Part shown: positions 1 to 64,000 of the stretch, piece after piece
Layout: each line of letters opens with the position of its first letter
How positions within the stretch are numbered: position 1 is the stretch's first letter
Source: Candidatus Woesearchaeota archaeon
GTDB taxonomy: Archaea; Nanobdellota; Nanobdellia; Woesearchaeales; JACJVW01
Direction of reading: 5' to 3'
NCBI GenBank assembly: GCA_020637435.1
Contig: JACJVW010000003.1
Coordinates: 4,787-68,786, forward strand
Length of the DNA stretch: 64,000 nucleotides
Program-made: the position numbers and the translations under genes
Notes under the pieces: model-generated
The model's database searches: none
What the model saw: the letters and a program-made list of their open reading frames with translations, nothing else
What the model was told of the DNA's origin: nothing

Positions 1-253
1 TGGATTCACAACCCATAAAGAAGGGATTATGATGCAGCTCACCTTCCATCCGGGAAGGATAGCCCATTTGTTGACACATTGATGAACCTTCTTCTGAGAC
101 GCTTTTCACAGAGCCGTGGAGCACTCCTCTTGGTCCGGAGATGAGGGTTGCCAATTTCGCATACGAATCCACATGCACACCCATATACTCTGCTTTTGTG
201 CAAGCATTGGGGCAGTACAGCTGACCTGCCAGGAGCGCTACTACAAGATCCAT
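1..253 (-). CDS. hypothetical protein, 3' end beyond window edge
   Basis: Manual translation MDLVVALLAGQLYCPNAC... open from ATG at 253 to the window edge; divergent from xth; not in ORF track. Confidence 0.4.
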   Translation of the reverse strand, partial: MDLVVALLAGQLYCPNACTKAEYMGVHVDSYAKLATLISGPRGVLHGSVKSVSEEGSSMCQQMGYPSRMEGELHHNPFFMGCES

Positions 254-321
254 AGTGGTTGCGAAGTGTTCATGGTTTAAAATGATTACATTTTTAATGG
301 AAGGTGTCTGACTGCATAATC

Positions 322-1095
322 ATGAAGATAATCTCCTGGAATGTGAATGGAATAAGGGCCGTGCTCAATAAGGGTTTTCTAGATTTCCTGCAACAGGAGA
401 GTCCGGATATCGTCTGTATCCAGGAGACGAAAGCTCACCCGGAACAGGTGGACTTGGCCTTGGATGATTATCCTCATCATTTTTGGAATTCCGCTGTGCG
501 AAAAGGCTACTCTGGTACTGCCATATTCAGCAGGATAGAACCTTTGCAGGTGCATTATGGGTTGGGCATCGAAGAGCATGATACTGAAGGAAGAATCATC
601 ACTTTAGAATTTGATGACTTTTATCTTACGACTGTGTATACTCCCAATTCCGGAAGGGACCTTGGTCGTCTTGGATACCGTCATAAAGATTGGGATCCAG
701 CGTTCTTGTCGTATGTTAAAAAGCTTGAAAAGGAGAAACCGGTCATTTTTTGCGGTGACTTAAATGTGGCTCACAAGGAGATTGATTTGAAGAATCCGCA
801 GACGAACAAGACGACCAAGAGCAAGCCCGGCAATGCCGGATTTACCGACCAGGAGCGTGAAGGTTTTGATAATATTATGGGAGCAGGTTTTGTTGATACG
901 TTTAGGCATTTCTATCCTGAGAAGGAGCAGTACACCTGGTGGAGCTATATGTTCAGCGCAAGGGCGAAGAATGTGGGCTGGCGAATCGACTATTTCTGCG
1001 TGTCATCATCCTTGATGGATAGAGTAAAGGATGCATTTATTCTTGACCAGGTTATGGGTTCCGACCACTGCCCTGTGGGGATTGTCCTTAAGTAA
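322..1095 (+). CDS. xth: exodeoxyribonuclease III (AP endonuclease)
   Basis: [32 protein letters not shown] and SDHCP motifs; start moved to ATG 322. Confidence 0.95.
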
Positions 1096-1134
1096 CCGAA
1101 CATTATTTAATAGGTGTTTTTTTACTCTGTTCCT

Positions 1135-2340
1135 ATGGCAGATGTCTGGATTCACAAGTATGCTCCTTCTTCAAGCTCTGAGGTTGTTGGCCAGAATAAG
1201 GCTATCGAGGAGATGAAAGCATTCATACAGGATTTCTCAAAGCAAAAAAAGAAATCGATGATACTTTACGGGGATAGCGGGAGCGGAAAGACTTCGAGCG
1301 TTTATGCCGTAGCGCATGAACTGGAGCTTGAGGTCATCGAGGTAAATGCCTCTGATTTTCGTACTAAAGATCTAATCAATGAACGGCTAGGCAAGGCGCT
1401 TGGGCAGATGAGTCTTTTTGCAAAGAGCAAGGTTGTGCTTGTCGATGAAGTCGACGGCATGTCGGGCACGAAGGACCGCGGAGGTATCCCCGCTATTGTC
1501 GCTCTCATCAAGGACACCAAGTTTCCTATCTTCATCACGGCGAATGATCCTTGGGATAAGAAGTTCTCTGCGCTTCGTAAAGAGGCAGAGATGACTGAGT
1601 TTAGGACATTGTCGTATATCTCTATCACTAATCTGCTCAAGCATATCTGCAAGGAAGAGGAGGTGTCGTACGACGAGGACGACCTGAAGACGATCGCAAG
1701 AAGGTGTGGTGGGGATGCTCGTGCAGCTATCAATGATCTGCAGATGGTACTTGGTACTAAGAAGGTACTTGAGAAAAATGACCTGCTTGCACTTAGCGAA
1801 CGTGACCAGCAGGACAGTATCACTAATGCGCTGATGAAGGTGTTCAAGACTACCGATCCGGAAGTAGCGATAACCGCTTTCGACAATATTCCTGAGGATG
1901 TCAATGAGGTGTTTCTTTGGGTCGCTCATAATCTTCCGCGAGAATATAAGAAACCTGAGGATCTTGTAAGGGCTTATGACGCAATCAGCAGGGCGGATGT
2001 GTTCCAGGGTCGTATCAGGAGGCGGCAACATTGGCGTTACCTTGTGTATGTGTACGCGCTGTTGAGCGCAGGTGTTGCGACGGCGAAGGATGAGAAATAT
2101 AAGGGTTTCACTTCATATGAGCAGACTAAGCGGATACTTATGCTGTGGCAGGCAAAGATGAAGTATGAGAAACGCAATTCAATTTCCGAGAAAATAGCTG
2201 AGAAGACACATACTTCAAAGAAGCGTGTCATCCAGGATGTGTTGCCTTTCTTTAAAGAGATGTACAAGTCTATGGACAGGAGCGCTGTAGACGATGATCT
2301 TGAACTCTCCAAGGAAGAGATAGCCTGGCTTGTGAAATAA
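1135..2340 (+). CDS. rfcL: replication factor C large subunit
   Basis: W..KYAP N-terminus, Walker A GDSGSGKT, ELNASD-like EVNASD, Walker B LVDEVDG, archaeal RFC-L C-terminal helices. Confidence 0.93.
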   Translation: MADVWIHKYAPSSSSEVVGQNKAIEEMKAFIQDFSKQKKKSMILYGDSGSGKTSSVYAVAHELELEVIEVNASDFRTKDLINERLGKALGQMSLFAKSKVVLVDEVDGMSGTKDRGGIPAIVALIKDTKFPIFITANDPWDKKFSALRKEAEMTEFRTLSYISITNLLKHICKEEEVSYDEDDLKTIARRCGGDARAAINDLQMVLGTKKVLEKNDLLALSERDQQDSITNALMKVFKTTDPEVAITAFDNIPEDVNEVFLWVAHNLPREYKKPEDLVRAYDAISRADVFQGRIRRRQHWRYLVYVYALLSAGVATAKDEKYKGFTSYEQTKRILMLWQAKMKYEKRNSISEKIAEKTHTSKKRVIQDVLPFFKEMYKSMDRSAVDDDLELSKEEIAWLVK

Positions 2341-2421
2341 CCTATGTCCAGTTTTTTCTTACAGAAGTTGATCGCTGTATGATACGGAACATTTATTAGC
2401 GAATACATACTTTGAAAGGGT

Positions 2422-3228
2422 ATGGGATTGCGCGCGATATGTTTTGACCTGGACGGCGTACTCTATATGCCGCATGAATTTATCAGAACGATTCTACTTC
2501 ATTCTGTGCGAGCGATGATCACGTATGGCTTGAAGGCTGAAGTCGATGTGGCGCTTGACAAGCTTATTGAGATCCGGAATGAGGATACGGGTGCGACGGA
2601 TCATTTCAATCGCCTCTGTCTACACTTCAATAGACAGGAAGACCCCATCATCATCGCTTCCGGTGTGGAGAAGTACCATGAGAGCAAGACTGCGTACATG
2701 CAACGTCCAAAAGGACTGGACTATGTTCTCTCAAAACTTAAGGAACACTACATCTTATGTCTTGTCTCGAATGGACGACCTATAAAGCAGGCAGACAAGG
2801 CTGTGCGGCTTGGCATAGTGCACTATTTCACAAAGTTTGGCTCAGACGCAAGTATAAGGCAACGTATGGTATATATCTCGAATGATCCTTCAAAGATGAA
2901 ACCCATGCCGTATCTTTGGAATGCTTGTACACAAGATCTAGGTGTTGATTTTAGCGAGTGTGTCATGATCGGAGACAAATTATGGGAAGACATGGTCGGC
3001 GCTAAACGTCTGGGGATGAAGACTATAAAGATAAATCAAGGTAATCACGCTCTGCTTTCCATCAAAGATTCTTTTGTGAAAGCGAAGAAATCAACTGCTT
3101 TTAAGCGTCTTTATCCCAAGGGGTTAACGCTAAAGGAGTTCACTGAGCTAGCAACTCCAGATGCTCAGGCAATCGATCTTACAGAGCTGCCTGGACTTAT
3201 CCAGAATATCGCCGCAGATCTCGAATAG
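2422..3228 (+). CDS. HAD-superfamily hydrolase
   Basis: FDLDGVL motif I, VSNG motif II, KP motif III, IGDKLWEDMVGA motif IV. Confidence 0.88.
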   Translation: MGLRAICFDLDGVLYMPHEFIRTILLHSVRAMITYGLKAEVDVALDKLIEIRNEDTGATDHFNRLCLHFNRQEDPIIIASGVEKYHESKTAYMQRPKGLDYVLSKLKEHYILCLVSNGRPIKQADKAVRLGIVHYFTKFGSDASIRQRMVYISNDPSKMKPMPYLWNACTQDLGVDFSECVMIGDKLWEDMVGAKRLGMKTIKINQGNHALLSIKDSFVKAKKSTAFKRLYPKGLTLKEFTELATPDAQAIDLTELPGLIQNIAADLE

Positions 3229-3895
3229 TCCCAAAAGACTTGAGTTCTCCATCATGGGTTATGGTCACGTTGAAATTATCTATCTCTTTTAGGTAGGGAC
3301 TGAGCAAACGTTCGCGAAGAACATCGGTGCCCTGTGTCAAGACATTGCAGGAAGGATGTACCAACAGGCGTAAACCTTTCCATTTTCCATCAAGGAAGCA
3401 TTTGAATGTCTCTTCCATAGCACCTTCACGGATGGTGACCGCTGGGTGTTCGTGACCGATGATGACAGTGTCTACTTCATTTGGCATCTGTCGTATGATG
3501 TGGCCGTGCGTGACACCTATGGAGCCGAATACATACGTATCAAGCATACGCATATTGAGATCCTCTAATATCGGGCCAAGGATCATGTCATGATTGCCTT
3601 TGATGATGATGAGTTCGTGTTTGCGGGCCAGAAAACGAAGAAGTTTCTTGACTTCTTCAGATTCCTTGAAGAGGATGCCGCCGATGTGATGCTTGATGTC
3701 ACCGTTGAGTATTATCTTTTTTGGACATACCTTTAGCAACATTTGTTCTAAGCGCTTAATGGTCTTCTCGAATTGATTCTGCGGCACATGGATACCTGTC
3801 TGACGAAGCACCGCTTCGTAGCCCAGGTGAATATCACCTATGATCAGAGTATTATCTATCACCCATCCAAGGTCTTGCATGCGTATATCTGGCAT
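3197..3895 (-). CDS. archaeal calcineurin-like metallophosphoesterase
   Basis: GDIHLG, NGDIKH, KGNHD, THGH and GHEHP metal-binding motifs. Confidence 0.88.
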   Translation of the reverse strand: MPDIRMQDLGWVIDNTLIIGDIHLGYEAVLRQTGIHVPQNQFEKTIKRLEQMLLKVCPKKIILNGDIKHHIGGILFKESEEVKKLLRFLARKHELIIIKGNHDMILGPILEDLNMRMLDTYVFGSIGVTHGHIIRQMPNEVDTVIIGHEHPAVTIREGAMEETFKCFLDGKWKGLRLLVHPSCNVLTQGTDVLRERLLSPYLKEIDNFNVTITHDGELKSFGTIRDLRRYSG

Positions 3896-4039
3896 AGAGG
3901 TCCATAATCTCGTCTTTCATATAAGAATTTTGGCTACCAGAGGTAGATTTTTGGCTATTTATAAAGAAACATTTAAAAAGGTCAAAGTATTCTTCTTTAT
4001 AAATCCTTAAAAAGGGTTTATAATCTTGGGGGTATTAAC

Positions 4040-4594
4040 ATGGCAAAAACCACTGTTGTCAACATGGTAATTTCTACCGCTCTAGAAGAGCACATCAATC
4101 TGGATAAGTTAGCTTCTACGCTTCCGAACACTGAGTATAATCCTGAGCAGTTTCCAGGACTGATTATGAGAATCAAGGATCCTAAAACCTCAGCCCTTAT
4201 CTTCACCAGTGGACGAGTCGTCTGCACAGGAGCAAAGAATATGGCTGATGCTGAGCGTTCAGTACAGAACATCATCGAATCGCTCAAAAAGATAAAGGTC
4301 CATATCAAGATCAAACCTATACTACATGTACAGAATATGGTCGCGGCAGGTTCACTAGGTTATGACCTGAATCTGAACAAACTTGCTATAACACTGAACA
4401 ACGTTGAATACGAACCTGAACAGTTCCCGGGTCTTGTGTACAAGATCAAATCACCTAAGACCAGTTTCCTACTGTTCGGCAATGGTAAGATCGTTGTTAC
4501 CGGTATCAAGAATGATGCGGATTTGGTTAAGTCTGTAGAGGTTCTTGAAGAGACTCTTGGAAAAGTCATGGACACCGGCAAGAAGAAAAAATAA
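4040..4594 (+). CDS. tbp: TATA-box binding protein
   Basis: Two repeats NMV...EY.PEQFPGL...LIF.SG.VV.TG. Confidence 0.98.
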   Translation: MAKTTVVNMVISTALEEHINLDKLASTLPNTEYNPEQFPGLIMRIKDPKTSALIFTSGRVVCTGAKNMADAERSVQNIIESLKKIKVHIKIKPILHVQNMVAAGSLGYDLNLNKLAITLNNVEYEPEQFPGLVYKIKSPKTSFLLFGNGKIVVTGIKNDADLVKSVEVLEETLGKVMDTGKKKK

Positions 4595-4641
4595 TTTTTT
4601 TATTTACCCTCTTTCTGTAATCGTTAAGAAGAAGGAAAAAA

Positions 4642-4660
4642 AATGGACATTTAGTCCATT
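4642..4660 (-). terminator. hairpin plus U-tract at the end of the acidic micropeptide
   Basis: AATGGAC-ATTTA-GTCCATT inverted repeat followed on the minus strand by a T run. Confidence 0.45.
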
Positions 4661-4752
4661 AAGCCTTCATCGTCGGAATCGTCACCAAAAGAAAGTTCCG
4701 CAAAGTCTTCGCCGATTTCAGCTGAATATTCGAGTGACTCGTCGTCATACAT
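4651..4752 (-). CDS. 33-aa highly acidic small protein
   Basis: MYDDESLEYSAEIGEDFAELSFGDDSDDEGLMD*; TATA-like box at 4805-4810; below the ORF-track cutoff. Confidence 0.55.
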   Translation of the reverse strand: MYDDESLEYSAEIGEDFAELSFGDDSDDEGLMD

Positions 4753-4909
4753 TATTTACACAAAACCCCTTCTACTGTGTTTAGGGAATCCATGAAGACA
4801 CTTCTATAAAAACATTTCGCTACATTAGCAGTGTTTTTGCATAGAAAAAAAATGTAGGTGCTACTACTTTTAATACTTTGAAATAAAGAATAATAGAGGA
4901 ATAAAAAAT

Positions 4910-5491
4910 TTAATACTGCCTTCGCAGCATGCTTGCTTTCTTTGAAGGACGAACCTTTTCAGCTCCTTTGCCTTTGTTCATAAGGCCTCGGGACTTTCGA
5001 CCAGCTGTTGTCTTTCCTCTAAAAGCACGTCCTTTGTGCTTGTCTTGGGTGATCCAGCTTAGGTTCTTGTCTTTCTTAATAGCAGGATGGGCACGGTCAA
5101 CAAGGATGACTTCATACCATGCATGCTTTCCGTCTTTCGCAAGGTAGTAGCTTCCAAGTGCCTCGCAGTTAGGGAACGCTTTGCTAGCGCGCTCTTCAGC
5201 TACCTGCTGATAGTTCTTGTCAAGGACCATCTTCTGTCTGGAATGTTTCGGACGTCGTCCTCCCATCTCATCAGGTCGCATATGTCCGCCTCGCATGACA
5301 CGCTGACGTACGACGACGATTCCCTGCTTGGCTTTGTAGCCGATAGAACGTGCACGGTCAAGCCTCGTCGGTTTTGCGATCCTTGTGGTGACCGGTTCTC
5401 TTCGCCATTCAATAAGATGCTCTTTCCAGGAGTCTCCGAGATTTTTCTTCGGAGCTTTCCATAGGTCTTTTAGATATTTGTATAAGCTCAT
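4910..5491 (-). CDS. rpl15e: 50S ribosomal protein L15e (eL15)
   Basis: RPTRLDRAR-like KPTRLDRARSIGYKAKQG, YEVILVD, GRAFRGKT..GRKSRGL. Confidence 0.98.
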   Translation of the reverse strand: MSLYKYLKDLWKAPKKNLGDSWKEHLIEWRREPVTTRIAKPTRLDRARSIGYKAKQGIVVVRQRVMRGGHMRPDEMGGRRPKHSRQKMVLDKNYQQVAEERASKAFPNCEALGSYYLAKDGKHAWYEVILVDRAHPAIKKDKNLSWITQDKHKGRAFRGKTTAGRKSRGLMNKGKGAEKVRPSKKASMLRRQY

Positions 5492-5510
5492 TATATAGCC
5501 TCCATATTTT

Positions 5511-5596
5511 AGTCTGCTTTGCAGTCAATACCTATTCAGGAAAGCCATTTCCCACATCCAGGTATCAGTCTGGTGGATTTCTGAGGCATTTATAAA
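5511..5596 (-). promoter_or_regulatory. rpl15e promoter (TTTATAAA 5589-5596) and structured 5' leader
   Basis: ATACCT/AGGTAT outer stem (5528-33/5560-65) enclosing a GGAAA/TTTCC hairpin (5539-52); CTGC-AAA-GCAG hairpin; GGAGG SD. Confidence 0.5.
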
Positions 5597-5825
5597 GCTT
5601 CCTGTGAAGTTTCTATAGACTCGGGCTAGATTCCAGTCGGGATGTGCTTGTTAATCACTCCGGAGTAACTTAATTCATACCAACTCCTGCCAGTCCCAAC
5701 TTTCCCTAAAATAAAGGAGTTCGTGGTTCTCCTTCGAAAAACCGGTTCTCCCTAATCAAAACCTTTAAATAGTGGCTATAGTCCTTGAAATCGTATATGT
5801 CATGCTCATTGGGAGGCTGTGTAAT

Positions 5826-6239
5826 ATGAGAAAATTCCTATCAAAAATCAGATCGGCTATCAATCCGCCGGAAGAGACTGACCAGGAAGATGGTTATGTC
5901 GAGATTGAGGGTGAATCAGAAAGCCCTCAGAAGAAGATTGTAGTCAGACCTTTCACACTTAAAGAGTTCGAAGATATCAAAGATATTCTGGAAACCCTGC
6001 GGAAAGGGAATACCATTTGTCTGGTCAACATCAAACCGCTCAAAGACAAGGACTTGCTTGAGCTTAAACAGGCTATCAATAAACTGAAGAAGACCTGTGA
6101 CGCTCATGATGGCGAGATAGCCGGCTTTGGTGAAGAATGGATCGTTGTGACTCCATCATTCGCGACAATCTACAAGAGCAAGGCTATGCCTACTGTGGAT
6201 GACGATGATGAAGAACGCTCCAATCTACAGACCTATTGA
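5826..6239 (+). CDS. sepF: cell division protein SepF
   Basis: LRKGNTICLVNI, LKKTCDAHDGEIAG, IVVTP pattern; GGGAGG SD before ATG 5826. Confidence 0.9.
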   Translation: MRKFLSKIRSAINPPEETDQEDGYVEIEGESESPQKKIVVRPFTLKEFEDIKDILETLRKGNTICLVNIKPLKDKDLLELKQAINKLKKTCDAHDGEIAGFGEEWIVVTPSFATIYKSKAMPTVDDDDEERSNLQTY

Positions 6240-6291
6240 TTCTTTTTATTAAGATACTTTTTTAAATTGGTCGTTGTTTGATTCTTCTCAC

Positions 6292-6386
6292 GGGTCCATA
6301 GCTTAGCCTGGTATAGCATTCGGCTCTTAATTGGGCTTTTCCAAGCTGAAACCGAAAGGTCGGGGGTTCGAATCCCTCTGGACCCA
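6292..6386 (+). tRNA. tRNA-Lys(CTT) with 21-nt intron (6330-6350) at position 37/38
   Basis: GGGTCCA/TGGACCC acceptor stem, TTCGG/CCGAA anticodon stem, CTT at 6326-28, GGTTCGAAT T-loop. Confidence 0.9.
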
Positions 6387-6701
6387 TACCTCTTCTTTAA
6401 GTCTATCTGTCTGAACCCCGGGGTTCGAATTGTTGTGAACGAAGTGAACAACATAGACATGAGCTTGCTCATGGCGTTCCCTCTGGACCCATACCTCTTC
6501 TTTAAGTCTATCTTTCTGAACCTTGGGGTTCGAATTGTTGTGAACGAAGTGAACAACATAGACATGAGCTTGCTCATGGCGTTCCCTCTGGACCCATATA
6601 TCTTCTTTAAGTCTATCTGTCTGAACTTTGGGGTTCGAATTGTTGTGAACGAAGTGAACAACATAGACATGAGCTTGCTCATGGCGTTCCCTCTTGGTCC
6701 A
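6387..6701 (+). repeat. 3 x 105-bp tandem repeat, each ending in the tRNA-Lys 3' end with a hairpin cassette in the T-loop
   Basis: Units 6387-6491, 6492-6596 and 6597-6701, near-identical with a few substitutions. Confidence 0.95.
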
Positions 6702-6912
6702 TATACCCTTATTTTTCTTAATTGTGTCGATAGAAATTATGCCTTAATAAGGAGTCTTCCATATGCATGAAGACTACTACTGCGACCCCCCTGGGAGCAT
6801 ATCCCTACTTCCAGAGCAATAACTTTTTAAAGTATAAAATTCCTACTTATCGGAGAGTAGCAACACTCATTCTAAAAGAGGTGCTGAGTACAGCATAGAG
6901 AGGTACAAACAA

Positions 6913-7806
6913 ATGAAAAAAAGTTTAGTGATTATTGGATTACTATTTATGAGCCTGTTCGTATACGCGGAGGGCCAGACACATGTTTATGTAGAAGGAT
7001 ATGTTATGGATGACTTGGGTAACAAGTACGGCAATATGGATGTTCATGCATACATGGACGAGGGAGATGGAGTTTTTTCCTCTTCTGATCGATTGTATGA
7101 TACTGTAGTCTCAGAGCTTTCGAACGGTATACACAACGGCTATTACTGGTTGAATATACCTGCATCTGACTTTGAAGTCGGTGCTACTATGTTCATCGTC
7201 TATCAAAATGTAAGCCATGAAGCTATCGTTACTCTTGCTGACCTTAAAGCCATGAACTATAAGAAGGATCTTAAGATTGTTGAGAAGAACTTAGAAGTTG
7301 AGGGTGTGGAAGCAGAGACTGAAGATTCTATGGAAGAGACATCTGTGGATGAAGTGACTGAAGAGGAGACTGAGGATACTATGGAAAATACTGCTGATGT
7401 AGAAGTAGCTGAAGAAGAGACTGAGGATTCTATGGAAGAGACTTCTGAGGAAGAAGTAGCTGAAGAAGAGACTGAGGACTCTATGGAAGAGACTTCTGAT
7501 GTAGAAGTAGCTGAAGAAGAGACTGAGGACTCTATGGAAGAGACTTCTGATGTAGAAGTAGCTGAAGAAGAAACTGAGGACTCTATGGAGGACACTGTTG
7601 AAGAAGAGGCTGTACCAGAAGAAGAAACTTCTGAAGATGAGTCTGATGCGGAGAAAGACGAAGGTATGCAAGTCACTATGCCAAGCATCGGCGGCAATAT
7701 GTCACTATTCGTCGGAGCAGGTGTCGTCATCATCCTTTTGCTCATCCTGGCTTGGATCTTCAGTTCAAGGTCCAGAGGCAGGAAACCGGACTACGTTGTC
7801 CGATAA
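6913..7806 (+). CDS. secreted, C-terminally membrane-anchored protein with acidic repeat stalk
   Basis: Signal peptide, 17-aa Glu-rich repeats, C-terminal TM helix followed by basic residues. Confidence 0.8.
   Translation: MKKSLVIIGLLFMSLFVYAEGQTHVYVEGYVMDDLGNKYGNMDVHAYMDEGDGVFSSSDRLYDTVVSELSNGIHNGYYWLNIPASDFEVGATMFIVYQNVSHEAIVTLADLKAMNYKKDLKIVEKNLEVEGVEAETEDSMEETSVDEVTEEETEDTMENTADVEVAEEETEDSMEETSEEEVAEEETEDSMEETSDVEVAEEETEDSMEETSDVEVAEEETEDSMEDTVEEEAVPEEETSEDESDAEKDEGMQVTMPSIGGNMSLFVGAGVVIILLLILAWIFSSRSRGRKPDYVVR
7393..7596 (+). repeat. intragenic 4 x 51-bp tandem repeat (SDVEVAEEETEDSMEET)
   Basis: Four in-frame units plus two degenerate upstream units. Confidence 0.9.
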
Positions 7807-7839
7807 GCTTTTATTTTCTTTATTCATTCAACTTTTTCT

Positions 7840-9234
7840 ATGGATATTTTCCTGACTAATACACTTGGCAAGACCAAGCAACGATTCACACCTATCACTC
7901 CGGGAAAGGTCAGTATATACACCTGTGGTCCTACAGTGTATCATTATGCTCATATAGGAAACCTTCGTTCTTTTGTGTTTGCTGACCTGCTTAAACGCAT
8001 GTTCATCGCAAATAACTACAAGGTAGAGCATGTGATGAATATTACTGATGTAGGTCATCTGACGAGCGATGCGGATGACGGTGAGGACAAGCTTGAGAAG
8101 GGGGCTAGGCGTGAAGGAAAGACTGTCTGGGAAGTGGCTCAATATTATACCGACCATTTTATGGAAGACTTGAGCAGGCTTAACATTATGCTCCCCGACC
8201 ACATGCCGAAGGCTACCGACCACATTGCTGAGATGATAAGTATCATCAAGAACCTAGAGGAGAAAGGATATACGTATATCGCTGAAGGTAATGTCTATTT
8301 CGATACGCAGAAATATGCTGAGTATGCTGATTTTGCAGGACTGAAGCTTAATGAGGAAGATGCTCGGTCACGTGTGGATGAGGATGAACATAAGAAGAGT
8401 CCCTTCGATTTTGTCCTTTGGTTCACCCGTTACAAATACAGTTCTCATGAGATGGAATGGGACAGTCCCTGGGGCCGAGGGTTTCCGGGCTGGCATATTG
8501 AATGCAGCGCAATGTCGACAAAATATCTTGGAGATCATTTTGATATCCATACCGGAGGCATTGATCACATTCCTGTGCATCATACGAATGAGATCGCTCA
8601 GAGCACTTGTGCGTTTGGCCATAAATGGGTCAACTACTGGATGCACAACAATTTCCTTGTGCTTGGCGAAGATGAGAAGATATCAAAGTCGAAAGATAAT
8701 TTTCTTCGCTTGCAGACATTGATGGACAAAGGCATCTCTGGTCTTGATTATCGGTATTTCCTTCTTGGCGCTCACTACCGTAAACCTCAGACATTCTCAT
8801 TTGAAGGGCTTGAAGCAGCAAAGACTAGTCTTCGCAAGCTTGTGCAGAAGTACAAGGATGTTTCCGTCCGTGATGGACGTAATGAAGATGAATTCGATAT
8901 CTTCTATACGAAATTCCTGGAAGCGATGAATGATGACTTGAATACTCCTCAGGCACTGGCAGTGTTCTGGGAGACCGTGCAAGACACCAACATTGATGTT
9001 GGGACGAAGAGGTCGCTGTTTGATGCGTATGATGCTGTGCTTGGCATAGGGCTTAAGGAACAGGCAGAACGAAAAGAGGAAATCCCGGATGATGTCCTTG
9101 CGCTTAAATCTGAGCGGGACAAGGCGCGGGTTTTGAAGAACTGGGCGGAATCTGACCGACTACGAGATGAGATTGTGTCTAAAGGTTTTGAAGTGCTTGA
9201 CTCTAAGGATGGTACTGAAATTAGAAAGGCCTAA
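7840..9234 (+). CDS. cysS: cysteinyl-tRNA synthetase
   Basis: YTCGPTVY..AHIGNLR, GWHIECS, HTGGIDHIPVHH.NE, KMSKS-like KISKS. Confidence 0.98.
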   Translation: MDIFLTNTLGKTKQRFTPITPGKVSIYTCGPTVYHYAHIGNLRSFVFADLLKRMFIANNYKVEHVMNITDVGHLTSDADDGEDKLEKGARREGKTVWEVAQYYTDHFMEDLSRLNIMLPDHMPKATDHIAEMISIIKNLEEKGYTYIAEGNVYFDTQKYAEYADFAGLKLNEEDARSRVDEDEHKKSPFDFVLWFTRYKYSSHEMEWDSPWGRGFPGWHIECSAMSTKYLGDHFDIHTGGIDHIPVHHTNEIAQSTCAFGHKWVNYWMHNNFLVLGEDEKISKSKDNFLRLQTLMDKGISGLDYRYFLLGAHYRKPQTFSFEGLEAAKTSLRKLVQKYKDVSVRDGRNEDEFDIFYTKFLEAMNDDLNTPQALAVFWETVQDTNIDVGTKRSLFDAYDAVLGIGLKEQAERKEEIPDDVLALKSERDKARVLKNWAESDRLRDEIVSKGFEVLDSKDGTEIRKA

Positions 9235-9319
9235 GTAAATTTAGCTGGTAATGCTATCTTGACAGCACATGGTGCGGTATTTAACAAGTTTTAAATAACA
9301 AATTTCAGCGTCATACCCT

Positions 9320-10048
9320 ATGGCTAAGCAGAATGCACATCTTTTTCTGAATAGCGTCGCGTTTGTATTAGGTTTTTCGGTGGTGTTCTCTGCGATGGGA
9401 GTATCGCTGCAGACTACTCTTTCATCGATCAGTTTTGAACTGCAGGGATTCTTGGCTAAGCTTGGAGGAATCATCATCATCTTCTTTGGTCTTTATCTGC
9501 TGAACATTGTCAAGGTCCCTTTCCTGCAGAAGGAGATCAGGATCTCTGTGCACAAGAAATTTTCATCAGCCTATATCTCATCTTTCGTTTTTGGAGCCGC
9601 GTTCGCCATCGGCTGGTCTCCCTGTGTAGGGGCTATACTCGGAGCAATACTTGCGCTTGCCATAAGCTACCCTGCGCTAGCGTTCTTCCTTATGGTTGCT
9701 TATTCGCTTGGCTTGAGCATCCCTTTTTTGATCGTTGGTTATTTTGCGGATGAAGCGAGAGGTTGGGTGAAAAAATACACCGCTTCGCTTCGCTATGCGA
9801 GCAAGGTCTTTGGGGCTATCCTCATCGTTCTAGGAGTTCTTGTCTTCACTGGCAATCTTGGTGCGATCTCCAGTCTGGAATGCACAGATCAGGGTCTTGG
9901 GAAGATCACTCACAGCCTGCTTGGTAACCAGCCTTTACATCTGGGTATCGCGTTCCTTGCAGGACTGGTCTCGTTCCTAAGCCCTTGCGTCCTGCCGCTG
10001 ATTCCGGCTTTTCTGACCTATCTGGCCTCATTGCTAGTCAAACACTAA
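9320..10048 (+). CDS. ccdA: CcdA/DsbD-family thiol-disulfide transporter, apparently circularly permuted
   Basis: GWSPCVGAILG motif mid-protein; AFLAGLVSFLSPCVLPLIP motif at the C-terminus. Confidence 0.9.
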   Translation: MAKQNAHLFLNSVAFVLGFSVVFSAMGVSLQTTLSSISFELQGFLAKLGGIIIIFFGLYLLNIVKVPFLQKEIRISVHKKFSSAYISSFVFGAAFAIGWSPCVGAILGAILALAISYPALAFFLMVAYSLGLSIPFLIVGYFADEARGWVKKYTASLRYASKVFGAILIVLGVLVFTGNLGAISSLECTDQGLGKITHSLLGNQPLHLGIAFLAGLVSFLSPCVLPLIPAFLTYLASLLVKH

Positions 10049-10079
10049 TTTTATTAAGGTCAAAGGTCCTACAATTGCT

Positions 10080-10619
10080 ATGAAAAGAGGTCAATCCTCG
10101 ACCGAATCACTGATGGTCTATGGAATAGGGTTGCTAATGATCGTAGCGGTGATAGCTTCCCTATCATTCTTCGGGGTCATCAATCCAGAATCTTTGATTC
10201 CTGGAAGCTGCTTATTTGACAGTGAACTGGAGTGTATGGACGCGACCATCGAAGGAGGCAATAAGAGTGTGCATCTCGCTTTGGTCAACAATAAAGGAAG
10301 AGCTATCGATATTCTCAATGTGTCATTGGCGTTCGCCATTCCCGATAGCTACAGGTGCAATTCTACGCGTATGATGCTTGATGCTGACGGTACTCTCTCA
10401 ACCTACACTCTTACTGATAGCATAGCAGTCGCTGGTCAATTTACGATGAACAATAGGATTCCAGAGTCTTACGGCTTTAGGATCCAGATCGAATGCGCGG
10501 ATGCTAACTGGGTGGTGGATGAGAAAGTGCAAATCAATGTAGAAGTCACTTACCGAAACAGTTATTCTGGACTTATGCACACTGCGCAGGGAACGATCAA
10601 TGCTCGTGTCGGTCAGTGA
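10080..10619 (+). CDS. class III signal peptide (archaeal type IV pilin-like) protein
   Basis: MKRGQSSTESL followed by a hydrophobic helix. Confidence 0.8.
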   Translation: MKRGQSSTESLMVYGIGLLMIVAVIASLSFFGVINPESLIPGSCLFDSELECMDATIEGGNKSVHLALVNNKGRAIDILNVSLAFAIPDSYRCNSTRMMLDADGTLSTYTLTDSIAVAGQFTMNNRIPESYGFRIQIECADANWVVDEKVQINVEVTYRNSYSGLMHTAQGTINARVGQ

Positions 10620-11365
10620 TCAAGCATACCGCAGGCGGCTTCGATGTCAGCACCGCGACTCATCCTTACAAAGCATTTGTAGCCTGTATTCCTGATTATC
10701 TCCTTGAAATGTACTAGATGAGGGCTTTTTTTGAGTGTTCCCTTTTCGTTGTATTCAATAATGTTGAAATTGGTGCTAGGGGCCCAGTCCAATGCTGCAA
10801 GCCTTCTGGCGTCCTCATCTGTGTCATTGACACTGTCTATCAAGGTGTATTGTACCATGATTCCGTTCTTCCCCCTATGCTGATGCGAGAATCTGACGAG
10901 TTCTTGCAGTCCGGCGGCATGAGGAATAAGCTTGTCACGTAGTTCCTGCGTCGACGCATGGACAGAGACGGCGATATTGTAGGGTACATCTATCAGTCTG
11001 TTAAGGTGATAGCCTACGGTGGAGAGAGTTATATGCCTATATGCGAGATTGAATTTTGTATGAATAGCTTCGATAGCAGCACTTACAGCTTTAAAATTAA
11101 GCATCGGTTCACCCATGCCCATGCATACGAGCGCTGTGGGGTTCTGACCTATCATCTGTGCTGCATCGCTAAACTGACCGATTATCTCTTCGCTATTGAG
11201 ATTGCGTCTGAACTTTCCCGTGTGGCAAAAGGTGCAACCTACCGGGCATCCGGACTGGGATGAGACACATACTGTGTATTTCTCATTTTTTGATGGGATG
11301 ATGACAGCGGTATACCCGTCATACTCCAACTTAATAGTCCCGTCGGTTGATGTTATGCTTTGCAT
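10613..11365 (-). CDS. rlmN: radical SAM RNA methyltransferase, RlmN/Cfr family, N-terminally short
   Basis: CVSSQSGCPVGCTFC (CxxxCxxC), MGMGEP, ITLSTVG, GADIEAACG. Confidence 0.85.
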   Translation of the reverse strand: MQSITSTDGTIKLEYDGYTAVIIPSKNEKYTVCVSSQSGCPVGCTFCHTGKFRRNLNSEEIIGQFSDAAQMIGQNPTALVCMGMGEPMLNFKAVSAAIEAIHTKFNLAYRHITLSTVGYHLNRLIDVPYNIAVSVHASTQELRDKLIPHAAGLQELVRFSHQHRGKNGIMVQYTLIDSVNDTDEDARRLAALDWAPSTNFNIIEYNEKGTLKKSPHLVHFKEIIRNTGYKCFVRMSRGADIEAACGMLDH

Positions 11366-11441
11366 GCATATTTCATCAATCAGGACAGACTTATATGCGT
11401 ATCCATAATCATTAAAAGACTCTGATGAATCCTCTCATGCT

Positions 11442-12272
11442 ATGCTACAGCTTTTTAGAGTGCATCAATGGTACAAGAATCTTGTTGTAGCATTGCCATT
11501 GTTCTTTTCCGCGACTGCACTGGATTTGGGGAATATCTGGCAGACTGCAATTACATTCGCACTATTCTGCATCATCTCCTCAGTCAATTACATCCTTAAT
11601 GATGTGCATGACGCTAAGAAAGATAGATTGAATCCTGAGAAAAAGGACAGACCTATCGCTTCTGGCAGGGTCAGTGCTGGAATCGCGATTGCGATCGCTG
11701 TATCACTGTTGTGCATGGGAGTGCTGATAGGGTTTCTCCAACAGTTTGTCATCGCAGTATTGCTGCTACTCTTTTTCCTGATCACGTTCGTCTATTCGTA
11801 TTGGGCAAAAGAACAACCGTATCTGGAGTTTTTTTTTGTCAGCACGAACTATATCATCAGGGCAGTAGCCGGTGCGTACGCGATACAGGTGTATGTAAGT
11901 CCATGGCTTATTCTTGGCACGTTTTTCCTGGCTCTCTACATCATCATTGGCAAGCGATATGCGGAACTTGCTCTTCCAGATATAGAGGCATCACGACCAG
12001 TAATGGTCCACTATAAGTCTGGACATCTACGGGATTTTGTGACCATCGCTACCACATCACTCCTCATCTGCTACGCTCTTTATTCGTTCTCCTCAGCCTA
12101 TACATATCTTGTCTATACTATACCCGTATTCATCTATCTGGTATTCAAGTACAGCACGCATATCTATGCGCAGGATAGTGTCGCACGACATCCGCATAAT
12201 ATCATAAGGGATAGAAATTTTGTGACAGCACTTCTCGTCTATGCTATGCTTGCAGTAATTATCGTCTACTGA
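11442..12272 (+). CDS. UbiA-family prenyltransferase (decaprenyl-phosphate phosphoribosyltransferase-like)
   Basis: QWYKNL, YILNDVHDAKKDRLNPEKKDRPIASG; multiple TM helices. Confidence 0.9.
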   Translation: MLQLFRVHQWYKNLVVALPLFFSATALDLGNIWQTAITFALFCIISSVNYILNDVHDAKKDRLNPEKKDRPIASGRVSAGIAIAIAVSLLCMGVLIGFLQQFVIAVLLLLFFLITFVYSYWAKEQPYLEFFFVSTNYIIRAVAGAYAIQVYVSPWLILGTFFLALYIIIGKRYAELALPDIEASRPVMVHYKSGHLRDFVTIATTSLLICYALYSFSSAYTYLVYTIPVFIYLVFKYSTHIYAQDSVARHPHNIIRDRNFVTALLVYAMLAVIIVY

Positions 12273-12940
12273 GAAGAGATCTCAACTGCCCTTCCTTTCT
12301 TGATGAGCAGCTCTGCGATGTCTCCAGGGAGGTTTGCAACATCCTCTTCCTGGAAAGGACCGTAAACCTCAAGCTCTTTGCCTACAAATTTTGGCACTGC
12401 GTGGGTGAAACGGACCATCTTCTTTAGCGCATTCTCTGATGGAGATGGTTCAGGTTTGTTCTCCACCTTTTTTGGTTCCTGCTTTTCAACAATCACTTTA
12501 ACTTCTGCATCAGTCACCGATGCTTCCCTACCTTCGAGAACTGAGATGAGGATGCCTTTGCGATAGTTCTGCATTGTCCTGACAAGGGAATGGAACAGCT
12601 GCTTTTCGATGTCAAGCAGATTGGTCGTATCGATGATGTTAGAATCTGTCCTTGCCTTGTTCATAGCAAGCATCAGGATCTTCTTCTCACGTCTGTCATA
12701 GAGCTCCTGGAGAATCTTGGCGACATTGCTCAACTGGTTGCGAAGCTTGGCATGTTCGGTCGCTTTGAGCAGATCTATAGTCTGGTTGGCATCTCCTATC
12801 TCAGTCTTCTTGTCAGAGATATAGGTGAGCACATCATCGAAGAATGTTTCGGGAAGCTTTTGGATGTCATCTTTGTACTTCTCTCTACGAAGAAGCTCAA
12901 AGAGTGTCTCATAAGAAATACTTAGATCCTCGTCCCCCAT
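12266..12940 (-). CDS. GINS complex subunit (Gins51-like)
   Basis: LRREKY...IQKLPETF, RREKKIL..A, C-terminal B domain YGPF.EEDVANLP...AELLI.KG.A. Confidence 0.85.
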   Translation of the reverse strand: MGDEDLSISYETLFELLRREKYKDDIQKLPETFFDDVLTYISDKKTEIGDANQTIDLLKATEHAKLRNQLSNVAKILQELYDRREKKILMLAMNKARTDSNIIDTTNLLDIEKQLFHSLVRTMQNYRKGILISVLEGREASVTDAEVKVIVEKQEPKKVENKPEPSPSENALKKMVRFTHAVPKFVGKELEVYGPFQEEDVANLPGDIAELLIKKGRAVEISSQ

Positions 12941-13018
12941 ACCATTTCTGAAAGTCAAATAGGGTATATAAATGTTACACCCCGAAAAATAGGACTGAGA
13001 ATCAAGGTGATAAATGTA

Positions 13019-13432
13019 TCAGTCGCTTCGCTTGCGAAATCCGAACTCCTGGTCTAGCTCTATTGCGGCCTCTTCCCAGTCATCGAGCATGCGGTTGACA
13101 TCTTTTCGTAATTCCTGGACGGAACGTTGCAGACTACCGCCGCGGATGTAGAGTCTTGCTTTGTCACGGACTATGAGGCCCGCTTCGATAAATATCCTGA
13201 TGTGATGGTTGACCCGCGCTTGTTTGATGTCAAGACGCCTTGCAAGCTCTTCACAGCGTACTCCCTTCTGTTCAGCGCTAAGGTTGACCAGTTCTTTGAA
13301 GACTCTTAGCGAAGTGTCTTCTATGTCTCGACCTGTTTGAAGGCCCATGCTATGAAAGAGCCACTGCAGTTCTTTGTCCGGTCTTTCATCAAGCGGTCGG
13401 TCGATCTTCTTTATCCTGAAATATCGGATCAT
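13019..13432 (-). CDS. winged-helix (ArsR-like) transcription regulator
   Basis: EELARRLDIKQARVNHHIRIFIEAGLI HTH pattern. Confidence 0.75.
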   Translation of the reverse strand: MIRYFRIKKIDRPLDERPDKELQWLFHSMGLQTGRDIEDTSLRVFKELVNLSAEQKGVRCEELARRLDIKQARVNHHIRIFIEAGLIVRDKARLYIRGGSLQRSVQELRKDVNRMLDDWEEAAIELDQEFGFRKRSD

Positions 13433-13568
13433 GTATCAAGGAATCCCTTTTCAAATTTATAAATCTTTTGGATAAATTCTATTTTATCTCTTTATTGTCG
13501 ATAAGAAGTCGATAAAATTAGCAAAGTTTATAAGCAAATTCATGTTAACGGGCCTGTGAGGTGAGGCA

Positions 13569-15647
13569 ATGACCAAACTTACAGTCGAAGAAGCAGTCCA
13601 GATGGACGTAGGAAGGAATATCGCGCGTATACCACGAAGAGCTATGGAGTCTTTGGGAGTTGCGCAGGGTGATGCCATATTTATCAAAGGGAAGGTCAAG
13701 ATAGCAGCGCAGGTGTATCCTATCCGTAGTGAGGATGAGTCGAAGGATATCATCCGCATGGATGGCAATATGCGAATGCTTGCGCAGTCTAGCCTATCTA
13801 CTCTTGTTGAGATAGCGAAGGCTCAATATAAAGATGCTAAATCTATCACGCTAGCACCTATAGAAGGATCGACATTCTTTGCGGACCAGAACTTTTTCAA
13901 GTCCCGCTTTGAAGGCTACATCACCCAGAAGAACTCTATCATCACAGTAGATTATATGGGTAGGCAGGGCTTCTACACAGTCGTGAAGGTTTCACCTGCC
14001 GGAGTTGTGCGGCTCAGTGCAGAGACCAAGATACAGATTTCTGAAAAACCTGTCAAAGAGATAAAGACACCGAATGTCAGTTACGAAGATATAGGTGGTC
14101 TTTCACGGGAGATTGAGCTAGTTCGTGAGATGGTAGAGATCCCCATGAAGCACCCCGAGGTCTTCGACAGGCTTGGCATCAGCTCACCTAAAGGTGTACT
14201 GATGACCGGTCCTCCCGGTACCGGTAAGACATTGCTGGCAAAAGCTGTAGCGAGCGAAACAGATTCAGCTTTTTATTCCATTGCCGGTCCTGAGATCATG
14301 AGCAAGTTCTATGGGGAATCGGAGAAGCAGCTTAGAGAAATATTTGAGGAAGCGGAGAAGAATGCACCTGCGATCATCTTTATCGATGAGATAGATTCTA
14401 TCGCGCCAAAGCGTGAAGAGACCAGAGACCAGACGGAGAAAAGGATTGTCGCACAATTGCTCACTATCATGGACGGTCTAAAATCGCGAGGTCAGGTCAT
14501 TGTGATGGCAGCGACCAACCGACCGGATGATCTTGATGAGGCATTGCGGCGACCGGGAAGGTTCGACCGTGAACTGAAGATCCATCCCCCAGGACTTGAG
14601 GGTAGGAAAGAGATCCTTCATATCCATAGCAGAGGCATGCCGCTGGCTGAGGACCTGGACATGGATGATCTTGCGCACCGCACAAACGGGTTTACCGGAG
14701 CTGATATCGAAGTACTCTGCAAGGAAGCTGCCATGCGTGCGCTAAGACCTTGGATGCCGTCACTTCAGGATCAGGCAGAAAAGGTTCCTGCGAATGTGCT
14801 TGACAAGATTCAGATAAAGAAAGAACATTTCGATCATGCGCTCACTGTGGTTGAACCCTCAGCTATGCGTGAAGTCCTAATCAATACTCCTACTACTACG
14901 TGGGATGATGTAGGTGGTCTTGGAGAAGCTAAACAGCTGATGAAGGAGGCTATCGAACTACCTTTGAAGAAGCCTGAACTCTTTAAGAAAGCCGGTATCA
15001 AACCCCCGAAGGGAATTCTTTTGCACGGCCCTCCAGGAACGGGAAAGACGCTTATAGCAAAAGCCATCGCTCATGAGAGCAACGCTAATTTCATCTCTAT
15101 CAAGGGACCTGAACTCATCTCTAAATGGGTGGGAGAATCTGAAAAACGTGTTAGGGACATATTCAAGAAGGCACGTCAGGTAGCACCAGCTATTATCTTT
15201 TTTGATGAGTTTGATGCCATCTCCCAGGTGCGGGGTTCATCTACTACGGATTCGACGGAACGTATGGTCAACCAGCTGCTTACGGAACTTGATGGTGTCG
15301 AAAGTCTGGAGAAGGTCACTATTGTTGCTGCAACGAATAGGCCTGATCTTATAGATCCCTCACTGCTTCGACCAGGACGGATTGATGTTAAGATTGAGAT
15401 AGGACTCCCTGATGACGCTACCAGAAAACAGATCTTTGAAGTGCATACAAAGGGCATGCCGCTCAAGGATGTTCAACTGGACGATTACATCGCAGCAACC
15501 ACTGGGATGTCAGGAGCTGAGATAGAGAATATCTGTAGAGAAGCAGGCATGGCAGCTATCCGGAGGGTCGCTGATACCGATCAAGCCGAAGTGGTCATCA
15601 CTAAAACTGATTTCGATGATGCTCTTAAGATTGTGAAGAAGATCTGA
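13569..15647 (+). CDS. cdc48: CDC48/VAT AAA+ ATPase
   Basis: N domain plus two AAA modules: GPPGTGKT twice, FIDEID/FFDEFD, SRH ATNRPD...RPGR.D. Confidence 0.97.
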
Positions 15648-15768
15648 TGGCAGAACGATATATGATCTCTGCTGCTATCACATCCAATGGCATATAACCC
15701 GGGAAACCGTTGTTTGTACGCATCCACTTAGGGAAATAATTTTAACGTCCAAGCGATTTTACCTTTCC

Positions 15769-16614
15769 ATGCACGGCGTGTCTTACCGGTTCAATCACTT
15801 GCTGGCCAGAGCAGAGAGTTTTGTCAAAACTTCCATCTCAGTAGAAAATTCAGGTTATCTGGCAATATTTGACAGGACTCTTGATCTGATCCTGAAGAAG
15901 CTTACTGACGCTTATTTTGAGAGCTCCAATTACTTGGATTGGGTTGTGGATGAGGATCGAGAACGTATTGATCTTATCTTTACTGACGGTATGTACGCAG
16001 AGCACAAAGAAGTGGGACCTTTTTGGCATCAGATACATATACCTATCTCCTATCTTGAGGATATGGAACATCTTGACGCTGCACTGCACGCAGAGTCCAG
16101 ACATGCGATCCACCATAATCTGCACCATGACCGGGGTGTCAGTTTCAAACACTCGGCAAGTAAGGCAGGCACGATCATAAGCGAAACTGTCCATCAAGGT
16201 ACGGATTTTCCGCTTACTATCCCTGATCGGTTCGGCAATGATTTTGATTTTGTCCAGGGTGATGTCCCATACCACTGCAGCGCTTATATTCTGGGGCAGC
16301 TTTCTCCTCAACCTCTTGAAAGACAGATTCAGGTGCAATGGCTTGCACGACAGACGATACGGGAACATAAGGTTGACTCTGATCTGTATCGGCTTACCCT
16401 ATCAGAAAGGGAATTCGATCCTTTGCAGGCTGCTTTCGATTTTCATCGTGGTCGCAGGGATCCTCTACGCACATATGCGTATAAGGAGTATCCATTTGAG
16501 GGATGTAAATTTGAAGGAATGAAGAAAAATTATTATGCTTCTCAGCTTGATTACATTCTATTGCGTCTTGCTACATCATCCATTGATGCATTGCATAAAG
16601 AGATCAGAGTTTGA
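15769..16614 (+). CDS. hypothetical protein
   Basis: 281-aa ORF, no recognisable motif; start uncertain. Confidence 0.55.
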   Translation: MHGVSYRFNHLLARAESFVKTSISVENSGYLAIFDRTLDLILKKLTDAYFESSNYLDWVVDEDRERIDLIFTDGMYAEHKEVGPFWHQIHIPISYLEDMEHLDAALHAESRHAIHHNLHHDRGVSFKHSASKAGTIISETVHQGTDFPLTIPDRFGNDFDFVQGDVPYHCSAYILGQLSPQPLERQIQVQWLARQTIREHKVDSDLYRLTLSEREFDPLQAAFDFHRGRRDPLRTYAYKEYPFEGCKFEGMKKNYYASQLDYILLRLATSSIDALHKEIRV

Positions 16615-17536
16615 ACTGCTCATGCCCTTCATACACGCGCATAGCCCCATCAACATCCCAGCCGCCGTACGTGATGGCCGAAATTGCGTCACAGAGCCTG
16701 ATAGCCTCATCGAGCGGTCGCTGATGTACGTTCCTTCCCGTGGCATTGCCCTTGCCGCCTGCGTAATAGATCTGGTCATGTACGTCCTGAAGGAAATCCC
16801 TGACTCCTTTTTTTGAGCCGCCTGCGCAGACAACGCCTGTATTGCCTGCCGCTTTGATTGCTTCTTTGAACATTTCCCTTGAGTCAAAGCCGTATTTGCT
16901 TGGGTAGTTTACTTTGACGAAATCGGAACCAAGGCACAGAGCTGTTCCGCACGCGCCCGCGATGATATGCGGATCCTTCTCGAAGAGTACCGATTTGCCT
17001 CGTGGATATATCCATAGGACTGTGAGCAGTCCATGCTTGTGAGCTTCACTGATAAGCCGTCCTGCTTCTGTAAGCATATCTGCTTCGTATTCAGATCCAA
17101 GATAGAGTGTGTAGCCTACTGCAAGAACTCGAAGTCCTGATTCTTTCTTGAATCTTACAACATCATCCACGGTCCAAATCTGTCTGGAGACGGGGTCTCT
17201 TTGTTTAGTCTCGACGAGATTGGTCTTAGAGTTAAGCTTGACGAGGTAGCCTATTCCTGGGTATTGTCTTCCGTACCTTGCTATGAGGCCCATCTGTGCC
17301 GCAAAGCAGCCAACGGTGCCGTGATATGCTATCTTAAAGAGGTGTTCGGGATCACTGTCTTCGTCTGCTATTCCCTGGCCGTAGAAATCACTATTAAGGT
17401 GCTCTATCTTCTGGTCACCTGCGAATAGCACCAGTTTTCCTGTGCTTCTGGTCAGTGAGAGAAAGTTCGCGACATACTCATCATGCATGCTGGATGGTAC
17501 ATCAAGCGGAATTGAAACGTCATGTTTAGTAAGCAT
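16604..17536 (-). CDS. class I fructose-bisphosphate aldolase (DhnA family)
   Basis: FAGDQKIEH, YLVKLNSKT, VLWIYPRG, GSDFVKVNYP (Schiff-base Lys), GRNVHQR. Confidence 0.92.
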   Translation of the reverse strand: MLTKHDVSIPLDVPSSMHDEYVANFLSLTRSTGKLVLFAGDQKIEHLNSDFYGQGIADEDSDPEHLFKIAYHGTVGCFAAQMGLIARYGRQYPGIGYLVKLNSKTNLVETKQRDPVSRQIWTVDDVVRFKKESGLRVLAVGYTLYLGSEYEADMLTEAGRLISEAHKHGLLTVLWIYPRGKSVLFEKDPHIIAGACGTALCLGSDFVKVNYPSKYGFDSREMFKEAIKAAGNTGVVCAGGSKKGVRDFLQDVHDQIYYAGGKGNATGRNVHQRPLDEAIRLCDAISAITYGGWDVDGAMRVYEGHEQFKL

Positions 17537-17672
17537 ACTTGTAACCCCCTTTTTAGAGTCAAAAGGGTATATGTACCTTATAAATATTTCCTTCTTGAAA
17601 GCTTTGGTTTTACCACAATTTAGCTTTGGGATACGTCATGACGCTTCTCTCTATAATTCTTAATAAAATAAT

Positions 17673-18527
17673 CTAAGTTGGGACATTTACCATCTTCAAA
17701 CCTTCATCATGAGGTATGCTTCTCCTGTTTAGGTAGGGTGTTAACGCATCGAGTTCATAAGGCTTTATCATCTGCTGGCCATCACAGACACGTTCGCCTT
17801 TGTAGCAGTAGTCGGGGTCGGTATGCACTTCTATCATCACGCCGTCTGCTCCACGTTCTAGTCCACGGATGGCATAGTCGATGACCAGTTCTCGTTTGCC
17901 GGTCGTGTGACTTGGGTCATAGATTAGCGGATATCCAGCGTCTTTAATCTGCGCTATAGCGTCCATATCCGGTTTGAATCTTGTGGTCGTGCTCGTATCC
18001 TTCTGTTCTCCGCGCAAGCATAGCACGATATTGTTGTTGCCGAATTGCGTCAGATATCCTATGCTGTCAAGGTATTGTTGTACAGATAGTCCCAAGGGTC
18101 TCTTGAAGAGGATGGGTTTGTTCCCCGCCTGCGCTGTCTGGTAGCCTACTTCACTGAGGAAGTCTTGTTGTCCGCTGCGCGCTCCTATCTGTATCATATC
18201 TGCTGTAGCTATAACTGATTCCAAAACATCGATGCGCTTTCCATCAGGAGTTCTTCTTGTGACTCCTGTGGCTTCGGTTACAATCGGTATGCCCAGTTTT
18301 TCTCGCATAGCGGCCATACGTTCGAGTCCCATTAGTTCGTCGCCCTGGAATGTGCCTGGGCTGCTTCTTGGTTTGAATGCACCGCCTCTTGCGATGTGCG
18401 TACCGTACCGCATCGCTTCTCCTACTATCTCTGTGTAACGATCATCGACAGCGCATGGTCCTGCGATAAGCACTTTAGCGTTACCTATCTCGATGTTCTG
18501 TATGTTCACTATGTTTCTTACTACCAT
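17673..18527 (-). CDS. aroF: 3-deoxy-D-arabino-heptulosonate 7-phosphate (DAHP) synthase, class I-beta, no regulatory domain
   Basis: IAGPCAV, RGGAFKPRSSP, IQIGARS, DPSHTTG, ADGVMIEVH..P...DG.Q; start taken at ATG 18527 behind a GGAGG SD (alternative 18563). Confidence 0.9.
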   Translation of the reverse strand: MVVRNIVNIQNIEIGNAKVLIAGPCAVDDRYTEIVGEAMRYGTHIARGGAFKPRSSPGTFQGDELMGLERMAAMREKLGIPIVTEATGVTRRTPDGKRIDVLESVIATADMIQIGARSGQQDFLSEVGYQTAQAGNKPILFKRPLGLSVQQYLDSIGYLTQFGNNNIVLCLRGEQKDTSTTTRFKPDMDAIAQIKDAGYPLIYDPSHTTGKRELVIDYAIRGLERGADGVMIEVHTDPDYCYKGERVCDGQQMIKPYELDALTPYLNRRSIPHDEGLKMVNVPT

Positions 18528-18596
18528 TCTTCCTCCTGCTAGGACCGTCGGCAGTTTATACATCAAAAGAAAACGTCTGGTCCCAGGCTTGTCGCT

Positions 18597-18662
18597 CTAG
18601 TACCAGTAAAAAAAGCCAAAGCTAAATCCAAACATCTGCTGTCCGGTGTTCTGGCCTTTCAT
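18597..18662 (-). CDS. aromatic-residue-rich leader peptide MKGQNTGQQMFGFSFGFFYWY
   Basis: Manual translation; 8 of the last 11 codons are Phe, Tyr or Trp; directly upstream of DAHP synthase. Confidence 0.75.
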   Translation of the reverse strand: MKGQNTGQQMFGFSFGFFYWY

Positions 18663-18686
18663 TATGTGATTATTGGGGAGAACACC

Positions 18687-18694
18687 TATATAAA
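18687..18694 (-). promoter_or_regulatory. TATA box of the leader-DAHP synthase transcript
   Basis: TTTATATA on the minus strand about 25 nt before the leader ATG. Confidence 0.6.
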
Positions 18695-18712
18695 ATTTAT
18701 TAAAAAAAGTAG

Positions 18713-18970
18713 TCAGTCATCACCAAGTCGGTCAGCGAAGGCGATAGTCTCCATGACTCTCTTGATCTTTATCCGTACTTTTTCTCCTACTTCTGTATTC
18801 TGTACGAACACAGTGTATCCTTCGACTTTTACGATACCGTCGCCTTTCTTTCCGATATCTTCTATGGTGACATCGAATTCCTGTCCTTTTTGGATGCTTG
18901 TGACTTGGCTTCTCCTTTGAGAACCTGAATCCTGTCTTCTGTTGTCAGTTGCATATTGATCTCTTTCCAT
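18713..18970 (-). CDS. TRAM-domain RNA-binding (cold-shock-like) protein
   Basis: GQEFDVTIEDIGKKGDGIVKVEGYTVFV...VGEKVRIKI; start uncertain (18970-19012). Confidence 0.92.
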   Translation of the reverse strand: MERDQYATDNRRQDSGSQRRSQVTSIQKGQEFDVTIEDIGKKGDGIVKVEGYTVFVQNTEVGEKVRIKIKRVMETIAFADRLGDD

Positions 18971-19106
18971 CCTTCTTCTTTCCATGAGGATCACATATGC
19001 AGAATACTTCACAGGTTAATAAACAAATCGGCTGTTTACTTTGAGGATTCTTGCGTACATGGACGAAGTGGATTCATTGTTCAATATACTGGTCTTAGAC
19101 AAGACC

Positions 19107-19751
19107 TTAATTCTGCGAAGTTGGTGCGGGTAGAACGATCTCCGGATATCGTACGGCATTCTTCATGAGCATGACAAGTTCAGGAAGCACCTTGGTGGCA
19201 TACTTCTTACCCCTTATTCCAAATTCATCGAATACTTCCCTAATCATATCCGTTACTTCACTCTTTGTCGCAGGGTATCTGTCCGTACCTGCCAGAAACT
19301 GTGCCCCTGGCTTCCACGCATGGGTGAATACATACTCCTGATCGCTCATGTAGGTCGCTGATATGGTTCCATCCGGGATAAGCAGGGTTGTCGCGACCTG
19401 GGTGAGGCTGTGCGCATTGCCTTCACCATTGCGCTCAAGACGCATCGCAAAAACACCCCTTGTGCACTCTACCATAGTAGGACTTAGGACATCCAGGTCA
19501 ACTTTGCCGACGACGAGTTCAAGCCCTTTGTGCTGACAATCCATGGGATCGTACAGGGTCCGCATAGCGTCGACTCTATACCCATTGCATAGCCTGTGCG
19601 TCGATGATTCAAACAGATGCCTTTCATGGTAATGCAAAAGAAGATTGTCCACTTGTGTCTCTTCGATATTCGAGACTTCTTCAAGCTGTTTGATGAGTCG
19701 AATGTACATGCTTCGCGGGTCGTCCATAGTTTTCTGGAGTTGCCACGGCAT
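19107..19751 (-). CDS. hypothetical protein
   Basis: 214-aa ORF, no motif recognised. Confidence 0.55.
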   Translation of the reverse strand: MPWQLQKTMDDPRSMYIRLIKQLEEVSNIEETQVDNLLLHYHERHLFESSTHRLCNGYRVDAMRTLYDPMDCQHKGLELVVGKVDLDVLSPTMVECTRGVFAMRLERNGEGNAHSLTQVATTLLIPDGTISATYMSDQEYVFTHAWKPGAQFLAGTDRYPATKSEVTDMIREVFDEFGIRGKKYATKVLPELVMLMKNAVRYPEIVLPAPTSQN

Positions 19752-19759
19752 TTATATGT

Positions 19760-21388
19760 TTATGTTAGCAGAAGGTTGAGGTGCATAGCTTTGTTGTCGA
19801 TAAATTCAGGCAGATCTCTACGGTATTTCCATGCCATAAGTCTGAACAACGGTGTCGCAAGGGTCACAAAGAAGAGCTTGTCGATTAAACGATATGCAGA
19901 TTGTTTTCTCAGTATTAACATAAGGATCATTTTCTTTAACCAGGTGGATTTCTGATTCATGTCAATCGTGAATGTGTAGAATCCCGAAAAGCGTTCCTGG
20001 TAGGTTGCAATATTCTCGATGAGCGACTTTTCTGAAGTCTGTCGAGCCAGTACTTTTCGAAGTTCATAGAATAGCTTTAGGGTCTCTGTAAGAAAATCGA
20101 TCTGCTCTATGCCTGCTTGTGCACCAAGTGTGCGCAAAGTCAAAAATTCACCTTCATCTATCTGTGGACTGCTCTTGAACGCAACCTGGTAGTATGCTTT
20201 GATGAACGGACTAATGGTCACATTGTCCCAGAACATCCAAACTACCGGGGGGACTCGTGATCTTCTGAAGTAGAAGGGTTTTCCTCCGCTGTAGATAAGA
20301 CGATGATACAGGCTATTGTATTCACGCAGGAAAGCCACCATATCTTTTCCCATGGTTTGCCTGATTATCTGTTCAGGTAACGCATGATCTTTGAATATTC
20401 TTAGTGCTGCGATGGTGTTGAGTTCATTCCAGGGTGAACTGTTTTTGAGGAATGTAATGTCGTTGTACTTTGACCAACCCCCTGTCTGACACCAGACGGA
20501 AAGGCCGACCAGGTTGTGCATATTTTCCAATTTTTCTTTGTATTTGAAGTAATCCCATCCCACAAAGTAAGGATTAGTTCCAAATCCGTCACGTTCTCTT
20601 CTGGTCTGCAACTCGATCATCATCCGGAGCTCTGGATTGTGGAAGAAGAGCGGGTTGAGTTCAAGGTTTGAGAAAAAATCAGTATCGCCATATTTCATCG
20701 AAACGATAAGATGGTCACTTCTGATACCTTGAAACACTTTATCGAATGTTCTCTTATTCCAGATCAGGTCACCTATCTCGTAGGCCCCGACTGTCCATGT
20801 CCTGAAGATCAGTTCCTTTTCGGCTTCTTCTACGACGAGTAGCAATTCTTTAAGCAGGACGTTCGCTTCTTTGGCTGTGCGTAGGGTAAGCGTGCTGTGG
20901 AAATCCCCTTTTACATCGATTCCGTCTGATTCTCCTATCCGAAGATTGATGCCGTCTATCGGGTATTCATTGCAGACTTTTTTCACTGCTATCTTGAGGA
21001 GACTATGAAGCTCCTTTGACTCTCCGCCGGTATGTTGTTCGATACTCGGATTATTGAACATGACATCGCTATTGATGAAGACATACATGCCGGCATCTTT
21101 AGCCATCCTTATGAGTCGTGAGTAGTACTCTTTGTACACCTCTATCTTTGACTTGGTCTGTTCATCATAGAAAGGAAATGTTACCATGTGCGCAAGATCA
21201 TCAAGAGTTAGTGTGTTGTAGCCGATATCCCTGATCCTACTTAGATAAGTGGTGAACTGTCTGACTACCTTATTCATATTCCTTTCTATGTCCCGTTCTA
21301 GTTCGAAGAACGGAATCTTGGACCAGTTTACGGTGCCTTTCGGTTCAAGGAAGAAAGGACCAATACAATCTATGGCGTAATACTCCAT
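19760..21388 (-). CDS. conserved hypothetical protein, possible glycoside-hydrolase-like TIM barrel
   Basis: 542 aa; LRIGESDG.D, IFRTWTVGA, MKY..TDFF and WCQTGGW patterns; function not established. Confidence 0.6.
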   Translation of the reverse strand: MEYYAIDCIGPFFLEPKGTVNWSKIPFFELERDIERNMNKVVRQFTTYLSRIRDIGYNTLTLDDLAHMVTFPFYDEQTKSKIEVYKEYYSRLIRMAKDAGMYVFINSDVMFNNPSIEQHTGGESKELHSLLKIAVKKVCNEYPIDGINLRIGESDGIDVKGDFHSTLTLRTAKEANVLLKELLLVVEEAEKELIFRTWTVGAYEIGDLIWNKRTFDKVFQGIRSDHLIVSMKYGDTDFFSNLELNPLFFHNPELRMMIELQTRRERDGFGTNPYFVGWDYFKYKEKLENMHNLVGLSVWCQTGGWSKYNDITFLKNSSPWNELNTIAALRIFKDHALPEQIIRQTMGKDMVAFLREYNSLYHRLIYSGGKPFYFRRSRVPPVVWMFWDNVTISPFIKAYYQVAFKSSPQIDEGEFLTLRTLGAQAGIEQIDFLTETLKLFYELRKVLARQTSEKSLIENIATYQERFSGFYTFTIDMNQKSTWLKKMILMLILRKQSAYRLIDKLFFVTLATPLFRLMAWKYRRDLPEFIDNKAMHLNLLLT

Positions 21389-21610
21389 ATCAGTGGAAAT
21401 GATGTTTCTTAATTTATAAACCTTGAGAACGTGTACCTACTATCTACTTTTGCCTTGATGGTGCTTAAAAAACTTTATGCAATTAATCTCGATAACTGAT
21501 TAATAAAAGAAAGTTCTCTATAGTGGCATGAAATATGATATGAACTACAACAGGAAACTGGTCGGTGATTTGTATGAACTTCGTATTGAGCATGGTCGTG
21601 ATGACGATGT

Positions 21611-22069
21611 TCAGTACAGGACGTGATTGATTGCCCAATTTTTTTTATGCACTTTTTTTAGATGTTCTTCAATCTTTGCTTGGTCTTCCTGTTCCATCTT
21701 GATGGTGAATCTATCGTATGAAATCATCACGGATGCAGTATACGCGGTGATACTTCCGTCGTCGCTGCCAGGTATGCTCATTAATGCCTGAAATGACCCT
21801 TCTCTTATGAAGAGTGTGTTGTACATCATCTTCGCTAGATGCTCACTTGCTGCCTCGGTATCGATTGTCACTGTGGCTTTGTAATCATTGTGCAAAAGGT
21901 TAGTTAGATAACCAGTAGGCTTTGACCATCTTATGAGCTCTGGCTTTATCCAGGTCCACCTTCCTTCAAAATTATCTTTGAAGTGGTCAGCGATGTCCAC
22001 CAAATCGCTTCCTAAGGGTACCATGATTCGTTCTTTTGGTTGCTTGACGACAATGTCTATTGTAGGCAT
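21611..22069 (-). CDS. hypothetical protein
   Basis: 152-aa ORF. Confidence 0.55.
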   Translation of the reverse strand: MPTIDIVVKQPKERIMVPLGSDLVDIADHFKDNFEGRWTWIKPELIRWSKPTGYLTNLLHNDYKATVTIDTEAASEHLAKMMYNTLFIREGSFQALMSIPGSDDGSITAYTASVMISYDRFTIKMEQEDQAKIEEHLKKVHKKNWAINHVLY

Positions 22070-22126
22070 GAAGCATGGAGAATCAAACAGCAGTTAAAAA
22101 GTTTAATAAATGGTCCATAGTTACAG

Positions 22127-22304
22127 CTGCATACGTGCCAGCGTCGCATAATCTGGAGAAGATGAGCAATAGCTCACCTTCGGAGAATATTGCGGTGGTC
22201 TCGAAAGATGAAAACTATGGTTTCGTCACGAAACAACCACTGTCCTTGTGACTTCCCGGTTCAAAAACCTACATAGGCTGAAAGTCCGGGCGCTGGCGTA
22301 GCAG
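22127..22304 (+). ncRNA. candidate structured non-coding RNA of unknown family
   Basis: 14-bp closing helix (22127-43 with 22291-304), several internal stems, TATA-like TTTAATAA at 22102-09, terminator downstream. Confidence 0.55.
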
Positions 22305-22308
22305 TGGG

Positions 22309-22334
22309 CCGGCATCTTTGGTGCCGGTTTTTTT
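22309..22334 (+). terminator. intrinsic-type terminator
   Basis: CCGGCA-TCTTTGG-TGCCGG followed by T7. Confidence 0.7.
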
Positions 22335-22731
22335 ATTTATAGAGTTCTGAGAAGCTTTCTTCATCCCCATAGTCAAGAAAATCTTTGTGATGTTTAGGGG
22401 GGATGTGGCCATTCTCTTTCTTGTGCTTGATAGCGCACCAGTGTTTCTCCGTTCTGCCGGCGATCTCAGAGACGTAGTGGAGCAGGCCATTGACATAACC
22501 GCAATAAGCGCAGTTAGTCTTCTGCAGAAGCGAAAGATAACCTAGCTTGTGCCTGTCTATCTTGATGTACTTGTGTCTCTCAACTCTGGGGAGGCCATAC
22601 AACCGAAAACCCAATTGGTGGTATATCTCTACGAAAATGTCGAGCATTATGAACACAAAGAGCATGGCGTAAAGCATCATGAAGCCTAACGCGTTCTTGA
22701 CCGGATGATGCTGTCTTCGTTTATATTCCAT
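22333..22731 (-). CDS. conserved hypothetical membrane protein
   Basis: TM helix then NCAYCGYVNGL...RTEKHWCAIKH. Confidence 0.7.
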   Translation of the reverse strand: MEYKRRQHHPVKNALGFMMLYAMLFVFIMLDIFVEIYHQLGFRLYGLPRVERHKYIKIDRHKLGYLSLLQKTNCAYCGYVNGLLHYVSEIAGRTEKHWCAIKHKKENGHIPPKHHKDFLDYGDEESFSELYK

Positions 22732-22787
22732 CGAGAATCAGTATATGCTATTTGTATTTATAAAAACTTGTATTAAAAAAATAAGAA

Positions 22788-23270
22788 TTATTTTTTCTTT
22801 TTTGCTGAAGGTTTCTTCTTAGTTGCTTTCTCTTCAGCAAGAATTTTCTTCTCTGCCTTCTCGTACTCAATACCGCCAAGACTGTCTTCGATGTAGACGT
22901 CGAATCTGTCGATACTGACATAGATAAGTGCAAGAACCAGACCTGAGCCCCAGATCATGACCAGAAGGAAATCCATGTTGAAGAATCCTATGAGGATCAG
23001 CATGACCAGAGATGCCACGATCAGGATGAATCCAAACATAATCTGCGTGCTCGCATTGAGTCTTGTGTCCGGATGTGTCAGTCTTGGGTAGTTGTAGACG
23101 AGGAAGGATGTGTTGATGAAAATACCTATAGAGAAGGCAATCACACCTCGTATCTCCGCTTCTTGAGGACCGCCAACAAGACCTTCCATCATTGCATAAA
23201 CTGCGTATGCGATGATGAAGCTCAGTAGCAGAACAACAGCAGAACCCGTATAATGATGTTTATCTCTCAT
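22788..23270 (-). CDS. hypothetical membrane protein (4 TM)
   Basis: Four hydrophobic helices and a Lys-rich tail; GAGGT SD before ATG 23270. Confidence 0.7.
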   Translation of the reverse strand: MRDKHHYTGSAVVLLLSFIIAYAVYAMMEGLVGGPQEAEIRGVIAFSIGIFINTSFLVYNYPRLTHPDTRLNASTQIMFGFILIVASLVMLILIGFFNMDFLLVMIWGSGLVLALIYVSIDRFDVYIEDSLGGIEYEKAEKKILAEEKATKKKPSAKKKK

Positions 23271-23397
23271 GAGTATAACCTCTTTTTTTATATACACTTT
23301 CCGGGATGCGTATTATATAAAGGTTTCTATCTTTTTGATCTTGAAGCCAATAAGTAAAAAAGAATCATTTGTTCACATCTGCATGGGTGTCTGAGGT

Positions 23398-24771
23398 TCA
23401 TCCTCTTATGATGGCAAGGATCTCGTCACGTTTCTGCTCCATGACTTGCCGGGTGCGCGCTTCAAGATTGAGCCGCAGCAGCGGTTCTGTGTTGGATGGT
23501 CTGACGTTGAACCAGAAATCTTCGAACTCAATGGTGACGCCATCAAGCCATGAGACCGATTTGGCGCTTCCTCCATAGATCTCTTCGAGCTTTTTCATCA
23601 TGCCTTCCTTGTCCTCTACTTCAGAGTTTATCTCGCCAGAGTGCGCATATCTTCTAAGGGGTCGTACCAGTTCGGCACTGGACTTGCCAGATTCACACAG
23701 CTCTTTCATGATGATGAGCGCGACTATCTGCGGCATCTCAAAGAAACCATATTTTGTCTTGACGAAGAAATGTCCTGATGATTCACCTGCAAAAGGAGCG
23801 CCTACATCAATTCCGTGCTTTTTGATAAGGCTGTGGCCCACTTTGGTGACCTCGGGCTTACCGCCTGCTTCTTCTATCATGTCGCGGGTGATCATGCCTG
23901 GTCGTATATCATAGCAGATAGTCGTGCCCGGGTTGTGCTTAAGCACTTCCTGCGCTACCATTCCTCTGATGATCGCAGGGTCGATGAGTTCACCTTCATT
24001 GTCTATGAAGAATATCCTATCACCATCTCCATCTGTGGCGATGCCAAGATCTGCATGCACTTCCCGTACTTTCGCTTTTAGATCAACGATATTCTGTTCC
24101 TGATATGGGTCTGCCTGGTGTGCCGGGAATGTTCCGTCAAGATCGAAGTTCATCTCAATGAGCTCACACCTGAGTTTCCCGAAAAGCGCTTGCAAATCGG
24201 GAGATCCCATAGCATTCGCTGCATCGCATACTACTTTGAGACCTTCTATGACTGAGAAATCATAATACTCAAGACTATAGTCGGTCACATCATTGAGGCT
24301 TTCTTCCTGGATGGATACTTTGCCCTGTCCTTTGCTTTCCTCATAGTCGTCCGTTACGACTATGTCTCTTATCCTGGCAAGTCCTGTGTCAAGACCCATC
24401 GGGTAGGCTTTGGCGCGGACAACCTTTAGTCCGTTGTATTCTTTTGGATTGTGGGAAGCGCTTACTTGAATGCCTCCATCATACCCGTACTTGGAAACTG
24501 CAAAGTAGAATGTGGGGGTCGATACCAACCCTAGGTCGACGACGTTCGCTCCGGTTGAAGTGATGCCATCTATGAGGCTTCGCGCAAGTTCGGGTGAACT
24601 GAGGCGCATGTCCTGGCCGACAGCGATGGTCAGATGTTCCTTGTCCGAATTTTCTTCTCTTATGAGTTTGACATAGGCCTTGCCTATGTTGTAGACGAGG
24701 TCTTTGTTTAGCTGCTCGGGAAATCTGCCGCGAATGTCATATGCTTTGAAGATAGATGTGTCGAATTCCAT
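23398..24771 (-). CDS. phosphomannomutase/phosphoglucomutase
   Basis: FKAYDIRG, SASHNP catalytic Ser, DGDGDR metal loop, GESSGH, VRPSNTEP. Confidence 0.96.
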   Translation of the reverse strand: MEFDTSIFKAYDIRGRFPEQLNKDLVYNIGKAYVKLIREENSDKEHLTIAVGQDMRLSSPELARSLIDGITSTGANVVDLGLVSTPTFYFAVSKYGYDGGIQVSASHNPKEYNGLKVVRAKAYPMGLDTGLARIRDIVVTDDYEESKGQGKVSIQEESLNDVTDYSLEYYDFSVIEGLKVVCDAANAMGSPDLQALFGKLRCELIEMNFDLDGTFPAHQADPYQEQNIVDLKAKVREVHADLGIATDGDGDRIFFIDNEGELIDPAIIRGMVAQEVLKHNPGTTICYDIRPGMITRDMIEEAGGKPEVTKVGHSLIKKHGIDVGAPFAGESSGHFFVKTKYGFFEMPQIVALIIMKELCESGKSSAELVRPLRRYAHSGEINSEVEDKEGMMKKLEEIYGGSAKSVSWLDGVTIEFEDFWFNVRPSNTEPLLRLNLEARTRQVMEQKRDEILAIIRG

Positions 24772-24936
24772 AGTGAGCAAAACCTCGGACAACCGATTTT
24801 TATACTTTGTGCAAAGGGGTATTTGGGACTTTGCAAGGAGTCCAAATAGTCTGAAGTCAGCATCCAGAACGGCTTTAGTGCACAAAATTTATATACTAGT
24901 ATTCATTATATAACTAGATAGCCCGGGTGGAACCAG

Positions 24937-25515
24937 GTGATGATAGTGAGAAACACGTTCCGCGAAATGGATGATATGTTCTATATGAAGAATCCATGGG
25001 ATACTTTGGCATACCTTGACCCTGCCATGACTCTTGATGATTTGGATCACGGAGCTCGACTGCAGGATACACAGGCTTTTTCTAGGCGTTTCGGACATAC
25101 GAGTATGAGAACGTATTATGCAGCCTTGAATGCGTTCACGCCTCATTTCCAGGTGCTTGGTAATGTCATCAAACAACATGATGCTCTTATGGAACGGCAA
25201 TATGGAATCAAGTATGTGCCCTTCGATACTCCTCTATTTGTGAAGGATGAGGAGATTTTGGGCGCTTATAGCACGGATGATACTCGTACTATCAGTTCTA
25301 TGCTCTCTCTTCCGGATACTCAGGGAAGGATCGAATCCAGGCATGACTGGGATCTTGGTGAGGTGCTTGAAGAGGTCGCAAATACAGTAGGGGATTTCTT
25401 CGGTGTTAGGACATTTGAGAAGGTTCCTGAATTCGCTTATCGTATCCCTTACGGGGGAAGGGGCGGTATCGCTGTTCCGTACACTGACAATCATGGCTTT
25501 ATTGTCAGGCAATGA
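24937..25515 (+). CDS. hypothetical protein
   Basis: 192-aa ORF. Confidence 0.55.
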   Translation: MMIVRNTFREMDDMFYMKNPWDTLAYLDPAMTLDDLDHGARLQDTQAFSRRFGHTSMRTYYAALNAFTPHFQVLGNVIKQHDALMERQYGIKYVPFDTPLFVKDEEILGAYSTDDTRTISSMLSLPDTQGRIESRHDWDLGEVLEEVANTVGDFFGVRTFEKVPEFAYRIPYGGRGGIAVPYTDNHGFIVRQ

Positions 25516-25625
25516 ATTATCCTTTGTTCTTTGTTTTTCAAGCCCCTTTTTTTGGAAAACTTTATAAAAGATAAATCTCAGAGTATCAGATATATATGGT
25601 CATTTATCATAAAAGAGGTGTACTT

Positions 25626-26318
25626 ATGAGCAAAAAAGCTTCTTTACAGTTATCTATAAACGCAATTGTCGTCTTGATTCTCGCTATCACTCTGCTTGGA
25701 CTGGGACTAGGATTTGTGAAGACATTGTTTGGCAGCACTACAGAAAATTTCGAGAATATGAACCAGGAACTCAAGACAGATATGATAGAGCAGCTTGAGC
25801 AGTCGGGTTCGCTTATGACACTGAAGCAGACAAAGTTCGAAGTTGAGAGTGGCAAGCCGGTCAATTTCTACTATGGTCTTAGGAACACTGAGAGTGTTGG
25901 TCAGTGTTTCTATGTGCAATTCTACTGCAATCAGGCGCTCAGTGTAGGCGTACCTGGAGATTGCCTTGGACAAGACATCACCAACGCTGATTACTGGTTC
26001 TGGTTCAAGACTGTACCGTTCATCCATATCCCTGCACAGACCAGTATGCCTCTATACGCTACTCTTCAGGCTTCTGGTGCTACTGATACGTACGATGGAC
26101 GACTTATCATATGGAAAGCTCCTGAGAGCGCTCCGGGTGAATGTGCATCAGGTGGATTTACTTCAGGATTCGATTTCCAGGGTTCCGAAGCTTCGAGTAT
26201 TTACCCTGGCGGTAGTGACCCAAGCGCAGAGATCAATACCGTATCTGCATATGCGGATATCGACGGAAATCCACTGACCTTCCATGCTCAGCAGGCATTC
26301 TATGTATCGGTGAAATAG
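25626..26318 (+). CDS. pilin-like protein with class III signal peptide (paralog 1)
   Basis: MSKKASLQLSINAIVVLILAI; GAGGTG SD. Confidence 0.8.
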   Translation: MSKKASLQLSINAIVVLILAITLLGLGLGFVKTLFGSTTENFENMNQELKTDMIEQLEQSGSLMTLKQTKFEVESGKPVNFYYGLRNTESVGQCFYVQFYCNQALSVGVPGDCLGQDITNADYWFWFKTVPFIHIPAQTSMPLYATLQASGATDTYDGRLIIWKAPESAPGECASGGFTSGFDFQGSEASSIYPGGSDPSAEINTVSAYADIDGNPLTFHAQQAFYVSVK

Positions 26319-26328
26319 AGGTGTTCAA

Positions 26329-26922
26329 ATGAAGAAAGGATCCTTACAATTATCCATCAACGCGATTGTCGTGTTGATCCTTGCAATTACTATACTTGGG
26401 CTTGGGCTTGGATTCATCAAGTCCCAATTCGATACGGCCACACAAAATTTTGGAGTTGCTGATCAGGAACTTGCGAAACAGATCACTGATGAGCTTGAGA
26501 GTTCAGGAAAGCTTCTCACTCTTAAGAAGCAGGAGTTCGAAGTGAAGTCCGGTGATCCTGAAGAGTTTTTCTTCGGCATCAGGAATACCGATACCGCAAA
26601 CCAATGGAAGTATTATATACAATTCCAGTGCATCTCCACTGCAAGCAACCCTACAGGATGCGACAACTGGGATGCAGATGGCGATAATCAGTGGGACTGG
26701 TTCAAGACTTTCACGGTGACTGATATCGACGCAGCATCCAGCAAGGCAATATTCGCCAATCTACTTGCTCAGTCCGCAACCGAGACCTATAACGGTAAAC
26801 TTACGGTCTACAGATGCACTACAGCAGGCGGATGTCCTGCGGACCTTACTGATGCTATTGCTCAGCTTGGAACCGATAGTATTGTGCATGACACCAAGGT
26901 CTTCACTATCAGGGTAATCTAA
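26329..26922 (+). CDS. pilin-like protein with class III signal peptide (paralog 2)
   Basis: MKKGSLQLSINAIVVLILAI; shares SG.L.TL...EV.SG.P..F..G.RNT and W.WFKT with paralog 1. Confidence 0.8.
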   Translation: MKKGSLQLSINAIVVLILAITILGLGLGFIKSQFDTATQNFGVADQELAKQITDELESSGKLLTLKKQEFEVKSGDPEEFFFGIRNTDTANQWKYYIQFQCISTASNPTGCDNWDADGDNQWDWFKTFTVTDIDAASSKAIFANLLAQSATETYNGKLTVYRCTTAGGCPADLTDAIAQLGTDSIVHDTKVFTIRVI

Positions 26923-26930
26923 GGGGTGAA

Positions 26931-27149
26931 ATGATGAAAAAACGACTCACGCAATCAGAAGAATTCGAGATCATGAAGATGGTCATGGACAAGTTCCTAT
27001 GGCTAGGAACTGTCATCATGGGTTATGGCCTCTTCAAGATGTTCACTGAGTCAGACATCGCTAATGGCATCTATTTCCTTGTCACTGGAGTTATCGTGCT
27101 GGTCCTGTTTGTGATCATCATGGTCAAGGAATACGAGATGGTCAAGTAG
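26931..27149 (+). CDS. small two-TM membrane protein
   Basis: 72 aa, two hydrophobic helices, GGGGTGA SD. Confidence 0.7.
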   Translation: MMKKRLTQSEEFEIMKMVMDKFLWLGTVIMGYGLFKMFTESDIANGIYFLVTGVIVLVLFVIIMVKEYEMVK

Positions 27150-27159
27150 GTCATGTCGC

Positions 27160-27747
27160 ATGAACAAAAAGGCTATCGAACTTTCAGTTAATTTTCTTGT
27201 TATTCTCATTCTCTCTATCGTCATTTTTAGTTCAGCATTAATTCTGACAAAGAAGGTATTTGACTCTACCACTACTAAGCAAAAAGAGCTTGATGATAAG
27301 ACCATCAAGCAGATTGAAGTGTTGCTTAACGATGGTTCAAGAGTAGGAATTCCCATCCTTAAGAAATCCGGTAGTCCTGGTGACCAGCTTATCTACGGAC
27401 TTGGCATCTACAATGTGCTTAGAGCTCAGAAGACGTTCCATGTGGAGATTACGTTCAAGACAGCTTACGCTCCGGACGATACTGAAATAGTCGGTGCTGA
27501 TAATGCGCATATTGAGTCTGACTGGTATTTCTCCTCTGTTAAGGAATATACAATTAAGAACAATGAATATGTGTCCATACCTATTCTGTTTGAGATTGGC
27601 TCTGAGATGGCACCCGGGGTACCTACGCAGAAAGGTATCTATATCTTTGATGTGAAGGTTACGGTCGATGACAATGATGACCATGTGAATACAGGTGATA
27701 AGCTATATGACGGCAATCTTCACAAAATTTATGTTGTTGTAGAGTAG
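27160..27747 (+). CDS. pilin-like protein with class III signal peptide (divergent paralog 3)
   Basis: MNKKAIELSVNFLVILILSI. Confidence 0.78.
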   Translation: MNKKAIELSVNFLVILILSIVIFSSALILTKKVFDSTTTKQKELDDKTIKQIEVLLNDGSRVGIPILKKSGSPGDQLIYGLGIYNVLRAQKTFHVEITFKTAYAPDDTEIVGADNAHIESDWYFSSVKEYTIKNNEYVSIPILFEIGSEMAPGVPTQKGIYIFDVKVTVDDNDDHVNTGDKLYDGNLHKIYVVVE

Positions 27748-27813
27748 TTTTGTGTTGTTCATTTCTATGTTCTAATCGAATGATTAATAAACGAAACCAC
27801 TTATAAAGTATGT

Positions 27814-28419
27814 ATGCAACGCAGAGGTGGATTTCAGCTCTCACTTAACGCCATCGTACTTTTAGTGCTTGGAATTGCAGTGGTTAGTTTTGCCATTGTA
27901 ATCGTACCTAAACAATTTGATGTGGCTAAGCAAGAATTCGCTTATGCCTCCGAAGAGATCAATACGCAGATTACTGAATATTTGACTAGGTCCGGTGAAT
28001 TGCTTACTGTATCCCAGGTCGAGATGCGGGTCAGTGCGGGTGATCCTATGGAGTTGTATTTTGGGATCCAGAATACTGATAATGTGGTGCGAAGGTACTA
28101 TATCGAATTTCGCTGCGTGAATTCTATCCAGAACCCTAGCGGATGTGCAGCATCTATTGTCGATACAGATAGCTCGTGGAATTGGTTCTCGACGTGGAGT
28201 CATGTGGATCTGGATCCGCTGAGCAGCAGAGCATTCATCACGTATCTACTAGCCTCGCAAGGCGGAGACTCCTATAATGGGCGGCTGGTAATCTGGAAAT
28301 GCATAGATCCTGCAAATACTTGTCCGGATAATATTGCTGATTTCTCAGCGCTTCCTGGTGATACCACCGACAATATGGAGAGCTATGCAGAAAAGAAAAT
28401 AGTTGTCGCGGTCAATTAA
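27814..28419 (+). CDS. pilin-like protein with class III signal peptide (paralog 4)
   Basis: MQRRGGFQLSLNAIVLLVLGI; same core motifs as paralogs 1 and 2. Confidence 0.78.
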   Translation: MQRRGGFQLSLNAIVLLVLGIAVVSFAIVIVPKQFDVAKQEFAYASEEINTQITEYLTRSGELLTVSQVEMRVSAGDPMELYFGIQNTDNVVRRYYIEFRCVNSIQNPSGCAASIVDTDSSWNWFSTWSHVDLDPLSSRAFITYLLASQGGDSYNGRLVIWKCIDPANTCPDNIADFSALPGDTTDNMESYAEKKIVVAVN

Positions 28420-29086
28420 GACCGCTGATGAGGTCCAGGAGGGCCTGCTTAGGATTGTCTGCTTTTGTGATGCCTGAAGCCAGGAGTACACCGTCAGCGC
28501 CGAGATGCACCGCGATACGGACATCGTCTCCCGTCTTTACACCTGCACCTACCAGCACTTTGATACTTGGGCAGATGGACTTTATGCTCTGCACGGTCTG
28601 TGAGATGAGTTCTGGCCTTGCTGTCGAGACGGAGATGTCTCCTCCTATAAGTTCCGGAGGCTCAACAGCGATGAAGTCAGGTTCAAACACCGCGACTGCC
28701 TTAGCCTGTTTTTCATCGTTGGAGCAGACGATGGTGATAAGTCCAACCTCTTTGCATCTTTCTATAGAACGCTGAAGAACATCAAGGCGTAGGCGGTGCT
28801 CACTATGATTAAGCAGTGTTCCGATGGCACCATTCTCTTTGACATCTTCGGGGAGGATGCTACCCGTATGTGCGCCTTGTGTTTCCGCATCGATATGTTC
28901 AGCAAGCACCGGAATCGATGTATTGGTATCGATGCGATAAATGTCGGGAGCGGGTACGCAGAGCGCTACTGCACGTCCGGTCTCTTGCGCGGCTTCTTCG
29001 CAAGCCTTGGCCAGTTGAAGAGCTCTCTCTCCGATGGATGATTCATAAGTCTTGAAGTTTATAGCGATAAGTGGTGTCTCTATCAT
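28412..29086 (-). CDS. tpiA: triosephosphate isomerase (archaeal type)
   Basis: INFKTY, NHSEHR, AVEPPELIG, GAGVKTG, LLASG. Confidence 0.97.
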   Translation of the reverse strand: MIETPLIAINFKTYESSIGERALQLAKACEEAAQETGRAVALCVPAPDIYRIDTNTSIPVLAEHIDAETQGAHTGSILPEDVKENGAIGTLLNHSEHRLRLDVLQRSIERCKEVGLITIVCSNDEKQAKAVAVFEPDFIAVEPPELIGGDISVSTARPELISQTVQSIKSICPSIKVLVGAGVKTGDDVRIAVHLGADGVLLASGITKADNPKQALLDLISGLN

Positions 29087-29339
29087 GACTTCTTTTCTGG
29101 TGTTTGAGCTTTTTATGTTTTTCGAGAAGTAAGGATAAAATTCTAAAATTTGCTGGTAGGGGCGCTAAAAACTCTAGATTTAAATATGATGGGCTTGAAA
29201 CGTACTGGTAAGTGCGATACAAAAGGTTATCATTGATGAGTAGCCAATGTTTGTATTTACTGAACAATAGAAAAGGTTATAAAGTTGATATCTCTATAGA
29301 GTAGCATCATACTTATTGATTCTATAAGCGAGAGTGTGT

Positions 29340-30278
29340 ATGAAAGTGGAATGGTATACAGAATACGGTTTTAAAGATAATCCTTTGGAAATCAACCCGC
29401 TAGAGGCCTCCGAGGATCCGGTAGGTTTCGATCAGGAGATCGAGGACCTGCTCTACTATGTTGAATCTGGAAACGTCATCCTTATCGAAGGTCCAAAGAG
29501 TTCGGGCAAGACCCTGCTTCTTGGTCAGGTCATCGAGAAGTTCGGTGGTAAGGGGCGCATCGTCTACATCGACGGTAACAATCTGAACAGGAAATATCAG
29601 ATCGACGAACTGTTGACTGATGCTCAGGGATTCTTCCGAAGGATGTTTAAGAAACGTCCGAAGGGAATGATACTGCTCCTGGACAATTCTGTCGATCTGC
29701 CTCTAAAGACGTATGAGATGCTCCAGTACTATTTTGATCAAGATTATCTGCATTCAGTTGTCTTTACGGCTGCCGATGGGAAGAAGCTTGCCATGCCAAA
29801 GAGCATGCGCGACAGGATCGGTAGCAGGACTATCAAGACCAAGACACTAAGCAGAGATGCTGCTGTCGATATGGTTCTTGACCGGCTTAATCAGGATATC
29901 ATCTCAAAGGATATGCTTGAGAAGCTTCACATCATGTCTGACAATGATATGAAGCGGTTCCTTGTCAACTGCAATAAGGTCTTCGACTATATGGTCGATG
30001 AAGAGAAAGACGATATCGATCTTAAGACTATGACCAAGGTTGTCAATGAGGACAGCGAGTATGACGAACTCTTAAAGGATGAAGTCTCGGAAGACGCATT
30101 CGTCGACGAAGAGACCGGAGAGAAACTTGTCAAGGTCGGTGAGCACTACAGATCTCCTGATGATCTCTACTGCCCTGAATGCGGCGCTCTTATCGATGAA
30201 GATGATGATGAATGCCCAAGCTGCGGCGTCATCTTCGAAGAGGCTGACGACGACGAAGAGGAGAAGAAGAGGAAGTAA
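29340..30278 (+). CDS. ExeA/GspA-like P-loop ATPase with C-terminal zinc ribbon
   Basis: YGFKDNP N-terminus, Walker A GPKSSGKT, Walker B LLLDN, CPECG...CPSCG. Confidence 0.7.
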   Translation: MKVEWYTEYGFKDNPLEINPLEASEDPVGFDQEIEDLLYYVESGNVILIEGPKSSGKTLLLGQVIEKFGGKGRIVYIDGNNLNRKYQIDELLTDAQGFFRRMFKKRPKGMILLLDNSVDLPLKTYEMLQYYFDQDYLHSVVFTAADGKKLAMPKSMRDRIGSRTIKTKTLSRDAAVDMVLDRLNQDIISKDMLEKLHIMSDNDMKRFLVNCNKVFDYMVDEEKDDIDLKTMTKVVNEDSEYDELLKDEVSEDAFVDEETGEKLVKVGEHYRSPDDLYCPECGALIDEDDDECPSCGVIFEEADDDEEEKKRK

Positions 30279-30279
30279 A

Positions 30280-30969
30280 ATGGCTTGGTATGAAGAATAC
30301 GATTTTGTCTCAAATCCTTTCACGATAAAACCCCAAGAAGAGCTTGAAGATTTTTTCGGACAGAAGGATATCATTGATAAGATTGAGGACTGTTATGAAG
30401 AAGGCGCTATGATAGTAGTGCGTGGCGCATATGGTACCGGAAAGACTACGGTGATGAAGGGAGTTATCGATCTTTTCAAAGGTGAGCGAAAAGTCGCTTA
30501 CTATAATTGTTACACCAGTGAGAAGAAGATAGATTTTGAGGATATCCTTGTCAGAGGTGGCAATTTCCTCTCTTCCATGTTTCGGATGAAGACGAAGGAT
30601 ATGATCCTTATCCTAGATGAAGCGCACAACATGATGCACAAGGATTTTGAGAATGTTGTCGACTTTTTTGAGGATGGCTATTTCAGGATGGTCATACTGG
30701 TGACTAGCGAGGACGATTTTAAGTTCCCTGCTGAGATCAATGACATCGTCGGCGATCAGGTCTACAAGCTTGAGATGATCGATGAGAAAAATGCTGTCGA
30801 ACTGGTTAAATCCAGACTCGAGGGTGTTAACCTCATGGGCGATGATGTAATCAAGAAGATCCTCAAGGCATCAAAGACTCCCCGGGAGTTCATGATGCGC
30901 TGCGATGACGCTTGCAGGAAGGCTGTTGAGCGTGGTAGTGAAAAGGTCGAAGATAAGGATCTCAAATAA
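30280..30969 (+). CDS. ExeA/GspA-like P-loop ATPase (paralog)
   Basis: YDFVSNPF N-terminus, GAYGTGKT, ILILDEAH; start moved to ATG 30280. Confidence 0.75.
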   Translation: MAWYEEYDFVSNPFTIKPQEELEDFFGQKDIIDKIEDCYEEGAMIVVRGAYGTGKTTVMKGVIDLFKGERKVAYYNCYTSEKKIDFEDILVRGGNFLSSMFRMKTKDMILILDEAHNMMHKDFENVVDFFEDGYFRMVILVTSEDDFKFPAEINDIVGDQVYKLEMIDEKNAVELVKSRLEGVNLMGDDVIKKILKASKTPREFMMRCDDACRKAVERGSEKVEDKDLK

Positions 30970-30980
30970 GTTTTTAATTT

Positions 30981-31565
30981 TTGTCTCATTCTTATTCTAC
31001 TATGAAAGGATTGCTTTCGCTTGTGCTACTATCGGGTGCAGCACTTGGCTGTGATGAGCATGTGTACGAAAATATGCTAAGTGCTGTACAAGCCGATGTA
31101 CCAGGTTATGAAGAGCGGGCCACTGCATATGCGAAACGCTGTGGATACGATTGTGGTCTTGTAGAGCGCGCTAGGCTTAGCGGCCCAAAGCTCAGATATG
31201 AGCGGTATATCAAGTCTATCAACGACGGTGTACTTGTCTTCTTTGAGCCGGCAGCCCGTCTTGCCGAAGAGCATGGGTTTTCCATCTCCATACTGGAAAG
31301 AGCTGTCTTACAAGGGGCTTTGAGAAATTATACTGCGTATCTGGATGATATCGCACAGGGTCGTATTTATATGGAATCTTTTGCAAGGAAACTTGCCAAG
31401 GATTATGGTTTTTCTGATGTTGAGGTGGCTGACGCTGTCACTATGGGGGTTCCAAAGAGGTGTGCAGAACTCAGGTCACTTATAGGCAAAGGCGCGACGC
31501 TGTATGGCTCAGAACTTGAGGAACTTACTCTGGAGTTTGGGGAGCTTTGTTCGGGGCGTAAGTAA
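30981..31565 (+). CDS. hypothetical secreted or lipoprotein-like protein
   Basis: Hydrophobic N-terminus ending in LGC; weak helical repeats (LA..YGFS). Confidence 0.55.
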   Translation: MSHSYSTMKGLLSLVLLSGAALGCDEHVYENMLSAVQADVPGYEERATAYAKRCGYDCGLVERARLSGPKLRYERYIKSINDGVLVFFEPAARLAEEHGFSISILERAVLQGALRNYTAYLDDIAQGRIYMESFARKLAKDYGFSDVEVADAVTMGVPKRCAELRSLIGKGATLYGSELEELTLEFGELCSGRK

Positions 31566-31899
31566 TACCTTTCATCCTTAGGTAGGCAATGAAATCCTCG
31601 GCGTTCTTAAAAAGCAGTTTATACGGCGACCCTTCCCCATTTACTTCACAACCTTCTTCATCGTAGTCGCGGCATATATTGGGGCGGTGCTCGTAGATAG
31701 AGCACATCTTTCCAACCAGTTTTTTGCATGGTGTCATGACTTCCATGTACCAGTCTTCGTCCTCAGCATCTATGTATATCTGAATATTCTCATGAAGAAG
31801 GTACCATACAAAAGAATCGTAGTCTTCGTTATCCTCTGGTGTGTCCAGAGGCACGGTGATGTAATGGCAGCATTTGCCGCAATCTGTGCATTTGATCAT
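31525..31899 (-). CDS. YkgJ-family Cys-cluster (Fe-S/Zn) protein
   Basis: CTDCGKCC, PCKKL...CSIYEHRPNICRDY. Confidence 0.88.
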   Translation of the reverse strand: MIKCTDCGKCCHYITVPLDTPEDNEDYDSFVWYLLHENIQIYIDAEDEDWYMEVMTPCKKLVGKMCSIYEHRPNICRDYDEEGCEVNGEGSPYKLLFKNAEDFIAYLRMKGITYAPNKAPQTPE

Positions 31900-31987
31900 T
31901 TTTTCTAGAGGATTTGACAGATTCCTTTTTAAGAATCTTTCTACTCAAGAAACCTTTAAAAACATACTCTTGTTGCAGTCTTTCCAT

Positions 31988-32117
31988 GCGAGGGTGGCAG
32001 AGCCTGGTCAAATGCGCAGGACTTAAGCGACCTATGATGGAGACAACCAAGCGCGTGCTTGGGTCTAAGTTATCCTGTCCCTTAGTGGGTTCGAGGGTTC
32101 GAATCCCTTCCCTCGCA
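31988..32117 (+). tRNA. tRNA-Leu(TAA) with 44-nt intron (32028-32071)
   Basis: GCGAGGG/CCCTCGC acceptor, CAGGA/TCCTG anticodon stem, long variable arm, perfect BHB (CTTA/TAAG central helix, GACC/GGTC). Confidence 0.95.
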
Positions 32118-32140
32118 TTATTTCTCATTATCCTTCAGTC

Positions 32141-32220
32141 GAACCCTAGGGTTCAAAGTGTTGTGAGCTGATGCGGACAACATAGACATGGATTTTTCCA
32201 TGTCGTACCCTACCCTCGCA
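32141..32220 (+). repeat. tRNA-Leu 3'-end copy with T-loop hairpin cassette
   Basis: GAACCCTAGGGTTC...TGTTG/CAACA-TAGA-CATG/CATG-TCGT-ACCCTACCCTCGCA. Confidence 0.85.
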
Positions 32221-32264
32221 TATTCCCTTCTTTGCGTTGTGCTCTTGGTTCTAAGGAATCCCTG

Positions 32265-33011
32265 TCAACTCTTCTTTTTGAACTTAAGAATAATGAAGGT
32301 TGGCAATGTTGCACACAAATGGAACCTTTCAGGATCAATCTTTTTTGATGAAGGTCTTGGTTTGCAATCAATATAATTAAGGAGTTCAAAACCATTCTTG
32401 ATTCCACCATTAATGAAGGCTTCAAACGGATAGTTGTACAATTTTATTTTCCCGAGACTTCCAAGGTTGTTGAATATTGGTTTTGTGCCAAAATAGTCTC
32501 CCCAGATCCTTCTTTCTCCATTTTTTCCTTTTGTTATGCCTATTCTGTGTTCATCATTTTGGCACATTAAGTTAAAAATGGGGTGCCCTGTTGAAAAGCA
32601 GAATGTGCCTCCTTTTTTTAGAACACGTTCAGTTTCTCTGAAGAGTCTGTTTAGGTTTTTTACATAGTGAATTGCTAAGCTAGAATAAACAAGATCAAAA
32701 GTGGAATCTTTGTATGGCAATGGTTTACTCATATCGGCGACATTGAACACTGAGTTTGCTATCTTTTGCTGTTGTGCAAGTTTGACCATCTGTTCACTTA
32801 TGTCGATTCCAATGAGTTTTTTGAACCCTTTTTTTGAGAGTTTTTTTGCTTGGTCTCCAAATCCACAACCAAGGTCAAGAAGGGTCAAGTCTTTTACGTT
32901 ACCTATGGCTTTTATGAGGTTAGGAACTTCGATGTCTCTGTTATAATCGAAACGAGTTTTGTCCTTCCTGCGTTCCATGAAGTGTTCTGCCAATGTATCG
33001 AAATCACTCAT
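32265..33011 (-). CDS. class I SAM-dependent methyltransferase
   Basis: LLDLGCGFG motif I, IGIDIS, FDLVYSSLAIHY, LKKGG. Confidence 0.92.
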   Translation of the reverse strand: MSDFDTLAEHFMERRKDKTRFDYNRDIEVPNLIKAIGNVKDLTLLDLGCGFGDQAKKLSKKGFKKLIGIDISEQMVKLAQQQKIANSVFNVADMSKPLPYKDSTFDLVYSSLAIHYVKNLNRLFRETERVLKKGGTFCFSTGHPIFNLMCQNDEHRIGITKGKNGERRIWGDYFGTKPIFNNLGSLGKIKLYNYPFEAFINGGIKNGFELLNYIDCKPRPSSKKIDPERFHLCATLPTFIILKFKKKS

Positions 33012-33172
33012 CTCAGCATTCTCTATGTTTCTACTTAATAAACTCTATTCCTGTAATCTGCAACAGATTGTCGCACCAGCTTCACTCTCGTTTCCGTGAG
33101 CCGTTAGTTCTGCTTTCTGATTCAGGTAAAAAGAAATCCGAAATATACCATACAAAACAAATGGATAAAAAA

Positions 33173-33364
33173 TTAGAAATTTTTTTTTGCGCCAGCTGCG
33201 ATCGCTTTATCTGCGTTCTCTTTTGACATCATGGCGCACATGGTAGTTGGACAATCAGGGCATTTACCCTTGGCCATGTAGCCTCCTTTTGCGGTCTGAT
33301 TGATCACAGGATCTACCATCTTCTGATTTTTTTTCTTACATTTCACACAATATGCTTCTACCAT
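33173..33364 (-). CDS. small zinc-ribbon protein (DUF5679-like)
   Basis: AYCVKCK...M..P.....GG....GKCPDC.T.M. Confidence 0.8.
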   Translation of the reverse strand: MVEAYCVKCKKKNQKMVDPVINQTAKGGYMAKGKCPDCPTTMCAMMSKENADKAIAAGAKKNF

Positions 33365-33517
33365 AGTATTGACCTCGTTTTTGCTATTTTAAGCCTACGT
33401 AATTATCATGGAGGCCGAATCATTCTTTAATCCTTTGGTTTTTGATATATATTCACCTTAAGATGGGACATTTCTTCCCATTATGTTTTTTATACTCTAC
33501 CATTTTCCGTGTTGCAC

Positions 33518-34108
33518 ATGAAACTCTACTTAACCTCGGTTGCGGCGAATATGCTTGATGAGATCGATTTTTCGAAGCACAGAAAAGTTGCGTTCATACC
33601 TAATGCTGGTGACTTATATGAAAACCCTTCATTTGTCGCCGCTGATAGAGCAGCACTTGTTGAGAAAGGCCTTGAGGTTGAGGACCTTGACCTTAAGGAG
33701 TATCATTCTGGTGGCATCAGGGAGAAACTTAAGGAGTATGAAGTTATCTTTGTGGCTGGCGGCAATACGTTCTACCTTATGCAGCAGGTGCTTAAGAGTG
33801 GATTTGGTCGGGCTTTGCAGCAGATGATTTATGAGGACAAGCTGTATATTGGTTCAAGCGCTGGCTCAGTTATCGCCTGTCCTGACATCGATTTCGTGAA
33901 GAAGCTGGATGACCCTTCAGCAGCTGAATTGCCTAATCATCAAGGATTACACCTGATCAATTTCTACGTTTTGCCTCATTTTGAGGTGAATGAGACGAAT
34001 GTGGCAATACTTGGACTGCTCCGGGGAGAGGAGGTCATCACTTTGCCCGATAACCAGATGGTCGTCTATTGTGACGGAAACAAGAAGATAGTGACTGCCA
34101 AGCACTGA
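33518..34108 (+). CDS. peptidase E (S51) family
   Basis: VAFIPNA, FVAGGNTFYL, YIGSSAGS nucleophile, VLPHF. Confidence 0.92.
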   Translation: MKLYLTSVAANMLDEIDFSKHRKVAFIPNAGDLYENPSFVAADRAALVEKGLEVEDLDLKEYHSGGIREKLKEYEVIFVAGGNTFYLMQQVLKSGFGRALQQMIYEDKLYIGSSAGSVIACPDIDFVKKLDDPSAAELPNHQGLHLINFYVLPHFEVNETNVAILGLLRGEEVITLPDNQMVVYCDGNKKIVTAKH

Positions 34109-34120
34109 TGTTTTTCAGTC

Positions 34121-34708
34121 TTATATGAATTTTACGCCAAGGTGCGTGAGCAGCAGTTCATACAGGATTAGAACAAAGACTATTGTTGAGATAAGGATGA
34201 TGATATCGCGCTTTCTTTTATGGCTGTTGTGCCGGACGCTTGATTTGAAGTTGAGCAAGTCGTAAACTTCATCACCTATGTAAAGTGTGAAGAATGTGCC
34301 TACTCCGGAGAGGACTATAATAAGATAGTAAGGTATCGGAGTAATAAGGATGTCCTTAAATATGGTCAGTAAAAATGTCTTCTCATATGCTTCCGGATTG
34401 AAGAGCAAATTTGTGATATTGAGAAGTATGGCAAATGCCCACACAAAAATCTCTGAGTGTATCATTTTGAAACCCAAAAAATACCTTAACGGTAGGTCAA
34501 GGACAATCCCTCCATCCGGTATAGGTGTGGCTAATACGAAGAAAGACCAGGTGAGCAGCATGATCACAAATCCGTCTTTTAGGCCAAAATGCCATGATGC
34601 GAAAGCGAAATATGCTACCAGGATCAGAACGACTGTGAGAAATTTGTTCTTAAAGACTTTACGGATCTCATGTGAGAAGTGTTCTTCCAAGTGCCTAATA
34701 TTCAGCAT
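34121..34708 (-). CDS. hypothetical membrane protein
   Basis: Several TM helices; WSFFVLATPIPDGG. Confidence 0.7.
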   Translation of the reverse strand: MLNIRHLEEHFSHEIRKVFKNKFLTVVLILVAYFAFASWHFGLKDGFVIMLLTWSFFVLATPIPDGGIVLDLPLRYFLGFKMIHSEIFVWAFAILLNITNLLFNPEAYEKTFLLTIFKDILITPIPYYLIIVLSGVGTFFTLYIGDEVYDLLNFKSSVRHNSHKRKRDIIILISTIVFVLILYELLLTHLGVKFI

Positions 34709-34805
34709 GGTTCTACCTTCACGAATAGGGTTTAAATAGATTGTGGAGGTGGTGTCATATAGCTGAACATTTGGCTACGTCTGTTGGTCTTGATATGGCA
34801 CTGAT

Positions 34806-35297
34806 CTAATTGTTCGTTGCATTTGTTGTTTGAAGAGTGAACAGGATCCTGTAGGCTGTCCGCCTTTTTTTATCGGTAAGTTTGATGCATTTGCCTTCAC
34901 TCACCCAGTTTTCAAGCATCTTCTTTATTTTCCTAAAGTTATGACGTTCACCATATAACTCCAGCAGCATCACTGAGAGCTCTTTTGGGAAGTACCAGCA
35001 TTGACCTATATAGTCAATCGATCTTATCTCTTTTACCATATGCTCATCAAGCATGGTATTGAAGTTAGCTGCTATGATGCTCTCAATCATATGCAGTAAG
35101 TCAAAGTTGGAAAGATTACTTAGTCTTGAGAGTTCCTTGCCAAGGATTCGGCCCTGTTCATCAATCACGCAAAGTCCATAGTGCACCAGGCTTCTGATGA
35201 CGCGTATGCAGTTCTTGTGGACATTTGTATCGTCTTTGTACTTTTTGAGATGGTGATTCTTGTACATTATCTGCCATAACCTGTCTTCAATCTGCAT
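34806..35297 (-). CDS. hypothetical protein
   Basis: 163-aa ORF. Confidence 0.55.
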   Translation of the reverse strand: MQIEDRLWQIMYKNHHLKKYKDDTNVHKNCIRVIRSLVHYGLCVIDEQGRILGKELSRLSNLSNFDLLHMIESIIAANFNTMLDEHMVKEIRSIDYIGQCWYFPKELSVMLLELYGERHNFRKIKKMLENWVSEGKCIKLTDKKRRTAYRILFTLQTTNATNN

Positions 35298-35415
35298 AAG
35301 GGGTCTGTATCAGATTCGATTAATAGCCCTTTGCATTTCCTAGTTTATTTTTCGTAATATTTATAAATATCCTACTCTATCCTACCTTTATGTATCGCGT
35401 GTGATGGTGTAGACT

Positions 35416-36267
35416 ATGCATCGTAAAACTTACAATGATGTGGATATTGACAGACAGAACGGAACAGTGACGAAACATTATATCCAAGGAGATGATGTGC
35501 AACGATTACGGCGTATGCATACGGAGCGGGATGCATTACTGGAACTTCATAAATACCCGCACAGCTGCGTGTTACCTGAGGTTCTTGATGACAAAGATGA
35601 TGGACCTTCATTAACCATCTCGTATCTGAATGGTGCTCATGATATCACTGAATTGCTTGAAGATAATTCTATGCAGCATCTTGTTGGTCCAATAATGGAA
35701 GCTAAGACTTATCTGGAGACAGTACATCACCGTACAAATTCCAAATATGCAGTTCCGGAAAGCCTTGTGGAGAAACTTGAAACATATTCAGACGTCTACG
35801 CAGATTACATTCCGGATGATGTGCTGCGCTATCTTGGTTATATGCAAGTGCCACGCATGCCTGTCTCAAATGTCCACGATGATTTTAAGTTGGCAAATAT
35901 CATGCCTATCGATGGCGGAGGGGTAGGTCTAGTTGATTGGGAGCACTATTCACAAGGCGCTTCAGATTATGATAGAGCCACACTTTTTGTTAACGCAGCT
36001 ATACTGTTGGATTCAAAAGGCAGATTGCCTGAGATGCGAGACCTTGCACCTGTCATAGGAGAACCTTCATCAGAGCTGTATTTCAATATGATGGTACGAA
36101 CCCTCGTAGAATTCAGTCCCGCGGTCAAGCGCGGGGAGTACGGACCTTCACGGCCTATCGTCATATTTATGCAGCGATTGCTTCAATATGAGCTTAGAGC
36201 TGTTTCGCGTCCCATTAGTGTTGAAAGATTTACGGAGCAGATGGTCTACGATGCATACATTCTTTGA
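35416..36267 (+). CDS. APH/choline-kinase-like phosphotransferase
   Basis: HDDFKLANIM catalytic loop, LVDWE. Confidence 0.8.
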   Translation: MHRKTYNDVDIDRQNGTVTKHYIQGDDVQRLRRMHTERDALLELHKYPHSCVLPEVLDDKDDGPSLTISYLNGAHDITELLEDNSMQHLVGPIMEAKTYLETVHHRTNSKYAVPESLVEKLETYSDVYADYIPDDVLRYLGYMQVPRMPVSNVHDDFKLANIMPIDGGGVGLVDWEHYSQGASDYDRATLFVNAAILLDSKGRLPEMRDLAPVIGEPSSELYFNMMVRTLVEFSPAVKRGEYGPSRPIVIFMQRLLQYELRAVSRPISVERFTEQMVYDAYIL

Positions 36268-37066
36268 AGTCATCAAGGAGATCGGAATCGCCTCCTGGTC
36301 AATCATCCAGGAGCAGCAGGATGTTACGCTTAGTCGCAAGAATATTCATGGTGATGTGCAGACGAGGTTTGATGTGCTTATCGATGACTTGATAGTGGAG
36401 AGATTCAGAAAGGCAAGGATAGCACGAACATTGCTAAGTGAAGAACGGGAAGAACCTGTCCTGATGGAAGGCGATCCTGATCTAAGTATCCATGTCGACC
36501 CGGTCGATGGTTCGAAACATTCTCTAGTCAACGGGGCTTTCGGCAGTCTGTTTGCCCTATATAAGGATCGTCATGTCATAGCTGCAGCTTATTTACACTA
36601 TGGCCCCCGTGTTGTCCTTGTCGCTGCTGAAAGCCAAGTTGACGAATACCTCCTGTCTGGGCAGAGCTTTCTAAAGTCAGAGGAGGGTATCCAAGTTCCA
36701 GCTGCAAAGCAATTAGTGCTTGGCGGCCTTTATAACGGATATCCTCCAAAGCTTCTTGAATATGTGACGCAGATGCTTGCTGACGGTTACTATTTTACGT
36801 ATTCTCATCCTTTGATCTGCAATCTGCACAATATTCTCAAGAAAGGTGGGGTATATGCGTATCCCAAGACAAGGTTGTATCCGGACGGAAAGATACGTCT
36901 CTACACGGAAGCCAAGACTGTCGCATTCATCATCGAGAAAGCGGGAGGAAGAGCGACAGATGGAGTGCAGCGGATTCTTGACAAGGAAGGCGGATACAAA
37001 GATAAGACTGCACTTTTCTTCGGAGATCCAGCACTAGTCCAAGAAATCCTTGGCGGTCTTGAATGA
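36251..37066 (+). CDS. fbp: fructose-1,6-bisphosphatase class I
   Basis: GDVQT.FD, LLSEE, DPVDGS, YGP, ILKKGGVYAYP, GKIRLYTEA, IEKAGG; start moved to ATG 36251. Confidence 0.9.
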   Translation: MHTFFEVIKEIGIASWSIIQEQQDVTLSRKNIHGDVQTRFDVLIDDLIVERFRKARIARTLLSEEREEPVLMEGDPDLSIHVDPVDGSKHSLVNGAFGSLFALYKDRHVIAAAYLHYGPRVVLVAAESQVDEYLLSGQSFLKSEEGIQVPAAKQLVLGGLYNGYPPKLLEYVTQMLADGYYFTYSHPLICNLHNILKKGGVYAYPKTRLYPDGKIRLYTEAKTVAFIIEKAGGRATDGVQRILDKEGGYKDKTALFFGDPALVQEILGGLE

Positions 37067-37798
37067 TCTCCAGTTGCTCTCATCGATAAATCCATGCTTC
37101 CTTTTAATGTCATCAAGTTGAAGCTCAAGTTTTCCAGAGTCATCCAGGTTTTTTACACACTCTGGTTCGATCATCCCAAGCCCTGTGAAGATAAGGTGGG
37201 TTGAAGCGTCTTTGTCCTTCTCTTTGAACTTCAGGATTTGGGTGCCCTGCATGACTGCTGAACCATATTTAGAGGGATTTTTCATGCTGCGAAGCACCAT
37301 GACCAGGTCGGAGGCATCTTTGCGCATAAATGTTTCAAGAGATGCAAGCCTGGTGCTTGGCAGGATATTCCCATACATGAATATGAATGGTCGCTGTAGT
37401 TTTCTGGCACAATCCTTTAGAGCACCGCCATTGCCTGTCTTACTAGCGGTGTAGATTAAATTTACATCTGGATGATGTTTGGAGATATAGTTCATGATAT
37501 TACTGGAATCAGTATGCACATGGATGTCATGTATCCCATTGTCATGAAGATAAGCTATCTGAGCATCAATCAATGGAGCACCTTTGTATGTATGAAGGCA
37601 TAATTCTTTTCCATCGATGGTATCCTGGCCAACGGTAAGTATCAGCGCAGGAGTCTTATGCATCTCTTTTTCAAGGATGCTTTCAATGATTTTGCTCCTG
37701 TTTATCTTTTTAGCTTTCGCAAGCGCATCGATATCGGCAAGGATACTTTGCTCAACCGTGATACTTATCTTATCCTTCATCAGAAGCTCTAATATCAA
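37034..37798 (-). CDS. ribbon-helix-helix domain fused to a degenerate NDP-sugar nucleotidyltransferase domain
   Basis: N-terminal KISITV...INRSKIIE; PSKYG, FKEK; GG.GTR signature absent. Confidence 0.7.
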   Translation of the reverse strand: MILELLMKDKISITVEQSILADIDALAKAKKINRSKIIESILEKEMHKTPALILTVGQDTIDGKELCLHTYKGAPLIDAQIAYLHDNGIHDIHVHTDSSNIMNYISKHHPDVNLIYTASKTGNGGALKDCARKLQRPFIFMYGNILPSTRLASLETFMRKDASDLVMVLRSMKNPSKYGSAVMQGTQILKFKEKDKDASTHLIFTGLGMIEPECVKNLDDSGKLELQLDDIKRKHGFIDESNWRSFKTAKDFLD

Positions 37799-37825
37799 TC
37801 AAGGTTTATAAAATATGGTGTATGC

Positions 37826-38548
37826 TTATTTGAGAAACCTTCTAAGAAGAGGATAGTAGATATCCTGTTCCACAGCGATAGGTAGCAGATCCTGTGTCGC
37901 CTGGTCGGTGAACTTGATCATCTCTGCATTGCGGATTAAAGCGATCGGGGTACATTCGTCGCCTTCGCCCATGACTAGAACAGCTGCTGCCGCAAGTCCA
38001 TCGACGAGATTGCTTTGGGACATTTGCATCTTCCTTTCGAAAAGGTCTGTTGTCTGTCTATAGTCTTTTTGCGGATACATGCCAAAGAAGCCTACGCTTA
38101 TACCGACCACACCACTTCTAAGAGGTGGTGTGACGCTGTCTGTAAGTATGACGGCTATCTCGCTGACTTTGTGCTTGTTTCGAAGGTAGGTCCATATCTC
38201 ATGTGCAGCTTCGCTGGGTTGTTCTGGCCAGAGGATGTAATGATTGTCCGCATTGCTTTCATCGATGCCTGCGGATGGGATGAGCGTGTTCTCTTTTACG
38301 GTCAATACAACGTATTCTCCGGGGCATTCTTCTCTAGGAATGAACAAGTCTGCTTCTTTTTGGATGAGTTCATCTTTGCTGCTTATCTTTGATTTAGGTA
38401 TGCATCTTCCCTGGTGTATGGCAACTACCTTGGAGGAGATGAGGATGATGTCTTTTTCCGTGATATCCGTGAGGAATCTATCGAGCACACTGAACAGGTC
38501 GTCTTTTGGAGGATGGAATATACTGGTTTTGATTGGTATAATCTCCAT
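37826..38548 (-). CDS. CofE-like gamma-glutamyl ligase family protein
   Basis: ISSKVV, SAGIDESN, VILTDS, DLF.R, VMGEGDECTP. Confidence 0.88.
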   Translation of the reverse strand: MEIIPIKTSIFHPPKDDLFSVLDRFLTDITEKDIILISSKVVAIHQGRCIPKSKISSKDELIQKEADLFIPREECPGEYVVLTVKENTLIPSAGIDESNADNHYILWPEQPSEAAHEIWTYLRNKHKVSEIAVILTDSVTPPLRSGVVGISVGFFGMYPQKDYRQTTDLFERKMQMSQSNLVDGLAAAAVLVMGEGDECTPIALIRNAEMIKFTDQATQDLLPIAVEQDIYYPLLRRFLK

Positions 38549-38625
38549 GAGACATGCTTATTTATCATTCTTTATAAGTCTTGATGCCGAATCATTTTTA
38601 TATGGCATAGCGGACCGCATATACA

Positions 38626-40533
38626 ATGGACAAGTATGAGTATGTGTCGAAGTTTAAGACGCTGATTACGCGTGAACGTAACGCAGAGATTGAGTTTCAT
38701 ACTGAGGAGATTAAGTCTCTTAAGCCGTTTGCCCGTGAGAAAAAGGGGCGGGCTTTGCTAGATATGGTGAAGCAATCTTTTAAACGGGAAGGGGAGTCGG
38801 TGTTCCGCTTTGTGAAGATGAATGGCGAAAAGCTTCCTCACAATGAATTTGCGATAGGTACAAACGTGCTTATCAGTTCTGGAAGACCGCTTGAGCATCA
38901 CCTTAAAGGTGTGGTTATGCAAAAAAGCGGAATGCACCTGGATGTGTACGTGCAGACGCAGTCAAATATGCTGCAACGGGACCGTCTGCGTATCGATGTC
39001 TATGTGAATGATACGACGTATCAGGCGCAGCTACAGATTCTTGATAATTTTAAGGAATGGGCGCTTGATAAACGAACTATCCGTGAGGTTCTGCTTCATG
39101 AGATGCGTCCCCGGCTTGGCAAGGGTGGTGATGTAGAGTACTTTGATGAACTCTTAAACGAGTCACAAAAACTGGCTGTCTCGTATGCCTTGCAGGAAGA
39201 TGATTTCTATCTTATCCAAGGTCCTCCCGGAACAGGAAAGACGAAGACTAGCATCGAGATCGTCAGGCAGCTGATTAAGCAAGGTAAGTCGGTTCTTGTC
39301 AGCGCTGATTCGAATGTAGCTACGGACAATATCATGCTTGGTCTGGTGCAACATACATCTGTGATACGGATTGGTGAGAGTCCAAAAATCAGCGAAGAGA
39401 TTGAGGAGCATACCCTTCAAAATATGGTCAAACAAAGTGCGGGTTATCGAGTTATCTCTGAGGGTGAAGCTTTGGTCAAGAAGTACAGAGAAGAGCAGCG
39501 CAAGCATACCATGCCTACGAAGAAGAATAGTGCAGGTGTGTCACATTTCCAGATCGTAAAGATGGCAGAGCGTGAGCAGTCCGGCTTTGGTATGTCGGTC
39601 GATACGCTGAAATCCATGGCTAAGTGGATTAAGTTTCAAGAGAAGATTAAATTCATTCATAAGAAACTAGATGGCGTTCGCAGAAAGGTTATGAAAGGGT
39701 GTATTGATAGCGCTTCGGTTATCTGTACGACGAACACGACTGCCGGGAGTCATCATCTTGATGGCATCACTTTTGATGCAGTCCTTATCGATGAAGCTGG
39801 GCAAAGCACTGAACCCAGCTGCCTAATACCAATCTCTAAAGCGAAGAAGGTTATCCTGGTGGGTGATCATAAGCAATTGCCACCTACTATCCTTAGCAGG
39901 AACGCACAGGAACTGAGCGTTTCACTCTTCGAACGGATGTTCGGGCATTGCAGATACACACTTCTTGATACACAATACCGTATGCATCCGCTCATCAATC
40001 AGTTTCCTAGCGATGAATTCTATGAGGGTAAGCTCAAAACGTACAGTAAGAATGTGAGTCATGTTATAAAGGATCCAGTTTTTGAAAAGAATGTAGTATT
40101 TATTGATGTTAAGGGTGTTGAGAAGAAGTTTAAAGGTGCGACAAGCTACTATAACGTACCTGAAGTTGATCGGATTATGGACCTTGTTGAAAAGTATGCT
40201 AAGCATGGGGTTAAGGCAGAAGATATTGGTGTTATCAGTCCTTACAATGAGCAGGTGCGAAAACTGCAGGAGCGCATGCCTTTTGTTGAGGTGCATAGTA
40301 TTGACGGATTTCAGGGGCGGGAGAAGAAGGTGATTATCATATCTCTGGTTCGTTGCAATGGCCGTGGAGAGATAGGTTTTCTTAAGGACCTTCGAAGACT
40401 TAATGTGGCACTTACGCGAGCTATTTGTGAGCTGGTGGTGATCGGTGATGAGAAGACTATCTGCTCCAATGCTACGTATCGGCGATTTGTTGATTTTGTA
40501 AAGAAGGACGGAACGTATATTTCTAAATCTTAA
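38626..40533 (+). CDS. SF1B helicase, Upf1/IGHMBP2 family
   Basis: [46 protein letters not shown]. Confidence 0.95.
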   Translation: MDKYEYVSKFKTLITRERNAEIEFHTEEIKSLKPFAREKKGRALLDMVKQSFKREGESVFRFVKMNGEKLPHNEFAIGTNVLISSGRPLEHHLKGVVMQKSGMHLDVYVQTQSNMLQRDRLRIDVYVNDTTYQAQLQILDNFKEWALDKRTIREVLLHEMRPRLGKGGDVEYFDELLNESQKLAVSYALQEDDFYLIQGPPGTGKTKTSIEIVRQLIKQGKSVLVSADSNVATDNIMLGLVQHTSVIRIGESPKISEEIEEHTLQNMVKQSAGYRVISEGEALVKKYREEQRKHTMPTKKNSAGVSHFQIVKMAEREQSGFGMSVDTLKSMAKWIKFQEKIKFIHKKLDGVRRKVMKGCIDSASVICTTNTTAGSHHLDGITFDAVLIDEAGQSTEPSCLIPISKAKKVILVGDHKQLPPTILSRNAQELSVSLFERMFGHCRYTLLDTQYRMHPLINQFPSDEFYEGKLKTYSKNVSHVIKDPVFEKNVVFIDVKGVEKKFKGATSYYNVPEVDRIMDLVEKYAKHGVKAEDIGVISPYNEQVRKLQERMPFVEVHSIDGFQGREKKVIIISLVRCNGRGEIGFLKDLRRLNVALTRAICELVVIGDEKTICSNATYRRFVDFVKKDGTYISKS

Positions 40534-43500
40534 TGTAGATGAGGTAGTCGGGTGCATCTTCTACCGTGCCATCATCAGGGACTATTATCTGATAGTCGTG
40601 CTGTTCATAGTTGTAACCGTAAGTGCTGTTGTACACGTAGCCTGTGTAGAGGATCTGGTCATTGTTGACATCATATAGAATGACTTGCTTAAAAACAGAA
40701 GATTGATTGGTGCCGTTGACATTGAGATGGGTGGTATTGCATGTGTTTGGAAGTATCGCATCAGGACTTAATGTAATTAACGGGTGGTCAGGCGTCCCGA
40801 AGGTGTTGTGCAGGTTGTCGGATGCCGTGGAAAGTCCCAGCAGTACTTCTTCGTCATCCTGGTGCGTATCATTTGCACAGGTTACATTGGCGAATGAGAT
40901 GGTGGAACGTGCTGCGATGATATAGCTTGGTCGGATATCACCCCAATCGAAAGCAACGTTGCTTGCATCATCGCGCAACCGGACTGATGCATTAGCTCTA
41001 CCATAGAAGAAATGCCAGTTTGTACTCCGTACGCTTTGAGAAAGGTTGAGTATGGTGACATAGCCTCCCTGTCCACCAACAGCAGCACCTGCTATCAATA
41101 CATCGTCTACTGCAGATAGAGTCGAATAGCCAGTACGATTACAGGTTACATTGAACCAATGGAAAGCATACGTGCTGAAATTATGCTCAAAAGTGAACTG
41201 TGTGCCTGTATTAGTCATATTCTGGACTGTAGGGTCATCGCTGAAGAAGATCTGACAGGAAGCGTCATTGATATGGTTGCCTGAAGTATGGTTTGTGTAG
41301 TTCGCGTAAAATGTCACGCTCGTGTTTATCTCGCTGTAATTGGTCTCAACTGAATCATAGATAACAAGGTTTGAGTTGGCGCCGATGCTGTAAGTCGTGA
41401 AATGACTGACTGTGAAAGAGATTACACCTCCTGCATTGCTTACTATGGTGCAATCAGCACATACTTGTCCATCCTGTAGTATCAGTGGGTTTTCAATGTT
41501 TATGTTTTTCAAAGTGAGTGTCGCTGACCTGTTTAAGGCAGGAAGATTGGTGGTGTCAATCGTTATGGTGTTTTGGCTTATGGTGACAAATTCAGGAATA
41601 TCACCACCCTGTGAGAGGTCTATTGATTCAGAGAAGTTGATGCTGCCGTATGAGATCTTTTCCAGCACCATGTTGGTTATGTTGCTCAGATTCTGACCTC
41701 CAAGAGAGGTAGTTGCGCCGTCGAACCCGGTCAGATGGGAGACGAACACATAGGCTCCGTTTCCAGTATCGTCACCACCGTCATCAGAGAAGCATTGTAT
41801 ATTCCATGCAAGAGTACCTCCATCATCTGCTGACCAGGAGATGGTATCAGATATATTGCGTGTTACGCTGGTGTCATTGGCTACCTGAATACCATCTATG
41901 AGCAGGGTGCAGTATGTTATCGTATCAGTCGCGTCTACGATGTATGAGAAATTGATGAGGCTGCCAGTAATGTAACTTTGATTAAATGGTGAGTTTAGGG
42001 TGATGTTGACTATTGGTGGTGTAAGGTCTTCAACTATAGTTATCTTGAAATGTTCTGTGAGGTTTCGCTCAGTACCATCTTCGTATATGGTGAAAAAATC
42101 CCATTCACCAATTTGTGTTGCATTGACTGTCCAAGTCGTTGTGCAGTTCTCCCCATCATTAAGGTTGTTTAGGCAGCCGTCAGTATTTGGATTGGTTGTG
42201 GTTGTGTAGAAGGGGTCAGCACCATTCCATGAGCTAATGTAAGGTACGACTCCTTTGGGTAAAGTTGTGCTTAGGTCAATGCGCGGATAATACTCATCTG
42301 TTTGAGTATCATATAGTTTTTTACCCGCGTTTTGCAGCTTCGTTTTGATATCGAGAGGTGATATCTCGTGTCCGTAGCTGGTTCGATAGTATTGTTTCAT
42401 GAGTGCTGCCGCTCCGGCAACTTGCGGTGTAGCCTGAGATGTACCATGTTTTGCAGTTGTTCCTCCCGTATGGGAAAATGCAATGATTTCTGCACCCGGT
42501 GCAAGGAGGTCCATGATACTTTCTCTGTTTGTGAAGCAGGTGAGTTTGTCTGCAGCTGTTGAGGTATCTGAGCAGGAGGAGTACGACCATCCGTGTCCGT
42601 AATTGTAGTCAAATACGGCACCAACAGAGACAGCATTAGCTACGCATGCCGGTGAACTGATTCCTGTGTAATCAGCATCATTTCCTGTGGCAGCGACTAC
42701 GAAGATATCCTGGCTTACAGCAGTGTTGATTACTGTTGCTTCAGAGGGATATGAACCGTCACAAGCTGATGCAAATCTTGACCCACCTCCCAGGCTTAGA
42801 GATATCACTGAAATGTTGTAGGTAGCCGCATTGTCAACGCACCAGTCAATTCCTGCAATTACATCAGAATTGTATCCTGAGCCAGCTGAGTCAAGCACCT
42901 TAATTGCCACAATATTTGCTTCAGGCGCTACGCCAATGTACTGATTGTAATTTCCTGCAGCGATGCTCGCGCAATGCGTGCCATGACCATTATCATCATC
43001 AGCAGCAGTGTCTTCAGGGGTATTGTCTGGGCAGCAATTATCTGTGCAGTAACAATACTCGGCTACTATTCGGTCTTGAAAACCTGCATGGTCAGTGTCT
43101 ATACCCGTATCAACAACACATATAGTCTCCCCTTTTCCTGTAATATTGGTTGAATTTACATAGAGATTCCAGGCTTGTTCTGCCTGAATAAGTGGGGAAC
43201 TTTGTGTCAAACTTATATGTACGGGCTTTATTGTTGTAATGGTTTTAATGTCAGGGTCTTCAAGAAGCATATCAAGCCCTTTTTGCGTAATGCTTCCTGC
43301 CAGAGACGGGATTGTTTCATACCTGGTTACTTGTTCTATATTCTTAGGTCCAACGCTCATACCAAATACCTGAAACAAGGGGCGGTTTAGGCTATTGACT
43401 ATTCTGTCCTGTTTTCGGTCAATAGCTACTTTTTTTGATTGCATGGAAATGGCTTGAGCTGTCACTAGGTCTGTCTCGAAAGTAATGATGACTTGAACTC

Positions 43501-43750
43501 TACTTTGATTGTTGAGGGTTTTCTGTACATGCTCTTCGATGTATCTGTCTGAGATGGGGTCAAGGATTGCTGTGATATTACCGCAAATCCCTTCACAGGT
43601 TACTCCTGTGCTGATATTGAAGAAGGTGTCTCTCTGAACGGTAGAATTAGTTGTCACTATGTAGGGTACGATGGCCGCAGATGCTATCTCGATGCAAAGA
43701 AAAGAAATAATCACTAGTAATGTGGTTCTTACGGACACCCTAGAGCACAA
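40523..43750 (-). CDS. large secreted subtilisin-like S8 protease with Ig-like and surface-repeat C-terminal domains
   Basis: Signal peptide, propeptide, VVDTG, HGTHCA, GTSQATP catalytic triad. Confidence 0.93.
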   Translation of the reverse strand: MCSRVSVRTTLLVIISFLCIEIASAAIVPYIVTTNSTVQRDTFFNISTGVTCEGICGNITAILDPISDRYIEEHVQKTLNNQSRVQVIITFETDLVTAQAISMQSKKVAIDRKQDRIVNSLNRPLFQVFGMSVGPKNIEQVTRYETIPSLAGSITQKGLDMLLEDPDIKTITTIKPVHISLTQSSPLIQAEQAWNLYVNSTNITGKGETICVVDTGIDTDHAGFQDRIVAEYCYCTDNCCPDNTPEDTAADDDNGHGTHCASIAAGNYNQYIGVAPEANIVAIKVLDSAGSGYNSDVIAGIDWCVDNAATYNISVISLSLGGGSRFASACDGSYPSEATVINTAVSQDIFVVAATGNDADYTGISSPACVANAVSVGAVFDYNYGHGWSYSSCSDTSTAADKLTCFTNRESIMDLLAPGAEIIAFSHTGGTTAKHGTSQATPQVAGAAALMKQYYRTSYGHEISPLDIKTKLQNAGKKLYDTQTDEYYPRIDLSTTLPKGVVPYISSWNGADPFYTTTTNPNTDGCLNNLNDGENCTTTWTVNATQIGEWDFFTIYEDGTERNLTEHFKITIVEDLTPPIVNITLNSPFNQSYITGSLINFSYIVDATDTITYCTLLIDGIQVANDTSVTRNISDTISWSADDGGTLAWNIQCFSDDGGDDTGNGAYVFVSHLTGFDGATTSLGGQNLSNITNMVLEKISYGSINFSESIDLSQGGDIPEFVTISQNTITIDTTNLPALNRSATLTLKNINIENPLILQDGQVCADCTIVSNAGGVISFTVSHFTTYSIGANSNLVIYDSVETNYSEINTSVTFYANYTNHTSGNHINDASCQIFFSDDPTVQNMTNTGTQFTFEHNFSTYAFHWFNVTCNRTGYSTLSAVDDVLIAGAAVGGQGGYVTILNLSQSVRSTNWHFFYGRANASVRLRDDASNVAFDWGDIRPSYIIAARSTISFANVTCANDTHQDDEEVLLGLSTASDNLHNTFGTPDHPLITLSPDAILPNTCNTTHLNVNGTNQSSVFKQVILYDVNNDQILYTGYVYNSTYGYNYEQHDYQIIVPDDGTVEDAPDYLIYIKI

Positions 43751-43845
43751 TTCAGGTTCTTTGATTTATAAAGTTTGGCGTCAGACATCACTTTGTTTAG
43801 AAGGGCCTTGGTCTTTTTAGTATTTTAGAGTAGAAACAAAGCTTT

Positions 43846-45078
43846 TTGATAGAAGGAATTCCTGATTATCATGTGGAGCCATTTATCATCACTCTCCTGT
43901 ACCTAACGATCCTCTTAGCGCTAGGTGTCATCATATTGACGATGTCACGGGCGCTGCGGATTCCTGGCATCTTCCTTCTGGTTATCGCGGGTTATATGCT
44001 TAAGCTAAACGGCTACAATTTCTTCGATGATACTGCTATGCTGGTGTTCGCATCTTTGTCTTTGATACTTATCATGCTTGAGACCACGATGGATATCGAT
44101 ATGGCCCACATAATGAACAATTTTTTGGCTATGCTCAAATTCACTATAGGATATTTTTTCCTCAACGGCTATATCCTGACATTGGTTGTGTATCTCATCT
44201 TCGATGTCGGTTCAACTTTTGAAAGTTTCATCCTGTGCTTCCTGCTCTCAATCATCATGTATGGTGTCGACGCATCGGTCGCTCTTGAGTTTATTAAGAA
44301 CTCAAAGAAGAATCGTGTGACAGAGATGCTTAAGATTGAAGGTATCCTTTCCGGTCCTCTAGTGGTCGTTTTTGCATTTTTTGTCATCGGTCTAATCGAC
44401 TCTGGACAGTTCATGAACGACAGCGTCATCGATCCGTTGCTCATCATAGGCAAACAAATACTTATCGCGGTGTTGGTTGGTATGGGTCTCTCATTCCTCC
44501 TGTACAGATTTATGCTCTATTTCACTATCGAGAAAGAGATGAAGTGGCTATTGATCGTGTCTGTGGGTATTCTTGTCTTTGTTATGGGTGAATATTTCGG
44601 CTCAAACGGCAGTCTTGCTGTCGCGCTCTTCGGAATCCTTTACAGAGGTCTGTCCAAGTCAAGTTTCGGCAAGGAGTATACGAAGCTCATCGCGCATATC
44701 TTTTTCATCATCGTCTTCATACTGCTGGGTATGCAGTTTGATGTTCCTGATATCTTTATGGTGCTCAAAGGTCTGCTACTCTTCGGGGTCTATCTGCTGC
44801 TCAGATTCCTCTGTCTGTATCTGTTCATCAAACAATTGGACCTAAGGGAGATAGCGTTTATGACACTCAATGTAGCAAAGGGTATAGAGATAGCTCTTGT
44901 GCTTGTCATCATGAAGCTGTATTTCAGCGATGTTGATGGTATACATTTCATCCTGACGATGGGTTTTCTTTTCTTCCTATTCAGCTATATCAGCTCCACT
45001 ATCGTCATCCACTATCAGGACTTTTTTCTCGCTCCTCATAAAGCTAATAAATCGAAGAAGAAGCCGGTATCTGCATGA
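43846..45078 (+). CDS. cation/proton antiporter (CPA family)
   Basis: About 12 TM helices, GVDAS, IEGILS, GSNGSLAV. Confidence 0.82.
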   Translation: MIEGIPDYHVEPFIITLLYLTILLALGVIILTMSRALRIPGIFLLVIAGYMLKLNGYNFFDDTAMLVFASLSLILIMLETTMDIDMAHIMNNFLAMLKFTIGYFFLNGYILTLVVYLIFDVGSTFESFILCFLLSIIMYGVDASVALEFIKNSKKNRVTEMLKIEGILSGPLVVVFAFFVIGLIDSGQFMNDSVIDPLLIIGKQILIAVLVGMGLSFLLYRFMLYFTIEKEMKWLLIVSVGILVFVMGEYFGSNGSLAVALFGILYRGLSKSSFGKEYTKLIAHIFFIIVFILLGMQFDVPDIFMVLKGLLLFGVYLLLRFLCLYLFIKQLDLREIAFMTLNVAKGIEIALVLVIMKLYFSDVDGIHFILTMGFLFFLFSYISSTIVIHYQDFFLAPHKANKSKKKPVSA

Positions 45079-45311
45079 GACGCAAAAAACCTCATACCGG
45101 CACCGCTGTGAATCGCAGGGATGCATTCTACAAGTATTTTCCCGTTGATGATGTTAAGAGCATAGCTGTTCCTGCAAGGAGATGCAAGCGCAGCGGAAGG
45201 ATCACGACCAGCTACTGCGTCGTGTGCCATCAGCCATTGATTGAGAAGTATCTTATGGATGGTGTCTGTGAAGTCTGCAAGGGAAAAAGGTCAAAGGATT
45301 ATATAGGTTAA
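45075..45311 (+). CDS. small Cys-rich zinc-finger protein
   Basis: CVVC and CEVC pairs; ATGA overlap with the antiporter stop. Confidence 0.6.
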   Translation: MRRKKPHTGTAVNRRDAFYKYFPVDDVKSIAVPARRCKRSGRITTSYCVVCHQPLIEKYLMDGVCEVCKGKRSKDYIG

Positions 45312-46696
45312 CGAAGCTGTGGAATCTCCATATAGTCTCTCCACAAGCCTACGACTGCATTTATGATGGCCCAGGCGGAGTTGGGTATGTCTGAGGTTAC
45401 TTCCTTCTTTTGCATGGTATATGCGTGGTTGTGCGCCATCTGGGGGTGGATCTCAGCATTGATATCCATGTCGACAGACCTTATCTGCAATTCGATGGCT
45501 TGATACTTCTGCACCTGGTCACCTATCCTGTCTCCTATCATGAATGGTACGTGCAATGACTGATATCCTGTGCCTTTTGGATTTTTAATATAGTCTTTGG
45601 CGAGCGCAGGGTCGATACGCATCAGACCATCGCTCTGCTCGACGATCACTTTGAATGCTTCATAGAAATCATATACCTGATCCTTGTCACGTACTATGAC
45701 TCTGATACCAAACATATCCTGAAAAGATTTTGGCCTGTCACCCTGTTCTCCAAGGGTCTTTCGGTCATATAAGGTACGAAGCAGTTTCATGGCCATACTA
45801 TTCCAGCTTTTTACCCGGGTCTGTACTTCAGCATAGGGCAGATGAATCCTCTTCGACTGGTCGATAGCTTCCACTAGATACTCCACATAGTCTTCTAGTT
45901 CAGGTTTCTTGCTCACATAGTCGTCGAGCACCAGGTGTCTTCTTTTAATATCTCTGAGTATCTGGTAGCAGGCTTCGTAATTGATGTCACCGTTACTCTT
46001 AAGGGTGTCCGGCATATGTGAAAGGAAATTCTGGGCAAAGTAATTGGATGATATCCTTTGGCCTACATGTCCACCGTAGGTGGCTTTATACACTCTTTGT
46101 AGCAGAGGAGCAACCGCTTTTTTCATGTCTCCCGCTTTGGGTGCGCTTTCGTAAAAGGTAATCTCGCCGCTTTTTTTTGTCCTGTGCGTAGGGAGGTGGA
46201 GTCTTGGATGCGTACCGGTGGTGTCCCAGTTGAGGTCTTTACCGTAAATCACGTTCCTGAATCGGAAATCTTCTTCTAGAATATCTGCATCCTGAGTCTG
46301 GAAAATAGTCGCTATCTTCGTTCTATCTTCAAGAGAATACATGGTGATCTGATTCAAAGTGGTCGGTACGCTTGGTGTTGGAGGGATGATGGAGGCCTCT
46401 TCAAGCGTTTCCCTTATCTTGTCGGGAAGCACTTTCCTCAGCTTCACTTCACCCTCTCTTCGGGATTCGCTGACAATGGACCAGAGCCTTTGGATCTCAT
46501 CATCATGTACAATTCGGTTGAGTGTACTAAGAAGCGTACCTTCGCTCATGCTTACCAGTTTTTCCAAAGGATACGCGGTGAATACCCGAGCAAATTGATA
46601 GCTAACGTCTTGCGGGTCAAGGAATGCGGGCTCCACAGCATGACTGAATCTACTGTAGAGCTGCTCATTCACTTCATGACGCATCGTGTTTGGCAT
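45308..46696 (-). CDS. RelA/SpoT-domain nucleotide pyrophosphokinase with long unknown N-terminus
   Basis: RVKS..S...K, QDMFGIRV, DYIKNPKGTGYQSLH, ELQIRS, AE...AH..Y. Confidence 0.85.
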   Translation of the reverse strand: MPNTMRHEVNEQLYSRFSHAVEPAFLDPQDVSYQFARVFTAYPLEKLVSMSEGTLLSTLNRIVHDDEIQRLWSIVSESRREGEVKLRKVLPDKIRETLEEASIIPPTPSVPTTLNQITMYSLEDRTKIATIFQTQDADILEEDFRFRNVIYGKDLNWDTTGTHPRLHLPTHRTKKSGEITFYESAPKAGDMKKAVAPLLQRVYKATYGGHVGQRISSNYFAQNFLSHMPDTLKSNGDINYEACYQILRDIKRRHLVLDDYVSKKPELEDYVEYLVEAIDQSKRIHLPYAEVQTRVKSWNSMAMKLLRTLYDRKTLGEQGDRPKSFQDMFGIRVIVRDKDQVYDFYEAFKVIVEQSDGLMRIDPALAKDYIKNPKGTGYQSLHVPFMIGDRIGDQVQKYQAIELQIRSVDMDINAEIHPQMAHNHAYTMQKKEVTSDIPNSAWAIINAVVGLWRDYMEIPQLR

Positions 46697-47108
46697 AGGG
46701 GAGCGCTACTTAAATTTTATTTATAAATCTTACTTTTCTTTGTCTCTTTTTAGTAGTAATCGTTGTCATCTTGCTTGGGATACCAGACATTTTATCGAAC
46801 CAATGAGAATTGTGAAGATGCAAATAGAATGTAATACTGGCTTATGATGAAAACAATTCTGTGGCTCGTATTGCCTATGTGATCGTAAATCTCTAAACGT
46901 TTTATTTCGTCCATGAAAACTATTATATACTTGCTTCACTTATGGTCAAGGTATGAACACAAAAGTTGATTGTATTCATTGTTAATTCAACCAGTTATAT
47001 TTCTGCAATCATTCTTCTGAATCATGGGTAGCTCGGCTACTCTGTAAACTCTATCTGGATTCTTGGAATTTCTTGAAATCGATTGTTGAATAAATGGAGG
47101 AATGAAAA

Positions 47109-47768
47109 ATGTATAGAGAATCAATCTATGAATTTATCAAAGGAGAAGCGACATTATTGCTTCCTAAACAGGGCGGATTATTTGATTACATGTGGGATCT
47201 TTTACCTGAAATTGGTCTAGAGGAAGTAGTGATGGATTTGGATCTGCTTAAGCGCAAGGCACTGGACAAGTTAACAATAGGAGATCTTACTGTACAACTT
47301 GTCAGAGGTGAAGATATATCACAACGAGTAATGGATTCCCTTGGACTGGGAAGAAATACATATGGGCTTACTGGCGATGACCTTTATGATGAGTGGAGGC
47401 TAACTCAACCAGAGAATCCCCTTGAAGTGAAGAACACCTATGATTGGGTTGACAAGAGAGCTATTTATGGAAGGCCTGCACTTTGTGTTGTTAACAGGTC
47501 TGGTGAGCTAGGAAAGATAAGATCCGGATCAATCATCGCTCTAAACAGGAAATATGTCAATACATCAAAGCTTGCCCTTGAAGATTCCTTAAAAGATATG
47601 TCTTTTTTGTACAGAGTTTATAGTGGAGATACGGAGAAGGTCGTTGAAGCAGGCAACGCAAGCGCAGCAGTCGATATAGTGTATAGTGGTTCTACATTGG
47701 AATCGACTGGTCTTAAGATTGCTGCATGTATCAGGACTAGTGACCTATCGCTAATAGGAAGCAAGTAA
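47109..47768 (+). CDS. hisG: ATP phosphoribosyltransferase, short-form-like
   Basis: LPKQG.L, GLTGDDL, KY.N, G.TE, VDIV.SGSTL...GL; GGAGG SD. Confidence 0.8.
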   Translation: MYRESIYEFIKGEATLLLPKQGGLFDYMWDLLPEIGLEEVVMDLDLLKRKALDKLTIGDLTVQLVRGEDISQRVMDSLGLGRNTYGLTGDDLYDEWRLTQPENPLEVKNTYDWVDKRAIYGRPALCVVNRSGELGKIRSGSIIALNRKYVNTSKLALEDSLKDMSFLYRVYSGDTEKVVEAGNASAAVDIVYSGSTLESTGLKIAACIRTSDLSLIGSK

Positions 47769-47973
47769 TTTTTTTTATTATTATTGACAACCAATGCATA
47801 TCTGCAAAGAAATCTGTTTCTTCTTTTTTTTCTTTGGCAAATGCTCCTTTTCTATTTATGAGTTGACTAATGCTCAATGCTTCTAGGGACTCTTCACAAA
47901 CTTTTTAGAAATAGAAAACTCTTTTTCGTACATTTGCTAAGAAAAAAGAGAAGAAGAAAAAAAGTCCAGAAAA

Positions 47974-48474
47974 CTATTTCGAACCGTAATAGAAATAGTT
48001 CTCCAGGACCACGTTGTCTGGAGAAAAGTTCCCCTGCCTGGGATGGCTTTCCTTTTGTGTCTGAGGTTTCCCGCCTGAATTCTCGGTAGACACTTGGTTT
48101 GATGCATGTTGTTGAACTTGTTCCACAGGTCGTTCTACAGGTTGAGCTTTAATGGCTTTGATCTGCTGCATCTCATTGTAGAGTTTTTTCATCTCTTCTG
48201 CGATGAGCTTGTTGTTCTTCATTATAGCATCCGAAACAATCTGCCTTATCTCCTGTTCTGTCACAGACTTAGTCTGTGGTTCCACCTTCGGAAGTTCCTG
48301 TACAACAGTCTCCTGTCGTTTGTAGCTCTCAGGCACAGAGTTCTCGTAGATACTTGTCGCCTGACTTACCGCGTCGTCGAATGACTGAACGTGTCCGTTC
48401 TTTGTCAATTCTGCAATCATCTGGTTCGCTTTTCTGAGTTCTTCTATGTTCATCATTCTGTACCGCACCTTCAT
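47974..48474 (-). CDS. hypothetical protein coupled to ftsZ
   Basis: ATGA overlap with the ftsZ stop; C-terminal ENYFYYG. Confidence 0.7.
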   Translation of the reverse strand: MKVRYRMMNIEELRKANQMIAELTKNGHVQSFDDAVSQATSIYENSVPESYKRQETVVQELPKVEPQTKSVTEQEIRQIVSDAIMKNNKLIAEEMKKLYNEMQQIKAIKAQPVERPVEQVQQHASNQVSTENSGGKPQTQKESHPRQGNFSPDNVVLENYFYYGSK

Positions 48475-49529
48475 ACAAAATTAATGTCCAACTCACTGGA
48501 GAGTGAGTTTTTCCGCTGCTGTACCTGTTTTGCGTCTTCTTTTCCGACGATCCAGGGTGAATTGACTCCGGTCATGATGGTCATGACACAGATCTTTCCT
48601 TTCATGTTCTCTGATACACGAGCGCCCCAGATGACATTGGCGTCTTCGCTGAGATTCTTGGTGACTTCGTCACCTACTGCTTCGACTTCTTCAAGAGTCA
48701 TGTCAGGTCCGCCCTCAATGTGGATGAGCGCTCCGTCTGCTCCTTTGTAGTCTATGTCAAGCAGTGGGTTGGAAAGCGCACCGCCTACAGCTTCAGCAGC
48801 CCTGTTGTTGGTATCTGAATACCCTACCCCGATTGCGGCAACGCCGCCGTTTTTCATGATCGCTTTTACATCAGCGAAATCAAGATTGACAAGTGATGGA
48901 ACGGAGATGGTCTCAACGATTCCACGAATCATGGTTGCGACAAGCTCGTTAGCAACAGCGAATGCTTGCTGTACTGGAAGGTTTCCAGCTATTTTGACCA
49001 GTCTGTTGTTGTCTACAACGATGACGGTATCCGCGATAGCGCGTAGTTTCTGCAGACCTACTTCGGCTTTGTCGATCCTTGCACGTTCTATGCTAAATGG
49101 CATGGTCACTGTTCCTATGACGATGGATCCCATCTCGGAAGCAATCTTGCCTACCATAGGAGCAGAGCCTGTTCCTGTGCCGCCGCCCATACCAGCGCAG
49201 ACAAAGACCATATCGGTATTTTTGAGGCTTTCTTTGACCTCATTCATGTTCTCCTGGACTGCAGCAGCCCCTTTTTCAGGGAAGCCACCACATCCAAGAC
49301 CTTTTGTCACACTAGCGCCGATGAGAAATTTCTCATCAGCTTCAGTGATGTTCAGATGTTGCTGATCGGTATTGCATGCGATAATCTTAGCGCCTTTGAT
49401 GCCTTTTCGGTACAGCCAACTTACCATATTGTTGCCTGCGCCACCGCATCCTATAACTTTGATATTTGCTTGTCCTACCTCGACTTCGGGCATTGCGCCC
49501 ACCAAATTCTCCGGGTTAAATATGTCCAT
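48471..49529 (-). CDS. ftsZ: cell division protein FtsZ
   Basis: GCGGAGNN, GMGGGTGTG, NLDFAD. Confidence 0.98.
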   Translation of the reverse strand: MDIFNPENLVGAMPEVEVGQANIKVIGCGGAGNNMVSWLYRKGIKGAKIIACNTDQQHLNITEADEKFLIGASVTKGLGCGGFPEKGAAAVQENMNEVKESLKNTDMVFVCAGMGGGTGTGSAPMVGKIASEMGSIVIGTVTMPFSIERARIDKAEVGLQKLRAIADTVIVVDNNRLVKIAGNLPVQQAFAVANELVATMIRGIVETISVPSLVNLDFADVKAIMKNGGVAAIGVGYSDTNNRAAEAVGGALSNPLLDIDYKGADGALIHIEGGPDMTLEEVEAVGDEVTKNLSEDANVIWGARVSENMKGKICVMTIMTGVNSPWIVGKEDAKQVQQRKNSLSSELDINFV

Positions 49530-49693
49530 GACGGTCCACCTCAGTGTTGCTTTCTAGTAAGAATATTATATATGACAACCAGTATATAAATGTTACTAAT
49601 TTGTATACTGAGTTAAGTTTTTGTATACTATTTCGTTGCTCCTGAATGGTGACTACTCTTCTTTAAATAACAATTTTGCAGGAAAAGCCCCAT

Positions 49694-50164
49694 ATGGCTA
49701 GTGATGATTCTCTGCAGATTGTTATTTTCAGGCTTCATGAGGAGTATTACGGAGTCAATATCCGGGATGTTATTGAGATCCACAAGGAAGCACCCATGAC
49801 GAATGTACCTAATTCAAAACCGTTTATCGACGGAGTCATCAATCTGCGAGGTAAAATAGTAGTCATCGTGGATCTGAATACGATGCTCAATATGGAACGT
49901 ACTGAACAGACGAGAAAGTCAAGGATTATCGTTATGGAGTCAGAGGGGGACCCGGTAGGCATGAAGGTGGATGAAGTCATAGAGACTGTTGTGATAGCCA
50001 AGGATGATATCCAGGCACCACCTTCTGTGATACGTGAGCGCATCAATGATGATTATATACAGGGAATAATCACGATCAAAGATCGGTTGGTGGTACTTTT
50101 GGATAATGTAAGCCTGTTCCAAGCGGATATAACTGAAGAGGTGGATGCAAGTGGAGGACAGTAA
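49694..50164 (+). CDS. cheW: chemotaxis coupling protein CheW
   Basis: IFRL..E.YG, VP......GVINLRG.IV.IVDL, G..VD.V. Confidence 0.93.
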   Translation: MASDDSLQIVIFRLHEEYYGVNIRDVIEIHKEAPMTNVPNSKPFIDGVINLRGKIVVIVDLNTMLNMERTEQTRKSRIIVMESEGDPVGMKVDEVIETVVIAKDDIQAPPSVIRERINDDYIQGIITIKDRLVVLLDNVSLFQADITEEVDASGGQ

Positions 50165-50666
50165 ACGGATAGTGCTTTTTACACTCGGCTCTGAACTCTT
50201 TGGTTGTGATATTTCGCATGTGCTTGAGATTATGAAGGTCAGGCCTTATACAGCGATACCTGGCGCATCAGAGTATGTAGAGGGTGTCATCAATATTCGT
50301 GGGCAGATAGTGGCTGTAGTCAATCTAGCCAAGAAACTTGGTTTCCCCCAGACTGATGACCTTAACAGAGCAAGAGTTATCGTCTGTGATGTAGGAAAAG
50401 ACTCTATCGGATTTCAGGTGGATGCAGTCAAAGAGGTCATGACGCTTGAGACGGGTGAGATCAAGTCACCGCCTGGAGTCATCCAGAAAAAAATAAGGTC
50501 TGAGTACCTGGAAGGTATCTATATCGACGGGGATAATCTGATAATCCTTGTGGACCTTCTTGCGCTTGTTACGGCTGAGGAACTAAATACTCTTGGCGGA
50601 ACCATGGCGCCTACGTCACCTAAGGAGATCTATGACGAGATCAATAAAGTGATGAAAGATCAGTAA
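50145..50666 (+). CDS. cheW: chemotaxis coupling protein CheW (second copy)
   Basis: FTLGSELFG, IP..S.YVEGVINIRGQI..V.NL, GFQVD.V. Confidence 0.93.
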   Translation: MQVEDSKRIVLFTLGSELFGCDISHVLEIMKVRPYTAIPGASEYVEGVINIRGQIVAVVNLAKKLGFPQTDDLNRARVIVCDVGKDSIGFQVDAVKEVMTLETGEIKSPPGVIQKKIRSEYLEGIYIDGDNLIILVDLLALVTAEELNTLGGTMAPTSPKEIYDEINKVMKDQ

Positions 50667-50743
50667 GCTCTGGTTCAAGTTCTTATTGAAGTGGCAACGC
50701 ATGTTTTGTAGACTGAGTGTCTGTTCACTTGATAAATGCACGA

Positions 50744-51180
50744 AGCCTGGTACACAGACCGAACAAGTTCGTTCTTGCCTTGCTCACTCTCTTCGCAAGG
50801 GATCGTTCGGTTGGCATTGCAATTTCTCCACTATTCTATGTTAAAACTTATAAAGAGATGAACAAGAACTTAGCTATTATGGGCTTGTAGCTCAGCCTGG
50901 TATACAGACCGAACAAGTTCGTTCTTACCTTGCTCATTCCATTCGCAAGGGATCGCTCGGTTGGCATTGCAATTTCTCCACTATTCTATGTTAAAACTTA
51001 TAAAGAGATGAACAAGAACTTAGCTATTATGGGCTTGTAGCTCAGCCTGGTATACAGACCGAACAAGTTCGTTCTTACCTTGCTCACTCTCTTCGCAAGG
51101 GATCGTTCGGTTGGCATTGCAATTTCTCCACTATTCTATGTTAAAACTTATAAAGAGATGAACAAGAACTTAGCTATTAT
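50744..51180 (+). repeat. about 3 x 150-bp tandem repeat of promoter plus tRNA-Ala 5' half with a D-loop hairpin insert
   Basis: GGGCTTGTAG recurs at 50881, 51031 and 51181; the first unit is truncated at 50744. Confidence 0.95.
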
Positions 51181-51276
51181 GGGCTTGTAGCTCAGCCTGG
51201 TAGATCGCTCGGTTGGCACAATCATCATCTGATTCCAAAGATCGAGAGGCCGCGGGTTCAAATCCCGCCAAGTCCA
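51181..51276 (+). tRNA. tRNA-Ala(GGC) with 22-nt intron (51219-51240)
   Basis: G3:U70 pair, GGC at 51215-17, perfect BHB (TTGG/CCAA, AATC/GATT); C11/T24 mismatch in the D-stem. Confidence 0.92.
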
Positions 51277-51285
51277 TATTTTTTC

Positions 51286-51450
51286 TTACTTTAATTTGCT
51301 TATGATGCCTTTGACGAATTCTTCGTATCTTACTTCGGCTGCAAGCATGGCAACATCCGGACTAGGAATGCCTTCTACATGGTCGATATGTTTGAGATGC
51401 TCAGTTAACAGTTTTCTGATGAGTTCCTTTTCGTTTGCTGTTAGCGTCAT
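51286..51450 (-). CDS. 54-aa hypothetical protein
   Basis: MTLTANEKELIRKLL...; GGTGA SD; manual translation. Confidence 0.6.
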   Translation of the reverse strand: MTLTANEKELIRKLLTEHLKHIDHVEGIPSPDVAMLAAEVRYEEFVKGIISKLK

Positions 51451-51485
51451 ATGTATCACCCATAGTGCATAAAGATTTGATAGTA

Positions 51486-52223
51486 TTATAATCTTGTGGG
51501 TGTGAGTATGTAGCCTTTGTCAAGGTCGCCGAAGATAGTGCATTTTTTTGGGTTTTTCCAGTAGAAGAAGACGATGTAGGCGCACAACAAAGCATCGATT
51601 TGGTCTTCATAGTCTTTTAATGCCCTGCCCCTCATCCCTATAACTTTTTGCTTGAGAAAATCACACGGAAGCAGTTTGTAGAAGGCATTTTGATATTCTT
51701 TAAAGGCCTGCCACCTGCTTTCATAGGTTCGGCCGGGTTTGTTCTTATAGGGGATTATCTTATCCCTTCTAAAGAGTGTAATGGTGGCGGGATGAGGGAA
51801 TACTTCGTAGAATCTTTTACCTGACTCTTTTGGTTTATTCAGGAAGCTTTGGGTGAACTTCCTCTGTTCCAGGGCAATGCTGATGTCTTCACCTCTAATT
51901 GACCCAGTCCAGCTTGAGAGGCGCTTTCTGTTGGCAGGGTGTGCGCCCGCATGGTGTTTTCTGAATTCTTTGTTGAGGAGCTGTTCTCCCGGGCGGGAAC
52001 CATCTTCGTTGGGTACGATGAGAGGCGCATCGATACCAATAATCGTAGGACTCTTTTGTATGATGCTAAATATGGTCTTAAGGATATTTGCATCGGAATC
52101 ATGGATAGAGATATGGACTATCTGCAAATGCTCATTAATAATTGCGACACCAGATGGGTTCCTGTTGGACCAGGCAAGATCAAGACCTACGAAAAACATA
52201 TACTTAATCCGAATAGCCTTCAT
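51486..52223 (-). CDS. DUF429-family predicted RNase H-like nuclease
   Basis: VGLDLAWS...SGVA, IGIDAPL, EVFPHP, DQIDALLCA. Confidence 0.88.
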   Translation of the reverse strand: MKAIRIKYMFFVGLDLAWSNRNPSGVAIINEHLQIVHISIHDSDANILKTIFSIIQKSPTIIGIDAPLIVPNEDGSRPGEQLLNKEFRKHHAGAHPANRKRLSSWTGSIRGEDISIALEQRKFTQSFLNKPKESGKRFYEVFPHPATITLFRRDKIIPYKNKPGRTYESRWQAFKEYQNAFYKLLPCDFLKQKVIGMRGRALKDYEDQIDALLCAYIVFFYWKNPKKCTIFGDLDKGYILTPTRL

Positions 52224-52309
52224 ATTTATGAATTGTGTGCTGTTGTTTTAAGCCTTAAAACCGAAGTACTATGACAGATTTAATAGTATGATCACAATCT
52301 AAAGGTCAC

Positions 52310-52762
52310 ATGTATGATATTACAGATATACCGGACCTTGGATCTCTTTCGATAGCGTATAAGGGTGCCCCAAATTCTTATCTATTGGCTTATGGCACCG
52401 CCGTATTGATACGTGAAAGTGGATATTCATTAGATGATGCAGCTAAGCTTGTCAGTACATTTCGTGATATGGAGTATGAGCCAAGACAGGTGGCAAGGGG
52501 AGTTGAGATCCTTCTAGGCGAGGATAGGGGTCGAAGCATCGGTGATATCATCGACGTTACGGAGCGTGTAAAGAAATACACTACCTGGTCTTGCAGCCCC
52601 TCGAATATCGCATATGCTGTTGTTGATGCCCTAAAGACGGGAGAGTCTACAGAGCGAATATTACGTGCTATCGACTGCAGAGGGCAGCATACCTCGCGGA
52701 TGCAAAACCTATTCGGTCGTGGCGCAAATGGGGTTGTAAAATACCTCGGTGATTGCCTCTGA
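52310..52762 (+). CDS. hypothetical protein
   Basis: 150-aa ORF. Confidence 0.55.
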   Translation: MYDITDIPDLGSLSIAYKGAPNSYLLAYGTAVLIRESGYSLDDAAKLVSTFRDMEYEPRQVARGVEILLGEDRGRSIGDIIDVTERVKKYTTWSCSPSNIAYAVVDALKTGESTERILRAIDCRGQHTSRMQNLFGRGANGVVKYLGDCL

Positions 52763-52811
52763 TTGAAAAATCTTTTAAATGCATGATTTCTCGCTTTAGA
52801 TTATTGACTTT

Positions 52812-52924
52812 GGGGCTGTAGTGTAGCTTGGACGTAGTAATGCTGCGTATCGCAGCATTGCTAGGGAGCAATATCACTGGCGGTTCGGGGCCGCCCAACC
52901 GGAGTTCGAATCTTCGCAGTCCCA
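52812..52924 (+). tRNA. tRNA-Pro(CGG) with 40-nt D-loop intron (52832-52871)
   Basis: GGGGCTG/CAGTCCC acceptor, GGCGG/CCGCC anticodon stem, CGG at 52886-88; GCTT/GAGC central helix with 3-nt bulges. Confidence 0.88.
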
Positions 52925-53090
52925 TACAAAACCATTTAATTTAAAAATTAGAAAAAGCAAAGGGTCGTAGTAAGTAGCACCACAGCATCTAGATAACGAT
53001 GCTTAGTTTGTTTGCACAAACTGTAAGCTCAGTAGACAAGCTAGTGGGTTTCTTCGCTAGCGCTCATCAAGCCCAGGAAAATCAGATATT

Positions 53091-53243
53091 GGGGCCGTAG
53101 TGTAGCCTGGAGTTGATCACAGCTGTGGTCATCGGGTACCTATCACTGGAGCTCGGGGTTCGTAGCGCAAATGCGCTGTGCTTCCAAGAAAGCACATAAC
53201 GTACGGACAGCTTCTAACCGGAGTTCGAATCTCCGCGGTCCCA
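53091..53243 (+). tRNA. tRNA-Pro(GGG) with D-loop intron (53111-53139) and 50-nt anticodon-loop insertion (53159-53208)
   Basis: GGGGCCG/CGGTCCC acceptor, GGAGC/GCTTC anticodon stem, GGG at 53155-57; position 33 is C. Confidence 0.75.
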
Positions 53244-53482
53244 TATTTCTTCCTCTGGAATCAGCAATAGAACTCCAGAGTTCGAATTGTTGAGGTTTCC
53301 TCAACATAGACACGGTTTTTCCGTGGCGTACTCCCGCGGTCCCATATTTTTTCCTCTGGAATCAGCAATAGAACTCCAGAGTTCGAATTGTTGAGGTTTC
53401 CTCAACATACCTTGTGTTAACAAGGTTCGAGACTTCAGTTGAAGAAGACATGGTTTCTCCGTGGCGTACTCCCGCGGTCCCA
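53244..53482 (+). repeat. two tRNA-Pro 3'-end copies with T-loop hairpin cassettes (101 and 138 bp)
   Basis: Units 53244-53344 and 53345-53482; the second carries extra hairpins. Confidence 0.92.
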
Positions 53483-53534
53483 TATTCTTTTCTATTATAT
53501 AAGTGCAAAAGAACTGAACAAAAAGTAAATGAAA

Positions 53535-54131
53535 TTATTTTCTTAAATCCTTATCAAATGAAAGAATCAGATCACCGACATGATAAGCTTCTATGGCGCT
53601 ACGGCTACTATCTTGTTTAACACCACCTAGGTGATACTCTTTTTCTCCGTCTAAAGGATATTTTTCCACCAAGTCTGTTCGACCATCCAATTTACCAAAT
53701 GGATGACCATCATGTACAAACCATTCGATGCCATCTCTCTTTGCTTTAACAGTATGTTGGTCCTTTGTAGAAGAACTATTGAGAATCTTAATTTCAATTG
53801 GCTTTCGCGGATTGATCTCCAAATCGTAAGCAAGTAGCTCTTGTGCAATAGCATAAGCCTCTTTAGTTGCGGGGTTGCTGTCTTCTTTAACACCCCCACG
53901 ATAGGGGAACCATGTATTCTCATCTGGATGTCTATCGACTCTGTCGACTTTTCCATCGTAAGGACCGAAAGGATAGCCATCGTGTGCTCTCCAGTCTTCA
54001 CCATCTCGGGTCGCGATAACATAATGCATTGCATCGTTATTTGTGCTGCCGCTTATCTTGATCTCTGGTGCTTCAGAAGCATTGACTGAAGCTGCTAGGA
54101 TAATTCCTGTGAGTGTTATCATCGGTTTCAT
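53535..54131 (-). CDS. secreted protein with two tandem copies of an unknown domain of about 85 aa
   Basis: Signal peptide; EIKI...A.RDG.W..HDG.PFG..DG..D.V...P......GGVK.DS...EAY occurs twice. Confidence 0.75.
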   Translation of the reverse strand: MKPMITLTGIILAASVNASEAPEIKISGSTNNDAMHYVIATRDGEDWRAHDGYPFGPYDGKVDRVDRHPDENTWFPYRGGVKEDSNPATKEAYAIAQELLAYDLEINPRKPIEIKILNSSSTKDQHTVKAKRDGIEWFVHDGHPFGKLDGRTDLVEKYPLDGEKEYHLGGVKQDSSRSAIEAYHVGDLILSFDKDLRK

Positions 54132-54196
54132 TGTCTGTGTCTAGAATACTAAGCAGATTATAAACTTAACTATAGTCATTACTTGGAAGGGACTAT

Positions 54197-54853
54197 TTAC
54201 CTTGATCTATTTACTCCGACACGATTACAGTGCTCAAACAGTGCGCATTTACTGCAATGCGGGCTTGTTGGTGTGCAGATGCTCTGGCCCCAGGTGACGA
54301 AGACGCGGTTGATTTCTTTCCACCATCTAATGGGGGCTTTTTTTCTAAGCGCCATCTCGGTGTCAAAAGGTGTTTTAGTTCGGACATAGCCAAGTCTGTT
54401 GGTTATTTTGTGCACATGAGTGTCAACACAGATGGCTGGTTTTTCAAATGCAACGGCTACGACGAGATTTGCTGTCTTGCGGCCAACACCGGGTAGCTCG
54501 ACAAGCTCTTCGACAGTGTCAGGGATAATGCCTCCGAATTTCTCATCGAGAACGTCTGGAAGCTGCTTGAGGAATTTTGCTTTGTTCTTGTAGAAGCCGA
54601 CAGGGAAGATTAGTTTTTCGATTTCTGGAATTGAGTATTTTCGAAAGTCTGCAGGTGATTTGACGGTCTTGAAGAGGCGCTCTGAGACTGAACCAGTGGT
54701 CTCGTCTTTCGTTCGTGCGCTGAGTATGGTTGCGATGAGCACTTTGAATGGGTCGTTTGTCTGGATTTTAATGAGGTCTACAACCGGAACATGTAGTTTA
54801 TCGCATTCCATGATGAGAATTTGCATGACTTGGTCTATGTCTACCTTCTTCAT
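54197..54853 (-). CDS. nth: endonuclease III
   Basis: LSARTKD, HhH LPGVGRKTAN, VDTHV, C-X6-C-X2-C-X5-C Fe-S motif. Confidence 0.97.
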   Translation of the reverse strand: MKKVDIDQVMQILIMECDKLHVPVVDLIKIQTNDPFKVLIATILSARTKDETTGSVSERLFKTVKSPADFRKYSIPEIEKLIFPVGFYKNKAKFLKQLPDVLDEKFGGIIPDTVEELVELPGVGRKTANLVVAVAFEKPAICVDTHVHKITNRLGYVRTKTPFDTEMALRKKAPIRWWKEINRVFVTWGQSICTPTSPHCSKCALFEHCNRVGVNRSR

Positions 54854-54878
54854 AGAATATCAACAAAGGGTTCCGCAT

Positions 54879-55003
54879 ATTAACCTTTCTGTCAAGAATG
54901 ATGTTCTGACAGAATCTAAATTATTTATATGCTTTTAATTAGAATTTTATTGTTGCAAGATTCTGTCAGAATTCTTTTCCGTACATTCTTGACAAAGGTT
55001 AAT
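54879..55003. repeat. nested inverted repeats containing TTCTG-N-CAGAA palindromes
   Basis: Perfect 14-bp IR at 54904-17/54958-71; outer IR of about 20 bp at 54879-900/54984-55003 with a 2-nt bulge. Confidence 0.8.
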
Positions 55004-55014
55004 AAGCAAAATAT

Positions 55015-55272
55015 TTAGTTGATGGCTACACCAGTGCCGATAGCCTGACCTGGCATTCCTTTTTCGAAAAGCACTCGAATTGCACCTTTCTTGCCGTGAG
55101 CAGAGCGGACTTCACCTTTGATGTCTCGCTTAGCGGGGCTGGTCCAGGTAACTGTCTTTCCGACAAGCTTCTCAGCTTTCTCGCGGGAATCGACGGTCTC
55201 TGGAAGAACAATCATCTGATTATTCGTCTGCGTGGTCACGCCTCGTTTATAGTTGATAATGACTCCTTTCAT
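55015..55272 (-). CDS. rpl35ae: 50S ribosomal protein L35Ae (eL33)
   Basis: GVIINYKRG, LVGK.V.W, G.V...HG..G.IRV.FEKGMPGQAIG. Confidence 0.96.
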   Translation of the reverse strand: MKGVIINYKRGVTTQTNNQMIVLPETVDSREKAEKLVGKTVTWTSPAKRDIKGEVRSAHGKKGAIRVLFEKGMPGQAIGTGVAIN

Positions 55273-55443
55273 AGGACTCCAGAAACTCTAGCCCCTTTAA
55301 AAAGGTTGTTATTTAATGCACGAGACGCGATGTCTGCAGGAAATCTCATTTACCCTCAATATGGTTTCAGATCTTCTTGGTGGGATCTTATCCTTCTTTT
55401 TAAAAACGGATGATTTATTAAGGAGTGGAACCAGTATTGCACT

Positions 55444-56001
55444 ATGGCGGAAGCCGCGATGCCAGAAAAGGGGGACTATGAGATTTACGACCGGAAAAAT
55501 CCAGGTGTGCTACTCCATGGTTTCTTCGCGTTGCTGCTGACTATCATCTATCTAGTTATATACTATCAGATATTCATCCTGGAGCTTGATGTTGGTTCTC
55601 ATGAGTCGTTGTCTTTCATCCTGAGCATCGCCAGTATATTTATGGTGATTTCGTTATATCTTTATTACACGTTCTTTAGTCATGTTTTACAGTATTTTTC
55701 TCATCGACCAAGATTGCTGTTCAATAAATCTGGTATCTATCTTCGTATGCACGGGGTCAAATCCTGGTTCATCGCCTGGAGCAGGATAGCGTCGATAGGT
55801 ATCGAGTCCAAATATATAGGTCTGGATTCAGCGGTGGGTACGATGCCAGCTTTGACCATTAGGTATAGTCAGAACGAAGTGCCTCCTAAATCCCTTCAAA
55901 GTGGTATCGGCAGTGAAGGTGAAGTGTATTTCTGGCTTAAGGATATACGGACAATCCCTGAGCAGATTGACGTTATACGGGGCCGTTTTCTTGAAAACTA
56001 A
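55444..56001 (+). CDS. two-TM membrane protein with PH-like cytoplasmic domain
   Basis: Two TM helices then L.F...GI...I.W..I..IG pattern. Confidence 0.65.
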   Translation: MAEAAMPEKGDYEIYDRKNPGVLLHGFFALLLTIIYLVIYYQIFILELDVGSHESLSFILSIASIFMVISLYLYYTFFSHVLQYFSHRPRLLFNKSGIYLRMHGVKSWFIAWSRIASIGIESKYIGLDSAVGTMPALTIRYSQNEVPPKSLQSGIGSEGEVYFWLKDIRTIPEQIDVIRGRFLEN

Positions 56002-56040
56002 TATATAGTAGTGATGCTGTATATACATCGGTGAATAGAG

Positions 56041-56598
56041 GTGCTTGAGGACTGGCCAAAATTTACGAATGACACCTACGTGGTCAGATTACCCCGTAAG
56101 GGGGGCAGGTTGGTATTAGTGACTCTAGTGAATCTTGTTCTGATCGGGGTCGCTTCTACGCTCATTACTGGTGGTATCAAGGGCTGGAATATCAATCCTA
56201 TGGTGCTATATGGCATCACTTCGATGATCGTCGCACTTGAGCTCATGGCATTATTCTTTTTCATAAAGACTTTGCAGGATTATCTTATTCCTCATACTAT
56301 GATCTGCGCCGCTAAAGAGGCCTTGTTCCTAGGTATAGACGGTTCGAAAGCCTATCGCATAAGCTATGATACTATAGGTGGTGTCGGTGCTGAGACAAAA
56401 AATCTTACTCAGAAGAAAGGAACAGTTGAAGAACAGGCAGTTGTCATTCGATTCCAGACAGAAGATATGCCTGCCATCGTAAGAAACGCTTATAGTGATA
56501 CGGAAGGTGAGATATATTTCTTCCAGCACATGCTCGATAGGCCTGTCGACGAGGTTGCGAACAAACTCACCAGCAAGATCAGTAGTTATTCGTTCTGA
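56041..56598 (+). CDS. two-TM membrane protein, paralog of upstream gene
   Basis: Same layout; shared EGE(I/V)YF motif near the C-terminus. Confidence 0.65.
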   Translation: MLEDWPKFTNDTYVVRLPRKGGRLVLVTLVNLVLIGVASTLITGGIKGWNINPMVLYGITSMIVALELMALFFFIKTLQDYLIPHTMICAAKEALFLGIDGSKAYRISYDTIGGVGAETKNLTQKKGTVEEQAVVIRFQTEDMPAIVRNAYSDTEGEIYFFQHMLDRPVDEVANKLTSKISSYSF

Positions 56599-57563
56599 TG
56601 AAAATGATATATGTTGTCATGCTTTTGTTCCTGTTTATAGCAGGGTGTGAAAATGAAGTTCTTTTAGAGGATGCAGATGGATGGGTTCATTATCCTGAAC
56701 CAATATTCTCCGGGCAGCATCCTTTGATTGGAGATCCATCAGTTATTCCTTATCAGGATGGTTTTTTGATGTCTTATACCTGTTTTGATGTATATGGTAA
56801 GCCGCAAGGTGGTGAGATATGCCTGGCGATCTCTAAGAATGGCACAAAATGGGATATTGTGGAGAACGGTGAGAAGGTAAAGGGTCGGATTACGTTTGAT
56901 AGTGAATGGGCAGATGCCCATGAGACTTCATTCTTGCTTGAGACCAAAGATACTTACTATGTCTATGCAATTGGCTATTTGGATGAAGGTGGGTTCTTTA
57001 ATTCGAAGAGTAAGATGGGTCTTTGGGTTTCTGAAGATGGGATGTCTTATACACCTTATAGCAAGAAGCCTATATTGGAACCTTCACCTGAGGGCTATGA
57101 TTCTGATGGTCTTACAAGTCCTTCGATACTTGAGCTGGATGATGGCTATGTTATGCTGTATGCAGGTTTTTGCCTAGCAACGTGTCAGCGTACTCCGGGT
57201 GTGTATTTGCTTACTGCAAGTTCGAGTGATGGTATTGAATGGGAAAAGGCTCCTGAGCCATTGCTGCACAATGTCTCCTGGTCACCAGTTGGGCTTGGGG
57301 AGCCTGAACTGACCTATTCTGATGGCACGTATACTATTTATTTCACTTCTACTGAAAATCCGCATGCAATTGGTATCGCAACCAGCAATTCCTTGAGCGG
57401 CCCCTGGAATATCTCTGAAGCTCCAATACTGGTCAGTACTGGTTCTGCCTGGGATAAAGAGGGTGTTATTGCACCTTCAGTCTTAAATAAGGATGGTAAG
57501 ACTCATGTCTGGTTTCATGGGATGGGGAAGAAATCTATAGAGATCGGATATGCACACAATTGA
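56598..57563 (+). CDS. lipoprotein-like five-bladed beta-propeller glycoside hydrolase family protein
   Basis: IAGC lipobox-like signal; GDPSV, SPSI, EPEL and APSV blade motifs; repeated S.DG..W. Confidence 0.75.
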   Translation: MKMIYVVMLLFLFIAGCENEVLLEDADGWVHYPEPIFSGQHPLIGDPSVIPYQDGFLMSYTCFDVYGKPQGGEICLAISKNGTKWDIVENGEKVKGRITFDSEWADAHETSFLLETKDTYYVYAIGYLDEGGFFNSKSKMGLWVSEDGMSYTPYSKKPILEPSPEGYDSDGLTSPSILELDDGYVMLYAGFCLATCQRTPGVYLLTASSSDGIEWEKAPEPLLHNVSWSPVGLGEPELTYSDGTYTIYFTSTENPHAIGIATSNSLSGPWNISEAPILVSTGSAWDKEGVIAPSVLNKDGKTHVWFHGMGKKSIEIGYAHN

Positions 57564-57570
57564 TTGTTGA

Positions 57571-58746
57571 TCATTTAGAAGGGTAAAGCCTTGATATTTT
57601 TTCTTTGCGCATGAAGGGTTCAAGTTCTTTACGGACCTCTAAGGGCCATTCTTTGTTTTCCAGTATTTTAGCGAGCGCCCAGGTATCGACGGATTTAACC
57701 TCGTCTATCCTGCCTATGCGTTGTAGTGTGTTGACCAGTCCCGGGTACTCAGGGTCATTCTTGTTGGGCAACTTGACGACCTCTTTGGACCATATTCTTA
57801 TCCTGGTATCTTTGCTATAGACTGTCAGCATATTCTGCTTCTCTGCTTGTATGAGTATAGCTTCTTTTATCTTATTGAGCTCGACTTCAACCTTATTCTT
57901 CTCTTCTGATGTTCGCATATAGCTGTCGACCAGACTTGCCATCTCATCGGACAGGTATTTATTGTCGAGCAGACGATTGATCTCCCAGAGGTGCTTGAAA
58001 TGAGGACATATGGGCTGAAATTCGCACCACCCGCACAGTGCAGTCTTGTTATCCGGGAATTCTGTCGCAGCTTCAATCTTCTTGACGTTCGCTTTCGTCT
58101 CGTCCAGCGTCTTTAGGAGATCCTCTTCTGTCTTCTCTATGATAACGTCCTTATCGAACGCAAGCATGTGCCATACCAGTCTTACTCTTTTACAATCCTG
58201 ATACTTTTTCTTGATAGCAATTGCGTATAATGCCAGCTGTCTGTCATTGTCCGCATCTTCAGCGGTCTTAAGAGAATTTGATGTCTTGTAGTCATGGATG
58301 GTGTACAGACCATCTCCTTCGTACGAGAGGCGGTCGATGTAGCCTTGCAGCTGATGCTGGTCATCGAGGTCAAAAAGGATATATTCTTCCACTCCTATGG
58401 TCTTATCCTGGTCAAAGGGAGCGAACCTATCATAATATTCAGAGATGAAACGTACGCCCATGGCGCGGTAATCATCTACTGTGTAGTCTTCACGGACGAC
58501 TAGGATGCCTTCCTGCCATTCTTTATCCCACTGGTTCTGATAGAATTCGATGAGATCCTGCAACTGATTCTTGCGTTCAAACTGCAGATCTTTGTAAAGT
58601 TTCTCAAGCGCTTCGTGCACGCGTGAACCCATGAAGGCTTCGATAGTGCCCTTGATCTGTGTCTTGGCCTTCTCGATGTAGTTGAAGCGGTATTTTAGGG
58701 GGCATGAGTTGTATGTTTCTATCTTAGAATGTGAGTACAGGGTCAT
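57571..58746 (-). CDS. PD-(D/E)XK RecB-family nuclease with probable Fe-S cluster
   Basis: YSHS.I...CP.KY, G.IDRL, HDYKT, QL..Y, CGWCEFQPICP. Confidence 0.9.
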   Translation of the reverse strand: MTLYSHSKIETYNSCPLKYRFNYIEKAKTQIKGTIEAFMGSRVHEALEKLYKDLQFERKNQLQDLIEFYQNQWDKEWQEGILVVREDYTVDDYRAMGVRFISEYYDRFAPFDQDKTIGVEEYILFDLDDQHQLQGYIDRLSYEGDGLYTIHDYKTSNSLKTAEDADNDRQLALYAIAIKKKYQDCKRVRLVWHMLAFDKDVIIEKTEEDLLKTLDETKANVKKIEAATEFPDNKTALCGWCEFQPICPHFKHLWEINRLLDNKYLSDEMASLVDSYMRTSEEKNKVEVELNKIKEAILIQAEKQNMLTVYSKDTRIRIWSKEVVKLPNKNDPEYPGLVNTLQRIGRIDEVKSVDTWALAKILENKEWPLEVRKELEPFMRKEKISRLYPSK

Positions 58747-58922
58747 AACAAGCCTCGTTTCTCATACTCTTCTTTCTTAACACCGCGCTTGATGTCAGCG
58801 TATTTATCATCAGGAGAATATTTTGGAGGTCGCTTCTGTTCGGTAACCGCATCGCATACAGGACATTTCTCCTGCATCGTGTATTTGTCGCAAGCTTTGC
58901 AGAAACGGATGGTTCGTGCCAT
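58743..58922 (-). CDS. nop10: H/ACA RNP protein Nop10
   Basis: CKACDKYTM...CPVC....PPKYSPDDKY; manual translation (59 aa); canonical position after aIF2-alpha. Confidence 0.93.
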   Translation of the reverse strand: MARTIRFCKACDKYTMQEKCPVCDAVTEQKRPPKYSPDDKYADIKRGVKKEEYEKRGLL

Positions 58923-58925
58923 CTT

Positions 58926-59696
58926 CTAATCACGATTGAAGCTGATCACGCCATCAGCTTTGGCAAGGACTTTCTCTACTTTAGAGACAGCTTCTTTAAG
59001 AATCAATTCGGCGTCTTTGTAGTTGTCGGATTCTACACGGAACTGATATTTGCCTCCGCCAAGGTATTTGCAGTCTAAACCTTCAGTACCTTTGATGGTG
59101 GAGAAAGCTTTCTTAATTATCTCCACTCCTTCTTTTTCATAGAGGGTTGCGGACAAGGTACCTTCGATGTCGACGATAGGAGGTTTGATCCTCTGGCGAA
59201 CAATCTCTTCAAGCTGTTCAGCAAGGTGTTTATCAAGCTTGAATTTCTTGAAATCTGCCTTATCGTCCACTACTTCTTCGAAGAATTCGTAGAGTGAACC
59301 ATGCTCTTCCATGGCGATAGGATTAATCTTGTCGAAGAGCTCTTCAGTCTTTATCTTGTTGTCTTTAGCGACGAACTCAAGGATCTTCTCAGCTTTCTGT
59401 TCCTGCTTGACTTCGTTTATCTTACCTCTGCGCTGGTTCTCATTGACCCTGCGCAGCGAAAGATCGATATGACCTCGTTCCTTGTTGATCCTTAGAACTT
59501 TACAGACGATGACCTTGTCTTCTTTTACAAAGTCCCGTATGTTCCTGATCCTTCCGGGTGAGATCTCAGAAATATGTATCATGCCATTCTTATTGTACTC
59601 GTCAAGTTTGACGAACACAGAATGGAATTGCACGTTCGTTACCGTACAAAGAACAATTTCGTTCTCTTCCGGAAATCCCGTGTACTTGAGCAGCAT
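58926..59696 (-). CDS. eif2a: translation initiation factor aIF2 alpha subunit
   Basis: S1 domain FPEE.E.V..TV, IHISEI, GHIDLSLRRV; YLGGGKY. Confidence 0.97.
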   Translation of the reverse strand: MLLKYTGFPEENEIVLCTVTNVQFHSVFVKLDEYNKNGMIHISEISPGRIRNIRDFVKEDKVIVCKVLRINKERGHIDLSLRRVNENQRRGKINEVKQEQKAEKILEFVAKDNKIKTEELFDKINPIAMEEHGSLYEFFEEVVDDKADFKKFKLDKHLAEQLEEIVRQRIKPPIVDIEGTLSATLYEKEGVEIIKKAFSTIKGTEGLDCKYLGGGKYQFRVESDNYKDAELILKEAVSKVEKVLAKADGVISFNRD

Positions 59697-59873
59697 TTAC
59701 TCAAGTACCTCAAGAACTCGTGCTTTTACCTTTGCTTTGCCGCCAGCTGGTTCTGCAAGGACTTTGCCGCAAACAAGGCATTTGACCTGTGAAGAGGCTT
59801 TTCCGAACATAATCTGCTCGTTTCGGCATTTAGGACACCGGATCTTGATGAATTTGCTTGTTGGTTCTGCCAT
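59697..59873 (-). CDS. rps27e: 30S ribosomal protein S27e
   Basis: SKFIKIRCPKC.NEQI.F......C..C...L..P.GGKA. Confidence 0.97.
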   Translation of the reverse strand: MAEPTSKFIKIRCPKCRNEQIMFGKASSQVKCLVCGKVLAEPAGGKAKVKARVLEVLE

Positions 59874-59973
59874 CGTAAAAATCTCCATATAATATACTCT
59901 GTGAATAATAGGCGGTTTATAAAGGTTTGCAAGCCTGTAAACGCTGAATAGAACAGAAATTGGGAAGAAAAAA

Positions 59974-60825
59974 TTAATCCTTTAGATACAGGATTTTTGA
60001 AGGTCCACCAAAGTCAGGTTTAGTCCTGTCATAAGCGTACGTAGAGATAAGCAGACCACCATCGATAGGTGCGATACCTGTTCCATTGATGCCTGGAATC
60101 TTCATCTGTAGGGCTTTCTTATCTTCAAGCGCTGCTTCAATGCCATTATCTAGGGATAATGCATAGATACCTGCTGTAACGTTGGATCTTTGATCAGGCA
60201 TAATGAGTAGTTCCCCTTCATGCTCAGCAAGACCGTACATGAATGTTGCAACTTCTGCATCTTTGCTGTTCTTCTGGATAGCTTTGAAACCTGCCAGAGG
60301 GACTTTTCCTATAGCGATCATCTCACCACTTGGGGCGATGTCGTATACTCCTAACTGGGTATTTTCATAGTTTTCGATTGTTACGATCTCACCACTTTTT
60401 AGTCTGGTGAAGTACTCGATCATATCACTGGTGTCTCCAAATACTTGTGGTTCAGGAACTGCATGACCGTTAAGGATTGCTTCAAGATCAACAATGCTAA
60501 GCTCTTTAGCACCATTCTGGAGATATAGCATCTTAGATGTGTCAGTTGGATCAATCTGAGCTACCTGGGCTCTAGGACTTAACTGGGCATCAGGTGTTCC
60601 GCTCCAGAGCTTTACAGTCTTACCATCTCCAGTTTGATCAACATACAGGTGGTTACCTAGAAATCTTTCTACTTCTAGACTTGGTGCTCTGTTCTGCATC
60701 TCAACAGAGTTAATAGTAAATCCTGGATCGAAATATTGTGCTGTAACAACTTTTCCATTAGTGGATGTGATGCCTGCGATAGGAGTAGCGCAAACGTAGA
60801 GTTCAATGAGTTTTGCGGATTTCAT
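59974..60825 (-). CDS. hypothetical protein, possibly beta-propeller
   Basis: 283-aa beta-rich ORF. Confidence 0.55.
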   Translation of the reverse strand: MKSAKLIELYVCATPIAGITSTNGKVVTAQYFDPGFTINSVEMQNRAPSLEVERFLGNHLYVDQTGDGKTVKLWSGTPDAQLSPRAQVAQIDPTDTSKMLYLQNGAKELSIVDLEAILNGHAVPEPQVFGDTSDMIEYFTRLKSGEIVTIENYENTQLGVYDIAPSGEMIAIGKVPLAGFKAIQKNSKDAEVATFMYGLAEHEGELLIMPDQRSNVTAGIYALSLDNGIEAALEDKKALQMKIPGINGTGIAPIDGGLLISTYAYDRTKPDFGGPSKILYLKD

Positions 60826-60874
60826 ACTTTAAAAAGAATTTAAATTTATTTATAAAAGTAGTGCCAATTATGGG

Positions 60875-61531
60875 CTATTTATAGAATTCAACTTCGCCTT
60901 CGAAGTATACGCCCTTTTTTAGCTCCACAGGGCGCCAATCGTCTTTGACGAGGACTGCGCCCAGCCAGTCAGCTAACTCTTCAGGGTTGCCTATTGTCGC
61001 GCTCAGGCCGAGAATCTGAATGTCTTTGATGAGGCGCCTGAGCATGATGATGATGATCTCGAGTGTCGGCCCTCTACCCTGGTCGTTAAGGAGATGGATT
61101 TCGTCGATGACGACGAGCGAAACCTGCTGAAGCCATTCACATTTATGCCGCATGAGGCTGTCGAGCTTTTCGGCGGTGCAGACGATGAGGTCGTACTCAG
61201 CAAGATAGTTATCTGTCTTGTCAAGGTCGCCAGAAGAAAGCGCAGTACGGAAGAGTGAGTCGTATTTCTTCTTGAATTCATGGAATTTCTCGCTTGCGAG
61301 CGCTTTTAGTGGAACTATGTAGATGGCTTTGCCTTTTTTTTCAAGGAAGTGATTGAGGAATGCCATCTCCGCGATGACTGTTTTTCCTGAAGCAGTAGGA
61401 GTACAGATGAGCATGCTCTTGAAATCCAGCAGACCGTCTTCGACTGCTTTTTCCTGGCCAGGGCGGAGTTTCTCTATGCCGTGAGAGGTAAGAAGCTCAT
61501 TTATCTTTGGAGGGAGTCGGTCAGGGAGCAT
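60875..61531 (-). CDS. Ski2/Hel308-like helicase, first RecA domain only
   Basis: LRPGQ Q-motif, TPTASGKT, VPLKALA, TAEK, IDEIH, LSAT; stop shortly after WRPV. Confidence 0.85.
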   Translation of the reverse strand: MLPDRLPPKINELLTSHGIEKLRPGQEKAVEDGLLDFKSMLICTPTASGKTVIAEMAFLNHFLEKKGKAIYIVPLKALASEKFHEFKKKYDSLFRTALSSGDLDKTDNYLAEYDLIVCTAEKLDSLMRHKCEWLQQVSLVVIDEIHLLNDQGRGPTLEIIIIMLRRLIKDIQILGLSATIGNPEELADWLGAVLVKDDWRPVELKKGVYFEGEVEFYK

Positions 61532-61630
61532 TGGGTTATGGGGTTGGAGGTGTCATATAAAGGTTTGGTGCTCTTAAAGTCATTTTGACTGTACTATGGA
61601 GATCTTAGAGCATTTTGCTAGGGTAGTCAG

Positions 61631-61855
61631 TCTCTTCGCTATAGGGTTTTTGCAACTATGTTCTAATAAGTAATAATACTTGTACTCAGAGAAAAATCTT
61701 TTACCGTACATGAGAAAGATGTTTTTTCACAAACACCCTCTTTCTCATGCTTCTTTTTCTCTTCGCTATAGGTTTTTTGCAACTATGTTCTAATAAGTGA
61801 TGATATTTGCACTCAGAGAAAAATCTTTTATCGTACATGAGAAAGAGGGTGTTTG
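61631..61855. repeat. two direct repeats of about 89 bp (period 127) with a perfect 20-bp inverted repeat
   Basis: Copies start at 61631 and 61758; 61730-49 is the reverse complement of 61836-55. Confidence 0.9.
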
Positions 61856-61891
61856 AAAATAAAAGGTAATAAAAAAATAAAAGCTAGGCTT

Positions 61892-64000
61892 TTACTCTTC
61901 GTCGCCCATCATCTCTTCTTCTTCCATGTGGGTTACTTGAGAGACTTTGGTGTCGCTGAAGGTTGTACTGGTTCCTGCAACTTCAACTTCCATTCCGCTT
62001 AGCGGGAAGGAGGTGTAGTCTGCAAGGACACGAGCTGCTCTTCGAGTATCAAGTGCAGTTGCACCTGCTACAAGCATAGCTACCTTGTTGCCATTTTCGT
62101 ATAGCTTGATGATAGCTTTGCCTTCTTCGAAGCCTTTAGTACATGGGGATGGATTTCCCATGAGCTGTGCAGCTACTGCGTTTGCGCAAGGACCACCCAC
62201 AACAATCATGTTCTGACCTGCAACATTGCTAACTTCACTAGCTAGCTTTGCAGTTCCAACAGTGATTGGGGTCACTTCGGTAGAAGTGATAGATCCGCCT
62301 GCGCTTCCTTCAAGGACGCTGGTAGACGTTACGCCAGAGCTTACATAGACATCGAAGGTAACTTCGTTTTCTGGGTACATGATGGAGATTTTACCCTGCT
62401 CATCTGTATCATAGATGATGTGGGTACCATATCCAGTCCAGCTCTCTTCGTAATTGTCTTTGCTGTCCCATGACTCAGTGTCAAGTACCTGGTTGCCAGA
62501 GATATCAATTGCCGCAAGAGATGCTACCTTAAGCTCTTCAGTTTCAGAACCATGCTGGTTAACTGTAACTACGAAGCCGTCAGTGTAGTCTGCATGGGAA
62601 AAGTCGTCTCTCTCTTCTTCGTACACATAGACACGACCAGTTCCTGCTGCTCCTTCAGTTGCGTTGATAATAACTTTAGCACCGCCTTTGGTGTAAAGGA
62701 CAGCAGTCTCATCAGATCCGTCCTGGTCGCTTCCGAAGTCAGTGAAGTCGACAGTTTCAGCACCACAGTCTGCGCTGAAGGAATAGGTCTTACCATCTAG
62801 GATAAGGTCATAAGTACCTACGCCGTTGCAGCTGCCTGCGGAAATCTTGGAGATCTCACCGGTTGCTACGTTCTTGAACCATACTTCGTCATCGGAGTCC
62901 TGGAACTTGTTCACCTGCATGACCTTACTATACTCGTCTTCAGACAGGATGAAATAGTTGTCTTTGACAAGTGAGGTAGCTGGGTCAAGTACAAGGATCT
63001 TATCGTTCGTACCGTCTTCACCGAGAGCAACATCGCCGCCATCGATGTGGAATACATCGAAGCTGAACTCGTCGTCAGTCTTGGTGGTCAGCTTTAGTCT
63101 CATGTTGTCGCCGCTTGGAGAAAGTTCGATTAGCTCAGTTGGACCTACGTTTATTCCAGCGAACTCATAGTCGATGTTCTGTAGGAATAGGTTGCCCTTC
63201 TCATCGTTATCAAGCTGCTCAGAGAGCTTTCCGCCTTCAGGTACGAAGTATTCTTCAGTGCCTACCCATCTGACCTGGATGTCATTGATAAGAATCTTAT
63301 CAGATGTGTTGGAACCCTTGAAGTTGATCTCTGCATCAACGGTGTCTTCTCCTACATCGAAGGTAGCCCAGTTGTCAGTTGTCCAGTCGCTCTCTTCAAG
63401 AGTAATCTTGGAAGCGCCTAGATAGAACTCAACGATGTCTCCTCCGCCCACTTCAGTACCTTCGTTCTCAAGGATGGTCTTGATACCGATGTCGGTGCCG
63501 TCAGCAAGGGTGTAGGTGTCGTCTTCTTCCAGCTTGTCAGTGACTTCTCCATTAACTTTTAGGATAACAGTGTCGTCGCTGCCGATAGCGATAACTTCAA
63601 CTTCGTAGTCGATACCGTTCAGGGTGTAGGTCTTAGAGGTGTACTCCTCTAGGGTGTCCTGGATAGCGCCGGTGAGGAGTTCCATACTGAGGTCTCCATC
63701 GGTAAGCTCTGTGTTCAGGATAGTGTACTCCTGTCCAAGAAGAGTGATCTTCTTGTTTTCGATATCGTCCAGTTCGTTGCTCTTGTCTGCGTCGATGTCA
63801 GACTCAAGTGCTGGCTGGAAGGTTGCTTTGTAGACATATATTGTGTCTGCGTCTGGAAAGTTCAGATACATAGCAGGGTCATCGCTCTGGTCATCATCGA
63901 TGCCGAACATAGTGGTAGCACCGGTTGATATGTCGATGAACTGATTGTATTTGAAGCTGCCCTTCTGGTTAGAGATTGAACCGCTGGAAAGTGATTCTAG
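61892..64000 (-). CDS. S-layer protein, 5' end beyond window
   Basis: Acidic beta-rich body; C-terminal NMIVVGGPCAN..AA...LVAG....DTRRAA.VL domain; frame open to the window edge. Confidence 0.9.
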   Translation of the reverse strand, partial: LESLSSGSISNQKGSFKYNQFIDISTGATTMFGIDDDQSDDPAMYLNFPDADTIYVYKATFQPALESDIDADKSNELDDIENKKITLLGQEYTILNTELTDGDLSMELLTGAIQDTLEEYTSKTYTLNGIDYEVEVIAIGSDDTVILKVNGEVTDKLEEDDTYTLADGTDIGIKTILENEGTEVGGGDIVEFYLGASKITLEESDWTTDNWATFDVGEDTVDAEINFKGSNTSDKILINDIQVRWVGTEEYFVPEGGKLSEQLDNDEKGNLFLQNIDYEFAGINVGPTELIELSPSGDNMRLKLTTKTDDEFSFDVFHIDGGDVALGEDGTNDKILVLDPATSLVKDNYFILSEDEYSKVMQVNKFQDSDDEVWFKNVATGEISKISAGSCNGVGTYDLILDGKTYSFSADCGAETVDFTDFGSDQDGSDETAVLYTKGGAKVIINATEGAAGTGRVYVYEEERDDFSHADYTDGFVVTVNQHGSETEELKVASLAAIDISGNQVLDTESWDSKDNYEESWTGYGTHIIYDTDEQGKISIMYPENEVTFDVYVSSGVTSTSVLEGSAGGSITSTEVTPITVGTAKLASEVSNVAGQNMIVVGGPCANAVAAQLMGNPSPCTKGFEEGKAIIKLYENGNKVAMLVAGATALDTRRAARVLADYTSFPLSGMEVEVAGTSTTFSDTKVSQVTHMEEEEMMGDEE

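What the first reader, a model, noticed from the sequence alone, without database searches (positions are those of the whole stretch)
18527..18694. Phe/Tyr/Trp-rich leader peptide upstream of DAHP synthase: candidate archaeal attenuator
Seen: minus-strand uORF 18662-18597 encodes MKGQNTGQQMFGFSFGFFYWY; its last 11 codons hold 5 Phe, 2 Tyr and 1 Trp, all three end products of the pathway whose first enzyme follows. A TATA box about 25 nt upstream suggests a leaderless start at the uORF. Downstream are a U-rich tract (TTTTCTTTT) and mutually exclusive pairings: CTGGT in the Tyr-Trp codons with ACCAG, versus CTGGGACC (18586-79) with GGTCCTAG (18546-39), which would free the GGAGG SD from a small CCT/AGG hairpin. 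Established: such peptides drive ribosome-mediated attenuation in bacterial trp and phe operons; in archaea I know only of much shorter examples. Inference: stalling under aromatic starvation switches the gene on.
Basis: partly seen in the sequence, partly recalled or inferred. Interest (0 to 1): 0.92.

Follow-up and report, generated by a model that had tools for sequence, protein, structure and literature searches.

The report
Archaeal aromatic leader-peptide switch before DAHP synthase
A 21-codon mini-gene packed with Phe, Tyr and Trp codons opens the mRNA of the first aromatic-amino-acid enzyme in a tiny (Woesearchaeota-type) archaeon; the same design recurs before this enzyme in about a third of related genomes, so it is very probably a ribosome-based amino-acid sensor of a kind so far established only in bacteria.

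Summary
The ORF at 18662-18597 (minus strand) encodes MKGQNTGQQMFGFSFGFFYWY. A TATA box sits at leaderless distance upstream. An 11-bp hairpin starts in the Trp-Tyr-stop codons, UUUUCUUUU follows it, and a hairpin buries the SD and AUG of a DAHP synthase gene.

It is not a chance ORF.
- In its own genome the DAHPS upstream region ranks first of 979 for aromatic uORF tails.
- In the same archaeal order, 36 of 105 DAHPS genes, from 24 families, carry an ATG uORF with at least 6 aromatic residues in its last 10 codons.
- Controls gave 0 of 105 on the reverse strand, 0 of 45 before a control gene in the same genomes, and p<=0.01 against shuffles.
- These uORFs share the leaderless TATA geometry and a hairpin at the stop codon (p about 1e-6). 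Their peptide sequences differ.

Best reading: a ribosome-read sensor of Phe/Tyr/Trp-tRNA that controls DAHPS. The output step is inferred, not shown; it could be hairpin masking before the U-tract, RBS unmasking, or both. No transcript data could be obtained. This genome and its family lack the rest of the shikimate pathway. I found no archaeal precedent in the literature.

The parts
18702..18708 (-). T7 run (CTTTTTTTA) 5 nt after the stop of the upstream TRAM-domain gene (18713-19012). It is the likely archaeal oligo-T terminator that isolates the leader's promoter.
   Evidence: Sequence. TRAM gene. T5 runs are about 8-fold enriched in the first 20 nt after stop codons in this genome.
18687..18701 (-). 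Promoter P1: a BRE-like AATAAA (18701-18696), one T, then the TATA box TTTATATA (18694-18687). The predicted TSS is at about 18664-18662, that is, at the uORF AUG (leaderless).
   Evidence: TTTATA peaks at -31/-30 before start codons in this genome. TTTAWA lies at -30..-33 from the uORF ATG in 20 of 36 related leaders.
18597..18662 (-). Leader ORF of 21 codons plus TAG: MKGQNTGQQMFGFSFGFFYWY.
   Evidence: The same type of uORF precedes 36 of 105 DAHPS genes of the order.
18600..18632 (-). Aromatic sensor tail, codons 11-21 (5 Phe, 2 Tyr, 1 Trp). All five Phe codons are TTT, which creates a T7 run at 18614-18608.
   Evidence: In long ORFs of this genome Phe is 41% TTT and 59% TTC. 19 of 32 related tails hold a T run of 5 or more.
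18610..18660 (-). Helix H1: 18660-18650 (codons 1-4) pairs with 18620-18610 (Phe-Gly-Phe-Phe codons), with an inner hairpin 18646-40/18634-28. It would close the 5' end once the leader is fully transcribed.
   Evidence: Minimum-energy and centroid folds, (whole leader z = -2.79). No comparative support.
18577..18606 (-). Stop-codon hairpin H2, 11 bp: the 5' arm CUGGU-A-CUAG covers the Trp-Tyr-stop codons, the loop is AGCGACAAGC, and the 3' arm is CUGG-G-ACCAG.
   Evidence: dG -14.3, z -2.41. A hairpin at the uORF stop is a class feature: mean z -1.59 against 0.08 in controls, p = 9e-7. Covariation is seen in one subgroup.
18565..18573 (-). U-tract TTTTCTTTT, 3 nt after H2. It is a candidate archaeal termination or pause site, that is, the attenuation point.
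   Evidence: T-runs lie 15-60 nt after the uORF stop in 13 of 32 related leaders against 7 of 53 controls, p = 0.007. TTTTCC/TTTTC is enriched after the stop.
18555..18562 (-). Second TATA-like box, TGTATAAA. TATAAA lies at -33 from the DAHPS ATG, 4-5 nt off the genome's mode of -29/-28. It is a possible weak internal promoter P2, or chance.
   Evidence: Not a conserved feature in relatives.
18539..18546 (-). Segment 3, GGTCCTAG. It overlaps the anti-SD UCCU.
   Evidence: Complementarity. Energies, (not favoured at equilibrium).
18520..18555 (-). RBS hairpin: ACUGCCG (18555-49) pairs with UGGUAGU (18526-20), and UCCU (18544-41) with AGGA (18534-31). It sequesters part of the SD GGAGG (18536-32) and the AUG (18527-25).
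   Evidence: dG -13.0 alone.
17673..18527 (-). DAHP synthase, type I-beta, 284 aa, catalytic domain only. It has no N-terminal FXD/ACT-like regulatory domain.
   Evidence: The start is supported by the 59%-identical homologue P0002. Most relatives in the order carry a ~76-aa N-terminal extension beginning MII....
16604..17536 (-). DhnA/DeoC-type class I aldolase (NCBIfam PRK06852), downstream on the same strand after a 136-nt gap with its own TATA-like box and SD. Whether it is co-regulated is unknown.

Best explanation
The 21-codon ORF is a cis-acting regulatory leader ORF. Ribosomes translating it report the supply of charged Phe-, Tyr- and Trp-tRNA and so set expression of the DAHP synthase gene downstream.

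Proposed course of events (inferred unless marked as shown):
1. Transcription starts about 25 nt after the TATA box, at the uORF AUG, giving a leaderless mRNA.
2. A pioneer ribosome translates while RNA polymerase is still on the leader. The T7 run inside the Phe-Phe-Tyr codons may pause the polymerase and synchronise the two.
3. When aromatic aminoacyl-tRNAs are plentiful, the ribosome runs to the TAG and leaves. The hairpin made of the Trp-Tyr-stop codons and 18586-18577 then forms just ahead of UUUUCUUUU. Transcription ends or stalls there, and any read-through RNA keeps the SD and AUG in the RBS hairpin. The gene is OFF.
4. When they are scarce, the ribosome dwells on the last aromatic codons and covers the 5' arm of that hairpin. 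The polymerase then passes the U-tract. The freed 3' arm can pair with 18546-39 and open the RBS hairpin. The gene is ON.

Shown: the ORF, the promoter geometry, the hairpins, the U-tract, and the recurrence of this architecture before DAHPS across the order.

Not shown: the TSS, translation of the uORF, stalling, termination at the U-tract, and the sign of the response.
For: 1. Composition and position. 8 of the last 11 codons are aromatic. Only 2 of 13,980 short ORFs in the genome do as well, and DAHPS ranks first of 979 upstream regions.

2. Recurrence with controls. I fetched DNA upstream of 105 DAHPS genes of the same order.
- 36 of them, in 24 GTDB families, have an ATG uORF with at least 6 aromatic residues in its last 10 codons, and the distribution is bimodal.
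- Controls: 0 of 105 on the reverse complement; p<=0.01 against 200 dinucleotide shuffles for each positive; 3 of 979 genes of this genome; 0 of 45 upstream of a Cdc48-type gene in the same genomes. Fisher p = 4e-7 to 5e-36.

3. Selection acts on composition, not sequence. Examples are MRKSAKTNLNNLARFYFYFWY, MKRPVVSGSASDSFSFYFWY and MNSNFGFYSGFYYFF. The same-family genus has ...FISFRFFW and ...YFFRYFHFWRQ. Trp lies in the last four residues in 13 of 36. 65% of tail codons are aromatic in frame, against 17-20% in the other two frames.

4. Shared architecture.
- TTTAWA at -30..-33 of the uORF ATG in 20 of 36, which matches the genome's leaderless geometry.
- A hairpin at the stop codon: mean z -1.59 against 0.08, Mann-Whitney p = 9e-7. 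8 of 11 pairs change on both sides in one subgroup.
- T-runs after the hairpin in 13 of 32 against 7 of 53 controls.

5. This leader folds better than shuffles, with z -2.79 for the whole leader and -2.41 for the stop hairpin.

6. Oligo-T runs behave as terminators in this genome. The uORF uses only the minority Phe codon TTT, which makes a T7 run.

7. Across the class, masking the aromatic tail raises predicted RBS accessibility (0.40 to 0.455, Wilcoxon p = 0.002). A control mask does not (p = 0.49).

8. A bacterial precedent exists for exactly this gene: the aroR leader peptide (Phe-Tyr-Phe) upstream of aroF in Corynebacterium glutamicum (PMC11802643).
Against:
- The only closer DAHPS homologue (59% identity, L016) has an 88-nt gap with no such uORF. 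Two thirds of the order's DAHPS genes lack one.
- No sequence homologue of this particular leader exists, so its own hairpins have no covariation support.
- In this leader, equilibrium folding predicts no change in RBS accessibility on masking. The 2:3 helix is disfavoured.
- The simple terminator scan did not call the stop hairpin.
- A ribosome tightly coupled to the polymerase would also mask the hairpin under plenty, so the sign of the response depends on unknown kinetics.
- A TATA-like box at -33 of the DAHPS ATG could give uORF-independent transcription.
- The genome (75% complete) and its 91-96% complete family members lack chorismate synthase and DHQ synthase. EPSP synthase, searched only in this genome, was also not found. 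What the enzyme feeds here is therefore unclear.
Confidence: 0.7

Rival explanations
1. Chance ORF. The intergenic spacer is T-rich and happens to contain an ATG-to-stop frame rich in TTT, TAC and TGG. DAHPS would be transcribed from its own promoter, the TGTATAAA box at 18562-18555.
For: The scan read very many windows, so isolated hits of this kind are expected somewhere. The nearest DAHPS homologue lacks the uORF. A second TATA-like box exists. There are no expression data.
Against: 36 of 105 DAHPS genes carry such a uORF, against 0 of 45, 0 of 105 and 3 of 979 in three controls, and p<=0.01 against shuffles. The TATA distance and the stop-codon hairpin are shared. Trp codons are enriched. 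The second TATA box is 4-5 nt off the genome's mode and would leave the conserved-type SD outside the transcript.
Confidence: 0.07
2. A small aromatic-rich peptide with a function of its own, acting in trans. It might be a membrane or enzyme-binding micropeptide that modulates DAHPS, and it would be co-expressed with the enzyme rather than sensing tRNA charge.
For: The ORF is conserved as an ORF next to DAHPS in many families. Some bacterial leader peptides have trans functions (peTrpL, PMC7298713, listed).
Against: Only the composition and position of the tail are conserved, not the sequence or length (8-35 aa). The hydrophobic stretch is too short for a membrane helix. The tail always abuts the stop codon and an RNA hairpin, which is a constraint on the RNA and the ribosome, not on a protein.
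Confidence: 0.06
3. A non-coding pyrimidine-rich RNA or DNA element, such as a U-tract terminator or pause site, or a protein-binding site, whose reading frame is incidental.
For: The tail contains a T7 run identical to the terminator 9-mer after the TRAM gene. T runs of 5 or more occur in 19 of 32 tails. Oligo-T acts as a terminator in this genome.
Against: An ATG lies at leaderless distance from a TATA box in 20 of 36. The frame always closes within 0-2 codons of the aromatic run. Aromatic codons are 3-4 times more frequent in frame than out of frame, and Trp (TGG) is enriched about 8-fold over a roughly 1% codon frequency. That last comparison is partly biased, because the uORFs were selected by frame.
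Confidence: 0.07
4. The uORF does regulate, but through a nascent-peptide arrest or a slow-termination mechanism that senses free aromatic amino acids or acts constitutively (TnaC-like or a simple uORF brake), not through tRNA charging.
For: The aromatic residues sit at the extreme C-terminus next to the stop codon, where arrest peptides act (TnaC literature, for example PMC8429421, listed).
Against: The peptide sequences are highly variable, whereas arrest peptides are sequence-specific. Enrichment covers exactly the three end products of the pathway. A bacterial precedent for tRNA-charge sensing at this gene exists.
Confidence: 0.08

Closest known systems
aroR-aroF leader-peptide attenuator of Corynebacterium glutamicum (Neshat et al. 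2014, as summarised in PMC11802643)
   Same: A short leader ORF with Phe/Tyr codons lies directly upstream of the DAHP synthase gene. Ribosome stalling at those codons raises expression when the amino acid is limiting.
   Different: That system is bacterial: sigma-factor promoter, intrinsic terminator with an antiterminator, and only Phe-Tyr-Phe. Here there is an archaeal TATA/BRE promoter, a leaderless start, 8 aromatic codons including Trp, the sensor codons abut the stop codon and form the hairpin's 5' arm, and no classical antiterminator is present. There is no sequence relationship.
Classical enterobacterial attenuators trpL, pheL and hisL (Yanofsky model; own knowledge, and PMC1262725 for Actinobacteria)
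   Same: A leader ORF enriched in cognate codons, followed by a hairpin plus U-run before the first structural gene. Ribosome position is the signal.
   Different: The classical design has four segments, with the regulatory codons in segment 1 and the terminator as 3:4. Here the hairpin that precedes the U-tract contains the last codons themselves. The only alternative pairing leads to the RBS hairpin rather than to a terminator. Archaeal termination relies on oligo-U and factor-dependent routes, not on bacterial rules (own knowledge).
Mycobacterial polycysteine leaderless short ORFs (Canestrari et al., bioRxiv 10.1101/834739)
   Same: A leaderless sORF at the transcript's 5' end carries a run of cognate codons. 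Stalled ribosomes block an mRNA structure that otherwise sequesters the downstream RBS. Many loci share one logic (a 'ribulon').
   Different: That system is bacterial and senses cysteine, and its output is shown to be translational. Here a U-tract after the hairpin also suggests a transcriptional component, and RBS unmasking is only weakly supported in silico.
E. coli pyrBI attenuator (own knowledge)
   Same: A translating ribosome physically prevents formation of a terminator hairpin that overlaps the leader ORF. U-tracts pause the polymerase and synchronise coupling.
   Different: The signal there is UTP-dependent polymerase pausing, not aminoacyl-tRNA supply. It is bacterial.

Membership tests
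Bacterial-type leader-peptide transcription attenuator (trpL/pheL/aroR) | Short ORF in the 5' leader, enriched in codons of the regulated amino acid(s) | tested here: met
   8 aromatic codons in the last 11. Only 2 of 13,980 short ORFs in the genome do as well.
Bacterial-type leader-peptide transcription attenuator (trpL/pheL/aroR) | Located upstream of, and co-transcribed with, a biosynthetic gene for those amino acids | tested here: inconclusive
   It lies on the same strand, 69 nt before the DAHPS ATG. Co-transcription could not be tested. The rest of the pathway was not found in this genome.
Bacterial-type leader-peptide transcription attenuator (trpL/pheL/aroR) | Intrinsic terminator (GC-rich hairpin plus U-run) between the leader ORF and the gene | tested here: inconclusive
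   An 11-bp hairpin (dG -14.3) is followed after 3 nt by UUUUCUUUU. The consensus terminator scan did not call it. Archaeal termination rules differ from bacterial ones.
Bacterial-type leader-peptide transcription attenuator (trpL/pheL/aroR) | Antiterminator pairing that excludes the terminator and is freed by a ribosome stalled on the regulatory codons | tested here: not met
   No upstream partner for the hairpin's 5' arm appears in the predicted folds. The regulatory codons are themselves part of the hairpin, which points to direct masking instead.
Bacterial-type leader-peptide transcription attenuator (trpL/pheL/aroR) | Read-through increases on starvation for the cognate amino acid | not testable with these tools
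Leaderless sORF translational attenuator (mycobacterial Cys type) | The sORF begins at the transcription start (leaderless) | tested here: inconclusive
   TATA lies at -32 of the ATG, within the genome's leaderless geometry (mode -31/-30), and there is no SD before the uORF. The TSS has not been mapped.
Leaderless sORF translational attenuator (mycobacterial Cys type) | An RNA duplex sequesters the downstream RBS and is disrupted by the stalled ribosome | tested here: inconclusive
   The RBS hairpin exists. In this leader, masking does not change predicted accessibility, and the switch helix is 3.5 kcal/mol worse. Class-wide there is a modest positive effect, p = 0.002.
Order-wide archaeal aromatic leader uORF before DAHPS (class defined here, and in earlier notes of this scan) | ATG uORF of 8-35 codons whose last ~10 codons are at least 60% Phe/Tyr/Trp and end at or within 2 codons of the stop, upstream of DAHPS on the same strand | tested here: met
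   7 of the last 10 codons here. 36 of 105 DAHPS genes in the order qualify.
Order-wide archaeal aromatic leader uORF before DAHPS (class defined here, and in earlier notes of this scan) | TATA box at leaderless distance (-30..-33) from the uORF ATG | tested here: met
   -32 here. 20 of 36 members fall in this range.
Order-wide archaeal aromatic leader uORF before DAHPS (class defined here, and in earlier notes of this scan) | Stable hairpin starting at or just after the uORF stop codon | tested here: met
   z -2.12 and -2.41 here. Class mean z -1.59 against 0.08 for controls.
Any Rfam family (including bacterial leader families) | Match to a curated covariance model | tested here: not met
   No match with E<9 in 16000-21000, and none in the leader.

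The most novel reading that the evidence does not exclude
This locus belongs to the first class of ribosome-mediated, amino-acid-sensing attenuators in the domain Archaea, and the class has its own design. The uORF is leaderless, and its sensor codons (all three aromatic amino acids) abut the stop codon. Those codons double as an oligo-U pause or termination tract and as the 5' arm of the regulatory hairpin. Control therefore works by direct ribosome masking of a hairpin ahead of an archaeal U-tract terminator, with RBS unmasking as a second output. If so, transcription-translation coupling is used for gene regulation in archaea. The device would persist even in DPANN lineages that have kept DAHP synthase but lost the rest of the shikimate pathway.
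Probability: 0.5. Interest if true: 0.88.

Novelty: new variant of a known kind. Interest (0 to 1): 0.8.

Why it matters
Leader-peptide attenuation is a textbook bacterial mechanism that depends on ribosomes following RNA polymerase closely. Whether archaea use that coupling for regulation is an open question. Archaea have eukaryote-like transcription machinery but prokaryote-like coupled translation. In seven full-text searches I found no described archaeal amino-acid-sensing leader peptide.

A compact element of about 140 nt, conserved in 24 families, gives a concrete object to test. It can be moved into tractable archaea or into in vitro systems. It would also improve annotation, because these uORFs are not called as genes. 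It raises a further question: what does DAHP synthase do in DPANN genomes that lack the rest of the pathway?

Tried and rejected

2. Close orthologues. Protein search, metagenome contigs and genome contigs gave one homologue at 59% identity and otherwise 43% or less. The 59% homologue has no uORF. The leader's own helices therefore cannot be tested by covariation.

3. My first look at relatives ignored strand orientation for some loci and missed most uORFs. I redid it with tblastn orientation.

4. Rfam gave nothing. The sigma-70 and terminator scan did not flag the stop hairpin.

5. I considered that the leader replaces the missing N-terminal allosteric domain of this DAHPS. I rejected this, because most leader-bearing relatives keep that domain.

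6. I considered that the recurrent CAT[CT]GTT motif after the hairpin is an anti-SD or anti-start sequence. It has no consistent partner, it occurs in only about 12 of 36 leaders, and it is absent here.

7. Other orders of the same class gave 0 of 7 clear cases, so in this sample the class is centred on this order.

8. Other genes of this genome. No comparable leader precedes pheA (PDT). The only other upstream regions scoring 6 or more look like chance.
Full report
**1. What is in the sequence**

Reading the minus strand, the TRAM-domain gene (19012-18713) ends and is followed by CTTTTTTTA (T7 at 18708-18702). Next come AATAAA-T-TTTATATA (18701-18687). 24 nt after the TATA box comes ATG 18662, which opens a 21-codon ORF, MKGQNTGQQMFGFSFGFFYWY, ending in TAG at 18599-18597. 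The last 11 codons hold 5 Phe (all TTT), 2 Tyr and 1 Trp.

After the uORF come three features.
- An 11-bp hairpin whose 5' arm is the Trp-Tyr-stop codons (18606-18597) and whose 3' arm is 18586-18577.
- ACG and then TTTTCTTTT (18573-18565).
- A second hairpin that pairs 18555-49 with 18526-20 and UCCU 18544-41 with AGGA 18534-31. This sequesters part of the GGAGG SD (18536-32) and the AUG at 18527.

The gene that follows (18527-17673) is a type I-beta DAHP synthase consisting of the catalytic domain only.

**2. The organism**

The window is contig 3 of a 1.13-Mb, 75%-complete assembly. Its Cdc48-type ATPase is closest (60-65% identity) to records titled Candidatus Woesearchaeota, Nanobdellota or Pacearchaeota. 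That agrees with earlier notes of this scan on other windows of the same genome.

The genome uses both leaderless-type and SD-led starts. TTTATA peaks at -31/-30 and GGAGG at -12 relative to start codons. The uORF's TATA box at -32 fits the leaderless class. The DAHPS gene has GGAGG at -9 and a TATA-like TGTATAAA at -33, which is 4-5 nt off the mode for TATAAA (-29/-28).

**3. Is it more than chance?**

Within the genome, only 2 of 13,980 ATG ORFs of 10-80 codons have 8 or more aromatic residues in an 11-residue window. I then scored every gene's 400-nt upstream region by the most aromatic last-10-codon tail of any ATG uORF. DAHPS ranks first of 979, and only 3 of 979 reach 6.

No close orthologue exists. 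The best is 59% identical and has an 88-nt gap without such a uORF.

At order level the picture is different. 93 of 401 genomes of the same order have DAHPS, and I fetched the upstream DNA of 105 genes. The statistic is bimodal.
- 36 of 105 regions score 6-8. These come from 24 GTDB families, and this window is one of them.
- The remaining 69 score 5 or less, with the mode at 1-2.

Controls:
- reverse complement of the same regions, 0 of 105 at 6 or more;
- 200 dinucleotide shuffles per region, mean about 1.8, p<=0.01 for every positive;
- upstream regions of a Cdc48-type gene in 45 of the same genomes, 0 of 45;
- Fisher tests, p = 4e-7 to 5e-36.

The loci are not phylogenetically independent, but the peptides are so different that they cannot be aligned. 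Examples are MRKSAKTNLNNLARFYFYFWY, MKRPVVSGSASDSFSFYFWY, MNSNFGFYSGFYYFF and MKAGNNSGKLNSGSFNLAYSFYYFSY. Only the design is kept: a polar N-terminal part, then a Phe/Tyr/Trp run that ends at the stop. Trp, a single-codon amino acid, lies in the last four residues of 13 of 36, which T-richness cannot explain. In seven DAHPS genes from other orders of the class I found no clear case.

**4. Shared architecture**

In 20 of 36 leaders TTTAWA lies at -30..-33 from the uORF ATG, which implies a leaderless uORF.

A 60-nt window around the uORF stop folds better than shuffles. Mean z is -1.59, with 13 of 32 below -2. Windows at the stops of arbitrary uORFs in the negative loci give mean z 0.08, with 3 of 53 below -2. 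The Mann-Whitney p is 9e-7.

In one alignable subgroup from four families, a helix that begins right after the stop has changes on both sides in 8 of 11 pairs. It is interleaved with a second, sequence-conserved complementary pair in the order 1-2-1'-2', which is the layout of a switch.

T-runs lie 15-60 nt after the stop in 13 of 32 leaders against 7 of 53 controls (p = 0.007). 19 of 32 aromatic tails themselves contain a T run of 5 or more.

The same-family genus has a tandem version:
- a leaderless 13-codon uORF (MPKRQFISFRFFW);
- a hairpin, GTGCC-GCT-GGCAC;
- TCATTTTCTC;
- a second, SD-led uORF ending YFFRYFHFWRQ, 33 nt before DAHPS.

The window's leader has every element of the common plan.

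**5. How it probably works**

Oligo-T runs are about 8-fold enriched just after stop codons in this genome. That is consistent with archaeal oligo-U termination (own knowledge). The leader holds two such tracts, T7 inside the Phe-Phe-Tyr codons and TTTTCTTTT after the hairpin. The uORF uses TTT for all five Phe although TTC is the majority codon (59%).

The geometry that is conserved is aromatic codons against the stop and a hairpin against the stop. It points to ribosome position at the end of the uORF as the signal. A ribosome dwelling on the last four or five codons covers the 5' arm of the hairpin.

I therefore favour direct masking. With scarce aromatic aminoacyl-tRNA the hairpin cannot form while the polymerase crosses the U-tract, so transcription continues. 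With plentiful tRNA the ribosome leaves, the hairpin forms and transcription stops or stalls.

The freed 3' arm (18586-79) can pair with 18546-39 and so open the RBS hairpin. At equilibrium this helix loses by 3.5 kcal/mol when the 5' arm is masked, and by 12 kcal/mol in the free leader. Masking does not change predicted RBS accessibility in this leader. However, segment 3 is transcribed before the 3' strand of the RBS hairpin, so a kinetic route exists. Across the class, masking the tail raises predicted RBS accessibility modestly (0.40 to 0.455, p = 0.002; control mask p = 0.49).

None of these steps is shown. The sign of the response depends on how closely the ribosome follows the polymerase.

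**6. Caveats specific to this genome**

Chorismate synthase, type I DHQ synthase and EPSP synthase were not found in the assembly, while prephenate dehydratase is present. This is not only incompleteness. The three 91-96%-complete genomes of the same family, which carry aromatic leaders before DAHPS, also lack chorismate synthase and DHQ synthase. Only 5 of 12 leader-bearing genomes tested have chorismate synthase.

In other relatives DAHPS is followed by aroB, trpC, chorismate mutase or pheS. What an orphan DAHPS feeds is unexplained. The persistence of an aromatic leader argues that its expression is still tied to aromatic supply.

**7. Comparison with what is known**

The closest functional analogue is the aroR leader peptide before aroF (DAHPS) in Corynebacterium glutamicum (PMC11802643). 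The closest analogue in layout is the mycobacterial leaderless polycysteine sORFs, where stalled ribosomes block an RBS-sequestering structure (bioRxiv 10.1101/834739).

The element fails the classical attenuator's antiterminator criterion, and it has an archaeal promoter and a leaderless start. It therefore works like those systems but is not a member of any described family, and Rfam gives no match.

Seven literature searches found no archaeal amino-acid-sensing leader peptide. A Haloferax small-proteome paper only remarks that 5'-UTR sORFs are 'reminiscent' of leader peptides (PMC10117724). The library does not cover most subscription journals, so this is absence of evidence only.

Earlier AI notes of this scan report similar elements in other Woesearchaeota/DPANN windows. 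A later check of one of them criticised that the comparison with relatives had not been re-made. I re-made it here independently and with matched controls.

**8. Verdict**

It is unproven in its mechanism. It is a new variant of a known kind: leader-peptide control transplanted into archaeal transcription and translation, with a distinct stop-adjacent design.

Noticed in passing
window 17673-18527 (-): This DAHP synthase is catalytic-domain only (284 aa). Most DAHPS genes of the order carry a ~76-aa N-terminal FXD/ACT-like regulatory domain starting MII... (PF18152). Presence of the leader does not correlate with absence of that domain.
   Followed up: partly
whole genome G000 and relatives G001-G003, G015, G146, G233: Orphan DAHPS. 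No chorismate synthase or type I DHQ synthase was found in these genomes. EPSP synthase was searched only in G000 and not found. All of these genomes keep an aromatic leader uORF before DAHPS. G000 does have prephenate dehydratase (C1:269262-270071), with no leader of its own.
   Followed up: partly
L007, L008, L010 (same family, genus g2); also L003 and L270: Tandem aromatic uORFs before DAHPS. A leaderless uORF1 (for example MPKRQFISFRFFW) is followed by a hairpin and a U-tract. An SD-led uORF2 (...YFFRYFHFWRQ) then ends 33 nt before the DAHPS ATG, with no hairpin after it.
   Followed up: partly
L201, L202, L254, L266, L274 (one family, f59): A sequence-conserved post-stop element, CCGC(T)GAAA-N-TTGGCATACTAAGGCGGGC, follows the aromatic uORF. 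It is more conserved than a plain hairpin needs to be, so it may be a protein- or ligand-binding motif.
   Followed up: no
L239, L243, L250, L260 (four families): The post-stop RNA has two interleaved complementary pairs in the order 1-2-1'-2'. Helix 1 starts at the stop codon and shows changes on both sides in 8 of 11 pairs. Helix 2 (AAATCTTAAGG / CTTAAGATTT) is conserved in sequence. This is either a pseudoknot or a two-state switch.
   Followed up: partly
about 12 of 36 related leaders, 25-38 nt after the uORF stop (for example L181, L205, L216, L244): A recurrent CAT[CT]GT(T) motif lies right after the stop hairpin, often running into a T-tract (CATCGTTTTTCT). The window has the related AGACGTTTTCTTTT. 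Its role is unknown.
   Followed up: partly
window 18610-18660 (-): Predicted 11-bp helix between the first four uORF codons (from the G of the AUG) and the Phe-Gly-Phe-Phe codons. It would close the 5' end of a leaderless mRNA once the leader is complete, restricting uORF translation to the co-transcriptional pioneer ribosome.
   Followed up: no
L012 (G029): Here the leader-preceded DAHPS gene is followed 24 nt later by a pheS-like gene (phenylalanyl-tRNA synthetase alpha), an unusual operon partner.
   Followed up: no
window 16604-17536 (-): A DhnA/DeoC-type class I aldolase (NCBIfam PRK06852 equivalog, 486 bits) lies directly downstream of DAHPS, with its own TATA-like box and a GGGGG SD. 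It is not ADH synthase (116 bits against a cut-off of 241). Any link to DAHPS is unknown.
   Followed up: no

What the first reader, a model, noticed from the sequence alone, without database searches (positions are those of the whole stretch)
32141..32220. Single tRNA-Leu 3'-end copy carrying the same hairpin cassette
Seen: 23 nt after tRNA-Leu come the perfect palindrome GAACCCTAGGGTTC, then TGTTG..CAACA-TAGA-CATGGA-TTTT-TCCATG-TCGT, then ACCCTACCCTCGCA, matching the Leu 3' end. The stems match the Lys cassette 26 kb away but the loops differ, so this is an independent instance.
Basis: seen in the sequence. Interest (0 to 1): 0.7.

Follow-up and report, generated by a model that had tools for sequence, protein, structure and literature searches.

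The report
Archaeal tRNA-linked hairpin repeat unit
Just after a leucine tRNA gene in a tiny sludge archaeon lies one copy of a roughly 100-base hairpin cassette that ends in a copy of the tRNA's own tail; the cassette recurs behind seven tRNA genes of this genome and is built like the unexplained "tRNA-linked repeats" known in E. coli since 1978.

Summary
tRNA-Leu(UAA) ends at 32117. After 23 nt come the palindrome GAACCCTAGGGTTC, two hairpins and ACCCTACCCTCGCA.

The likeness to the Lys cassette is real homology: local score 55 against 13.7±2.1 for shuffles and 10-18 for 14 other tRNA flanks.

The unit belongs to a family private to this genome: about 15 units behind 7 different tRNA genes. 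It was absent from 400 genomes of the same order and from the genome, viral and metagenome collections.

Each unit is a pseudo T-arm split in the T-loop by a two-hairpin insert. An inverted copy of the T-stem precedes it, and the tRNA's last 13-16 nt plus some trailer follow it. Stems are kept by compensatory changes. There is no promoter of its own, no splicing motif, and no likeness to tRNA bodies or introns.

The E. coli tyrV 178-bp repeat shows the same layout when read the same way.

My best reading (about 40%) is a non-autonomous, att-bounded miniature element. It would spread by recombination inside the tRNA 3' end and grow into tandem arrays.

Supporting points:
- The tail copies of the Pro and Arg units are hybrids.
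- The genome holds a real integrase island with the same type of repeat.

Main rival: a co-transcribed structured trailer RNA. I class it as a new variant of a known but unexplained kind.

The parts
31988..32117 (+). tRNA-Leu(UAA) gene with a canonical 44-nt BHB intron (32028-32071). It is the host gene of the unit and its promoter TATA (cctttaaaaac) lies about 30 nt upstream.
   Evidence: Rfam RF00005 43.8 bits; ARAGORN with introns; BHB with h=6 and h'=6; promoter consensus.
32118..32140 (+). Spacer S: the pyrimidine-rich tRNA trailer. Its 3' end (TCAGTC) is homologous to the Lys spacer (TCTGTCT).
   Evidence: Alignment; Leu(UAA)/Leu(CAA) alignment.
32141..32154 (+). Perfect palindrome A'|A. 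The right arm AGGGTTC is the T-stem 5' strand plus TTC of a pseudo T-arm. The left arm GAACCCT is its reverse complement. The inner bases follow the host tRNA's T-stem at every locus.
   Evidence: All six perfect GAAC-type 14-nt palindromes of the genome lie in these units. A strain in run X7 lacks one base at the centre, 32149.
32155..32206 (+). Insert I in the pseudo T-loop: AAAG, hairpin A (32159-32182), TA, hairpin B (32185-32204), then GT. The conserved core is CAACATAGACAYG...CRTGKCGT.
   Evidence: RNA fold -30.8 kcal/mol, z=-3.6. No BHB motif. No Rfam family.
32207..32220 (+). Tail copy B: A60, T-stem 3' strand CCCTA, acceptor 3' strand CCCTCGC and discriminator A. TAT, resembling a tRNA trailer, follows it rather than CCA. 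TAGGGT (32147-32152) can pair with ACCCTA (32207-32212).
6387..6703 (+). Three tandem 105-nt units of the same family behind tRNA-Lys(CUU) (gene at 6292-6386). The left palindrome arm decays from CCCC to CCTT to CTTT with distance from the tRNA, and the last tail copy is degenerate.
53244..53482 (+). Two units behind a multi-intron Pro-like tRNA (53090-53243) that tRNA finders mislabel or miss. The second unit carries an extra 37 nt between CAACATA and AGACA.

Best explanation
The Leu unit is one member of a lineage-specific family of tRNA-linked repeats. [quoted passage not shown]

Proposed working:
- The cassette is the spacer, the T-arm-mimicking palindrome and the two hairpins. It sits between an intact, reconstituted tRNA 3' end and a displaced tail copy, as attL and attR sit around an integrated element.
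- It reached new tRNA genes by recombination inside the tail, near the border between the T-stem 3' strand and the acceptor strand. It spread preferentially between tRNAs with the same T-arm.
- The recombination was probably catalysed in trans, or in cis by accretion, by a tyrosine integrase of a tRNA-targeting island.
- Tandem arrays then arose by repeated insertion or by unequal exchange between the tail repeats.
- The conserved stems would be what the recombination machinery, or a folded single strand, recognises.

Shown here: the anatomy, the homology among loci, the restriction to this lineage, the hybrid tails, the lack of a promoter, of BHB and of coding capacity, and a real integrase island with the same type of repeat in this genome.

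Inferred: the mobility itself, the enzyme, and the role of the hairpins.
For: - The unit is flanked by the tRNA 3' end and its copy, both followed by trailer-like TAT rather than CCA. The copy therefore derives from the gene, not from mature tRNA.
- The cassette is homologous behind 7 different tRNAs (Lys, Leu-UAA, Leu-CAA, Pro-like, Arg-CCU, Ser-GGA and a degenerate one at Thr-GGU), about 15 units in all. All lie downstream and on the tRNA strand.
- It is private to this genome:
  - The 13-mer gave only chance coding hits in 300 genomes of the order.
  - The covariance model found nothing real in 400 genomes, including 3 of the same family.
  - Nothing turned up in genome, viral or metagenome contigs.
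- Tail copies within 110 nt occur at 10 of 22 tRNAs here, against 3 of 47 in two relatives. Chance predicts about 0.004 per tRNA.
- Hybrid tails: the Pro and Arg(CCU) units share the whole cassette and a derived ACTCCC with an extra C, while the acceptor part is local (GCGGTCCCA versus GCAGGTCCG). The two Leu loci show the same pattern.
- The same genome has a 25.7-kb low-GC island (36% against 45%) at tRNA-Thr(UGU). It carries a tyrosine integrase (PF00589, 3e-19) and a 20-nt direct repeat that starts in the T-loop.
- Stems are kept by compensatory change.
- No TATA box lies inside the units, whereas every independently transcribed tRNA gene examined has one.
Against: - No integrase lies near any unit. 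Only 3 PF00589 genes were found in the assembly, which is 75% complete.
- A circle of 70-105 bp is too small for ordinary excision and integration, so mobilisation would need a helper element or another route.
- Simple integration at a non-cognate tRNA should also leave a hybrid, mismatched tRNA 3' end. That is not seen, so extra conversion steps must be assumed.
- The palindrome arms follow the local T-stem, which an imported arm site would not do by itself.
- No empty site or copy-number polymorphism could be shown. Logan contigs break at the repeats, and relatives share no synteny.
- The E. coli repeat has the same RNA-like clamp design, which could equally point to a function.
Confidence: 0.4

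Rival explanations
1. Functional trailer RNA. The unit is transcribed by read-through from the tRNA promoter and released by tRNA 3' processing. It folds into a three-way junction closed by the pseudo T-stem, with the acceptor 3' strand left single-stranded. It then acts as a small RNA, a processing or termination module, or an insulator that keeps the tail copy from disturbing tRNA folding. This would resemble the way E. coli RrA/B/F and 3'ETS-leuZ work.
For: - Predicted three-way junction with compensatory pairs. The Leu unit folds better than shuffles, z=-3.6.
- The C-to-T decay of the Lys left arm keeps G-U pairs on the tRNA strand only.
- All units lie on the tRNA strand behind weak T-tracts.
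- The E. coli tyrV unit folds with a 10-bp clamp between an antisense piece and the tail.
- Some E. coli TLRs are processed and bind Hfq and CsrA (PMC8144298).
Against: - It is absent from all 400 sampled relatives, including the same family, so it is not a conserved function.
- Copy number varies from 1 to 4 and the distal copies decay.
- No transcript data exist.
- No Rfam family matches.
- There is no 5' acceptor partner that would make a substrate for RNase Z.
- The count of G-U against A-C mismatches is small and is not decisive.
Confidence: 0.25
2. Scar of DNA breakage and repair at tRNA genes, such as a homing-type nuclease or a replication-transcription conflict. A break in or next to the T-arm would be repaired by template switching. 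That would create local inverted duplications (the palindrome) and copy filler (the insert) from another tRNA locus that shares the T-arm.
For: - Palindromes built from local tRNA sequence occur both in these 3' units and in the 5' tRNA-Ala fragments (GAAC-AA-GTTC).
- The arm length is a constant 7+7 whatever the register.
- Subfamilies follow T-arm identity.
- Hybrid tails fit synthesis-dependent repair.
- Earlier unverified notes of this scan describe small nuclease cassettes followed by hairpin-disrupted partial tRNA copies in bacteria.
Against: - The assembly holds no mini GIY-YIG nuclease (only one 565-aa protein), no Y1 transposase and no TnpB.
- The whole spacer-palindrome-insert block is homologous among loci, so the junctions were not made anew at each locus.
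- Stems are conserved by compensation, which is not expected of filler DNA.
Confidence: 0.13
3. Displaced old 3' exon. The A-insert-tail piece would be the original 3' part of the tRNA gene, carrying a T-loop intron. It would have been pushed aside when an intron-less 3' end was brought in by a mobile element or by conversion. This is the tRNA-disruption model of Sugahara et al. 2012 (PMC3293823) run in reverse.
For: - A real tRNA-Ser(CGA) gene in this window has a BHB intron at exactly 59/60 in the T-loop, the position of the insert.
- The model is published for Caldiarchaeum.
Against: - The insert has no BHB. The helix partner should read CGAA but reads TGGC or TGTC (and by eye).
- The gene's own T-arm version (GAGGG/CCCTT) is the one shared with another family of the order (L033), so it is the ancestral version.
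- The insert is unrelated to any intron of this genome.
- This reading does not explain the tandem arrays or the left palindrome arm.
Confidence: 0.1

Closest known systems
E. coli tRNA-linked repeats (TLRs), including the 178-bp tyrT/tyrV repeats and RtT RNA (Egan & Landy 1978; Rudd 1999; Stenum et al. 2021, PMC8144298)
   Same: - The units lie directly behind tRNA genes on the same strand, with 1-5 per locus.
- Each ends in a copy of the tRNA's 3' end.
- Read here, the tyrV unit also holds an antisense piece (GGGGAAGGAT), a sense copy of the T-stem 5' strand plus TTCGA, a hairpin-rich insert of about 66 nt in the T-loop, and then the 19-nt tail. This is the same layout as the archaeal unit.
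- The function and origin of the tRNA-linked TLRs are unknown.
   Different: - There is no sequence likeness, and no Rfam RtT hit.
- The archaeal tail is 13-16 nt without CCA.
- The clamp is the pseudo T-stem (4-6 bp) rather than a 10-bp antisense helix.
- One cassette is shared by seven different tRNAs.
- The host is a DPANN archaeon with intron-rich tRNAs.
att direct repeats of tRNA-targeting integrative elements and their integrase-less derivatives (pNOB8/SSV-type archaeal integration; CIME-type elements of Streptococcus, named from my own knowledge)
   Same: [quoted passage not shown]
- The tRNA stays intact.
- The tail copies are hybrid.
- A real example with an integrase lies in the same genome.
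   Different: - The inserted DNA is only about 75-125 nt and carries no gene.
- It forms tandem arrays of up to four units.
- It carries a T-arm mimic tailored to each tRNA.
- No integrase is linked to it.
Non-canonical archaeal tRNA introns and disrupted tRNA genes (T-loop introns; Sugahara et al. 2012, PMC3293823)
   Same: The insert sits at 59/60, a position where this genome has a true intron. tRNA fragments lie next to intact genes.
   Different: There is no BHB motif. The insert lies in a partial copy, not in the gene. It has no homology to introns.
Hairpin repeat families (REP/BIME, MITEs, IS200/IS605-derived palindromic elements)
   Same: They are short, structured, non-coding and multi-copy, with stems kept and loops free.
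   Different: - The units are found only behind tRNA genes.
- They have no terminal inverted repeats of their own.
- The assembly has no Y1 transposase or TnpB.

Membership tests
tRNA-linked repeats (TLR, E. coli type) | Unit lies immediately downstream of a tRNA or rRNA gene on the same strand | tested here: met
   All units found (about 15) lie downstream of a tRNA gene and on its strand.
tRNA-linked repeats (TLR, E. coli type) | The 3' end of the unit is identical to the 3' end of the upstream gene (18-19 bp in E. coli) | tested here: met
   13-16 nt plus trailer bases, with no CCA because CCA is not encoded here. The Leu unit matches 12 of 14.
tRNA-linked repeats (TLR, E. coli type) | One to five units per locus | tested here: met
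   One to four units per locus.
tRNA-linked repeats (TLR, E. coli type) | Sequence homology to E. coli TLR / RtT (Rfam RF00391) | tested here: not met
   No Rfam hit at the gathering score or at E<=10. The layout alone is shared.
tRNA-linked repeats (TLR, E. coli type) | Transcribed with the tRNA and processed | not testable with these tools
   No RNA runs hold the stretch.
Integrated element bounded by att sites | Direct repeat of the tRNA 3' segment on both sides | tested here: met
   hybrid tails.
Integrated element bounded by att sites | Integrase gene inside or adjacent | tested here: not met
   The three PF00589 genes lie elsewhere. The ORFs around the unit are a CxxCxxCC protein and a methyltransferase.
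Integrated element bounded by att sites | Presence/absence polymorphism (empty site) | tested here: inconclusive
   The unit is present and identical in runs X1 and X2 and present in X7. Contigs break at the repeats, and relatives share no synteny.
Archaeal BHB intron | Bulge-helix-bulge motif at both borders | tested here: not met
   The scan recovers the canonical Leu intron but finds nothing at the insert borders.
MITE / IS-derived element | Terminal inverted repeats and a cognate transposase in the genome | tested here: not met
   The insert and the unit have no inverted repeats at their own ends. No PF01797 match, and no PF07282 match above its cut-off.
Degenerate tandem tRNA gene copy | Residual similarity to the tRNA body upstream of the T-arm | tested here: not met
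   Scores are at most 20 against all tRNA bodies, introns and leaders, which is background level.

The most novel reading that the evidence does not exclude
These units, the E. coli TLR/RtT repeats and the similar cassettes noted in CPR bacteria may be one cross-domain class of self-tailoring elements. A folded nucleic acid (RNA or single-stranded DNA) carrying a mimic of the T-arm would pick tRNA genes as landing sites and copy the local tail. That would make it a structure- or guide-directed insertion mechanism with no described enzyme. Alternatively, it could be a general, undescribed RNA module of tRNA transcription units.
Probability: 0.12. Interest if true: 0.85.

Novelty: new variant of a known kind. 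Interest (0 to 1): 0.5.

Why it matters
tRNA-linked repeats have been known in E. coli since 1978 without an accepted origin or, for the tRNA-linked ones, a function.

This archaeal family shows the same split-T-arm layout in another domain of life. It comes in a young, diversified set: seven tRNAs, subfamilies that follow T-arm identity, hybrid tails, and arrays that decay with distance from the gene. That set gives handles on how such repeats arise and spread.

The units also matter for annotation. They mimic att sites and tRNA fragments, and they sit beside intron-rich tRNAs that standard finders miss.

Tried and rejected
- **Chance similarity:** rejected.
- **Known RNA family:** none found. 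C/D-box and H/ACA readings were rejected by eye, because the motifs are not conserved between loci.
- **BHB intron:** rejected.
- **Degenerate tRNA copy or intron-derived insert:** rejected.
- **IS200/IS605 or TnpB element with a guide-like tail:**
  - No enzyme is present.
  - The intact tRNA would always be self-targeted.
- **GIY-YIG mini-nuclease cassette:** none in the assembly.
- **Casposon-like element or MITE:** no terminal inverted repeats.
- **Integron attC:** the motifs do not fit.
- **Retro-copy of mature tRNA:** rejected, because trailer sequence rather than CCA follows the tails.
- **Coding repeat:** the periods are 105, 94, 101 and 70 nt, and only one is divisible by three.
- **Relatives of the cassette:** searches in genome, viral and metagenome contigs gave only chance coding hits.
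- **Empty site by synteny:** failed, because the neighbouring genes are not shared with relatives.
- **Copy-number variants in public runs:** failed, because assembled contigs break at the repeats.

Full report
**1. What is there**

The window comes from a 1.13-Mb, 45% GC assembly of 5 contigs, 75% complete. Earlier notes place it in Woesearchaeota (DPANN archaea). It occurs in activated-sludge and wastewater metagenomes.

tRNA-Leu(UAA) lies at 31988-32117 and has a canonical bulge-helix-bulge (BHB) intron.
- a 23-nt trailer;
- GAACCCTAGGGTTC (32141-32154);
- AAAG;
- hairpin A (32159-32182);
- TA;
- hairpin B (32185-32204, 8 bp);
- GT and A;
- CCCTACCCTCGCA, ending at 32220, followed by TAT.

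**2. Is it more than chance?**

The Leu flank aligns to the Lys unit with a score of 55. Dinucleotide shuffles give 13.7±2.1 (z=19), and 14 other real tRNA flanks of the genome give 10-18.

The 13-mer CAACATAGACAYG occurs 8 times in the genome, always in these units. In the stems, 95% of cells are paired, against 19-47% when the partners are slid, and four pairs show changes on both sides.

A 14-nt perfect palindrome alone is common: 91 in the genome, 69 expected. But all six of the GAAC type lie in these units.

**3. Anatomy**

Each unit reads as four parts:
- a spacer S;
- an inverted copy A' of the T-stem 5' strand plus TTC;
- A, the T-stem 5' strand plus TTCGAA;
- a two-hairpin insert I ending in KCGT, followed by an A or T and then the T-stem 3' strand, acceptor 3' strand, discriminator and a few trailer bases.

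In other words, it is a pseudo T-arm split at about position 59/60 by the insert. The inner bases of the palindrome follow the host T-stem: GGG for Lys and both Leu, GGAG or AGAG for Pro and Arg. RNAalifold gives a three-way junction closed by the pseudo T-stem. In the Leu unit that stem has six Watson-Crick pairs.

**4. Extent of the family**

The long form lies behind these tRNAs:

| tRNA | Units |
|---|---|
| Lys(CUU) | 3 |
| Leu(UAA) | 1 |
| Leu(CAA) | 3 |
| Pro-like tRNA | 2 |
| Arg(CCU) | 1 |

A short form that keeps only TAGA, hairpin B and CGTA lies behind Ser(GGA) in 4 copies. A degenerate copy lies behind Thr(GGU).

Three more tRNAs (Ser, Trp, Met) have tail copies with other inner sequences. 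So 10 of 22 recognisable tRNAs carry a tail copy within 110 nt. Chance predicts about 0.004 per tRNA.

In two relatives the rate is 3 of 47, and none of those is in the same-family genome.

The cassette itself is private to this genome:
- The 13-mer gave only chance coding hits in 300 genomes of the order.
- A covariance model found nothing real in 400 genomes.
- Nothing was found in genome, viral or metagenome contig collections.

**5. What it is not**
- Not a known RNA family.
- Not a BHB intron. The scan recovers the true Leu intron but finds nothing at the insert borders. Yet a real tRNA-Ser(CGA) in the window has a BHB intron at exactly 59/60.
- Not a decayed tRNA copy, and not derived from an intron.
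- Not an independent gene. Every independently transcribed tRNA gene examined has TTTAWAAA near -30, and the units have none.
- Not a retro-copy of mature tRNA, because trailer sequence rather than CCA follows the tail.
- The assembly has no Y1 transposase, TnpB or mini GIY-YIG nuclease.

**6. Clues to origin**

(a) The genome holds a true integrated island. It spans 25.7 kb at 36% GC and carries type I restriction genes. A tyrosine integrase sits next to tRNA-Thr(UGU). The island is bounded by a 20-nt direct repeat that starts in the T-loop. Recombination at this very segment of tRNA genes therefore happens in this lineage.

(b) The Pro and Arg(CCU) units are homologous along the whole cassette. 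Both share a derived extra C in the T-stem part of the tail, yet each has the acceptor strand and trailer of its own tRNA. The two Leu loci behave alike. The tails are thus hybrids: the left part travels with the cassette and the right part is local. A crossover inside the tail would give this pattern.

(c) Subfamilies follow T-arm identity, not amino-acid identity (Pro with Arg).

(d) In arrays, the copies far from the tRNA are the most decayed.

**7. Comparison with the known**

E. coli has 22 tRNA-linked repeats at ten loci. There are 1-5 per locus, and each ends in 18-19 bp of the upstream gene's 3' end. Those behind tRNAs have no known function (PMC8144298).

I read the tyrV locus of K-12. 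Each 178-bp unit holds:
- an antisense piece GGGGAAGGAT;
- a sense copy of the T-stem 5' strand plus TTCGA;
- a hairpin-rich insert of about 66 nt;
- the 19-nt tail.

It folds with the antisense piece clamped to the tail. This is the same split-T-arm design as the archaeal unit, although the sequences are unrelated.

Earlier unverified notes of this scan describe similar cassettes in CPR bacteria. I did not test those.

The Caldiarchaeum model of tRNA disruption by mobile elements (PMC3293823) is the nearest published idea for fragments with inserts.

**8. Reading**

I favour, at about 40%, a non-autonomous miniature element bounded by att-like tail repeats. It would spread by recombination within the tRNA tail, with a helper integrase or by accretion with a larger element, and would be amplified in tandem.

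The main weaknesses:
- No integrase is linked to any unit.
- The units are very small.
- The palindrome is tailored to each tRNA.
- No polymorphism could be shown.

The rivals:
- A functional read-through trailer RNA, about 25%. It gains from the E. coli parallel and from the G-U-only decay of the Lys arm.
- Repair scars, about 13%.
- A displaced intron-bearing 3' exon, about 10%.

**9. Verdict**

The unit is ordinary within its family, but the family is an unusual archaeal variant of a long-known and unexplained class.

Noticed in passing
window about 22100-22298 (+): A tRNA-Ser(CGA)-like gene missed by ARAGORN and Rfam. It shares its acceptor and T-stem with tRNA-Ser(GGA) and appears to have three introns. 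One is a 19-nt BHB intron in the T-loop at 59/60 (TTCA AA|a...TGAA ag|T CCGGG). A hairpin followed by a T-run comes after the gene.
   Followed up: partly
genome contig C1 66516-92230 (outside the window): A 25.7-kb low-GC island (36% against 45%) is integrated at tRNA-Thr(UGU). It carries a tyrosine integrase (422 aa) next to the tRNA and large ORFs that look like type I restriction-modification and other defence genes (Pfam was run only on the integrase). It is bounded by the 20-nt direct repeat AATCCCTCCAGAGGCTTATT.
   Followed up: partly
window 53090-53243 (+) and 52811-52924 (+): Two adjacent multi-intron tRNAs. One is Pro(CGG). The other is Pro-like, is called Arg by ARAGORN and falls below the Rfam gathering score. 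The second has no TATA box and is probably co-transcribed with the first.
   Followed up: partly
window 50744-51180 (+): Three 150-nt tandem copies of promoter plus tRNA-Ala positions 1-37 lie upstream of the real gene. Each has a 48-nt two-hairpin insert in the D-loop. That insert also holds a GAAC-AA-GTTC palindrome built from neighbouring tRNA-like sequence, and it shares AACAAG(G)TTCG with the 37-nt extension of the Pro and Arg units.
   Followed up: partly
genome contig C2 about 64540-64820 (-): Four tandem 70-nt short-form units (TAGACACGA..TCGTGTCGTA plus tail) lie behind tRNA-Ser(GGA). Each also holds a second, partial tail-like piece (TCCGGGC) at the junction where the Pro and Arg units carry their extension.
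   Followed up: partly
loci L104 and L113 (genome G014), L043 (G010), L045 (G013): Other families of the order have tail copies 70-100 nt behind tRNA-Leu, Thr and another tRNA, with unrelated hairpin spacers. Several again show a complement of the T-loop or T-stem just upstream of the copy, and an A at position 60.
   Followed up: partly
window 51480-52600 (-): An ORF just downstream of tRNA-Ala looks by eye like a DUF429/RNase-H-like protein. It was not run against Pfam.
   Followed up: no
all tRNA genes of the genome: tRNA promoters are very uniform: (A/C)TTTAWAAA centred about 30 nt upstream. Only about 22-25 tRNAs are recognisable in the 75%-complete assembly, and many carry 1-3 introns.
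   Followed up: partly

Follow-up and report, generated by a model that had tools for sequence, protein, structure and literature searches.

An array of hairpin-interrupted 5' fragments in front of a tRNA-Ala gene of a Woesearchaeales archaeon as a candidate mirror-image form of tRNA-linked repeats

Directly upstream of an intron-bearing tRNA-Ala(GGC) gene of a Candidatus Woesearchaeota archaeon lies a tandem array whose units combine a promoter-like region with pieces of the 5' part of the same tRNA. This raises the question whether the units are halves of a split tRNA, genes of small RNAs, or products of DNA recombination at the tRNA gene. The array lies in a stretch of 64,000 nt (the window, to whose plus strand all positions refer unless stated otherwise) on contig 3 of the source genome G000, a 1.13 Mb assembly in 5 contigs that is 75% complete and has 45% GC. 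Tandem Repeats Finder placed the repeat at 50744-51202 (period 150, 3.1 copies, 96% matches), and the array runs directly into the gene at 51181-51276, which matched the Rfam tRNA family with 49.5 bits. We read this gene as a functional-looking tRNA-Ala(GGC) with the G3:U70 pair and a canonical 22-nt BHB intron (51219-51240) after GGCA. Its D-stem has a C11:U24 mismatch (GCTC/GATC; 51190-51206), which is common to the pseudo-copies in the array.

The leftmost copy starts with AGCCTGGTA (50744-50752), corresponding to tRNA nt 14-22 only, and continues with a 48-nt insert (50753-50800) and with tRNA nt 23-38, ending in GGCA (50801-50816). It is followed by a 64-nt upstream region (50817-50880) including the BRE/TATA-like sequence AAAACTTATAAAG, whose TATA element CTTATAAA at 50847-50854 is situated 26 nt before the next GGGCTTG; its spacing relative to other tRNA promoters of the genome was judged by eye. 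With tRNA nt 1-22 at 50881-50902 the pattern resumes and occurs two more times, in the order insert, nt 23-38, upstream region and nt 1-22, until the last nt 1-22 forms part of the real gene. The second pseudo 5' half (50881-50966: nt 1-22, an insert with the variant loop CATTCCATT, nt 23-38) is followed by an upstream region identical to the other two copies (50967-51030), and the third (51031-51116, of the same composition) by the copy that serves as promoter of the real gene (51117-51180). The preliminary description had reported units carrying a TATA-like box, the 5' 22 nt of the tRNA, a 48-nt hairpin insert and resumption of the tRNA up to GGCA. This anatomy can be read from the sequence, except in the leftmost copy (50744-50816). 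There are two full units of promoter, 22 nt and insert rather than three because the leftmost copy has neither promoter nor nt 1-13 and retains only 9 nt of the 5' part. Sequence to the left of its AGCCTGGTA is unrelated, while the inner copies have all 22 nt. The insert is predicted to form two hairpins (GACCGAAC/GTTCGTTC and CCTTGC/GCAAGG; z = -2.8 to -3.2 versus shuffled sequences). No coding capacity was found in the units, and a pseudo-half cannot form an acceptor stem or cloverleaf.

The three copies differ at six positions, all of which fall within the insert and nt 23-38 (64 of the 150 nt) and none within the promoter and nt 1-22. This clustering (p about 0.006, or 0.03 if three clustered loop changes are counted as one event) could reflect constraint on the promoter copies or homogenisation. 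As described before, units 1 and 3 have the CTCT loop and GTTCGG in common, and units 2 and 3 share TACAG and TTAC. This pattern had been ascribed to a mosaic produced by gene conversion, which is not required since the variable sites define only three haplotypes in three units without any four-gamete violation. Private mutations on a tree suffice: if unit 3 represents the ancestral state, unit 1 has acquired two changes of its own and unit 2 four.

The 9 nt that open the array recur 150 bp further on, inside the gene. As the left edge is AGCCTGGTA and the inner copies have the full 22 nt, the observed array is the exact product of an exchange between these 9-nt repeats. Unequal exchange or slippage between the seed and the gene, a step that follows directly from the sequence, would have duplicated the insert, nt 23-38, the promoter and nt 1-13, and further rounds would have led to 3.1 copies. 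Because the promoter copies are located between the two 9-nt repeats whose exchange builds the array, they look incidental, as passengers of the amplification. Transcription of every full unit is nevertheless plausible since each has an intact archaeal-type promoter at normal distance.

The observation that the array mirrors 3'-end arrays further downstream holds true, both being mirror-image forms of one phenomenon. Of the 22 tRNA genes detected in the genome, 12 are accompanied by hairpin-linked copies of one of their ends. Ten of these genes have 3'-end copies (Lys, Leu-TAA, Gly, Pro, two Ser, Thr-GGT, Trp, Met and a gene at C1:403k) and two have 5'-end copies, namely Ala and Thr-TGT, the latter with nt 1-14 and a 50-nt module, twice. 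Near tRNA genes we counted 17 3'-end and 5 5'-end copies, whereas the controls gave none with reversed ends and about 0.2 with shuffled ends. The copied piece always begins or stops at a tRNA loop, with breakpoints in the D-loop (22/23), the anticodon loop (37/38) and the T-loop (about 59-61), and the hairpin module abuts that edge. Copies of the 3' type extend from the boundary of T-loop and T-stem to the 3' end and include 0-50 nt of trailer; the end-copy repeats at the ten 3'-type loci measure 13-63 nt.

Two families of modules were distinguished. Family 1 (TGTTG..CAACA-TAGA-CAYG..CRTG-KCGT) is confined within the genome to positions behind the Lys, Leu, Gly, Pro, Ser, Thr and C1:403k tRNAs, where its flanks correspond to the respective tRNA. 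Concordantly, an nhmmer profile of this family revealed no solitary copies in the whole genome and no match to the Ala insert on either strand. At five of the seven loci the module is preceded by a loop-less perfect palindrome GAAC(N)/(N)GTTC derived from the cognate T-stem, which may be taken as a hint of processes at the DNA level. Family 2 (GTWAGCTTGAGC...GCGAAACTWAC) follows tRNA-Met here and tRNA-Ala in the sister genus, where tRNA-Thr units share only its start, GTAAGCTTGA. Exact-pattern scans of GTDB species genomes for family 1, family 2 and the Ala insert matched two sister-genus MAGs only, and these with family 2 only. The family 1 pattern was absent from 40 relatives, and neither family 2 nor the Ala insert pattern had matches in IMG/VR. 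In Rfam searches at the gathering threshold and at permissive E-values only tRNA was matched, and no family was found for the units. There is no sign that the modules correspond in sequence to introns of working tRNAs because the 9-mers shared between them are limited to T-arm words.

Several 3'-type loci are located in the window. The tRNA-Lys(CTT) gene (6292-6386) is followed by three 105-nt units (locus 6292-6701), each consisting of a trailer, the palindrome GAACCCC/GGGGTTC, a T-loop piece, two hairpins (TGTTGT..ACAACA and CATGAG..CTCATG) and a copy of the T-stem 3' strand and acceptor 3' end. One unit of the same family follows tRNA-Leu(TAA) (31988-32117; locus 31988-32220), and here an independent Logan contig is identical throughout. 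Two further units of this family follow a multi-intron tRNA-Pro-like gene ending at 53243 (locus 53092-53482), the second of which has a third hairpin segment. This three-hairpin variant of family 1 occurs at two unrelated tRNA loci (53345-53482 in the window and G000 C1:403115-403245). Its extra segment, CCTTGTG..CAAGGTTCGAGAC..GTTGAAGAA, and the insert in the Ala D-loop have the words CGAACAAG(G)TTCG and TACCTTG in common.

Both tRNA-Pro-like genes of this region (52812-52926 and 53092-53243) have inserts in the D-loop region and are missed or misread by Rfam and ARAGORN; the latter gene has an additional 50-nt two-hairpin insert at the anticodon loop. Since only 18-22 tRNAs are detectable, the genome as a whole suggests many heavily interrupted tRNA genes. 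A second class of tandem arrays was encountered in G000 with periods of 119-135 (C1:14154-14429, 40200-40723, 140873-141134 and 539611-539916; C2:3906-4249 and 60591-60863; C5:51585-51907) and, behind a tRNA, with period 76 (C1:188884-189089). Their unit is a long hairpin closed by ..AAATGTACG(A/T)AAA.. and ..GAAGCATTT.., with compensatory changes between arrays. As each of them begins 10-25 nt after a TATA-like box, they are possibly arrays of structured small RNAs.

Repeats linked to tRNA genes are reportedly an old observation in E. coli, first seen by Egan and Landy in 1978 and treated again by Rudd in 1999, and we know of no accepted explanation of their origin since 1978. In E. coli these tRNA-linked repeats (TLRs) comprise 22 units at ten loci with one to five units per locus, and the last 18-19 bp of a unit correspond to the 3' end of the upstream tRNA or rRNA (PMC8144298). 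Reading the E. coli K-12 tyrT/tyrV locus directly, we found a 178-bp repeat in 3.14 copies which encodes RttR. In each tyrV unit a trailer is followed by the T-stem 3' strand in inverted copy, by a piece that repeats the T-stem 5' strand and loop (AAGGTTCGA), by a hairpin-rich insert and finally by AATCCTTCCCCCACCACCA. As in E. coli, the archaeal tandem units adjoin a tRNA gene and end in the 3' end of that tRNA, and since the Lys, Leu, Gly and Pro units are built like those of tyrT/tyrV, we regard the 3' arrays of the archaeon as TLR-like. A terminal tRNA copy beside the gene is present at the ten 3'-type loci, and at the Ala locus in mirrored form only, as 22 nt of the 5' end. Unlike the bacterial repeats, all of which are on the 3' side, the Ala array is located on the 5' side, includes promoter copies and has its fragment split in the D-loop; moreover, the bacterial and archaeal modules have no sequence in common. 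The Ala array thus appears to be a mirror-image TLR variant, of which we found no description in the literature.

Taken together, we consider it about as probable as not (roughly 0.5) that DNA recombination at a loop site left a hairpin-interrupted fragment next to the gene, which was then amplified by exchange between the 9-nt repeats, and that no split-tRNA system is involved. Recombination or insertion at the D-loop of tRNA-Ala would first have left a displaced fragment just upstream of the promoter, consisting of tRNA nt 14-38 interrupted after nt 22 by the 48-nt two-hairpin module. Such seeds may be products of site-specific recombination of small, gene-less att-like modules by a recombinase encoded elsewhere, because the array mirrors the ten 3' loci, whose units are built like E. 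coli TLRs, because the breakpoints in the D-loop, anticodon loop and T-loop coincide with the classical crossover sites of tyrosine recombinases, and because this genome contains an integrase island with a direct repeat beginning in a T-loop. Amplification as outlined above would have followed. The extra promoters would probably fire, giving transcripts that are predicted not to be spliceable into tRNA and that would decay or read through into the real gene, from which RNase P would release the tRNA. Some findings count against this reading. No recombinase is linked to the Ala array, and units of 48-136 bp are too small for ordinary double-stranded circles. The leftmost copy is devoid of the old promoter and nt 1-13, which simple 5'-type integration should displace, so that a later deletion must be assumed. 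Furthermore, a plain attL/attR scheme does not predict the tRNA-like sequence that adjoins the insert towards the gene, i.e. nt 23-38 at the Ala locus and the T-stem 5' strand and loop in the 3' type.

The integrase island, 25.7 kb in length with 32-40% GC, is located outside the window (G000 C1:66516-92250). It is integrated at tRNA-Thr(TGT), which also has a 5'-type repeat, and flanked by a direct repeat starting at the T-loop AAT. Its defence-type gene content includes a PF00589 tyrosine integrase, a serine resolvase, an RVT_1 reverse transcriptase and type I restriction-modification. In G000 there were only three PF00589 matches: a Xer-type gene (C1:28054-28839), the integrase of the island (C1:90897-92168) and one further, weak match. 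In the sister-genus genome G003, a Xer-like recombinase gene (P0003) directly follows the Thr(TGT) unit. The direct repeats of the units are, like att sites, part of a tRNA gene, bounded by a loop, and leave the gene restored; an integrase or its remnant between the repeats was found for the 25.7-kb island only and not at the Ala units. Casposon or CRISPR-type integration was rejected, as the Cas1-family integrase (PF01867) is absent from G000; it is also absent from G002 and G003 and present in G001 only. IS200/IS605 or REP/RAYT hairpin elements were likewise rejected given the absence of the Y1 HUH transposase (PF01797) from G000-G003.

Fragments of tRNA genes at the attL and attR of integrating elements have reportedly been described by Williams in 2002. 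Archaeal recombinases cross over at tRNA loops, and tandem integration by them is documented (PMC8371274). [quoted passage not shown] The units resemble such fragments in that direct repeats begin at a tRNA loop and the gene is restored, that 5'-type integration supplies a promoter, and that tandem integration is known, with the 25.7-kb island as an example in this genome. Unlike them, units of the Ala type have no coding element between the repeats, the putative elements measure only 48-136 bp, the hairpin module abuts the repeat with a further tRNA-like piece beyond it, and over half of the tRNA genes of the genome are affected. For Caldiarchaeum subterraneum, Sugahara et al. 2012 modelled the disruption of tRNA genes by a mobile element (PMC3293823), and attP has been proposed as a vector of inserts or introns into tRNA genes (PMC3293823; PMC8371274). 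Similar to our case, recombination in that model with an element that contains part of a tRNA leaves a 5' tRNA fragment upstream of the functional copy and an intervening sequence at the junction. However, a 1.8-kb recombinase-encoding element lies between the copies there, and the new insert is a spliceable intron of the working gene, whereas here the insert is in the dead copy, without BHB or intervening gene.

The units also call to mind the attC cassettes of integrons and integrase-less elements flanked by att sites (CIMEs), in that small gene-less units able to form hairpins are stacked at one anchor site. Integron arrays depend on an IntI-type integrase, an adjacent attI and attC sites with the 7-bp GTTRRRY core. 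As in those arrays, units of different sequence here share one short boundary repeat, and some modules contain the repeat in inverted form, flanking a variable hairpin. Unlike there, the genome appears to have no recognisable integron, given only the three PF00589 matches, any of many tRNA genes serves as the anchor, and the boundary repeats are 13-60 nt long compared to the 7-bp core.

Comparison with relatives revealed rapid differences in unit content. In three genomes of the sister genus (G001-G003) units were found at four tRNA species only (10 of 116 tRNA loci). At tRNA-Ala(GGC) there are no units in G001, one in G002 and at least two in G003. In G001 (locus L019, contig C32) this gene abuts tRNA-Pro with zero spacer (..AGAGTCCA/TGGGGCTG..), and in G002 and G003 repeat units and a separate promoter are situated between the two genes. 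At tRNA-Ser(TGA), G002 has an extra 48-nt module and 15-nt direct repeat on the tRNA-proximal side compared to G001; the tandem units at this gene are unrelated in module sequence, with identical 15-nt repeats. Presence or absence of units among relatives can equally be explained by losses through repeat-mediated deletion. Among five genomes from other families of the order, 6 of 40 sampled tRNAs have units (L208, L213 and L223 in G007; L226 and L231 in G010; L230 in G019), including one of the 5' type at tRNA-Pro(CGG). A module of G007 includes a contiguous inverted copy of the tRNA 3'-end repeat and is thereby predicted to fold into a stem of 11 bp whose loop bears a hairpin. In the fragmented MAGs G001-G003, many tRNA genes are situated no more than a few hundred bases from a contig end, as would be expected if tRNA-linked repeats interrupt assembly from short reads.

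The comparison with E. coli also bears on a function at the RNA level. TLRs in tRNA operons have no known function, and in vitro binding of Hfq and CsrA has been shown for three TLRs located in rRNA operons (Stenum et al. 2021, PMC8144298). The archaeal units might likewise be small-RNA genes of the TLR type that act as regulators, decoys or processing modulators. Units of the 5' type would be expressed from the promoter copies they carry and those of the 3' type on the transcript of the tRNA, with trimming by tRNA-processing enzymes at the mimicked end. Since E. coli TLRs of the same build are transcribed and three of them (rrA/B/F) bind both proteins (PMC8144298), and since RttR is annotated as sRNA, such a role is possible for the class. 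Perfect conservation of the promoter and of nt 1-22 in every full Ala unit, while the insert varies, would fit, as would hairpin stems preserved alongside variable loops, CATG/CACG differences between loci that are compensatory, and the minihelix-like 11-bp stem formed by module and repeat in G007. We nevertheless consider this explanation rather unlikely. Turnover of the units is rapid, modules are not conserved at orthologous tRNAs between genera, and copy number varies among congeners. Furthermore, the palindromes cannot be RNA hairpins because they have no loop, most 3' units are situated behind a T-rich terminator-like trailer without a promoter of their own, the Ala pseudo-half lacks the ability to fold into acceptor stem or cloverleaf, and the Rfam searches returned no family for the units.

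A more specific form of the recombination model, which we hold to be unlikely, sees the modules as gene-less micro-elements that would home to tRNA D- and T-loops with the help of an outside recombinase, either of the host Xer type or viral, acting on a single-stranded site that folds like attC. With each insertion the tRNA would be restored and the older end-copy displaced outward, thereby giving rise to 3'-linked arrays, such as those known in E. coli since 1978, and to 5'-linked arrays like the one described here. If this were true, an occasional crossover at the opposite side of the module would place it in the working gene, and micro-elements would be a source of non-canonical tRNA insertions, of which this genome has many.

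That the arrays arose by pure local duplication, through slippage or unequal crossing-over at highly transcribed tRNA genes and with the hairpins as filler or later insertions, requires no dedicated mechanism. The 9-nt microhomology indeed explains the expansion of the Ala array, and tandem arrays of other kinds are abundant in the genome. Local duplication leaves unexplained, however, why the same hairpin module is found behind seven different tRNAs with flanks matched to each, why the breakpoints are at tRNA loops in every case, and why tandem units with unrelated module sequence have identical 15-nt repeats. As an account of the whole class it is therefore improbable.

Trans-splicing partners had been suggested as one identity of the units, which would then be working 5' halves joined to a 3' half as in the split tRNAs of Nanoarchaeum and Caldivirga. 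Similar to the promoter-driven 5' pieces of the split and permuted tRNAs of Nanoarchaeum equitans and Caldivirga maquilingensis (PMC3218864), the copies have a promoter and stop exactly at position 37/38, the canonical splice site. This position is also a classical recombinase crossover site in the anticodon loop (PMC8371274). We scanned for the BHB layout (helix, 4-bp helix, 3-nt bulge on each strand) with the intron of the gene itself as positive control, which gave a perfect BHB with 4 of 4 central pairs (TTGG/CCAA) and flanking helices of 5 bp each. In the same scan, the Ala unit junctions at the D-loop insert and after GGCA reached at most 3 of 4 central pairs and helices of at most 2 bp and thus formed no BHB, and the T-loop inserts of the Lys and Gly arrays had no BHB motif either. 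The D-loop insert was also rejected as a non-canonical BHB tRNA intron, as it does not provide the 4-bp helix and two 3-nt bulges, and would stay in the D-loop. A search for free tRNA-Ala 3' halves found none in the 1.13-Mb assembly (75% complete), where the sole (GGC) 3' half is in the intact adjacent gene, and the assembly contains no complement of the sequence after GGCA that could act as complementary leader. Trans-splicing is unsupported because there is neither a BHB at either junction nor a free 3' half or complementary leader, and because an intact gene adjoins. The split-tRNA reading is thus largely refuted, and it is extremely unlikely that the units are working halves.

Three independent Logan runs of the same population, found via exact-protein look-ups, contain the unique left or the unique right junction in contigs that stop inside the repeat, which argues that the array is not peculiar to one assembly; its copy number lacks independent confirmation because these contigs break inside the region. 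Samples of the source community are those behind SRR12358675, SRR12358676 and SRR15882951. A metagenome scan with the neighbouring CheW protein yielded no close strains since only homologues of at most 42% identity were found. Inflation of a single copy by the assembler, which the breaking of the short-read contigs might suggest, is extremely improbable, given that the copies differ at six positions, that both unique junctions were recovered in independent runs, that the one-unit Leu locus was exactly reproduced in another assembly, and that a break at the repeat is the expected behaviour of a true repeat in a short-read graph.

Repeats of this class are known from bacteria; their extension to DPANN archaea, their density here and the 5' form are new. 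In Woesearchaeales the TLR architecture is very dense, at 12 of the 22 tRNA genes detected in this genome, and variable between close relatives. Together with the promoter-carrying 5' form this shows that the phenomenon spans two domains of life and acts on tRNA genes at either end. Alleles that are empty or have one or several units provide comparative material for its mechanism, and the repeats bear on how tRNA genes gain insertions and on why short-read assemblies break at tRNA genes.

What the first reader, a model, noticed from the sequence alone, without database searches (positions are those of the whole stretch)
53151..53215. tRNA-Pro(GGG) has C33 and a branched 50-nt anticodon insertion without a clean BHB
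Seen: the loop reads T32-C33-GGG-G37, although U33 is nearly invariant. The insert has two hairpins (GCGC/GCGC, TGTGC/GCACA) closed by TTCGTA/TACGGA, follows a GGGGTTCG T-arm-like context, and resembles the T-loop cassettes. Inference: a cassette that landed in the anticodon loop and is either spliced atypically, edited, or inactivates the gene.
Basis: partly seen in the sequence, partly recalled or inferred. Interest (0 to 1): 0.6.

Follow-up and report, generated by a model that had tools for sequence, protein, structure and literature searches.

The report
Proline tRNA with C33 and intron
This is the working proline tRNA gene (anticodon GGG) of a tiny uncultured archaeon; its "insert" is an ordinary, slightly relaxed splicing intron, and its C in place of the near-universal U33 is a real, recurrent trait of GGG-anticodon proline tRNAs in many archaea and bacteria rather than an error, a landed cassette or a dead gene.

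Summary
Window 53091-53243 is the genome's only tRNA-Pro(GGG), in a Woesearchaeales-type archaeon. Removing a 29-nt D-loop intron and the 50-nt insert gives a normal 74-nt tRNA with loop U32-C33-GGG-G37-A38.

C33 is real: 20 intronless relatives encode it, and 81 of 82 U32-C33 genes have A38 while all 59 U33 genes have U38. The intron base facing 33 follows it (G in 57/61 C33 introns, A in 14/14 U33), as a 37/38 BHB requires. The 3-of-4 central helix is common here (9 of 16 introns imperfect). The insert is unrelated to the T-loop cassettes but related to other Pro(GGG) introns.

Also, 38/61 related introns hold a kink-turn fold that excludes the splice fold; this copy lost it.

The scan already reported C33 in Pro(GGG) in other genomes; I found no paper on it. 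No RNA data were obtained, so editing is unlikely but untested.

The parts
53091..53243 (+). tRNA-Pro(GGG) gene with two introns; mature length 74 nt
   Evidence: ARAGORN calls the in-silico spliced product tRNA-Pro(ggg); only real Pro(GGG)-type match in G000
53111..53139 (+). 29-nt D-loop intron at 19/20, relaxed BHB
   Evidence: Sequence; removal restores the D-loop; absent from same-family orthologues
53148..53152 (+). Anticodon stem, 5' strand (27-31)
   Evidence: the identical arm occurs intronless in L257
53153..53158 (+). Anticodon loop positions 32-37: U32, C33 (53154), GGG (53155-53157), G37
   Evidence: C33 in 82 of 141 distinct Pro(GGG) genes collected
53159..53208 (+). 50-nt intron at canonical position 37/38; folds as a three-way junction, with an alternative relaxed BHB fold
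   Evidence: ends conserved in relatives
53159..53164 (+). Intron 5' arm. Pairs with 53202-53207 in the resting fold; 53161-53163 pairs with 53199-53201 in the splice fold
   Evidence: covariation in relatives
53165..53176 (+). Small hairpin standing where relatives have the 5' strand of a kink-turn
   Evidence: Alignment A1; window copy fails the K-turn test
53176..53197 (+). Apical hairpin homologous to that of the K-turn-type Pro(GGG) intron of G252 (L074)
   Evidence: 19 identities in a 22-column local alignment, z 7.2
53203..53206 (+). 3' strand of the BHB central helix (faces 32-35; G53205 faces C33)
53207..53209 (+). 3' bulge; cut after 53208; A38 = 53209
   Evidence: A38 fixed by 20 intronless C33 genes
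53210..53214 (+). Anticodon stem, 3' strand (39-43)

Best explanation
A functional tRNA-Pro(GGG) gene. The precursor is spliced by the archaeal splicing endonuclease at two relaxed BHB motifs (19/20 and canonical 37/38). At 37/38 the central helix is 32-35 with 53203-53206 (3 pairs plus G.A), and the RNA must slip about 6 nt out of its resting fold to form it. The mature tRNA keeps C33. The loop U32-C33-GGG-G37-A38 is self-complementary (U32-A38, C33-G37); m1G37 made by Trm5 would block the C33-G37 pair and open the loop, and the U32-A38 pair most likely tunes down the very strong GGG anticodon. Shown: sequence, boundaries, conservation, covariation, presence of the endonuclease and a Trm5-family gene. 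Inferred: splicing itself, the unedited C33, the role of m1G37 and the tuning function.
For: The spliced product is a normal cloverleaf. Of 141 distinct genes: C33/A38 81, C33/G38 1, U33/U38 59; 20 C33 genes are intronless. The intron base facing 33 is G in 57/61 C33 introns and A in 14/14 U33 introns. At least four families hold both states, and six different anticodon stems occur with both. Imperfect central helices occur in 9 of 16 canonical introns of this genome, six with a mismatch at 35 against A; the 5.7 kcal/mol cost of the splice fold lies within the genome's range of 0.8-8.8 and that of U33 introns, 1.5-7.6. Endonuclease present; Trm5 family present. The unmodified loop folds shut, -7.4 against -3.3 kcal/mol open. 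A second C33 loop, C32-C33-GGG-G37-C38, occurs in 82 intronless archaeal genes, and the U32/A38 loop in about 64 bacterial genes. C33 hardly impairs yeast tRNA-Leu(GAG) (PMC13492127). Watson-Crick 32-38 pairs mark strong-codon tRNAs (PMC5041475).
Against: No RNA evidence. The resting fold hides both splice sites and is the predicted minimum. The single 176-aa endonuclease subunit is colinear with the M. jannaschii alpha4 enzyme and lacks the N. equitans loop insert, the kind of insert linked to relaxed substrates (PMC5829648). RtcB was not found in the 75%-complete assembly. Kin are not independent, so the counts overstate the number of events.
Confidence: 0.8

Rival explanations
1. C33 is edited to U after splicing by an unknown deaminase, as C8 is in Methanopyrus kandleri.
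For: U33 is nearly universal (PMC5041475). G000 has two PF00383 deaminases. Editing after splicing would leave the intron covariation untouched.
Against: Both deaminases are short stand-alone ORFs (162 and 182 aa). The family is as common in U33 genomes (25/30) as in C33 genomes (47/50) and mixed in size. C33 occurs only with particular 32/38 partners and recurs in bacteria, which suits a structural role in the mature loop. The intron keeps G, not A, opposite 33.
Confidence: 0.07
2. The resting fold is a regulated state. In relatives, L7Ae binds the intron's kink-turn and holds the precursor in the non-splicing fold (a splice switch, or a platform for an intron-dependent modification of the bulged 33-36); this copy keeps a protein-free remnant. 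This adds to the best explanation rather than replacing it.
For: 38/61 C33 introns and none of the U33 introns have the K-turn pattern. The unselected closing pair is Watson-Crick in 33/33 (27 G-C, 5 A-U, 1 C-G; 22.9 expected), and pairs private to the splice fold also covary (nominal p about 0.005-0.007). Both folds beat all 500 shuffles on cells paired and covariation score. An L7Ae-family gene is found in 80/80 relatives.
Against: 20 C33 genes have no intron and 23 introns, this one included, fail the K-turn test (a few by small register shifts), so neither is required. The K-turn may form only after excision. The D+5 rule points at the intron's own last base, not at 33 or 34. L7Ae was not found in G000 (incomplete genome).
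Confidence: 0.25
3. A T-loop-type cassette inserted into the anticodon loop and inactivated the gene or forces atypical processing.
For: Both inserts follow TTCG and hold two hairpins; cassettes lie 40 bases downstream.
Against: No significant similarity to six cassettes, except one nominal p of 0.02 that vanishes when the ends are removed. None of the cassette motifs is present. Orthologous introns with the same ends occur across the order. The gene is single-copy and intact. A cut in the T-loop-intron register would leave a 12-nt loop.
Confidence: 0.03
4. The insert is two nested introns: a 16-nt inner one (53183-53198) goes first and creates a 6-bp inner helix for the outer BHB.
For: A perfect 4-bp helix (53177-80/53193-96) flanked by 3-nt stretches; by hand, the product gains a 6-bp helix.
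Against: No outer helix and a 1-bp inner helix; a 7-bp hairpin covers the would-be bulge; the same hairpin is a plain apical stem in L074.
Confidence: 0.05

Closest known systems
Canonical 37/38 archaeal BHB tRNA introns, with relaxed HBh'/hBH/BHL forms (PMC5829648, PMC4090602)
   Same: Position 37/38, 3-nt 3' bulge, central helix with 32-35, endonuclease encoded
   Different: Central helix of 3 pairs plus G35.A; a more stable, covarying alternative fold hides both splice sites
Elongator tRNAs with C33: yeast tRNA-Leu(GAG) (PMC13492127) and Sulfolobales tRNA-Cys(GCA) (PMC7668247)
   Same: Genome-encoded C33 in an elongator tRNA; the yeast one works almost normally
   Different: Here it is tRNA-Pro(GGG), recurrent in archaea and bacteria and tied to fixed 32/38 partners; not found in the papers searched
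32-38 Watson-Crick tuning of strong-codon tRNAs, e.g. A32-U38 of E. coli tRNA-Pro(GGG) and tRNA-Ala(GGC), U32-A38 of tRNA-Pro(CGG) (PMC5041475, PMC7577736)
   Same: U32-A38 pair beside a G/C-only anticodon, with G37
   Different: Those keep U33; here a C33-G37 pair is also possible
[quoted passage not shown]
   Same: Relatives of this intron carry a K-turn in D'-then-C' orientation
   Different: One K-turn only, no C/D consensus beyond RUGA/GA, no guide aimed at 34 or 39; the window's copy has lost the K-turn
C8-to-U editing in Methanopyrus kandleri (PMC3695527)
   Same: C encoded at a near-invariant U position
   Different: One isoacceptor instead of 30 tRNAs; no matching enzyme tracks the trait

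Membership tests
tRNA-Pro(GGG) gene | Cloverleaf with 7-nt anticodon loop, GGG, G37 and A73 after intron removal | tested here: met
tRNA-Pro(GGG) gene | U33 | tested here: not met
   C33, shared with 82 of 141 related genes and about 150 further intronless genes
tRNA-Pro(GGG) gene | Expressed, spliced and charged | not testable with these tools
Canonical 37/38 BHB intron | Insertion between 37 and 38 | tested here: met
   Intronless orthologues, including the identical arm in L257
Canonical 37/38 BHB intron | 3-nt 3' bulge next to the anticodon stem | tested here: met
   53207-53209
Canonical 37/38 BHB intron (strict) | 4-bp central helix | tested here: not met
   3 of 4 pairs; 9 of 16 introns in this genome are likewise imperfect, so it is filed as relaxed, not strict
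Canonical 37/38 BHB intron (strict) | 3-nt 5' bulge closed by an inner helix | tested here: inconclusive
   U.U mismatch then 3 pairs; 5.7 kcal/mol above the resting fold
Canonical 37/38 BHB intron | Intron 3' end covaries with 32-35 | tested here: met
   C33-G 57/61, U33-A 14/14; position 35 often unpaired
Canonical 37/38 BHB intron | Cleaved by the splicing endonuclease | not testable with these tools
   Enzyme gene present; activity untested
T-loop cassette repeats of this genome | Shared stems and linker, sequence similarity | tested here: not met
   Core z -0.1 to 1.9 against six cassettes
T-loop cassette repeats of this genome | Sits after T-loop 59 in a duplicated tRNA 3' end | tested here: not met
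   Sits in the anticodon loop of the intact gene
Intron-borne box C/D guide | K-turn or C/D boxes | tested here: not met
   Absent in the window copy; K-turn present in 38/61 related introns
Intron-borne box C/D guide | Antisense guide whose D+5 base faces 34 or 39 | tested here: not met
   By inspection of A1 D+5 faces the intron's last base; in this genome's Leu(CAA) intron it does face C34
C-to-U tRNA editing (CDAT8 type) | Dedicated deaminase tracking the trait | tested here: inconclusive
   Two short deaminases in G000; family in 47/50 C33 and 25/30 U33 genomes; genome 75% complete
C-to-U tRNA editing (CDAT8 type) | U in the RNA where DNA has C | not testable with these tools
   No RNA data

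The most novel reading that the evidence does not exclude
GGG-anticodon proline tRNAs have repeatedly, in both prokaryotic domains, replaced the U-turn uridine by C as part of two selected loop designs (U32/A38 and C32/C38) that allow a C33-G37 pair, so that m1G37 gates the loop and tunes decoding or +1 frameshifting at CCC/CCU. In Woesearchaeales the intron of this tRNA is in addition an L7Ae-controlled switch between a K-turn fold and the splice fold.
Probability: 0.25. Interest if true: 0.7.

Novelty: new variant of a known kind. Interest (0 to 1): 0.42.

Why it matters
U33 is taught as invariant because it makes the anticodon U-turn. A recurrent, isoacceptor-specific exception with fixed 32/38 partners is a natural experiment on what U33 is for and on how the most frameshift-prone anticodon is tamed. 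It is testable in cultured organisms (Sorangium, Planctomycetes). In practice these genes are missed or mis-called (ARAGORN called this one Arg; Rfam missed it), which feeds false 'missing tRNA' claims for DPANN. The K-turn/BHB double fold, if it is a switch, would be a new way to control archaeal tRNA splicing; this copy is the derived form without it.

Tried and rejected
Alternative splice registers were rejected by hand: a cut in the T-loop-intron register leaves a 12-nt loop, a register shifted by one leaves 14 nt, and a shift that would read CGG loses position 26 and duplicates the neighbouring Pro(CGG) gene. Nested inner intron: kept only as a weak rival. H/ACA guide reading of the ACA at 53207-53209: geometry inverted and pocket too small. 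C/D guide in cis or trans: D+5 does not hit 33, 34 or 39. L7Ae presence cannot explain K-turn loss (80/80 relatives have the family; G000's lack is likely incompleteness). The deaminase census gave no signal. My first claim that C33 always goes with A38 was too narrow: a scan without that constraint found C32-C33...C38. One search forced U32 and A38, so it shows occurrence in bacteria, not coupling. Nine literature searches found no paper on C33 in tRNA-Pro(GGG) or on K-turns in its intron; Marck and Grosjean's surveys could not be read, so prior notice is not excluded. Searches were argument slips, and crashed after printing the counts used.

Full report
SETTING. The window lies on a 1.13-Mb, 75%-complete assembly. 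Records that are its kin are labelled Woesearchaeota or Nanoarchaeota, so it is a Woesearchaeales-type DPANN archaeon (inference). Most of its tRNA genes carry introns.

OBSERVATION. The sequence is as described: stem 53148-53152, T32, C33 (53154), GGG, G37, a 50-nt insert (53159-53208), A38 and stem 53210-53214. The insert's two hairpins and closing helix form the minimum-energy fold (-24.9 kcal/mol, z -2.85); in it G37 also pairs with the last intron base and U32 with A38. The gene (53091-53243) has a second, 29-nt intron in the D-loop. Removing both gives a 74-nt cloverleaf that ARAGORN calls tRNA-Pro(ggg). It is the only such gene in the assembly. CCC and CCU are roughly half of the proline codons (rough ORF count).

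C33 IS REAL AND INHERITED. The three same-family genomes have the same loop. Among 401 genomes of the order, 53 match the C33 pattern and 66 the U33 pattern (a few are chance matches); the backwards controls give 2 and 6 hits. The one genome in both lists has a non-tRNA U33 match. Of 141 distinct genes collected, 81 are C33/A38, 1 is C33/G38 and 59 are U33/U38; 20 C33 genes have no anticodon intron, and one (L257) has the very arm of the spliced product. At least four families hold both states, and six anticodon stems occur with both, so positions 33 and 38 appear to have switched together more than once (inference; no tree was built). A scan of all species genomes for C33 without A38 found 82 intronless genes with a second loop, C32-C33-GGG-G37-C38, in Bathyarchaeia, Nitrososphaerales, Nanohaloarchaea, Asgard, Parvarchaeota and other Woesearchaeota, and only 3 with other loops. 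The U32/A38 loop also occurs in about 64 bacterial genes from Planctomycetota, Myxococcota (complete Sorangium genomes), CPR and others (that pattern forced U32 and A38). In three complete DPANN genomes the C33 gene is the only match to an intronless Pro(GGG) pattern. Error and inactivation are thus very unlikely.

THE INSERT IS A 37/38 INTRON. Intronless orthologues fix A38 and hence the boundary. The BHB register pairs 32-35 with 53203-53206: U.G, C-G, G-C and a G35xA mismatch, with the 3' bulge at 53207-53209 and an inner helix of three pairs after a U.U mismatch. The intron base facing 33 is G in 57 of 61 C33 introns and A in all 14 U33 introns, the compensation expected if the precursor is spliced in this register with C at 33. 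A U.G wobble would also pair, so this makes editing before splicing unlikely rather than impossible. Relaxation is normal here: 9 of the genome's 16 canonical introns have an imperfect central helix, six with a mismatch at 35 against A, and the cost of forcing the splice fold (5.7 kcal/mol) lies inside the genome's range of 0.8-8.8 and that of U33 introns. An endonuclease gene is present. It is a single 176-aa subunit colinear with the M. jannaschii alpha4 enzyme and lacks the N. equitans insert. That sits awkwardly with the published link between such inserts and relaxed substrates (PMC5829648); a partner may lie in the missing quarter.

NOT A T-LOOP CASSETTE. Local alignments to six cassettes are at chance level (core z -0.1 to 1.9), whereas a 22-column hairpin matches the Pro(GGG) intron of another family (L074, z 7.2). 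The TTCG start is explained by pairing: intron positions 2-4 and exon 32-34 compete for one 3' segment, and in L038 and L084 the start changes with that segment.

A FEATURE OF THE INTRON FAMILY. 38 of 61 C33 introns, and none of the U33 introns, fit a kink-turn: a 6-bp stem, tandem GA/GA, a 3-nt bulge ending R-U and a closing pair. The closing pair was not a selection criterion and is Watson-Crick in 33 of 33 (27 G-C, 5 A-U, 1 C-G; 22.9 expected). The same RUGA strand is the inner-helix partner in the splice fold, and two pairs private to that fold also covary (nominal p 0.005-0.007; controls show nothing). On alignment A1 the K-turn fold is 96.9% paired and the splice fold 90.2%, both above all shuffles and all slid controls. 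Kin are not independent and part of the K-turn stem was selected for, so these figures are descriptive. The folds exclude each other. The simplest reading is that the intron refolds after excision into an L7Ae-binding RNA; the bolder one is a protein-gated splice switch. It is not a D+5 guide for base 34, unlike the K-turn intron of this genome's tRNA-Leu(CAA). The window's copy has kept the outer stem (with a compensated sixth pair), lost the K-turn, and uses a different three-pair inner helix, which suggests continued selection for the splice fold (inference).

HOW THE MATURE LOOP MAY WORK. U32-C33-GGG-G37-A38 can close by U32-A38 and C33-G37 (-7.4 against -3.3 kcal/mol open). A Trm5-family gene is present, and m1G37 blocks the pairing face of G37 (established chemistry, own knowledge). 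Watson-Crick 32-38 pairs are typical of strong-codon tRNAs that are 'tuned down' (PMC5041475); m1G37 and the U32-A38 pair are coupled in E. coli tRNA-Pro (PMC7577736); C33 hardly impairs yeast tRNA-Leu(GAG) (PMC13492127). I take C33 as an unedited, tolerated or mildly selected part of a tuned loop.

NOVELTY. Relaxed 37/38 introns and multi-intron tRNAs are known, and C33 elongator tRNAs are known singly. C33 in tRNA-Pro(GGG) was not found in the papers searched, but this scan has reported it on several other genomes, as it has K-turn introns in other DPANN tRNAs. What is added here is the two-loop pattern across both domains, the 33/intron compensation, and the double fold of the proline intron family. 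Verdict: new variant of a known kind, interest 0.42.

Noticed in passing
G000 C1:619758-619923 (-), outside the window: tRNA-Leu(CAA) with 32/33 and 37/38 introns; the second has a K-turn-like motif and an antisense stretch whose D+5 base faces C34. It missed my strict K-turn scan.
   Followed up: partly
window 53244-53482; G000 C1 near 403100 and 619500; window 50744-51180: Tandem copies of tRNA 3' ends with a shared two-hairpin T-loop cassette, and tRNA-Ala 5' halves with a D-loop insert.
   Followed up: partly
window 52812-52924: Neighbouring tRNA-Pro(CGG) with normal U33 and a 40-nt D-loop intron at the same 19/20 site; same-family relatives lack it.
   Followed up: partly
L204:1474-2004 (-): The only splicing endonuclease subunit found (176 aa) lacks the N. 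equitans-type loop insert although the genome has D-loop and relaxed introns.
   Followed up: partly
L058, L059, L061, L062, L079, L080, L086, L087, L091, L158, L163, L186: A second family of C33 Pro(GGG) introns, about 30 nt, without K-turn, sharing a pyrimidine-rich internal motif; in some the 3' end can extend the central helix through the 5' bulge.
   Followed up: no
L064, L162, L173: K-turn-type introns with an extra 8-nt 5' segment partly antisense to the anticodon loop.
   Followed up: no
L437, L410 and other Sorangium, Planctomycetota and CPR loci: Bacterial tRNA-Pro(GGG) genes with the same C33 loop, in cultured and completely sequenced strains; whether each is the only Pro(GGG) gene was not settled.
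   Followed up: partly
G000 whole assembly: L7Ae family and RtcB not found; fibrillarin and Trm5 found. Probably incompleteness.
   Followed up: no
L131-L203 record titles: Many records titled 'uncultured Methanosarcinales archaeon' are the same contigs as genomes placed in this order (e.g. L156 = G001 C32), so their titles mislead.
   Followed up: no
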